Shown in pieces: positions 1 through 24,066 of a stretch of 24,066 nucleotides of DNA; position 1 is the first letter of the stretch, and every line of letters starts with the position of its first letter. The DNA comes from a virus. Lineage: Duplodnaviria; Caudoviricetes. The stretch lies in IMG/VR virus record IMGVR_UViG_3300020399_000009, positions 1 through 24,066 of that record. One strand, written 5' to 3'. Made by a program: the position numbers and the translations under genes. Below the pieces are notes generated by a model that did not search any database, had not been told where the DNA came from, and was given only the letters and a program-made list of their open reading frames with translations.

Positions 1-11
1 ACCCCCCCTGC

Positions 12-48
12 TAACGGCTTGCTTATTATACAGCAAGCCGTTATTTTT
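12..48 (+). terminator. Perfect 12-bp hairpin with T-tract (intrinsic terminator and/or operator)
   Basis: TAACGGCTTGCT (12-23) / AGCAAGCCGTTA (32-43), 8-nt loop, followed by TTTTT. Confidence 0.65.
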
Positions 49-49
49 G
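19..49 (+). promoter_or_regulatory. Bacteroidota sigma-A type promoter for ORF 57..380
   Basis: TTG (19-21), 20-nt spacer, TATTTTTG (42-49) matching TAnnTTTG; ATG lies 7 nt downstream. Confidence 0.5.
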
Positions 50-56
50 TTACTAG

Positions 57-380
57 ATGAAAGGGCAATACTCACTTTACGATAATCTTATATTTCAGCC
101 TATTGAGCCGGCGCACAGCAAGCCTAATTTAGCACGCCGCGCAGATGCGATCGCGCACCGGTATTATTACTACGGTTCTATATGCCGTATGCTGTATGAA
201 GATTGCCTACATCACTTGCATTTAGAATTCTTCCTTGAGCCAGACACGATCTACAACGAACTCAAAAAACGAACTGCCCTGGTTAATCGCCTTGTTGATG
301 CGCGTACACCGGTTGCAGAGCTGCGCAAGCAATACCCGCATTTTGACTGGTCTGGGCGCGTGAATTTACCCGGCGTCTAG
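57..380 (+). CDS. Putative Mor/C-like helix-turn-helix late transcription regulator
   Basis: 107 aa; RYYYY...YEDCLHHLHLEFFLEPDTIYNEL resembles the small HTH proteins at the early/late boundary of Mu-like phages; function inferred from position. Confidence 0.5.
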   Translation: MKGQYSLYDNLIFQPIEPAHSKPNLARRADAIAHRYYYYGSICRMLYEDCLHHLHLEFFLEPDTIYNELKKRTALVNRLVDARTPVAELRKQYPHFDWSGRVNLPGV

Positions 381-806
381 CGCAGAGCTGTCTCGGTATT
401 GCGTGGTGAAAACAAGCTCTAGCACGGTAAATTGATCAGGTCTTTTTTGCTTTCGCTTGCCTACACACTCCAGCGCGTTAATTTGCCCATTGCTCCAACC
501 TTGCAAGGCTTTATAGACCGCTTCCTCCACATCATAATAAAACAGGCTTTTTTCGCGTGCAGCTTCAGGAGTGACGGCATTGGTGTTGCCTCTCCAGTCT
601 AAGCAAATGGCCACAGTGATCTGGGCGTTACATTCCTGTATCTTTAAGTTCAGATTTTGCCGCCGGGGTTCTTGAATGTCTATCAGCGTCGCCGGGAATA
701 GAATAGGCGGTTTCTCATAATTCATTTGCCCTTTGTCTTCATCAGCCCATTTGATCACATCAAGGGCTTGCAGACGATCTGTAAGGTCTATAAATAGCGT
801 TTTCAT
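366..806 (-). CDS. Mu gp37-like tail terminator / tail completion protein
   Basis: 146 aa; WADEDKGQM..PPILFPATLID and VYKALQGW patterns; coupled to the upstream gene by an ATGA overlap. Confidence 0.65.
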   Translation of the reverse strand: MKTLFIDLTDRLQALDVIKWADEDKGQMNYEKPPILFPATLIDIQEPRRQNLNLKIQECNAQITVAICLDWRGNTNAVTPEAAREKSLFYYDVEEAVYKALQGWSNGQINALECVGKRKQKRPDQFTVLELVFTTQYRDSSALDAG

Positions 807-1312
807 CGATTGTTGTAAAATGCCGTAAGGCGGTTAATAATAGCTTGATTGAGATACTTAGAATTGCCCATAAAGCGTCGCTCAGGCATCTTGTAATTTA
901 CGGTACGCGTATGCGCCTTGATCTGTACCCGTTTTCCTTTACCCATAAAGTTGCGGTTAGTATAACTCTTTACGTTGCGTATGCCGGTGATGCGTAATCC
1001 TTCATTATGCACACGTGCGTAGGGAGCTTTAGTATTACCGGCTGAGATTACCACCCGGGTTGCATTGATTTCGCTGGGGCGAATGGAGTTCATTAAATCA
1101 CCGGTTCTGGTAAGAATACGCCCTTTACCTCGGGTTTTGGTGGCTGCGTATTTGGGGTTAAGCGTTTCCCAAGGCACACCGTCCCACTCCTGCGTATTGA
1201 AACGCTCTTTAAAGAACTCGACAGCAGTATCTGATACTATTGTAGGCACGGCAGCATCAAAACGATGCTCAAAACGTGAAAACCAGTCGTTTAATTGCTT
1301 TTGATAGTTCAT
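803..1312 (-). CDS. Phage virion morphogenesis protein (Mu gpG / tail completion S family)
   Basis: ILTRTGDLMNSI, PYARVHNEG and MPERRFMG motifs. Confidence 0.88.
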   Translation of the reverse strand: MNYQKQLNDWFSRFEHRFDAAVPTIVSDTAVEFFKERFNTQEWDGVPWETLNPKYAATKTRGKGRILTRTGDLMNSIRPSEINATRVVISAGNTKAPYARVHNEGLRITGIRNVKSYTNRNFMGKGKRVQIKAHTRTVNYKMPERRFMGNSKYLNQAIINRLTAFYNNR

Positions 1313-1326
1313 TTACTGTATCTTTG
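1295..1326 (+). promoter_or_regulatory. Bacteroidota-type promoter firing antisense to the packaging operon
   Basis: TATCTTTG at 1319-1326 (TAnnTTTG) with TTG at 1295-1297 (21-nt spacer). Confidence 0.55.
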
Positions 1327-1332
1327 TAGTAA

Positions 1333-1458
1333 GTTGATGATGACGGTAAAGGGGCGGCCAACACCTAGCAGGTGACGGGGGCGGCCTACGGCTGATAGGG
1401 ACGGCGTCATCTGATATTAACCTGCATCTATAACCCCGCTCTTGTAGCGGGGTTTTAC
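1333..1458 (+). ncRNA. Putative structured small RNA convergent with the portal-MuF-nuclease gene
   Basis: Upstream promoter box and downstream + strand terminator; closing helix GTTGAT/ATTAAC plus GATGACG/CGTCATC; inner hairpins; G-rich. Confidence 0.5.
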
Positions 1459-1463
1459 TTTTT
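1432..1463 (+). terminator. Intrinsic terminator (+ strand)
   Basis: AACCCCGCT-cttgt-AGCGGGGTT followed by TTACTTTTT; no T-tract on the - strand side. Confidence 0.75.
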
Positions 1464-4106
1464 ATACACCAGCAGCCCGTTGCGGTGTTTGTTTAAGATT
1501 GTTCTTTTTTCGGTTAGCTCGTACCACGTAAGCAGCTCCATTGTTCCGTTTTTGATCGATGCCCTTACTGTGATTGTTTTATCAAGAAAGTATGAGATGT
1601 ACACCATCTCGCCCAGCTCTGCACCATTTAACCAAACCTCGTGTGGGGCTGTAAGCGTCTGGCCTAAAGCTTCAAGTAAACGCACTCGTTCTGCACGCCT
1701 TTTGGTATGCCGTTTAAAATTACCCTCTTTCACTTGTAGCGGCCGTTTGTGATAGTCTTTAATCACGCGTAGGTCATTAAGGCTTTCTAACTGGTCAAAG
1801 AATTCAGCAGCTGTGCCCTCATAAGTCTTTGTAGCTTCGGTGGCTTGCTTTTTGGCATTGCTGTAGCTGTCAAGACCCCAGTCTGCCGGTTTAAGCGTGT
1901 TGATCATTTTTGCAGCTTTCCCGGGAAACTTATGTACATACTGCTGGTTTGCGGTAAACACTTCTCCAGTTGCCGCACGGTTAACACCCCAACCTTGTAA
2001 TGCTTCGCTTTTAAACTGCTTGGAGTTTAGGTAGGCGTCAGCACGTTTGCGGGAAGCCCTCAGCTCTTCTTGAGTCACCTCGTTTTTTAAACGGGGCACA
2101 ATGTAGCAGCGGCAGTTCCATCCATTAGGCGGGAATAGCTTATCCCAGCGCTTATCATTAGAAGGTAAAACGAGACCGTTAAGGGCAGCGTGCTCTGGTC
2201 TTACCAGATGATCACCTGCGGTTTTATACTTCCAGTACGGGTATAGTTCTGTTTGCTTAATAAGCCTGTTATACGTTGCCGCAGCTTCTCCGGTAAGTAC
2301 CGCACTGGTGTACTCTGTCTCTAACCAGTTTTTATTAAAGACGCCTAAGCGCTCTTTAGCCATCTGGTAAAATTCTCTAAAGCTGGTAGCCTTTTTAAAT
2401 AGTTCGTTTAACTCGTACACCTCTGCTAAGGTTTTTGCTCCACTAAATCTAAATAAATTTTGCTCAAATGCAGTGAGCAGCGCAGGATCATCTATCCCAT
2501 ACACAAAGCCCGGCGCGTCTGCTAAAGTAATAGTGTTGGCTTTATCCCAAGCTTCTTTAAATCCCTTAAACAACGTGCTTGCTGTATAGTAAAAGAGCGC
2601 AGCATCAAAACTTACCTTCCCTTTTTGCTCCCATATACGATTGATCAACCCATCATTATCAAAGCCTTCAAGCGCTGCCAGATTGATCGTGTGGTGATGA
2701 CCACAGCTGGCTGTTGCCCCGGTCGTCTCCGCCGGGGCTTTTGAAAAAAAAGGTAAAAAGCGTTTAAGCCAGTTCAAGAACCCCCGATCAAGTTGCTCCT
2801 TGGTTTCCTCATCAGAAAGCGAAAGGTTCACCGCATCGGGATCTTCTTTTTTGTTAGCCTTTTTTGCCCCGGGTTTCGGTACCGGTGGCTTTTGTTCCTT
2901 CTGCTGAGCCTTAAGGCTATCGTAGTTCTCAGGCTTTGGCACGTCAAAAGTCTCGTAAAAGAAATCATCGTCAATGGGCAGTCCTAACTCTTTACGCATA
3001 GACTTGTACATCTCATAACTTTCCTTAACTGTGAGTTCCTGACTTTCGCCCTGAATGATAAAGCGACCACCTTGAGTATCAAACCCGGCACTTTGCAGGA
3101 TGCGTATAAAACGTGAGTTTAACACCCGTCTAACGTAGTTTAAATCGGTCTCGTGCTTGCTTTCGTCCTGCTCCTGATGGGTTTTACTCTGCGCATAGCC
3201 AGAGCTGGAGCTGCTCTCGGTAGTCTCGGTGGTACCAATTAAAGCCTTTGATATTTCGGCATTGAGAAAGCGCAAAAAGTTACCGTGCGCATCGCCCGTG
3301 GCATTGACGTTATTCTCTTTGATGTCGATGGTGGTTCCATCGGGTCGTATGATGGTACCGCCTGCGCCAATTTCCTGTAAAGCCTGCTGAAGCTGCACGC
3401 GTTGCTTCTCATCAAAGCCGTTCCACATTGCGTCGATCAAAGGATTCCCAAACGTCTGAATAAAGGCCGCATAATCGCCCAGCCCGCCACGTTTTAAAAT
3501 AGCGTATGGCGAGGCCTTCATATACAAGCCTAAATCTTTGATCTTGCCGACCTCCATAATGGTTTTGGCATAGATGCCTTCACGAATATTAACCCCCTCC
3601 TCGCTGTAGCTGTCATAACTCAGTATACCATTCTCAGGCCGGTAATTGAGACGCGGCAAAAGTCCGGCGTCCATTTCCCAGCTGCCGTCCTGATCTTGCC
3701 AAAAGGTGGGTTCCATCATAGAATAGCCCCAAAACTTTGCGTTCATAATCTCATCGAGCAGGTCGTCAAAACCAACGGAGTCAATTAGATCATTAACCGT
3801 ATCAACCGGCGTCCCTTCCTTATCTACAAATTGCCAGTTGGCTGCTTTGATAGGATCGCGACGCTTTCCGGTCACCGCCTCGACGTGACCGTCAAGGTCA
3901 ACATCGGCATAGAGGTTATACAATAGGCTGCGCCGTGGGATTTGAGATTCTGCGCTTTGAATTGCGCGCCTCCAGTTAGGGATGTCTTGCTCCGTACGAT
4001 TGTAAGGTCGTACCTCAATCTTGTGCAAAACTATCTGATCAGGAGCGCCAGCCGGTTTGGTAACCTTTGTCTTGGTTATTCGTTTATTAGATACTTTTCG
4101 TGCCAT
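1455..4106 (-). CDS. Portal protein (Mu gp29/DUF935-like) fused to MuF (gp30) head morphogenesis domain and a C-terminal PBECR-type nuclease-fold domain
   Basis: N-term DLDGHVEAVTGKRR, AKFWGYS, FIQTFGNP, NAEISKALIG, SGYAQSKTHQE (portal); YKTAGDHLVRPEH...PPNGWNCRC (MuF); TLTAPHEVW...VYISYF...LLTWY...RNGLLVY (PBECR2-like). Confidence 0.85.
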   Translation of the reverse strand: MARKVSNKRITKTKVTKPAGAPDQIVLHKIEVRPYNRTEQDIPNWRRAIQSAESQIPRRSLLYNLYADVDLDGHVEAVTGKRRDPIKAANWQFVDKEGTPVDTVNDLIDSVGFDDLLDEIMNAKFWGYSMMEPTFWQDQDGSWEMDAGLLPRLNYRPENGILSYDSYSEEGVNIREGIYAKTIMEVGKIKDLGLYMKASPYAILKRGGLGDYAAFIQTFGNPLIDAMWNGFDEKQRVQLQQALQEIGAGGTIIRPDGTTIDIKENNVNATGDAHGNFLRFLNAEISKALIGTTETTESSSSSGYAQSKTHQEQDESKHETDLNYVRRVLNSRFIRILQSAGFDTQGGRFIIQGESQELTVKESYEMYKSMRKELGLPIDDDFFYETFDVPKPENYDSLKAQQKEQKPPVPKPGAKKANKKEDPDAVNLSLSDEETKEQLDRGFLNWLKRFLPFFSKAPAETTGATASCGHHHTINLAALEGFDNDGLINRIWEQKGKVSFDAALFYYTASTLFKGFKEAWDKANTITLADAPGFVYGIDDPALLTAFEQNLFRFSGAKTLAEVYELNELFKKATSFREFYQMAKERLGVFNKNWLETEYTSAVLTGEAAATYNRLIKQTELYPYWKYKTAGDHLVRPEHAALNGLVLPSNDKRWDKLFPPNGWNCRCYIVPRLKNEVTQEELRASRKRADAYLNSKQFKSEALQGWGVNRAATGEVFTANQQYVHKFPGKAAKMINTLKPADWGLDSYSNAKKQATEATKTYEGTAAEFFDQLESLNDLRVIKDYHKRPLQVKEGNFKRHTKRRAERVRLLEALGQTLTAPHEVWLNGAELGEMVYISYFLDKTITVRASIKNGTMELLTWYELTEKRTILNKHRNGLLVYKK
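2716..2751 (-). promoter_or_regulatory. Candidate programmed -1 ribosomal frameshift signal in the portal/MuF linker
   Basis: - strand CCT TTT TTT TCA AAA then GCCCCGG-CG-GAGA-CG-A-CCGGGGC: in-frame heptamer, 6-nt spacer, GC hairpin. Confidence 0.65.
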
Positions 4107-4133
4107 TTAAATGCGTTTTAATCGGTGTTTAAA
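4106..4133. repeat. Three TTTAA motifs phased at exactly 11 bp
   Basis: TTTAA starts at 4106, 4117 and 4128. Confidence 0.6.
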
Positions 4134-4541
4134 TTACCAGCGGGTATTGCGCTTAGGCGCGCTGCTAACGTGAAATAGTTGGTCTGCGCTTTCTTCAATT
4201 GCAGGCGGCCAGTTGCGCGGTACCACCTTGCCACTTTGTATGTCTTTTAACCAACTTATAGCCTCATCGCGGCGTGTCTTGCGCAGCTCCATATCGGTTG
4301 CCGGATTACCAAGTATAATAAAGTGCCAAGCGGCTAAATCTTTAACGGCCACGAGCAGCATACTGTCGCGCTCATCGTCCTGCCGGGCAAAAAGCGTATC
4401 TATATCGTACCGACTTAAATAGCCCATTGCCTGAGCTTCAGCGGCAGCCATAGCATCGTTTAGTATATCCTGATCCCCGCGGTCTACTGCATTGAGCAGC
4501 TCGGAGTAGAGCGTAGTCTTAAAATCGTCACGTGTTACCAT
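4134..4541 (-). CDS. Mu gp36-like (DUF1320) head-tail connector protein
   Basis: 135 aa; AMGYLSRYD, VKDLAAWH, RRDEAISWLKDIQSGK. Confidence 0.85.
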   Translation of the reverse strand: MVTRDDFKTTLYSELLNAVDRGDQDILNDAMAAAEAQAMGYLSRYDIDTLFARQDDERDSMLLVAVKDLAAWHFIILGNPATDMELRKTRRDEAISWLKDIQSGKVVPRNWPPAIEESADQLFHVSSAPKRNTRW

Positions 4542-6040
4542 CGTTTGTTGTTTGTGCGCCTTCCGGCATTAGTTTGTATTTGGCTGGTGTCAGAGCTGAC
4601 CTTGTGATCAATAAATACTGCCCCGCCTTCCACAGCATCCGGAGCATCATCATGAGCTTTACTAGTTGGTGAAAGTGCGAGAAACTGGTCTTCTGTATTG
4701 GTCATATGCTTACTGTCTTTAAGCCTTTCTTCAAACCACAACTTTTCGTTACGGTTAAGCGGTTCCAGTTTCGATTCAATACGGTAGAATTTGTCTGGTT
4801 TATCCCGTGGATCAGGCATTAATGGAAGGGTTAATTTGTGCCTTTCATTTGCCTTTTTGATCTCAAGCTTTAAGGTGTCATCGATCCACGGCCACTCAAT
4901 CACAAAATACACCGGCACTTTACCGTTTACATCCTTAATGATCTCATACTGCCAGTCGAGCATTTGTGCCGTCGTAGTTTGATCGCAATACATTTTCCGC
5001 ACGTGGTATTCATCCTGCCATTTACCAATAAGACAGGTGGCTTTATAGTCATTCTTTTTTCCGCTTTTATAGGAGGGGTCTGTATAGGCCACAAGGAATT
5101 TGTACTGACTAAGAGGCGGTAACTTTTTATAGTTGAGCTGCTGGAAGACTTTGCCCTTTGTAATAGGGTTATTGTAATACTCCTGCTGGATGGCAAAATA
5201 ACTTAGAGGCTTTAACGCCCGATCAATCATTTCTTCAGTATTCTTTTGAGGCCATGTAGATTTACCGTTCTTGTCTCTAATGTTTACAATCTCTGCGTGG
5301 TCTGCAATTTTGATCGCTCTAACCATACAGCAATCTTTTGCAATGATGTTACCATTAAAGATCATTAGCAACGGTACCGATATGGAACGCGTGGCATAAA
5401 AAGCCCTTTCTAACCATTCCCAATCCTGCTCAACACGATCAGGATTACGGCAGCTTTCGTCGGTGTCATAATCATCGACTATTAACAGATCAGGTCTTAC
5501 TTCCTCCTCACGACTACCACGGGGGTTACCACCTTTACCGATGGCGCGCATCGAAAATCCCTTTTTAGAAACAAAGCGTGATGTTGCCCAGTCTCCGTGT
5601 TTAACTTGATTACCATAATCATTTATGATACGCTGGTTTTTCTCCAGATTGAGCTTGTACGGTTTCGCCAAAAGGTCTGCTGCATCTTGTGTTGCACTTA
5701 CTAAAAACGCAGACTTCTTTTTCCCCGTTAGAAATAGTTTAAGGGCTTCCATCATTGTACGTCCTGACTTTGACAACTCTCTCGACCACGGTCTGGCTTC
5801 AATATGTTCGGGATTCTCCATTACACGCTTTGTACTTCGCTTGTGGAAGTTTGCAGGCTCTGAGGTATAATATTTTGAAAAGTAGTACCTAAACCAAGCT
5901 TCGTGGTCGGCTTCCAGAGCTTCAATGCGTTTGCGCTTTTCCCGTTCGGTTTCGTTGGATGCCACAGGAGCGTCCCGGTTCATATCTTCAATGAACTCGT
6001 CCCAGTCTATTAAAGCGCGTTTTTCGGCTGGTTTTAACAT
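4535..6040 (-). CDS. terL: Terminase large subunit
   Basis: Walker A variant WSRELSKS, RG..RPDLLIVDDYD Walker B, nuclease motifs YTDPS and HDDAPDA. Confidence 0.9.
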   Translation of the reverse strand: MLKPAEKRALIDWDEFIEDMNRDAPVASNETEREKRKRIEALEADHEAWFRYYFSKYYTSEPANFHKRSTKRVMENPEHIEARPWSRELSKSGRTMMEALKLFLTGKKKSAFLVSATQDAADLLAKPYKLNLEKNQRIINDYGNQVKHGDWATSRFVSKKGFSMRAIGKGGNPRGSREEEVRPDLLIVDDYDTDESCRNPDRVEQDWEWLERAFYATRSISVPLLMIFNGNIIAKDCCMVRAIKIADHAEIVNIRDKNGKSTWPQKNTEEMIDRALKPLSYFAIQQEYYNNPITKGKVFQQLNYKKLPPLSQYKFLVAYTDPSYKSGKKNDYKATCLIGKWQDEYHVRKMYCDQTTTAQMLDWQYEIIKDVNGKVPVYFVIEWPWIDDTLKLEIKKANERHKLTLPLMPDPRDKPDKFYRIESKLEPLNRNEKLWFEERLKDSKHMTNTEDQFLALSPTSKAHDDAPDAVEGGAVFIDHKVSSDTSQIQTNAGRRTNNKRW

Positions 6041-6489
6041 TAGTTAATTAGTGATTTAATGAAACTGTCTGCAAGGCTTGAAATCTCTTTTGCCTTTTGA
6101 TAATCGTCTTCACGTATGTAAATCGCGAAGCGCTTCATTACCTCGATCACGTCTGCCACAGACATGTCGGTTTCTAGTTGGCGTATAGTTGCTGAGTATT
6201 TAACAAGAGCATCTGCCTCCTTACTATTTGCAAACTGTTCTCCATCTGGTTTGCTTTCAATGTGATCATTTAGTGCTGTTAGTTGACGATATACACGGTA
6301 TAGCTCACTTTCTTTAGTAATGATCACATTTGCCCGCCGCGTTTCCCAACCTTCCTCTTTAACCCATTTGTTCATGGTCACGGCAGAAACCCCAACCCGG
6401 TCGGCAAGTTCCTTTTGTACCGTTACGCCCTCAACTGTATAAAGCAGCTTGGCGTAGTCCTTTTTGCGCTGTATGGCTTCTTTTTTCAT
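6040..6489 (-). CDS. terS: Putative terminase small subunit (Mu gp27/DUF1804-like, N-terminal HTH)
   Basis: QKELADRVGVSAVTMNKWVKEEGW HTH; TAATG coupling to terL; ATG at 6489 preferred over TTG at 6504. Confidence 0.8.
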   Translation of the reverse strand: MKKEAIQRKKDYAKLLYTVEGVTVQKELADRVGVSAVTMNKWVKEEGWETRRANVIITKESELYRVYRQLTALNDHIESKPDGEQFANSKEADALVKYSATIRQLETDMSVADVIEVMKRFAIYIREDDYQKAKEISSLADSFIKSLIN

Positions 6490-6659
6490 AGGCCAAAGGT
6501 GCAAGCATCCACGCCAAAAAAGAATTTGTCTTTTGTAGCGCCACCTCTTGCAGGGGGCAGCGTACCCACTTACCGGGGGGTATTACCAAGCTGCATTTTT
6601 TTAGCCCTCGATACCAAACCATCTTTGACCCATCAAAATGCAACAAGCAGCAGGCAACT
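6490..6659. promoter_or_regulatory. Divergent late control region
   Basis: Only large gap between the two divergent operons; CACCTTTG (- strand, 6501-6494) and CATCTTTG (+ strand, 6620-6627), each with an upstream T-tract. Confidence 0.55.
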
Positions 6660-7652
6660 ATGAAAAAGAGTACGAGACGATTCCCAATTAGTACCGAGGC
6701 AAAAAACAGCAACGGTTTCCGCGTACGTACCGCAGGGATCAACTTAGCAGATTTTAAAACCAATCCGCTCTTATTGTGGATGCATATACGACCCAAGGGC
6801 GAAAAGGCTGACGAAATCTTACCACTAGGATATTGGGAGGATATCGAATTAAAAGATGGTCAGATTACCGGCGTGCCTGTATTTGACGACACCGACGATT
6901 TCGCAATGAAAATCTTTAAAAAGGTTGAAAACGGAACGATCAAAATGGCTAGCGCTGGGCTTTTACCTCTTGAATTTGTCGAAGTAGACGGTGAAAAGTG
7001 GCTCGAAAAATCAGTGCTTAAAGAGGCTTCCATGTGCGATATAGGCTCTAATAGTGAATCTGTTGCTGTAGTGCTTTACAACGAAGCCGACGAGCTTGTA
7101 AAGCTTTCTGAAGTACTTACAAATCTTAATCAAAACACCGAAATACCTATGAAACTTATTCAATTAACCGCGCCTACAATGGCGCTGCTTAAACTGTCTG
7201 ACGGTGCCACCGAGACCGATGCGCATACCGCAATCGCAGAGCTGGTAACACTGAGCCAAACCCAAGGCACTCAGATCAAAACCTTAGAGAGCGAAAAGGA
7301 AGCAATACAGCTGAAGCTTGACGAGGCTGAGAATGCCGGCAAAGACGCTAAGATCATCGCACTTGTTGACAAAGCCGTTGAAGATCGTAAGATCACTGCC
7401 GATCAAAAAGAGGGAATGATCAAACTGGCTAATGCTGACTTTGACGCGGCAAAAGCACATTTGGATTCAATTCCATCAACCCCAACCGCTTCAAGCCAAA
7501 TGAAGACCGACGCACCCGCCGGTGATGAGCTTATGAAGTTGACCTATTCAGAGCTTGACAAAGCTGGGAAACTGGAAACCTTAAAAGAGAAAAACCTTGA
7601 GGGTTTCAAAGCCAAATTTAAAGAGCAGTTTGGCGTGGATTACAAGCTCTAA
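6660..7652 (+). CDS. Prohead protease with C-terminal scaffolding domain (Mu gpI/Z-like)
   Basis: NPLLLWMH, PLGYWED, GTIKMASAG, LKEASMCDIGSN protease motifs; C-terminal half helical/coiled-coil. Confidence 0.88.
   Translation: MKKSTRRFPISTEAKNSNGFRVRTAGINLADFKTNPLLLWMHIRPKGEKADEILPLGYWEDIELKDGQITGVPVFDDTDDFAMKIFKKVENGTIKMASAGLLPLEFVEVDGEKWLEKSVLKEASMCDIGSNSESVAVVLYNEADELVKLSEVLTNLNQNTEIPMKLIQLTAPTMALLKLSDGATETDAHTAIAELVTLSQTQGTQIKTLESEKEAIQLKLDEAENAGKDAKIIALVDKAVEDRKITADQKEGMIKLANADFDAAKAHLDSIPSTPTASSQMKTDAPAGDELMKLTYSELDKAGKLETLKEKNLEGFKAKFKEQFGVDYKL
7149..7652 (+). CDS. Putative internally initiated scaffolding protein (Mu gpZ-like)
   Basis: In-frame ATG (Met164) preceded by A-rich AAATCTTAATCAAAACACCGAAATACCT resembling the start regions of other genes here. 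Confidence 0.55.
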   Translation: MKLIQLTAPTMALLKLSDGATETDAHTAIAELVTLSQTQGTQIKTLESEKEAIQLKLDEAENAGKDAKIIALVDKAVEDRKITADQKEGMIKLANADFDAAKAHLDSIPSTPTASSQMKTDAPAGDELMKLTYSELDKAGKLETLKEKNLEGFKAKFKEQFGVDYKL

Positions 7653-7685
7653 CATCAATCATCAAATCAAAAACCGAATAGAACA

Positions 7686-8798
7686 ATGAAACATTTTAAA
7701 CCACTTAACCTGCTGTATAACGCACTGATCATCTTTGTCGTTGCAGCTGTATTTTTCGGCGCAACTCCTATGGTGGCCGGAGCCTCAATAGCTGCCGGAG
7801 CGATCACCGGAACCGCAATGTCGTTTGTAGACACCGGACTTGCTTTTATGGCCATCCAGAAGGAAATCTGGCAGAACCATATCGAGCAGGAAATCTTTAA
7901 GGACAACAGCTTCTTAAGGATGTCACATAATGCCGACGCTAATGTTATAGGCTCTCGTGCGGTTCACATCCCTCAATCTGGAGGCAGTGGCAAGGTTGTC
8001 AAAAACAGAAGCTCACTACCTGCGACAGTTCGTAAGCGTACCGATACAGATATTATCTATTTACTGGATGAGTACACTACTGATCCTGTAGTTATTCCAC
8101 ACGCTGACACGCAAGAGCTGAGCTACGATAAGCGTAATAGTGTATTGAGCGAAGACCGCGACAAGCTTGTAGAAACGGTAGCTGAAGAAACCATTCAAAA
8201 CTGGTTAAAGTCTCCTGTTTATGGAGCTTACGGAGCAACAAGCTTGCCAGCTGGTAACTTATTAACTGCTACCGGCGCCGATGTACCTGCCAGCGCACCA
8301 AGTGCAACGGGAACTCGAAAAGGGATGAGCTTAAATGACCTACAACGCATGCAGACCTATTTCCGTACCAAAAAGCGCTGGTATAATGGTCAAATGTATG
8401 CGCTTTTAACGCCTACCGATCTTGCCACGTGTTTCCCTGCGGATAGTGTTGTAACCGCAACTTATATGCAAAACGTAACCGAAGAGGAGCGTCGTATGGG
8501 GGTTATTCTTAAAGCCCAAGGCTGGAACATCATGAGCCGTTCAACTGTAGCCAGCGTAACCGCTGCGGGTGCATTAAATGCTCCGGGTGCGGTAGGTGCC
8601 GCAACAGACGATGAGGCATCACTATTTTGGTATAAAGATGCTGTAGAATATGCCTTTGGAGGTGTAGTTGCTTTTGAGCAGCCGGGCGCGCCAGAGTACT
8701 ACGGTGATCTATATTCCTTCTTAGTTCGATCTGGTGGTCGGGCAAGACGTGCAGACTATGCGGGTATTGCCTTACTACGTCAAGGTAAAACAGCCTAA
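7686..8798 (+). CDS. Major capsid protein with ~54-aa hydrophobic N-terminal extension
   Basis: Follows the protease; AIQKEIW, VHIPQ, ELSYDKRNSVL patterns; size typical of an HK97-fold capsid. Confidence 0.8.
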   Translation: MKHFKPLNLLYNALIIFVVAAVFFGATPMVAGASIAAGAITGTAMSFVDTGLAFMAIQKEIWQNHIEQEIFKDNSFLRMSHNADANVIGSRAVHIPQSGGSGKVVKNRSSLPATVRKRTDTDIIYLLDEYTTDPVVIPHADTQELSYDKRNSVLSEDRDKLVETVAEETIQNWLKSPVYGAYGATSLPAGNLLTATGADVPASAPSATGTRKGMSLNDLQRMQTYFRTKKRWYNGQMYALLTPTDLATCFPADSVVTATYMQNVTEEERRMGVILKAQGWNIMSRSTVASVTAAGALNAPGAVGAATDDEASLFWYKDAVEYAFGGVVAFEQPGAPEYYGDLYSFLVRSGGRARRADYAGIALLRQGKTA

Positions 8799-8803
8799 AT
8801 ATA

Positions 8804-8836
8804 ATTAGCCCAAGCCCTTCACGGGGCTGGGCTAAT
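8804..8836 (+). terminator. Strong hairpin after the capsid gene (mRNA stabiliser or partial terminator)
   Basis: ATTAGCCC-A-AGCCCT / GGGGCT-GGGCTAAT; no T-tract; ends 7 nt before the holin ATG. Confidence 0.5.
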
Positions 8837-8843
8837 CTACACT

Positions 8844-9437
8844 ATGCAAACCTCTAATCAACTTACAACACTGGTGTTTAGTCTGGTCAAAAAAGCATTT
8901 ACCTATCAGGACGGCGCGCTTGTCGTACTGGTTTTGCCCGGCTCATTTGGTGCAAAAAAGTTGATTGCTGAGTTAACGAGAGACATCAGCCTTAAGGATA
9001 TGACAATGCCGCTTTTGGCCTTTGGTGTCCTTACGATCTTATACATACTGGTGAGTATTGCCGACTTCTATACCGGAACACGAGCCTCAGCAAAAGAGCA
9101 TCTAATATCAACGGGATCACCCCGCGGCTATATGAAAAGCGATAAGCTGTGGAGCAGCGTCTGGAAGTTTGCCGGCGTAATACTTATAGCAAGCATCTTA
9201 ACCGTGTTTTGCCTCTTGTTTCTTTTGGTAGGTCTCACTTGGCTTTATGATGGGTTTCTGTTTGCAATAATCGCATTCTACTTTGTGGTGATCAGTTTTG
9301 ACCTGCACAGCATTGGCGAGAACCAGTTGAGACGCTTTGGTAAAAAACCAAGCTTTTACAGCTTTATTGATAAGGTGTCGGTAGCCATACGCACCGGCTT
9401 GATCGAGAAAGCTTCAAAACTATTTGACAAATGGTAG
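8844..9437 (+). CDS. Putative holin
   Basis: 3-4 hydrophobic segments, basic C-terminus, overlaps the endolysin start. Confidence 0.7.
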   Translation: MQTSNQLTTLVFSLVKKAFTYQDGALVVLVLPGSFGAKKLIAELTRDISLKDMTMPLLAFGVLTILYILVSIADFYTGTRASAKEHLISTGSPRGYMKSDKLWSSVWKFAGVILIASILTVFCLLFLLVGLTWLYDGFLFAIIAFYFVVISFDLHSIGENQLRRFGKKPSFYSFIDKVSVAIRTGLIEKASKLFDKW

Positions 9438-9862
9438 GCAGTACAGATTGCATACATAAATACGGCGAACCCACTCCGGCTATGGAGCGCAAATGGTTAA
9501 CGCTTTGGGATGTACCTGACGCAATTAACCGCGAGCTTCCGGTAATACCTAATAAAATCTATTGTAACCGCGATCTCATAGCACCGCTTGAAAATGCCTT
9601 TTGGAATATCATTTCAAACTGCCTTCAGGACGAGGTCAAGACTTGGGACGGCTGCTTTAATGTGCGTTTAGTGCGTGGTGGCAAAACGTGGTCACTTCAT
9701 TCCTGGGCAATTGCGATTGACATCAACGCCGCGTGGAATGGTTTGGGAAAAGAACCGCAAATGAGTAAAGAGCTGGTTAAGTGTTTTACTGATGCCGGCT
9801 TTGATTGGGGCGGCAACTGGAAACGTAAAGACGGAATGCATTTTCAACTTAAACAGATATGA
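9431..9862 (+). CDS. Endolysin, peptidase M15 family
   Basis: FNVR...SLHSWAIAIDIN...FDWGGNW...DGMHFQ zinc-binding motifs. Confidence 0.9.
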   Translation: MVGSTDCIHKYGEPTPAMERKWLTLWDVPDAINRELPVIPNKIYCNRDLIAPLENAFWNIISNCLQDEVKTWDGCFNVRLVRGGKTWSLHSWAIAIDINAAWNGLGKEPQMSKELVKCFTDAGFDWGGNWKRKDGMHFQLKQI

Positions 9863-10377
9863 AAAAACACATTGTAATACGCTGGATCGCCCGCATTGCT
9901 TTGGCTTTGGTTACCGTATTGTTGATCCTTTCAGCTGGAGGCTGTAAAAGCAAGGCTACGCTAACCGAAAGTACAACGGTACGCGATAGCACGGTGACCA
10001 CCGTAACTGTAGTACCACGCGACACGCTGGTTAAGGTTCCGGGAGACAGTCTCAGGTTAACCACGACCATTGCAGAGCTGCGCAAAGCGCTTTACATCAC
10101 CGAGACGCGCAACCGTGTAATGGCAGCGATAGGATTGCAAGGTGATAGCCTAACAGTAGATTGTAAGATTGATTCCCTATTGCTGGAGCTTGAGCTGCGA
10201 GATACCACCATCAACACCTTGCGCGATCGACTTGAGAAAACTGAAACCGTGGAGAATGTGCCTGAAAAGTACGTGCCGTTTTTGGTCAAGCTCTTGGCTT
10301 GGGTAGGCGGTTTGACCCTTGTTTATTTAGGCTTTAAAGCCGCTTTAACCTATTTCAAAATCAAAATACCATTTTAG
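9859..10377 (+). CDS. Lipoprotein, probable unimolecular spanin
   Basis: Signal peptide with lipobox-like SAGGC, beta-rich middle, C-terminal transmembrane helix; third gene of the lysis cassette. Confidence 0.65.
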   Translation: MKKHIVIRWIARIALALVTVLLILSAGGCKSKATLTESTTVRDSTVTTVTVVPRDTLVKVPGDSLRLTTTIAELRKALYITETRNRVMAAIGLQGDSLTVDCKIDSLLLELELRDTTINTLRDRLEKTETVENVPEKYVPFLVKLLAWVGGLTLVYLGFKAALTYFKIKIPF

Positions 10378-10378
10378 T

Positions 10379-10900
10379 ATGAAACCAGAAGAAATCGCGA
10401 AATCAATATTCGCACGCAACCCGGAAATTAAAGAGCTACACATCACTGCCGATGGTCAGGCCTTTCGTGACTTACACGCAGCCGAAAGCCACGCACAGCG
10501 CTCTAAAGATCAAAAGATCGCAAGCATCAAGCGTGACGGTAAAGCCAAAGAGCAGACTCCAGACGCTGATCCTGATAAGAGCTTTGCAGACAACGCCCAG
10601 AAAGTGGCCAAAGCTGCAAAGGTAAAAGATACGGTGAACCCTGATAGTCCGGCGGCAGCTGCGCAAAAAGCAAACGACACTGACGCAGACGCAGAAGGTG
10701 ACGATACCACAGAAGACAATGTACTGGAGGCGATCCTTGACGGCAACGTTAGCCAAACTACTGAGCGCCTGCAAACCCTTGAGGAAGTAGAAGCACTTGA
10801 GAAGTTATCAACTCTTGAAAAGGAAGGTGACAACCGCAAAGGCGTTCACGAGGCTATCGCAGCCCGTAAAGAAGCAATTACTAACCCTAAAGAAGACTAA
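10379..10900 (+). CDS. Hypothetical phage protein with acidic low-complexity linker and short C-terminal helical domain
   Basis: 173 aa; tight spacing in the operon; C-terminal LEKEGDNRKGVHEAI motif. Confidence 0.7.
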   Translation: MKPEEIAKSIFARNPEIKELHITADGQAFRDLHAAESHAQRSKDQKIASIKRDGKAKEQTPDADPDKSFADNAQKVAKAAKVKDTVNPDSPAAAAQKANDTDADAEGDDTTEDNVLEAILDGNVSQTTERLQTLEEVEALEKLSTLEKEGDNRKGVHEAIAARKEAITNPKED

Positions 10901-10903
10901 GCA

Positions 10904-11422
10904 ATGCCAAAGTATAGATATGGTCTCGCGAGCCTTAAAATCGACGACATTAATGAGGCAGACGGCTTGGGTGCCGGTAGCCCTACAGAACTGAAAGACG
11001 ACGTCTATCGTGACACGTTCAACATTGTTGAGGAGGAAGGTACTTCAACCCCTGTTTACAATGAGATGGACGTAGACCCGGTGATGGAGTTCACCGAGAA
11101 AGGTAGAATTTCTGCAACGCTCCAGATTATGGACACCAGCGTAGATACACTTGCCCTGCTTTGTGGCGGTGAAGTGGTAACCGTTGCCGGAACTTCCAAA
11201 ACGTGGAGCCGTCCTTCAGAAAACCTTCACGTTGAGAAACGCCTTGAATTTGAAACCCAAGATGGTTACAAGATCATCATACCTCGTGGGCGTGTAAATG
11301 CACGAATCAATCACCAAGTGCGCCGTAACGGTATTGCGCTTGTTGATGTGACTATTATGGCTCTTAAGCCATTGGTTGACGGTTTGGCTGCATTTGATAT
11401 GGTAGAACCAATTGAAGCGTAA
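10904..11422 (+). CDS. Major tail tube protein
   Basis: 172 aa beta-rich; KIIIPRGRVNA motif; upstream of chaperone and tape measure. Confidence 0.75.
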   Translation: MPKYRYGLASLKIDDINEADGLGAGSPTELKDDVYRDTFNIVEEEGTSTPVYNEMDVDPVMEFTEKGRISATLQIMDTSVDTLALLCGGEVVTVAGTSKTWSRPSENLHVEKRLEFETQDGYKIIIPRGRVNARINHQVRRNGIALVDVTIMALKPLVDGLAAFDMVEPIEA

Positions 11423-11919
11423 TGAAAACCGAGCATAAAGAAAATCCGGCAACGGAGCATCTCGCTGCTCAAACCATCCTACATAGGGGCGTCAAGGTAA
11501 AAGTTGCCGCCCCTTTTTTTCTAAGATGGTTTGGTAAGCGCACAATAACGCTGAAGCTCACCTCTCCTTATGAGGGCACCATGTACCGCGTGGCTGCATA
11601 TTACCTGAGCACCGGCCTTAAAGATCATAAGCTGGAAAATACCAGCACAGAAGAGGCTTTGGCATTGATGAGCCTACACGGTAAAAGCATAAGCAAAGCG
11701 GTGGCTTGTGCCATTCTTAACGGCTACTGGAGTGGCAAACTCTTTACGCGCTTATTAGCGTGGTACCTGCGATGGCATTGCAAACCGCGTGAACTTTTTG
11801 CACTCACCACCGCATTGCTAATTTACGGTGGTACCGCGGATTTTATGAGTACTACCAGATCGGTTCGCAAGATGAAACTGACGACTCCGAATCTGGGTCA
11901 GAACAATCAGGGGAGTTAA
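11422..11919 (+). CDS. Tail assembly chaperone (gpG-like)
   Basis: Between tube and tape measure; overlapped by a start-less -1 frame ORF. Confidence 0.75.
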   Translation: MKTEHKENPATEHLAAQTILHRGVKVKVAAPFFLRWFGKRTITLKLTSPYEGTMYRVAAYYLSTGLKDHKLENTSTEEALALMSLHGKSISKAVACAILNGYWSGKLFTRLLAWYLRWHCKPRELFALTTALLIYGGTADFMSTTRSVRKMKLTTPNLGQNNQGS

Positions 11920-12137
11920 AGCAAACCGGCTTACATAGCCCTTGGGGATTATTATACCAGATTATAAAGGAAACCGGCTGGACGTGGCATTATGTGCTGT
12001 GGAAAGTTTCCCGAGCAAACCTCCTGCTTATGATGGCAGATCGTGCCGGATTTAAGCACGTTGAAAAAGAAGACCAAGTAATTGAAGACACAGGCGCAGG
12101 CCTGTTTAACCGTATCAAAAAAGGTGGAAAGAATTGA
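11844..12137 (+). CDS. Tail assembly chaperone gpT-like segment, probably expressed as a G-T fusion by -1 frameshift (absent from ORF track)
   Basis: -1 frame open 11793-12134: YEYYQIG...LHSPWGLLYQIIKETGWTWHYVLWKVSRANLLLMMAD...GGKN*; G GAT TTT at 11838-11844. Confidence 0.7.
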   Translation, partial: YEYYQIGSQDETDDSESGSEQSGELKQTGLHSPWGLLYQIIKETGWTWHYVLWKVSRANLLLMMADRAGFKHVEKEDQVIEDTGAGLFNRIKKGGKN

Positions 12138-15100
12138 CCCTATAGACATTGAGTTTTTGATCAACTCACCTGAGGCAAAAGCCGAAGCCCAAAAGGTACG
12201 CGATTACCTTAAGAAGATTGGGCAGGAGGCCGAATTGAGTCAGGCAGAGATCAATGATCTATTGGCAAAGCTCAAAGCTTTGGAAGCGACTCCGGGTTTG
12301 GATGTACCGGCTAAAAAAGCCGCCAAAGCAAAAAGCACGTTTAACGGCCTCGGGAATTCAATCAACCAGATCACCCGCGAACTTCCCGCCTTTACCTATT
12401 CTGCCCAAACCGGGTTCTTGGCACTATCCAACAACATCCCCATTCTCGCCGATGAGATTGGTCGCCTCCGAAAAGAAAACGACGAATTGGTCGCCAGTGG
12501 TAAAAAAGGGGTGCCGGTTTGGAAAAGTGTTATTGGTAACCTTTTTAGCTGGAATGTTGCCTTGTCATTAGGTATTACGCTAGTTACCGTTTATGGTAAG
12601 GAAATAGCCAATTTCTTTAGTGAGTTATTCAAAGGTCGTACCGCTATTGATGAGCATACCAAAAGTGTTGAAGCGCTCAATAAAGCCTACGAATCTAACG
12701 AGTATCAAAAGGTTATTAAAGACCTGATCGAGTTACGGTCGAACATCAAGTTGGCTAAAGATGGAGTTATTGATAAAAAAGTGGCTCTGGATCAGTTTAA
12801 TAAAACATTAGGTAAGGTTACTACTGAAACCCAAGACCTAAACGAGGCTGAACGTATTGTGGTCGAAAAATCACCCGCGTACATTGAGGCAATGCTATAC
12901 AAGACCGCTGCTACCCTTGCCGCCGCTGATGCAGCCAAGCAGCTTGCTGATAATGCTCTAAAGCAATTTGAGACAGAGGAAAAGATAGCAGCAAAACAAA
13001 AAGAAGAGGCTGAGGCTCGTGCAAAAGGGGTTTCAACAGCTTCACAAGCTCAAGGTAATTTTACCAACCTAGCAGCTAATAGTGCCGCCTTTCGTCAGAA
13101 GGTTCTGGCCGACGAGCTTGACGAGTTGGAGAAGGAAGCTGACGAGATTGCAAAAAAAGGTGATGATATAGTTTCAAAACTTAAAGAGCGTGCTGCTGCA
13201 ATTAGAAAAGCTGCGGGATTAACTGATGAGGATGGTAACCCAGACCCCCTTCGAAAAGAAATTAACGAGCGTAAAAAGCTGCTTGAGAAGATTGCAGACC
13301 TTGACCGAGAATATGCACGCAAGCAACTGGATCGGGATGCCCAAGAGCTGCAAGCCCTGCGCGATAAGTTTGCAAAAGTGCGTGCATTGATCGAGGAGTT
13401 TAATGCTGACCCAAAAAATGCAAAGGCTAAAATTGATCTTACTGGGCTGGGTGCCCTTCAAGAAACTGCCGAAGCAGATCTGATTTACAAACAAGACACC
13501 CGATCACTCAAAAAGGAACTTGAGACGCAAAAAGAGCTGTATCGTGAATTTGAAGAGTACCGCAAACTCTTTGGTACCAAAAAAGCTAAGGAGCGCTACA
13601 AAAACGAACTAGGAGCATTTGAAGACTATGCTTCATATTTAAAAGATGTTGTAGATCGCAATAAGGATGCATTTGATGCAGTAGATGCCGGTACCGCTAC
13701 AGGAGGTCAAGCAGAACGTATGCGCTTACTGGATGAGCAATTGAGTGCTGAGCAAAAAAGACAAAGTCAGCATCTTGATACGCTGCTTTCTGACTTTTTG
13801 AGCTATGAACAAGAACGTGCAAAAATTGTAGAACGCTATAACGAGATACGCCAAGCACTACAAGAAGACAACCGCGGTTTTGATGCTGATAAACTCGATC
13901 GAGAGTTTCAGGCTGAGCTTGACAAACTTGATCTTGCTCAGATCAAAGTAGACGAGCGTTACAAGGCGCTTTATGGAGATATACGTGGGATGGGTGAAAA
14001 GGCTATTCAACAGATTATAGTTAAAGCCCGAGAAATGGTCAATGCGCTTGAGCGGGAAGGCAAAGTCAGTACCGAGATCATCGCTACAATTAACAAGCAG
14101 ATTGATGCCTTAGAAGCAGGCGGTTCTGACCGCCAAGCTACTCGACTTAGAGAGCTTGCTTATATGTTTCAGGAAGTGGGTAACTCTATTGGGGGCGTAT
14201 TTGGTGATATCGTTGATGACATTGCAAATACTGTTGGCCTGTTGAGTAATGCGCTTCAGGTAATGAATAATGACACCGCGAGTGGCCTTACCAAAATCAC
14301 CAGTATGATTGGGCTATTTACCACTGCCTACAACCTATTAAATAAAGCGGTACAATGGCTAAATAGAGATAAGGAACTTGAAGCCCAACAGCAAATTAAC
14401 GAGTCGTTACTAGAACGCATTAAAGTTGAGCAAAAGCTAAATGAGATACACCGAGAGCGTAATGAATTGATACGCGAGGCAAATGTTTTGCTTGACTCGT
14501 ATTATAAAGACGATTATGCGTCGGCTGTGCGCCAACAGGCTGAAATGTTAGCCACAATGGAGGACAGTATCGCGGCTTTAGCTTCAGGAGCTTTAGTGGA
14601 AGGAACCGGAAGAACCAGCGGTTTTTTTGGTATTGGTGCAAAGGATAAACAATACAATTTTAACCTTAATGAGGTTTTAGGATTTATAACTGGCGATAAC
14701 AGTTTAGGGTATGGAGACGTCTCAAACGGCACCCGCCTTGATGCTTTTATTGATACCACTAATGCGGTTGAAGATATCCTAAATAAAATGGGAAAAACCG
14801 CTCAAGATGTGGCACGGTTTACTTCGGCAGAGTGGATGGACTTTTTTGAGCTGCTGGATGCTTCCGGTAGGATTACTGAAGAAACGACTAAGGAGCTTCT
14901 TGACACTGCCCGGGAGTCGCTGCAAGAATACCAAGCGGCTTTAGAAGAAATGCGCGGTATCATTCGCGATTTTGCCGGTGATCTTAGTAGTCAGCTTAGC
15001 ACTTCATTACAGGACGCATTTCGCACCGGTGAGGATGCCGCAGAGCATTTTCGACAGAGTATCAACCGCGTATTGCTCAACATCTTTATGCAGGACTTAA

Positions 15101-15618
15101 TCAACCAGCAGTTCCGCCAGTTCTTTAATTCGCTTCAGGAAGAAATGGAAGCCTCAATGGGCGTGGGTGGTGATCAAAACTGGATTGATGACATTAAGCG
15201 CTTTTCAGACCAGATCACGCCGCGCCTTGATGCAGCAATGGAGGCGATGCAAATTTTTGACGACGAGTTGCAGGCAGCAGGTTACGAGGGCTTTGGTTCT
15301 AGTGATTCAGCTGCGGCAAGCGGCCTACAAGGTGCAATACGCCGCGAGATGACCGAAGAGACCGCAAGCGAGTTAACCGGTCTTTTCCGTGGGCAGTATG
15401 ATATCACAAAAAAGCATTTTCAGCTTTCTGAGCGCTGGTTTGCAATGGAGCAAAAGTGTTGCGACGCTACGATGAGCATAATGGCCAGCAACGCACTCAT
15501 AGAAGAAAACACCCGCAACACTGTAATACAGGTAATGTATGCGGTGGCTGAGCTTAAAACTATTTCAAAACAAACCAAGTCGGCTTCTGGTCGTGACTTA
15601 GGAAAACCCGGAGGATAA
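12124..15618 (+). CDS. Tail tape measure protein
   Basis: Long helical/coiled-coil protein with hydrophobic segments; GTG at 12124 after an A-run preferred to TTG at 12082. Confidence 0.88.
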   Translation: MERIDPIDIEFLINSPEAKAEAQKVRDYLKKIGQEAELSQAEINDLLAKLKALEATPGLDVPAKKAAKAKSTFNGLGNSINQITRELPAFTYSAQTGFLALSNNIPILADEIGRLRKENDELVASGKKGVPVWKSVIGNLFSWNVALSLGITLVTVYGKEIANFFSELFKGRTAIDEHTKSVEALNKAYESNEYQKVIKDLIELRSNIKLAKDGVIDKKVALDQFNKTLGKVTTETQDLNEAERIVVEKSPAYIEAMLYKTAATLAAADAAKQLADNALKQFETEEKIAAKQKEEAEARAKGVSTASQAQGNFTNLAANSAAFRQKVLADELDELEKEADEIAKKGDDIVSKLKERAAAIRKAAGLTDEDGNPDPLRKEINERKKLLEKIADLDREYARKQLDRDAQELQALRDKFAKVRALIEEFNADPKNAKAKIDLTGLGALQETAEADLIYKQDTRSLKKELETQKELYREFEEYRKLFGTKKAKERYKNELGAFEDYASYLKDVVDRNKDAFDAVDAGTATGGQAERMRLLDEQLSAEQKRQSQHLDTLLSDFLSYEQERAKIVERYNEIRQALQEDNRGFDADKLDREFQAELDKLDLAQIKVDERYKALYGDIRGMGEKAIQQIIVKAREMVNALEREGKVSTEIIATINKQIDALEAGGSDRQATRLRELAYMFQEVGNSIGGVFGDIVDDIANTVGLLSNALQVMNNDTASGLTKITSMIGLFTTAYNLLNKAVQWLNRDKELEAQQQINESLLERIKVEQKLNEIHRERNELIREANVLLDSYYKDDYASAVRQQAEMLATMEDSIAALASGALVEGTGRTSGFFGIGAKDKQYNFNLNEVLGFITGDNSLGYGDVSNGTRLDAFIDTTNAVEDILNKMGKTAQDVARFTSAEWMDFFELLDASGRITEETTKELLDTARESLQEYQAALEEMRGIIRDFAGDLSSQLSTSLQDAFRTGEDAAEHFRQSINRVLLNIFMQDLINQQFRQFFNSLQEEMEASMGVGGDQNWIDDIKRFSDQITPRLDAAMEAMQIFDDELQAAGYEGFGSSDSAAASGLQGAIRREMTEETASELTGLFRGQYDITKKHFQLSERWFAMEQKCCDATMSIMASNALIEENTRNTVIQVMYAVAELKTISKQTKSASGRDLGKPGG

Positions 15619-16523
15619 TGTACAGCATAAACAACATAGCATTTGAGACCTATGGCATCACCGCCGGGCGTATAGACGGTAGTAATATCGCGTTAAGTGG
15701 ACAGCTTGATATGCCCGCACGTCTTGGCAAAACCTTTCACGACTGGACGGGTGAGGAAGGTGTAGAACCTTATGTGCTTGCAAGCGAAATACGCCATGGT
15801 GGTCGGGATCTTGTTTTCTCGGGTTATGTAGTAGCCACAACCAAAGAACAGGCATACACCCGCCTTGCTGAGTTTTACGATGCTGTAAAAGCTTACGACG
15901 ATCTGGTGACGCTGGCAACGCCTTACGGTTCGTTTGAGGTTTATATTAATGACCAGATCGAAGCCGAACACCTGCAATTGGGTTGGCTGGCCATACGTAT
16001 CACCTTTAGAGAACCGGTGGTGACTTTTGCAGCCAATTTGTTAAGTGGTACCGAAAGTGCCGCGCACCATATCGATGGTGTTTCGCTCAAAGTTTTCGGC
16101 GCGTTTGTAACCGGTTTAAACGACAATTTAACGCTCCCTAAACCGAAGTCGCAAAACGTGACCTTCTACCAAACCGAAGGCTACCAGATCACACCGGCAA
16201 GCGCACACGAGTTTGAAGCTGTGCTGGTATTCTACGCTGACAGCTATGCACTACTCGCGCAGCACGTGCAACAGCTGCACAAGCTACTTGCTGCTCCCGG
16301 TATGCGCCTTGTAAATGTAGATGGCATCCCGCGGGAGTGTTTCAACATTAAAGGTGTTGAAACCCGAAATATAAAAGTGGCTAGTGACTTTGCAATGTGT
16401 GAAGTGACGGTGCCGCTTATGAGCAAACAAACCGGCAAGCCTCTTGAAACTGGTTACCTGCTAGATAATGAATACCATAAGATAGTGACCAACTTATACG
16501 AACTGATTAAAATATACGCGTAA
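15618..16523 (+). CDS. Distal tail (Dit-like) protein with internally duplicated domain
   Basis: Directly after TMP; YSINNIAFETYG and HHIDGVSLKVFG begin two similar halves. Confidence 0.6.
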   Translation: MYSINNIAFETYGITAGRIDGSNIALSGQLDMPARLGKTFHDWTGEEGVEPYVLASEIRHGGRDLVFSGYVVATTKEQAYTRLAEFYDAVKAYDDLVTLATPYGSFEVYINDQIEAEHLQLGWLAIRITFREPVVTFAANLLSGTESAAHHIDGVSLKVFGAFVTGLNDNLTLPKPKSQNVTFYQTEGYQITPASAHEFEAVLVFYADSYALLAQHVQQLHKLLAAPGMRLVNVDGIPRECFNIKGVETRNIKVASDFAMCEVTVPLMSKQTGKPLETGYLLDNEYHKIVTNLYELIKIYA

Positions 16524-18121
16524 TGGATAAAAGATTCTGGAAAGGAATGGCCTACCGTACCGCCCTTAAGCGCAATGACAAGCTATTGGTGGGGAATATT
16601 GACAACGAGCAGCCTGAGTATATAGACGTTAGTGAAATTCTGAAGGCACTTACTACTGATGATCTTAGTGAAGGAGTAAATGCTAAGTATATGACTGCTG
16701 GCGAGCGTAGCAAGTTGGGAGCACTGCCTTCGTCTGCTTTGTCAGCTACGCAAATTGCACAAGGATATTACCCGCTTAATTCTAATCCCTCTGGTTATTT
16801 AACTGCTGCTAGTTCGCTCAGTTCGTCAAAACTTAGCGGTATGATTGCCGGTAGTATAATACCTGATCTCGATGCGGCTAAGATCGTGAGCGGCAATTTT
16901 GCAGCTGCACGTATAGGTGATTTGCCAGCATCGAAGGTAACAAGCGGCGTATTTAGTGTTAATCGCATACCTGATTTGCCTGCCTCAAAAATTACAGGCT
17001 TATCTGGAGAATTGGGTAACTATATCCCAACCAATCAAAAAGGCGCAGCTCTGGGTGTTACTCCACTTGATGAGAACGTCAAAATAGGGTTAGGTTATAT
17101 TCCTAATTTGGATGCCGCTAAAATAACAAGTGGAGTATTTGCAGACGCCCGTATTCCTGACAGTGTCCTACGTCGTGGTGAAATAGATCAACCATTGGGT
17201 GTTACGGGTCTGGATGAAAACGGAAAGGTGCGTATAGGAGCGTTACCTGATTCTATTCTAGGACAAGTAAAGTATGTGAGTACTTGGAATGCAGAAACAA
17301 ATATTCCTGAGCTTCCAGCAGCTAACGGTATTTGGGGCACGGGTGAAAAATATGAGGGTCTACCCGTTGATAGCTGCTTTTTTATAGTGGAAGTTGAAGG
17401 CGTCTATGAAGGTGTTGAATATAATACAGGAGACTGGATCATTAGCGATGGTGCGGTATGGAAAAAAGTAGATAACAGTGACGCCGTCACAACGGTATTT
17501 GGGCGTTTGGGTAATATCGTTGCTAATGAGACGGATTATGAAAGCTTTTACCCTAAGTTATCAGCAAGCTACTCCAACCCTTCTTGGATAAGTAGCCTGA
17601 CGCTTTCAAAAATTACCGGTTTATCAGATGCCCTAGCCGACAAAGTATCAACTACAGCTACCTACGCAAACCCCACTTGGATTACATCATTAGCTTTTTC
17701 AAAAATTACGGGAGTACCTGATTTTGCGCTTACCAGCGCGTTAAGTGCTTACGAGCCTACATTCACAAAAAATCAAGCTTTCAACAAGAATTTCGGAACA
17801 ACCGCGGGAACGGTGCTTGAGGGAATTAAAGACGGTACATACCTAAAAAAATCAGCTGTAGAAGAAGTTGTACTAAAAGATGATACCTCTAGGTCTATTA
17901 TGATAGGTAAAGAATTTGATGAAACTACATCAGAGTATCTTACCTGTGGTGAGCTAAATACACAAGGATATACTACGGCTAATGGATATGTTCAAGGTTC
18001 TGAAATTATCTGTAGAAATACTTCTAATGGATATGTTAGATATGAGAAAATGAGTGATGATAATAACGACTGGCTTGTATTTCACAATACTAATGGCTGG
18101 CAAATCTTACCTGTAATATAA
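16523..18121 (+). CDS. Tail fibre-like repeat protein
   Basis: PDLDAAKIxSGxF...RI repeats, GVTxLDENxK repeats, YxNPxWIxSLxxSKITG repeats. Confidence 0.7.
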   Translation: MDKRFWKGMAYRTALKRNDKLLVGNIDNEQPEYIDVSEILKALTTDDLSEGVNAKYMTAGERSKLGALPSSALSATQIAQGYYPLNSNPSGYLTAASSLSSSKLSGMIAGSIIPDLDAAKIVSGNFAAARIGDLPASKVTSGVFSVNRIPDLPASKITGLSGELGNYIPTNQKGAALGVTPLDENVKIGLGYIPNLDAAKITSGVFADARIPDSVLRRGEIDQPLGVTGLDENGKVRIGALPDSILGQVKYVSTWNAETNIPELPAANGIWGTGEKYEGLPVDSCFFIVEVEGVYEGVEYNTGDWIISDGAVWKKVDNSDAVTTVFGRLGNIVANETDYESFYPKLSASYSNPSWISSLTLSKITGLSDALADKVSTTATYANPTWITSLAFSKITGVPDFALTSALSAYEPTFTKNQAFNKNFGTTAGTVLEGIKDGTYLKKSAVEEVVLKDDTSRSIMIGKEFDETTSEYLTCGELNTQGYTTANGYVQGSEIICRNTSNGYVRYEKMSDDNNDWLVFHNTNGWQILPVI

Positions 18122-19740
18122 TGGCAGCTTCAATTAATAGTATAGATAGATTTCCTACAACTAATAATGATTTAGTTGAAGTAGGTAACAGAATTTTTTT
18201 ATGTAGAAATACAGGAAGTTTGATTTTAGAATTAGAGGTAAATGGAACGCATTTTCCTTCTCTAAGTGGTAACTACAATTTCGCATTTTCTGTTTTTGAA
18301 TGTACCAATATTTTCGGAAAATCTGGCTCAATATTTATAGACTACGCTGATGGCACTGGTGAACACGAATATCCTTTTAAAGAGAGCACAGACTTTAAGA
18401 TGAGGTTGGCTAAGACAGCAAATAATCAACTACCACCAAATCCTACAAGGGCAGATTATAGTGAAATTGGCTTCTATAATTATCCCATATATTTTTTTGA
18501 TGATATTGACCCAAGTGTTCCAATTGATGATAATTACCCAGTTACTCGAAAAATAAAAATACGATTCCCAAGGTTCCAAGATTTATTAATTTTTAATTTA
18601 AGATATACTGGGTTATTAGGAGAATTACCAAGTGCGATTGGTAGGTTTAGAAATCTAGATAGTTTATCAATATTTAGATCAGAAAATCTAGATAGTTTAG
18701 GAAGTGATTTTGATAAAGTTTTTTGTAAAAACTTAACTTTAGGAGGGTTAGGATTTTCATTTTCTGTAGGTATACCGGAATTTATACTGAACTCAAATAG
18801 TTTAGAATATGTAAACCTTAACAGTGCAGTAACTCTTAGCGGAACAAATTCAGAATCTAAACTAGATAGATTCTTTTCCAATGAGTTACCTAATTTAAAT
18901 GGGTTTGATTTATCTAGTACAAAAATAGACACACGAATACCAGATTTCCATAAAGATATTACTGGTGAAATTGGTTTTTCGGGTCAAAATACATCAGGCT
19001 TTTTATTTTCTAATAATCTATCTAACTGGAAAGGTAGCTTATCTATCAGTAACTCAACAAGTTTACCTGATTCAGAAATTGTTAGAGTTTTAGAAGATTC
19101 TTCTATAACAAGTTTTAACGCTGTATCTAATAGTTTTAACTTAGATATTATAACAACTGAAATAAACACCACTATAAGGTTACTAATATTAGGTAGAGGA
19201 GATAGTTTTGGAGGGTCATTACCTTCTTTTTTAGGCAATTTAACAGCTTTAGATAGTCTTTATTTTGGTGATTTTGGAAATGGGCAAGATTTCCCACAGT
19301 TAAAGTTTTACGGTAATAACCCTTTACCTAATTCCTTATCACATTTACAACTTTCAAAAAATACAGATTTAGAAGTAACTGTACCTACTTGGTTTGGCAC
19401 ACTAAATTTAAATCGTTTTCAGTCTTGGTCTTGGCAAACTCAAAGTAGAATAAATACTCACGTTGAAAATTTCTATTCTGTCGTAGAATCCACTAATGCT
19501 ATGACGGGTAGCACATACTTAAGAGGGTTGGATTACCAGTTGGTCAACACAAACTTAAATCTAAATACCAACCCTAGACCTTCTGGAACCTATGAAGCAC
19601 CTACAGGTTACATTCAAGGGTCAGCTAATGGAACACCAACAAGCCCAATGCAGGCTATATATGTGTTAGTAAATCAATATAACATGACTGTTACTGTTTT
19701 AAATGAACTTGGTAACGGCAAAGACATTTATACACCATGA
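18121..19740 (+). CDS. Leucine-rich-repeat protein in tail module (possible receptor-binding or accessory protein)
   Basis: LLGELPSAIGRFRNLDSLSI, FGGSLPSFLGNLTALDSLYF, LPNLNGFDLSST; low GC. Confidence 0.7.
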   Translation: MAASINSIDRFPTTNNDLVEVGNRIFLCRNTGSLILELEVNGTHFPSLSGNYNFAFSVFECTNIFGKSGSIFIDYADGTGEHEYPFKESTDFKMRLAKTANNQLPPNPTRADYSEIGFYNYPIYFFDDIDPSVPIDDNYPVTRKIKIRFPRFQDLLIFNLRYTGLLGELPSAIGRFRNLDSLSIFRSENLDSLGSDFDKVFCKNLTLGGLGFSFSVGIPEFILNSNSLEYVNLNSAVTLSGTNSESKLDRFFSNELPNLNGFDLSSTKIDTRIPDFHKDITGEIGFSGQNTSGFLFSNNLSNWKGSLSISNSTSLPDSEIVRVLEDSSITSFNAVSNSFNLDIITTEINTTIRLLILGRGDSFGGSLPSFLGNLTALDSLYFGDFGNGQDFPQLKFYGNNPLPNSLSHLQLSKNTDLEVTVPTWFGTLNLNRFQSWSWQTQSRINTHVENFYSVVESTNAMTGSTYLRGLDYQLVNTNLNLNTNPRPSGTYEAPTGYIQGSANGTPTSPMQAIYVLVNQYNMTVTVLNELGNGKDIYTP

Positions 19741-19934
19741 GAATAATCATAATACACGACGGAATTAAGATTAAATCAGTTCACTTAGCAACTGAAAATA
19801 CCACAATCATAGGTAGCTCATCTTTTATAGTTGACGATGTAGATAAGGCTACAGCACAGGCTACTGAATACCCGTTACAAGAATTGAATAAAATTACTGA
19901 TTTTATAGCAGAGATTGAAACTATGAATAAGTAA
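19737..19934 (+). CDS. Small hypothetical protein coupled to the LRR gene
   Basis: ATGA overlap; 65 aa; same low-GC composition. Confidence 0.6.
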   Translation: MRIIIIHDGIKIKSVHLATENTTIIGSSSFIVDDVDKATAQATEYPLQELNKITDFIAEIETMNK

Positions 19935-19969
19935 GTACAAAAATTAGTGAATTTGAAAAAAACAATAAA

Positions 19970-20170
19970 ATGAATCACTTAGAAATTATCGCAAACGCAT
20001 TAAACCAAGCAGGAAAAAACGGGGCTTTTACCGGTCGTGAAGCTCAGTATTATTTAAATGTATTTGACGCACATGCTCAAGAGGTCGAAACGCTTAGTAA
20101 ATCAAGTCTTGAGCAACAAAAACGAATAAAAGAACTGGAGACCCAGATCACCAATACTAAAACACAATGA
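19970..20170 (+). CDS. Small coiled-coil protein (possible fibre assembly chaperone)
   Basis: A-rich start region; ATGA overlap with the next gene; LEQQKRIKELETQI heptads. Confidence 0.6.
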   Translation: MNHLEIIANALNQAGKNGAFTGREAQYYLNVFDAHAQEVETLSKSSLEQQKRIKELETQITNTKTQ

Positions 20171-22935
20171 ATTTAAGTATCTATCGCAACGCTCAGGAAG
20201 TCGGTAAGCTTACGCTAGACGATCGCACGGTGTTCACTCATAAACTTATGGGTGAGCATAAGATCGTTGCAGATAGTATTGCTCACGCTCCGCTGGCCAT
20301 ACAGTTGGGGGACTATATCGAGTGGCTCAATGAGCGGTATTATATTAATACAGCTCCAAGCCTAGAGAAGATCAATAACTTCACCTATCGTTATGTTATC
20401 GAGTTTGAAGGTGAAGTTTACCGTTTGTATAATAAAATCTTTATGGATGAGGGGCAGGCCTCATTTAGTTACCACGGTGATCCGCAGCTCTTTCTTGAAT
20501 TGCTATTAACCAACATCAATAGCATCGATGCCGGTTGGTATATTGAGAATGTAGAAGATGCAACGGCACAAACGCTGTCATTTTCTGATACCAGCTGCCG
20601 AGAAGCATTAACGCAAATTGCAGAGGCTTTTGGGATGGAATTCAGCATCGTGGCTAAAGGCATCTATTTGCAAAAAACCGTAGGCGCCGAGACCACCTTA
20701 CAATTTGAATACGGGCGCGGCAAAGGTCTTTATAACTTACAGCGCAATCGCATTGACGATAAGAATGTAGTAACACGTGTATATGGCTTTGGTGCACGAA
20801 AAAATCTCGACCAGGACTATCGCGACGGTGCAACACGTCTCGTATTTGAAGACCGCTATCTTGAGCAAAATACGGAGCTATATGGCGTGCGTGAAGGTTC
20901 GGTAACTTTTGACGAGGTCTACCCACAACGCACTGGTACCGTCACCGGCATTGATGCTGAAGACCGCCGGATCATTAAGGACACAGACCTTAATTTTAAT
21001 GTAAATGAATACCTTCTGGAAGGAACCGTAGCGAAAATCGTTTTTAAGACAGGTACACTTGCCGGCTATGAATTTGAGATTGAATACTACCGTCATCCAG
21101 ACAAAGAAATTCGCTTTAATCCATTTGTTGAAGAGAACGGCTACACGTTGCCCAATGATTTGAACTACCCTGAGGCGGGTGACGAATATACGCTCGTTGA
21201 TATCAAAATGCCGGAGGCTTATATCATAGCAGCTGAGGCAGAACTGCAAACCCAAACACAGACTTATTTAGAAGAAAACAGCGCACCTCGTGTGATGTAT
21301 GATCTTAATCTGGATGAAAAGTATGTACGCGAACGCGGCATAGATTTGCACGTTGGTAATATTGTGGGTGTGCTGGATGCACAGCTTGGCGTTGATGCAA
21401 AAATACGAGTTGTAGAAGTAAGCTATCCTCTTGTGAATCCTGATGCGGTTACAGCAGTGATTGCTGATAGCATTCCGTATACCATTCAAGAGCGCCTTGT
21501 GGCCAATGCTGTAGAAAACCGTACCGAAATACGAGACGTAGATCGTGAACGTATAGAACTGGCCAGACGTTCCGCTTTACGTTTTAGAAACCTTCAGGAC
21601 TTGATCTTTGACCCGGACGGATACTTTGATCCTGAAAATATCAAGCCGCTCAGTATTGAGACCTTGATGCTTAGCGTAGGTGCCAAGTCTCAAAACTTCG
21701 GCCTTATAGGGGTAAGCATTGAGGCCAATGCTGATGGCAATGCAAACACCCTAAGCATAAGCGGCGGTCAGTTGGCACACTATGAAATAGAAATAGAAGA
21801 GCTGGGCTATGTTTGGAACATAGACCCTGTTGTATTTCCTGATCTCGATCCTGTTAAGCCTTATTATGTTTATGCGCGTTGCTCAACCACTTCTTTAACC
21901 GGAGAATGGACGATAAGCGAGGAGCCACAACGTGTAGATGCTGAAGCCGGCAAATACTTATTTAATTTGGGTGTTTTATATCCTGTTACAGATGGACGTC
22001 GTGATTTTGACTTTACAAACGGGATGACTTTTATAAATGGAGATACCATCACCACAGGACGCATCAAAAGTCTTGACGGTTTAAATTTCTTTGATTTAAG
22101 TGAAGGTAAGTTCAAAATCGGCAATGAGGATAGTTCGCTAGACTTCAACGTCACAGAAGAGGGCAAGTTAACCCTTAAGGGCGTTTTAGTATCAAGTCTG
22201 ATTTTAGCCGATACTGCTGCAATAGGTAATTTGACCGTGCGAAATTTACGTACACGAGATGAAGGCAGACGGGTTGAGATTACAGAGGCGACCAATGCAG
22301 TAACGCTTTTTGACGAAGATGGTAATTACGTAACGACACTTGATGATCAAGTTGACGAGAATTTTGTACAGCAGCGCCTTGCAGGCTTAAAAGCCCGTAA
22401 CCCGAACAATGAACGACAATCAACTATAACAGGTAACGGAATGCGTACTGATGGGTCGGGTATATATATTGATGCTCCCGGGGCTTCTGGTAGGGCTTCA
22501 ATCTATGCGAAATATGCTGGAGCAAAAAATGGAGACAGTGCAGCTATTGCCGGTTATGCTCCTACAGGTACAGGTCTAGCGGGTTTATTTGTTGGTGGTC
22601 TGAAAATCACAGGAGCAAACGGATTGTACTTAAGCAGCTCTATGCATTATAATACGCGTAGAATATCGACGTCGGTAACACTAACGAGCCGCGATCATTT
22701 TGTGTCTTGCTACAATACACAGACTATAACTGTTTATTTACCCAGAAGCCCTGAAGTAGGCAGACACATCGAGATTAGAAGAATAAATGATGCTGCGGTT
22801 GCTGTAAAATCTGCTGACAGACGAATGCTTCAAGCAGGACAAGAATCAACCATTTATGTAGGTGGAGGCCGAGGCGATACGGCTCATTTTGTATACGACG
22901 GTCAATATTGGCTATATAATCATATGAACCGATAA
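20167..22935 (+). CDS. Tail tip / hub (Tal-like, prophage tail spike) protein
   Basis: 922 aa; CREALTQIAEAFGMEF, FEYGRGKGL, VVTRVYGFG motifs; Gly-rich beta C-terminal extension. Confidence 0.8.
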   Translation: MNLSIYRNAQEVGKLTLDDRTVFTHKLMGEHKIVADSIAHAPLAIQLGDYIEWLNERYYINTAPSLEKINNFTYRYVIEFEGEVYRLYNKIFMDEGQASFSYHGDPQLFLELLLTNINSIDAGWYIENVEDATAQTLSFSDTSCREALTQIAEAFGMEFSIVAKGIYLQKTVGAETTLQFEYGRGKGLYNLQRNRIDDKNVVTRVYGFGARKNLDQDYRDGATRLVFEDRYLEQNTELYGVREGSVTFDEVYPQRTGTVTGIDAEDRRIIKDTDLNFNVNEYLLEGTVAKIVFKTGTLAGYEFEIEYYRHPDKEIRFNPFVEENGYTLPNDLNYPEAGDEYTLVDIKMPEAYIIAAEAELQTQTQTYLEENSAPRVMYDLNLDEKYVRERGIDLHVGNIVGVLDAQLGVDAKIRVVEVSYPLVNPDAVTAVIADSIPYTIQERLVANAVENRTEIRDVDRERIELARRSALRFRNLQDLIFDPDGYFDPENIKPLSIETLMLSVGAKSQNFGLIGVSIEANADGNANTLSISGGQLAHYEIEIEELGYVWNIDPVVFPDLDPVKPYYVYARCSTTSLTGEWTISEEPQRVDAEAGKYLFNLGVLYPVTDGRRDFDFTNGMTFINGDTITTGRIKSLDGLNFFDLSEGKFKIGNEDSSLDFNVTEEGKLTLKGVLVSSLILADTAAIGNLTVRNLRTRDEGRRVEITEATNAVTLFDEDGNYVTTLDDQVDENFVQQRLAGLKARNPNNERQSTITGNGMRTDGSGIYIDAPGASGRASIYAKYAGAKNGDSAAIAGYAPTGTGLAGLFVGGLKITGANGLYLSSSMHYNTRRISTSVTLTSRDHFVSCYNTQTITVYLPRSPEVGRHIEIRRINDAAVAVKSADRRMLQAGQESTIYVGGGRGDTAHFVYDGQYWLYNHMNR

Positions 22936-22961
22936 ACCCTACGGAGGAGCGGTTAAAAAGA

Positions 22962-23074
22962 GTCCTCCAGCATTTTAAAATCTCTGACCATTCTAAAAAC
23001 ACGAGCCACAAGGCTACTGGAGGACATAAGTCTTTCCGGTTGCTTTGTGGCTTTTCGTGTTTAAATGGTCAGAG
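22962..23074. ncRNA. Structured RNA element upstream of the methyltransferase (cis leader on + and/or antisense sRNA on -)
   Basis: Long hairpin 22982-23074 plus competing 9-bp helix GTCCTCCAG (22962-22970)/CTGGAGGAC (23017-23025); - strand TATTTTTG at 23085-23078. Confidence 0.6.
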
Positions 23075-23113
23075 CGACAAAAATAAACATTCATCAATCA
23101 AACACTAATAACA

Positions 23114-23944
23114 ATGCAGAAATTTAAATCGGCGCCCTTGCCGTTTCAGGGGCAAAAAAGAAATTTTGTAAAAGAGTACAGCGAGGCTTTAAAGAAATTC
23201 CCGGCAGATGCTATTTACGTAGACCTGTTTGGTGGCTCAGGCTTGCTCAGTCGAGTAACAAAGGACGTGCATCCTGAAGCACGAGTGATCTATAATGATT
23301 TTGACAACTTCAGCGCACGGCTAAAAGCGATACCTCAAACCAACTTATTGCTTGCTAAATTGCGGCAAATTACTGCCCGTGTGCCACGTCAAAGTAAAAT
23401 CCCAACGGACATAAAGAAGCGAATAATTGAAGCCGTAAAAACGCACGAGAATACGTTTGGGTATTTAGATTACATCACGTTGTCAAGCTCGATACTCTTC
23501 TCAGGTAAATATGCTACAAGCTTTAAAGAGTTGAGCAGCGCTACAATGTACAACACGGTAAGAAAGTCTGATATAACTCAAGCCGTGGGATATTTAGAAG
23601 GACTTGAAGTTGTAAGCAAGGATTATAAAGAGGTTTATCAGCAGTTTAAAAGCGACAATACGGTTTATCTGCTTGATCCACCGTACCTAAGCACAAACAC
23701 CGCCACTTATGGAAGTGATAAGTATTGGAAGCTTAAGGACTACCTTGATATTTTGGAGCTACTGGAAGGCTCGAAATACTTTTATTTCACCTCAAATAAA
23801 TCAAGCATCGTCGAACTTATGGAACGGTTTGAGACCACCACACTTGTTTCTAATCCTTTCAAGTGGTCAACGACCACCACCAGAGAGAACCCGGTCAATT
23901 ATCAGCATAAATATGATGATATTATGATCTACAAGCAGGATTAA
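23114..23944 (+). CDS. DNA adenine methyltransferase (D12 class, Dam-like, orphan)
   Basis: PLPFQGQK, YVDLFGGSG (SAM binding), IYND, DPPY catalytic motif. Confidence 0.9.
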   Translation: MQKFKSAPLPFQGQKRNFVKEYSEALKKFPADAIYVDLFGGSGLLSRVTKDVHPEARVIYNDFDNFSARLKAIPQTNLLLAKLRQITARVPRQSKIPTDIKKRIIEAVKTHENTFGYLDYITLSSSILFSGKYATSFKELSSATMYNTVRKSDITQAVGYLEGLEVVSKDYKEVYQQFKSDNTVYLLDPPYLSTNTATYGSDKYWKLKDYLDILELLEGSKYFYFTSNKSSIVELMERFETTTLVSNPFKWSTTTTRENPVNYQHKYDDIMIYKQD

Positions 23945-23947
23945 TTT

Positions 23948-23988
23948 AAAAGCCCTTTAAACATCTTTTAAAGGGCTTTTGTATTTTT
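23948..23988. terminator. Bidirectional intrinsic terminator
   Basis: AAAAGCCCTTTAAA-catct-TTTAAAGGGCTTTT, 14-bp perfect stem with A/T ends, then GTATTTTT. Confidence 0.75.
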
Positions 23989-23991
23989 GTA

Positions 23992-24035
23992 GAAAATGTA
24001 CTTTTCGATTTCGGAAAGTGTACAATTTGAATTCG
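23992..24035. repeat. Tandem 22-bp imperfect repeats, probable transposase-binding sites of the right end
   Basis: GAAAATGTACTTTTCGATTTCG / GAAAGTGTACAATTTGAATTCG, 17 of 22 identical. Confidence 0.65.
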
Positions 24036-24066
24036 CGATTATAGTTTCAACTTTAAAAAAGACAGT

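Follow-up and report, generated by a model that had tools for sequence, protein, structure and literature searches.

A convergent structured RNA family linked to the predicted PBECR2 RNase tails of Mu-like Bacteroidota phages, a candidate immunity factor

The DNA analysed here, referred to as the window, is a stretch of 24,066 nucleotides from a virus record (IMGVR_UViG_3300020399_000009) in which Mu-like phage modules for head and tail are encoded. A long minus-strand ORF fuses a Mu-type portal to a MuF protein with a C-terminal PBECR2 domain, and in the gap between this gene and the neck gene lie the components of a small RNA gene that would be read on the opposite strand (Table 1). Named homologues are from Bacteroidota, and the locus displays the layout of MuF polymorphic toxins, with MuF in the head module and a C-terminal domain that differs between relatives, the tails of which comprise PBECR2, CdiA_C, LPD3 or a papain fold, or are missing altogether. 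Elsewhere in the window a D12-class adenine methyltransferase gene (23114-23944) lies at the right end of the tail module, and at the left window end a 12-bp hairpin with a T-tail on the plus strand (12-51), overlapping a TAnnTTTG sequence (42-49), just precedes a plus-strand frame of 107 amino acids (57-380).

Table 1. Genes, signals and RNA elements around the gap behind the portal–MuF–PBECR2 gene
Feature	Position	Strand	Basis
Neck/tail-completion gene, Mu gpG-like; bounds the gap	803-1312	-	Pfam
Partial -33 TTG, 21 nt upstream of the -7 box	1295-1297	+	sequence
Gap between fusion ORF and neck gene, 142 bp; RNA gene opposite the toxin	1313-1454	+	ORF map
Putative promoter box TATCTTTG, Bacteroidota sigma-A -7 type	1319-1326	+	TAnnTTTG match; activity predicted
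Structured RNA core, family A, ~95 nt; three-way junction and loop-tail pseudoknot	1331-1425	+	covariance model R1, 63.8 bits (window is a training sequence of R1; R1 has no pseudoknot)
P1 closing helix, core 1339-1345/1405-1411, imperfect outer extension to about 1332/1418	1339-1411	+	
P2 1352-1359/1380-1387 and P3 CC 1364-65/GG 1377-78, enclosing loop L3	1352-1387	+	register from family alignment
Pseudoknot, loop GCAGGT 1368-1373 / 3' tail ACCTGC 1420-1425, 6 Watson-Crick pairs	1368-1425	+	
P4 hairpin CTG 1392-94 / CGG 1402-04 (family CUG/CAG), stacked on P1	1392-1404	+	
Intrinsic terminator with a hairpin of 9 bp (1432-1454) and a T-tract that overlaps the stop codon of the toxin gene	1432-1463	+	
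Portal_Mu–Phage_Mu_F (MuF)–PBECR2 fusion ORF, 883 aa	1455-4106	-	Pfam
PBECR2 domain, aa 774-882	about 1461-1787	-	Pfam
Predicted catalytic His800 (codon); likewise Thr860	1707-1709	-	alignment

The tail was assigned to PBECR2 (PF18810) by a Pfam match over the cut-off (E 8.8e-13), and no ToxN-type family was assigned to the fusion. The AlphaFold (AF2) model of the domain, with a pLDDT of 96, displays in its predicted topology the hallmark of PBECR/BECR RNases, in which a histidine in an N-terminal helix is combined with Thr860 in a late strand on a helix plus beta-sheet core. The His800 column did not vary across 40 aligned tails, all of which had been picked from loci with a spacer between the toxin and neck genes. 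Among the 50 matches listed in a wide fold search the closest were CdiA-CT NC101 (Z 6.4), colicin D (Z 5.8) and BrnT (Z 5.4), with no ToxN-type chain, and the matches to RNases were modest (all Z<8); Foldseek with the same model returned nothing at E<=0.001, its matches all being at E>=0.012. The modelling points, modestly, to BECR-fold RNases as the best structural neighbours of the PBECR2 tail, which is predicted to be an RNase.

The 142-bp gap lies directly behind the nuclease stop, as the original prediction had it, and the plus-strand TAnnTTTG box that it described is indeed present. This motif is the -7 element of the primary sigma factor of Bacteroidota (PMC7366714), and here it is located just upstream of the start of the neck gene, on the other strand. 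The terminator was also found as described, the hairpin being followed by a T-tail on the plus strand alone. It should be emphasized that at one locus neither the box nor the fold is beyond chance, TAnnTTTG occurring 17 times in the window against 24 expected and the folding z of the single window sequence being just -1.6 to -1.9, and that the element owes its significance to conservation across relatives. ARAGORN detected no tRNA or tmRNA in the window, and Rfam 15 gave no match at the gathering threshold in the window and 20 related loci; at E<=10 there were 16 weak matches, far under the gathering scores and mostly on the terminator. The RNA family is thus absent from catalogues, having no Rfam match. 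At one relative (L014), contigs from a single run are even across the whole region, which is DNA-like and has no bearing on expression.

The small immunity ORF that typically lies directly downstream of MuF toxins was not found at the window, where the longest frame in the RNA has 12 codons, in agreement with the prediction that no immunity-sized ORF is present. It could be argued that this 12-codon ORF encodes a tiny convergent peptide which, rather than the RNA, is the immunity factor, and a 41-amino-acid hypothetical gene is annotated in GenBank, on the toxin strand, in the equivalent gap of the Porphyromonas gingivalis prophage BK068094, which has the family motif. Across 59 distinct RNAs no reading frame is conserved, the longest ATG-led frames encoding 0-33 amino acids and five RNAs having none, and the family alignments display 1-2-nt indels together with compensatory base changes. 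A peptide factor is, on these grounds, extremely improbable.

Comparison of relatives resolved the segment between box and terminator into the structured core that we term family A. Covariation was assessed in two sets of sequences. In 22 well-aligned sequences, chosen out of 59 distinct ones and aligned with MAFFT, 80% of the cells in P1, P2/P3, P4 and the pseudoknot were paired, compared with 68% in shuffled and 37-45% in slid controls, and both sides had changed in 23 of 32 pairs. In 26 distinct metagenome matches, which were aligned by the pseudoknot-free model so that the nested helices are fitted to it, and some of which are near-copies of training sequences, the corresponding values were 84% and, after shuffling, 64% (the slid range over both sets being 35-45%). 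The pseudoknot was 91% paired in the MAFFT set and 84% paired in the metagenome set, with four of its six pairs compensatory in each; its duplex has a predicted energy of -8.5 kcal/mol, and RNAalifold, applied to 34 poorly aligned sequences, recovered this helix alone, unprompted. Two-sided change was evident in 12 of 14 P1 pairs in one alignment (A3) and in 14 of 14 in another (A5), U-A was replaced by C-G in P4 in 7 of 25 sequences, and the junction bases are invariant in the family. As G-U outnumbers A-C (69 versus 20), the plus strand is favoured as the RNA strand.

The helices of the original prediction fared unequally in this comparison. The GATGACG/CGTCATC helix is present and forms the core of the covarying P1, while the outer helix GTTGAT/ATTAAC survives as an imperfect extension that competes with the pseudoknot for positions 1420-21. 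The repeat of GGGGCGGCC (1351-59 and 1378-86) is present in the window but was not seen in relatives, and the two copies of this 9-mer are the G/C-rich arms of stem P2. Neither inner hairpin could be retained. CACCT-agc-AGGTG shows no covariation beyond that of shuffled controls, and 10 of the 22 sequences break one of its pairs, leading to its rejection as a conserved fold in favour of the pairing of GCAGGT with the 3' tail; in place of CCTA-cggctga-TAGG the family has the short P4 helix, which is paired in 100% of cells.

A first scan of viral contigs with a single domain yielded three near-identical loci; the full collection comprises these 3 and a further 79 viral loci, 80 from GTDB and 80 from metagenomes, the best 80 being kept per alignment scan. 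The spacers read opposite the toxin strand begin with TAnnTTTG and share a motif. Among the distinct PBECR2 loci with a spacer (from the best 80 per scan), 106 of 110 have an exact TAnnTTTG 55-300 nt from the toxin stop, against a background of 822 in 10761 windows of 140 nt. Model R1 found 38 matches in 100 sources, of which 22 are training sequences; 37 lie beside PBECR2 and the remaining one (E 0.91) is noise. All 38 of its matches in 80 loci were beside PBECR2, and in whole genomes it had matches in 2 of 5 and 2 of 151, each at a PBECR2 locus. Divergent spacer RNAs escape R1 (examples are L038, L053, L063, L086, L093, L096-L102 and loci in G003-G005), and their assignment to the family is based on inspection and a loop-tail search. 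From the RNA side, an exact 19-mer scan recovered 30 loci, 27 beside PBECR2, one beside a gene end truncated by its contig and two that are chance matches without the rest of the motif, although this is a weak independent test as most of the loci are near-copies of one phage. Family A occurs in prophages common among Bacteroidota of the gut and mouth. In Flavobacterium phage fF4 the tail is His-positive, and a 128-bp gap with a promoter-like box lies behind it.

Some spacers contain more than family A. Spacers of 200-260 bp hold in their 3' half, behind family A, another conserved RNA module, 'motif B' (L009, L013, L014, L026, L049, L053, L054, L058, L063, L068, L083, L196, L259 and BK068094, the last at L273:3527-3780). 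Motif B is a long, irregular hairpin whose internal loops are conserved and which is closed by a stem of 9-11 bp and a T-tract. It has no Rfam match, and its possible roles are those of an additional antitoxin, an element for stability or a terminator of elaborate form. The sequence behind one PBECR2 gene (L225:2326-2626) contains family A twice, in tandem; the copies are divergent, and motif B comes after each of them. This arrangement resembles an accumulated or orphan immunity array. Three further loci (L056, L099 and L100) have 0.9-1.2 kb of extra sequence between the spacer RNA and the neck gene.

The relationship between the RNA and the state of the nuclease was explored in 122 distinct C-termini of PBECR2 proteins for which the downstream sequence exceeds 100 nt, again from the best 80 per scan. 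Behind 110 of these tails there is a spacer, and 105 of the 110 carry His at the catalytic column. In the remaining 12 the neck gene follows within 13 nt, leaving no spacer, and 11 of the 12 are without the His. The exception, L166, aligns with His but has a shortened helix. In the opposite direction, L097 (Tyr) and L161 (Ile) have kept the spacer RNA despite a different residue at the column, and the remaining spacer loci without the column His are L041, where a His is one residue off, L214, where the frame is broken, and L082, which has a spacer but neither His nor family RNA. On a quick IQ-TREE phylogeny of 82 rows under 90% identity, nine changes are needed to account for the 11 spacer-less rows, at least four of them forced by starred (strongly supported) branches. 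The table of His against RNA, which comprises 81 rows ('RNA' meaning that the spacer is present, with L041 counted as His-positive, L082 left out and L161 not a row), reads 69/1/1/10, giving a Fisher p of 6e-11 that is uncorrected for kinship; independent pairs were concordant in four cases and opposite in none (p 0.125), too few for significance. The PBECR domain of phage Mu gp30 has been called inactive (PMC5512222), and in that phage gp30 overlaps gp31, leaving no gap, in line with an inactive domain.

The original prediction would be undermined by an element equally common beside MuF genes that lack the nuclease. The element is absent from all 12 spacer-less PBECR2 loci, and the slot behind short, tail-less MuF genes has no promoter box within 330 nt in 13 of 14 cases. 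Linkage and joint loss thus provide good support, by comparison of sequences, for its central proposal, a self-contained convergent ncRNA tied to an RNase tail that, judged by its His, appears to be catalytically intact. The same data bear on the view that the RNA, with its three-way junction and loop-mediated pairing adjoining a portal gene, has no connection with the toxin and is a structural packaging or portal RNA similar to the pRNA of phi29, or else a self-cleaving ribozyme. The same portal fusion, however, is without the RNA where its tail is short or lacks the His, other RNAs take its place beside other tails, and even at E<=10 Rfam returned no ribozyme or pRNA; we consider this explanation very unlikely.

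The slot is occupied differently behind other tails. The scan of 42 tails other than PBECR2 matched 25 to CdiA_C at E<=0.05 (in several cases under the cut-off), six to LPD3, one to a papain-fold amidase and, weakly, one to a metallopeptidase. A convergent TAnnTTTG 42-83 nt from the stop is present behind 22 of the 25 CdiA_C tails, which we take to be tRNase-like (PD-(D/E)xK), behind all six LPD3 tails and behind 12 of 13 unassigned tails of 200-245 amino acids, and the sequences that follow these boxes are short, hairpin-rich and unrelated to family A. At the CdiA_C and LPD3 loci (for example L112, L114, L118, L121, L148, L157 and L159) there are several unrelated convergent hairpin RNAs of 40-80 nt, each with its own TAnnTTTG. 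Long tails of 286-331 amino acids, which are peptidase-like by HE motifs or Pfam, are followed in six of eight instances by a convergent ORF of about 70-90 amino acids. The small ORFs found behind metallopeptidase-like or papain-fold tails (L126, L128, L138, L147, L156 and L240) are candidates for new protein immunity families, one of them Cys/His-rich.

More distant PBECR2 genes were recovered by a Pfam search of 401 genomes, in which PF18810 had 20 matches. About ten of these constitute a distant MuF-PBECR2 subfamily (among them L281, L283, L284, L285, L288, L289 and L290) with other convergent RNAs, in which a conserved first hairpin is kissing-loop-like and its loop is complementary to downstream sequence in the four of the seven that the search pattern parsed; some of these RNAs lie under sigma70-type (TTGACA/TATAAT) boxes. 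In addition, four solo PBECR2-like genes of ~100 amino acids (L293, L294, L296 and L297) are each followed by a DUF2283 gene (4/4 tested), an arrangement which, by gene order, looks like that of a type II toxin–antitoxin system.

It could be argued that the convergent RNA silences a leaky toxin gene in cis, as a type I-like antisense or by transcriptional interference, without binding the protein. The layout is convergent; the intergenic part of the polycistronic late mRNA would have its full complement in the transcript, which would terminate close to the stop codon of the toxin. A T-rich run starts between -15 and +36 nt of the stop at 102 out of 107 loci, although the pattern is loose and partly reflects terminal Lys codons. 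Joint loss with the His is equally expected of an antisense. This explanation, however, predicts neither a conserved pseudoknot, nor invariant junction bases, nor a fold that differs with each RNase family, and it does not account for the protein that occupies the same slot behind peptidase-like tails. In terms of the pairing with toxin mRNA that characterises type I systems, the RNA matches the late mRNA solely between the genes and around the stop; in trans, its complementarity elsewhere in the window extends to 11 nt, which is within chance (9-13 nt in shuffles). Finally, an antisense could offer no protection against an enzyme delivered by virions. On balance, silencing in cis is rather unlikely, though it deserves to be taken seriously.

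A different possibility is that the enzyme needs the RNA, as a cofactor, guide or dedicated substrate, with PBECR2 working as a ribonucleoprotein or processing the RNA into an active regulator. Mutual dependence of this kind fits the joint loss of RNA and His, and the family-specific folds, equally well. In contrast, the variable positions of the family RNAs fall for the most part within covarying stems, and nothing resembling a free spacer was seen; the guide option of the original prediction is without support. A housekeeping-type promoter apart from the late operon agrees better with immunity that is in place beforehand. No requirement for RNA cofactors is known for the enzymes with the nearest folds, colicin D, CdiA-CT and BrnT. 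We regard a cofactor, guide or substrate role as distinctly improbable.

The explanation that we favour, and consider reasonably probable from the sequence comparisons, is that the small RNA gene encodes the immunity factor of the predicted PBECR2 RNase and acts by binding the enzyme directly, in a type III-like manner. The housekeeping sigma factor of the host would transcribe an RNA of ~130 nt independently of the repressed late operon, so that lysogens would contain it. Once folded, this RNA would sit in the RNA-binding cleft of the RNase, as an inhibitor or a decoy substrate, and could protect lysogens and producing cells against portal-RNase that is leaky or made late, as well as against RNase delivered by related virions. 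Because the RNase is fused to the portal, its entry into a new host would require processing; it may be cleaved off, or may act in the producing cell only. Decay of the RNase would make the RNA dispensable, and the RNA would then be deleted. The conserved box, the covarying fold, the terminator, the His linkage, the repeated joint loss and the swap of elements in the slot count in favour of RNA immunity; counted against it are the exceptions at the His column, the modest RNase fold matches, the p of 0.125 for the pairs, the portal fusion and the lack of a tRNA-like motif. A broader proposal, to which we would give even chances, is that each RNA-targeting warhead (the PBECR2 subfamilies, CdiA_C and LPD3) has a cognate convergent RNA inhibitor, and that protein-targeting warheads use proteins in the same slot.

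Similar arrangements are known from type III toxin–antitoxin systems (ToxIN, CptIN and TenpIN), in which an endoribonuclease is paired with, and bound by, a pseudoknot ncRNA with its own terminator, and which occur in mobile elements and phages (PMC12283969). Here too a predicted RNase is paired, in a phage, with an ncRNA that has its own terminator and folds into a conserved pseudoknot, the structural feature of this mechanistic class. In those systems, however, the antitoxin is a tandem-repeat array that lies upstream of, and is co-transcribed with, a ToxN-fold toxin (PMC12283969), whereas the RNA described here is a single, non-repeated three-way junction located downstream, convergent and under its own promoter, and the putative toxin is a BECR-fold domain, as modelled, fused to a structural portal–MuF protein. 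Neither upstream tandem repeats in one operon nor a ToxN/AbiQ toxin is present, the window containing just a local two-copy repeat of 12 nt that is not conserved and a toxin that is PBECR2 by Pfam. A second precedent is AbiF/RCd22, in which a prophage ncRNA of ~100 nt binds an RNase-type toxin directly and thereby neutralises it, in trans as well (bioRxiv 10.1101/2025.04.15.648962); the likeness lies in a phage-borne ncRNA of similar size beside an RNase-type protein, binding being in our case a proposal. AbiF is Cas13-related and not a virion protein, and RCd22 is upstream and co-directional and carries two Rfam abiF motifs (RF03085; bioRxiv 10.1101/2025.04.15.648962), whereas the window RNA has no RF03085 match.

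In MuF polymorphic toxins a small ORF is directly downstream in 89.4% of 191 cases (PMC5576092). The locus resembles these systems in its temperate-phage head-module MuF, its swappable C-terminal toxin and an immunity-like unit directly downstream (PMC5576092), but differs from those with protein immunity in that this unit is encoded by the opposite strand and yields an RNA, as predicted; in the Bacteroidota phages studied here even the ORF-type partners are convergent, and MuF is fused to the portal. The PBECR domain of the window fusion is shared with polyvalent proteins including Mu gp30, for which the passages on PBECR in PMC5512222 name no RNA partner or immunity factor. No RNA partner for MuF or PBECR is described in the mainly open-access literature searched, nor in the main-text passages of bioRxiv 10.64898/2026.08.28.747851 and 10.64898/2026.09.22.753630 or of PMC5737381 (the 224-motif paper), PMC10367356 and PMC10994844; the supplements of PMC5737381 and of the Minerva preprint (bioRxiv) could list the motif.

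The comparative evidence indicates that the structured RNA family tied to predicted phage RNase tails with an intact catalytic His is real and uncatalogued, and that the RNA most likely acts as an immunity factor; its occurrence in P. gingivalis prophages and Flavobacterium phage fF4 makes this proposal directly testable. To our knowledge, toxin-binding RNA antitoxins are established for few protein families, and the immunity of polymorphic toxins is assumed to be conferred by proteins. If the proposal is true, RNase warhead and folded RNA are exchanged, and lost, as one cassette, which would widen the concepts of both RNA antitoxins and polymorphic immunity. In its broader form, with a cognate RNA for each RNA-targeting warhead, it would take RNA antitoxins to two or more further nuclease folds and to effectors carried by virions, and would add several undescribed RNA families. 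The proposal would also account for 'orphan' MuF and PBECR toxins that have no immunity ORF, and would identify natural RNA inhibitors of colicin D/CdiA-like RNases. Finally, it would provide a rule for the state of a PBECR domain, in which the presence of the RNA denotes an active enzyme and the lack of a gap, as in phage Mu, a dead one.

Follow-up and report, generated by a model that had tools for sequence, protein, structure and literature searches.

A conserved slippery heptamer and hairpin at the portal/MuF junction of Mu-like Bacteroidota phages point to programmed -1 frameshifting

In the Caudoviricetes DNA studied here (IMG/VR record IMGVR_UViG_3300020399_000009; its 24,066 nucleotides are called the window below), a conserved U-run followed by a hairpin at the joint between portal and MuF very probably drives a programmed -1 frameshift. 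Judging from sequence evidence, one gene would give rise to both an 883-aa fusion protein and a 479-aa bare portal with a W-x-S-P-H tail. The signal, U UUU UUY followed by 6 nt and a GC hairpin, is kept at portal/MuF junctions of Bacteroidota Mu-like phages. The original prediction knew of no frameshift at such a junction, and the literature searched likewise yielded none.

The portal-MuF-PBECR2 gene occupies positions 1455..4106 on the - strand (assigned by ORF, Pfam and fold matches). In Pfam, its 0-frame product (883 aa, 100.5 kDa) matches Portal_Mu at aa 63-388, Phage_Mu_F at aa 576-669 and PBECR2 at aa 774-882, and in fold comparison it comes closest to the JBD30 and Mu portals. The Mu-type portal core (DUF935; 2943..3920, - strand) is present in both predicted products. 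It is followed by the MuF core (2100..2381, - strand; Pfam and predicted model) and the PBECR2 region (1461..1787, - strand), a predicted RNase with the His-in-helix active-site pattern given in PMC5512222. In the predicted model, the folded MuF region begins at about aa 480, and the slippery site lies inside a low-confidence linker (aa 406-473), past a predicted helix (aa 434-450), i.e., on a domain boundary of the portal-MuF protein. The order of the head module (TerL, gp36-like adaptor, DUF935 portal, MuF, neck gene) is that of Mu-like Bacteroidota phages and is identical in hankyphage p00, phage007a, fF4 and TCUEAP3. The record is a fragment, 42% complete, and a scan of 18 window proteins revealed no DDE transposase.

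The layout that had been predicted for the junction matches the sequence in all its parts. On the - strand, the slippery heptamer U UUU UUU (2745..2751) lies in the portal frame and covers codons F453-F454. Next come a 6-nt spacer (2739..2744, - strand), whose length is fixed and whose sequence is free across fused sites, and a GC-rich hairpin (2716..2738, - strand), predicted from folding, covariation and synonymous-recoding tests to be stimulatory. The shifted frame (2668..2745, - strand) would add a tail of 25 aa before the TGA stop at 2670-2668, resulting in a product of 479 aa (~54 kDa). The hairpin (7+2 bp, GAGA loop, a single bulged A) has a folding energy of -17.9 kcal/mol (z -4.0); it was equalled by 0/200 shuffles and is more stable than 200/200 synonymous recodings. 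The 23 window genes contain 46 in-frame canonical heptamers in 7,650 codons, and only two of these have a hairpin of -8 kcal/mol or lower 5-9 nt downstream, the portal/MuF hairpin being far stronger than the other one (-17.9 vs -8.9). The heptamer in the upstream frame, the structure 5-9 nt downstream and products under selection in both frames (see below) are what is found at programmed -1 sites. The heptamer is part of a T8 run (2751-2744, - strand), whose length the original prediction had wanted checked. Among the differences listed for contigs of four runs (one of which may be the source of the record), no substitution or indel falls at 2707-2753, and one of these contigs has at least 12 differences at 2754-2786. 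With no change listed there and an identical T8 in five further records, the run is no product of misassembly.

Read along the + strand, the window has four T directly after the stem, which could be taken for an intrinsic terminator; alternatively, the element could act as a DNA hairpin. However, it was not called by the terminator scan, the four T derive from the spacer (at least four A are present there in only 6/89 sites), and on the coding strand the U-run comes before the stem. Codon phase would be irrelevant for a terminator, and we regard both readings as next to impossible.

For the comparison with relatives, 397 loci were collected; 58 of them without an intact portal plus MuF match were dropped (11 of these had a broken portal), and 148 representatives, chosen at 85% portal identity, stand for the remaining 339. 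The portal tree excludes five short portals, and a spurious anchor (L020) was removed from the fused-site set. Note that a scan of genome contigs with a single protein gave no match for the locus; alignments were required. The conserved T-run, the covarying hairpin, the FFxxAP peptide and a MuF frame of 0 or -1 had all been foreseen, and all four were found. In fused loci, the FFxxAP anchor is present at 55 sites, and the FF pair is coded xxT TTT TTY in 44/44 cases (9.8 expected from codon usage), as opposed to 5/67 other FF pairs in the same genes. GCYY begins at offset 6 in 52/55 fused sites. Inner stem positions 6-7 are paired in 148/174 cells vs 75 after swapping arms between loci, counts that are inflated by the best-match choice of the 3' arm, and position 6 uses four pair types. 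Nevertheless, the element is not equally strong everywhere: only 32/55 fused hairpins are clearly better than their synonymous recodings, and in 11/55 fused sites the heptamer itself is weakened, mostly to CUU UUU, so that shifting there may be low. Of the 74 fused loci, 19 lack the FFxxAP anchor by the rule used; most of them have A-rich sites instead, and two or three have no site at all.

Most relatives possess the mirror layout, in which frame 0 ends in a stop and MuF is reached via the shift. A canonical heptamer is present in the overlap of 60/69 split loci with MuF in the -1 frame. A hairpin accompanies it in 41 of these 60, and only three have an ATG near the stop (57/60 have none); six of the nine split loci without the heptamer have such an ATG. 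Among control gene ends, 2/699 carry heptamer plus hairpin. Coupled genes commonly overlap in the -1 phase anyway, so the frame bias seen in split loci was not by itself taken as evidence. In a scan with the motif only, 109/120 matches fall on portal and/or MuF, the heptamer is in the portal frame in 101/102, and MuF is in the -1 frame in 63, in the 0 frame in 12 and in the +1 frame in none. Scanning different spacers revealed a roughly tenfold peak at exactly 6 nt (collection estimates of ~2700 for 6 nt, 310 for 5 nt and 220 for 7 nt).

The same two products could be formed if RNA polymerase slipped on the T-run and added a base. Transcriptional slippage sites are homopolymers of about nine or more A or T and are free of codon phase. 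The T8 of the window may be counted in favor of slippage, and the A-rich junctions (runs of 9-11 A in 13/14 split and 9/12 fused loci, mostly without hairpin) would suit slippage for the A class. The U class is different: the run is just 6 T in 34/55 fused and 31/34 split loci (65/89 sites overall), it is locked to codon phase (44/44), and it is tied to a downstream hairpin that is still untranscribed while the polymerase sits on the run. Furthermore, ten split loci carry an A AAU UUY heptamer, which is not a homopolymer. The U-class sites are therefore not transcriptional slippage sites by these features, and polymerase slippage is a very unlikely source of the two products. Ribosomal frameshifting remains the preferred explanation, and the tail encoded in the shifted frame takes the evidence past the original case.

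In the window, this tail contains the motif W-S-S-P-H (2689..2703, - strand), which overlaps G-H-H-H-T of the 0 frame, the stretch being dual coding. W-x-[SN]-P-H is found in the -1 tail of 35/55 fused loci, or 46/55 if conservative changes are allowed, compared with 0 in 42,580 other -1 positions used as controls and 0/34 split loci. Its Ser is encoded by TCN 17 times and by AGY 16 times, its Pro by all four codons, and the 0-frame residue beneath the Pro wobble is H, R, L or P. The same motif also terminates a tail assembly chaperone gene with a classic -1 site (locus L192). The length of the -1 tail varies from 9 to 33 codons (background median 9), with no selection for a quick stop. From these patterns, the -1 tail of fused loci is under protein-level selection, and because the tail itself is selected, the portal-only product is likely made and functional.

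One could object that fused loci carry no more than a relic of the signal, or an element for pausing or processing, and that only the fusion is made, any short portal being due to proteolysis. Permanent portal-MuF fusions indeed appear in Microbacterium clusters EA and EB, according to PMC7302621, and the 11 weakened heptamers could be counted in favor of this idea. A second hairpin also overlaps the tail motif in some loci; however, it is weak (in the window z -1.5, 20/200 shuffles) and missing in many loci. The motif varies conservatively as a protein would: W is replaced by F or Y in eight loci without compensating change in the would-be partner bases. Moreover, all 44 synonymous choices at the slippery site were retained across portals whose identity to that of the window is 21-92% (median 36%) among loci with the P-H tail. 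We thus consider this reading very unlikely and an active frameshift signal the better interpretation.

Fused and split layouts switched 21 times on the portal tree (at least 13 forced), and at least six switches are forced on the MuF tree. The fused loci bearing the -1 tail form one clade on the MuF tree. Consequently, loci keeping the P-H tail are not independent, and the count from the portal tree overstates the independent frame changes, many switches being module swaps.

We infer from the phase, spacing and covariation of the signal, and from selection on both frames, how the shift might proceed. With two tRNA-Phe on UUU UUU (2750-2745), the ribosome would be stalled by the hairpin 6 nt downstream, and both tRNAs could re-pair one base back without mismatch; the shifted ribosome would then read 25 codons and stop. 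Both products would co-assemble into mixed portal rings, so that the shift rate would set the number of subunits carrying MuF and nuclease into the head. In SPP1, portal and MuF (gp6/gp7) are known to bind non-covalently; here a rationed covalent link would take the place of such binding. As the cargo-bearing form is the default product of the fused layout, a low cargo number would need a high shift rate; that bare portal makes up at least half of the product in this phage is somewhat favored. Note that the gel slice of 250-85 kDa in the hankyphage virion mass spectrometry also holds small proteins, and a fusion is indistinguishable there from a smear.

A parallel for the polarity seen in the window is found in host genes. 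In dnaX, frame 0 encodes the long protein tau and a -1 shift leads to the shorter functional gamma, both joining one oligomer. In dnaX as well as in copA, which are both host genes, shifted ribosomes stop almost at once. Our predicted products share with dnaX and copA the long 0-frame and shorter functional -1 form, but here the shifted ribosome would translate a tail of 15-33 aa that has a conserved motif of its own, and in relatives the same signal serves the opposite layout. For E. coli copA, such a -1 frameshift is described in PMC5009743. In phages, a well-known case is the G/GT frameshift of tail assembly chaperones (lambda, SPP1 17.5/17.5*, other long-tailed phages; PMC5009743, PMC6316719). 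There too, a -1 shift in a morphogenesis gene fixes the ratio of two products, and the putative SPP1 site is UUUUUUC, the heptamer found here. However, our site is in a portal gene and not in a chaperone gene between major tail protein and tape measure; it would work like G/GT but does not belong to that family. What it would yield goes into the virion head (the portal, either bare or carrying MuF-nuclease), and the shift in this window truncates rather than extends. Frameshift extensions of capsid and tail tube proteins (T3, T7, A2, A118, A500, PSA, PMC5009743; SPP1 gp17.1*) similarly equip some of the subunits in a virion oligomer with an extra C-terminal domain, although those are outer display domains and not internal MuF-effector cargo on a portal. 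Few-copy head targeting of MuF via the portal (SPP1 gp6/gp7), variable toxin tips and portal-MuF-PBECR fusions are all known from MuF polymorphic toxins (PMC6316719, PMC5512222, PMC11699363, PMC7302621). The accessible portions of these four papers describe either separate genes or plain fusions and do not mention recoding at the junction. The loci studied here have such tips: PBECR2 in the window and CdiA_C, LPD3, deamidase, ART or HINT in relatives.

If the frameshift is real, the portal, an essential dodecameric part of the virion, joins the short list of phage recoding targets, a direct mechanism exists for the entry of low-copy MuF and effector tips into heads, and in these phages the annotation places many MuF starts and portal ends wrongly. 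The group is widespread: the narrow motif occurs in about 2,700 IMG/VR stretches as well as in hankyphage p00, P. gingivalis phage007a and TCUEAP3; cultured phages with the signal make it testable. With its two mirror layouts, the junction provides a natural experiment on how efficiently Bacteroidota ribosomes shift.

A wider model, which we put forward tentatively and think less likely to hold than to fail, regards the portal/MuF junction of these phages as a hub where recoding limits the dose of an effector delivered by the virion. One and the same slippery hairpin would work in either polarity and be a swap point for MuF-toxin modules; the fused polarity would shift very efficiently, with the W-x-S-P-H frameshift product as the main portal subunit; and a small RNA antitoxin of an undescribed class, encoded antisense, would keep the RNase cargo in check and disappear whenever the enzyme loses its catalytic His. 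Behind the nuclease, sequence scans revealed an antisense unit (1319..1463, + strand) with a promoter (1319-1326; TAnnTTTG, which we take to be the Bacteroidota -7 consensus), a structured RNA of ~130 nt and an intrinsic terminator (1432-1454 plus T-tract), a candidate RNA antitoxin. No adjacent immunity protein gene was found: none of the antisense ORFs in the 142-nt gap reaches 25 aa, and its one sense ORF (33 codons) is not conserved. Contigs from RNA runs span neither this unit nor the portal/MuF junction, an absence that carries no weight in either direction. ARAGORN detected no tRNA in the unit, and Rfam gave no match at gathering score. Mimicry of an anticodon was considered and rejected, as a strict 7-nt anticodon loop is present in 4/33, the same as in shuffles. 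RNAalifold on a MAFFT alignment returned no consensus pairs, the named helices form in 70.6% vs 67.4% in shuffles (21/500), i.e., only slightly above, and a sequence-only model recovered just near-copies among 82 sources. The unit follows the nuclease in 34/34 cases where the catalytic His is kept vs 0/13 without it, a pattern suggesting that virion RNases may have a new kind of immunity based on RNA.

The window belongs to a 24-kb virus record with a completeness of ~42%, and its gene layout is that of cultured Bacteroidota Mu-like phages. The small and large terminase genes, a gp36-like adaptor gene, the gene for the 883-aa protein, and neck and terminator genes lie on the minus strand; protease, capsid, lysis and tail genes lie on the plus strand. 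Among the tail genes, a stretch of low GC content (18121-19934, plus strand; 31-32% vs ~45%) contains a leucine-rich 539-aa ORF that gave no match in a Pfam search. The 883-aa gene (4106-1455, minus strand) encodes a Mu-type portal (aa 63-388), a MuF domain (576-669) and PBECR2, a predicted RNase (774-882), and the best matches of its structure model are the JBD30 and Mu portals. In this model, the linker (aa 406-473) is of low confidence, with a single helix (aa 434-450) immediately ahead of the shift site. This predicted helix (2757-2807, minus strand), with the typical pattern W-x-x-L-x-x-F-F, stands before the shift site both in fused loci (portal and MuF in one frame, which a -1 shift would truncate) and in closely related split loci (portal stop in frame 0, MuF reached via the presumed shift); it may contribute to the structure of the portal C-terminus or act as a nascent-peptide modulator.

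The original prediction placed a -1 frameshift signal at the portal/MuF junction, and all its elements are present as described: a slippery heptamer (2751-2745), a 6-nt spacer, a hairpin (2738-2716) and a 25-aa -1 frame tail ending at TGA (2670-2668; all on the minus strand), which would give a 479-aa product. The hairpin (-17.9 kcal/mol) was matched in stability by 0 of 200 shuffles and outperforms 200 of 200 synonymous recodings; its reading as a terminator was excluded. Among 46 in-frame heptamers in 23 window genes, this is the only strong heptamer-plus-hairpin. The length of the T8 run, for which a check against reads had been proposed, held: positions 2707-2753 are unchanged in contigs of four runs (by the differences listed, which cover all but 7 weaker ones; one run may be the source), one of which has 12 differences in the 33 bases upstream, and five other records have the identical T8.

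For comparison, 397 loci were collected by protein similarity, and the 339 with intact portal and MuF were reduced to 148 representatives (74 fused, 74 split; fusions are over-represented because the queries were fused proteins). An FF, LF or VF dipeptide stands ahead of A-P in 118 of 120 fused homologues, and the protein-level anchor is present in 55 of the 74 fused representatives. As predicted, the T-run is conserved: all 44 fused FF sites read xxT TTT TTY (expected 9.8), compared with 5 of 67 other FF pairs in those genes. The anchor alanine is encoded by GCC in 53 of 55 cases (background 34%). In ten weakened sites the first UUU is replaced by CUU or GUU, with U UUU and the stem kept, and one more has UCU; such heptamers suggest that some phages make mostly fusion. 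Most of the 19 fused loci lacking the anchor have A-rich sites.

The predicted covariation of the hairpin was found as well. At 89 U-type sites (U-run heptamers), 148 of 174 cells at inner stem positions 6-7 are paired; with arms swapped between loci, the figure falls to 75 on average and 102 at most, the choice of the 3' arm by best match favouring the pairing counts. Four pair types occur at position 6 (GC 51, UA 13, AU 12, CG 9), and of the 55 fused hairpins, 32 rank within the best 1% relative to synonymous recodings. Tandem tRNA-Phe slippage on the heptamer, with the hairpin as stimulator, is the best-fitting mechanism and a very probable one. RNA polymerase slippage at the U-class run is unlikely, as 65 of 89 sites have a run of 6 T, phase-locked and with a stem downstream. 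Polymerase slippage may be at work in the A class. Loci of this separate class (L021, L024, L028, L029, L137, L277, L279 and the fused L017, L061, L077, L119, L121, L138) mostly have runs of 9-11 A and usually no hairpin; in six fused ones the -1 frame stops within 1-2 codons.

Fused -1 tails end in W-x-[SN]-P-H plus 0-7 residues, strictly in 35 of 55 loci and in 46 with conservative changes; none of 42,580 other -1 positions in these genes shows the motif, nor does any of 34 split loci. In the 46 relaxed-motif rows, which were picked for the motif, W..PH is expected 1.6 times from the 0-frame protein alone and is seen 36 times. The serine is encoded by TCN (17) or AGY (16) and the proline by all four codons, and 8 loci have F or Y instead of W. 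Over the proline wobble, the 0 frame encodes H (22), R (11), L (7) or P (6). As a caveat, the 53 loci with P-H fall within one starred MuF clade, although their portals are 21-92% identical to that of the window. Judging from these sequence patterns, the -1 product of fused loci is under protein-level constraint. If the element were a relic or acted in pausing only, both the synonymous constraint and the -1 tail would be left unexplained. A second hairpin overlapping the tail motif is present in some loci only, weak (z -1.5 in the window) and missing from many. Overall, the signal at the portal/MuF joint is judged to be a real and conserved recoding signal; its polarity is truncating, and its tail is dual-coded.

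A canonical heptamer lies within the overlap in 60 of the 69 split loci whose MuF is in -1 (34 U7, 10 A AAU UUY, 16 A7); 41 of these 60 show a hairpin, and an ATG close to the stop is seen in just 3. Heptamer plus hairpin was seen at 2 of 699 control gene ends. The nine without a heptamer have ATG near the stop (6), GTG (1), ATG 25 nt upstream (1) or a broken MuF (1). Slippery site and own start codon are therefore largely mutually exclusive. In a hankyphage-like split class (L163, L168, L170, L172, L208, L275) L-[DE]-W or D-F closes the portal tail in frame 0; ATG near the stop is also present in 11 of 39, so that MuF may be made free as well as fused. Two of the 19 fused loci lacking the anchor (L122, L497) resemble split loci plus one extra T in the run, being either real variants or homopolymer errors.

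IMG/VR was also scanned by nucleotide pattern alone with varied spacer length, which yielded ~2,700 stretches when the spacer was set to 6 nt, ~310 at 5 nt and ~220 at 7 nt. Among the 120 6-nt matches listed, 109 match a portal and/or MuF profile, and 101 of 102 heptamers share the portal frame; MuF, expected in frame 0 or -1, occupies the -1 frame in 63 cases and the 0 frame in 12, and never +1. One of the 11 listed matches lacking such a profile match, L192 (158-798, minus strand), has U7, 6 nt and a GC hairpin where a tail assembly chaperone gene ends and is followed by a -1 ORF, and is a natural positive control. In the window, a conserved-looking -1 frame ORF (11919-12100, plus strand) continues past a chaperone-like gene (11422-11919); no canonical heptamer plus hairpin was found at this junction. 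In L169, L173 and L167 (near 1600-1634, minus strand), the motif is in frame inside long ORFs of no assigned function with a -1 stop 1-4 codons on, possibly truncating frameshifts in fibre-like genes.

The U-type signal is carried by hankyphage p00, by phage007a of P. gingivalis (a fused locus) and by TCUEAP3, whose annotated MuF start lies 276 nt past the portal stop; the A-type signal is carried by fF4 and Peternella_1. The mechanism is known, and its portal/MuF target is apparently undescribed: we found no such frameshift in the openly readable literature, including the accessible text of PMC6316719, PMC10367356, PMC7761591, PMC7302621, PMC11699363, PMC5512222 and PMC12135933, and the word portal is absent from the first 300,000 of 449,034 characters of PMC5009743 and from the main text of PMC3711429. 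In the available text on hankyphage virion mass spectrometry, 20 portal and 3 MuF peptides are reported, with the fusion inseparable from smear (PMC12135933). As the cargo form is the default in the fused layout, a low MuF number per ring would need efficient shifting.

The portal tree implies 21 changes between fused and split states, of which at least 13 are forced, and the MuF tree implies 12, of which at least 6 are forced. Window-clade portals are paired with different, split MuF (L005, L015), and window-type MuF is found on distant portals (L006, L090, L300, L335); the junction therefore also looks like a point where modules are swapped. The toxin domains (tips) behind MuF include PBECR2, CdiA_C, LPD3, deamidase, ART and HINT (84 proteins scanned).

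Behind the PBECR2 stop, a candidate unit (1319-1463, plus strand) comprises an antisense promoter, a ~130-nt structured RNA and a terminator. We compared the 47 fused PBECR2 loci in which the gap to the neck gene could be measured. All 34 that keep H800, the catalytic His of PBECR2, have a 120-250-nt gap ahead of this gene; 33 of these gaps contain a structured RNA and antisense TAnnTTTG, which we take to be the promoter consensus, in most cases with a terminator where the nuclease gene stops. In the 13 loci without H800 the gap measures -29 to +7, and the gap that houses the unit is present in 0 of 13. Loss of the His takes 8 changes on the tree, 5 of them forced; all 5 independent pairs fit the His/gap link, a number too small to reach p<0.05. 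CdiA_C (18/19), LPD3 (3/3) and other PBECR2 tips (12/14) are likewise followed by an antisense promoter at 40-260 nt past the stop (background 29/444), and closing stems of at least 8 bp occur in 21 of 33 RNAs vs 18% across loci. The predicted RNA matched no tRNA or Rfam family, consensus folding found no support, and its reading as an anticodon mimic failed the test. We give this unit an even chance of being an RNA antitoxin, of which no example for PBECR was found in the openly readable part of the literature. Among close homologues of the 883-aa protein (P0001-P0120), H800 is kept in only 66 of 120, so that inactivation of the nuclease tip looks common, with the fusion still kept.
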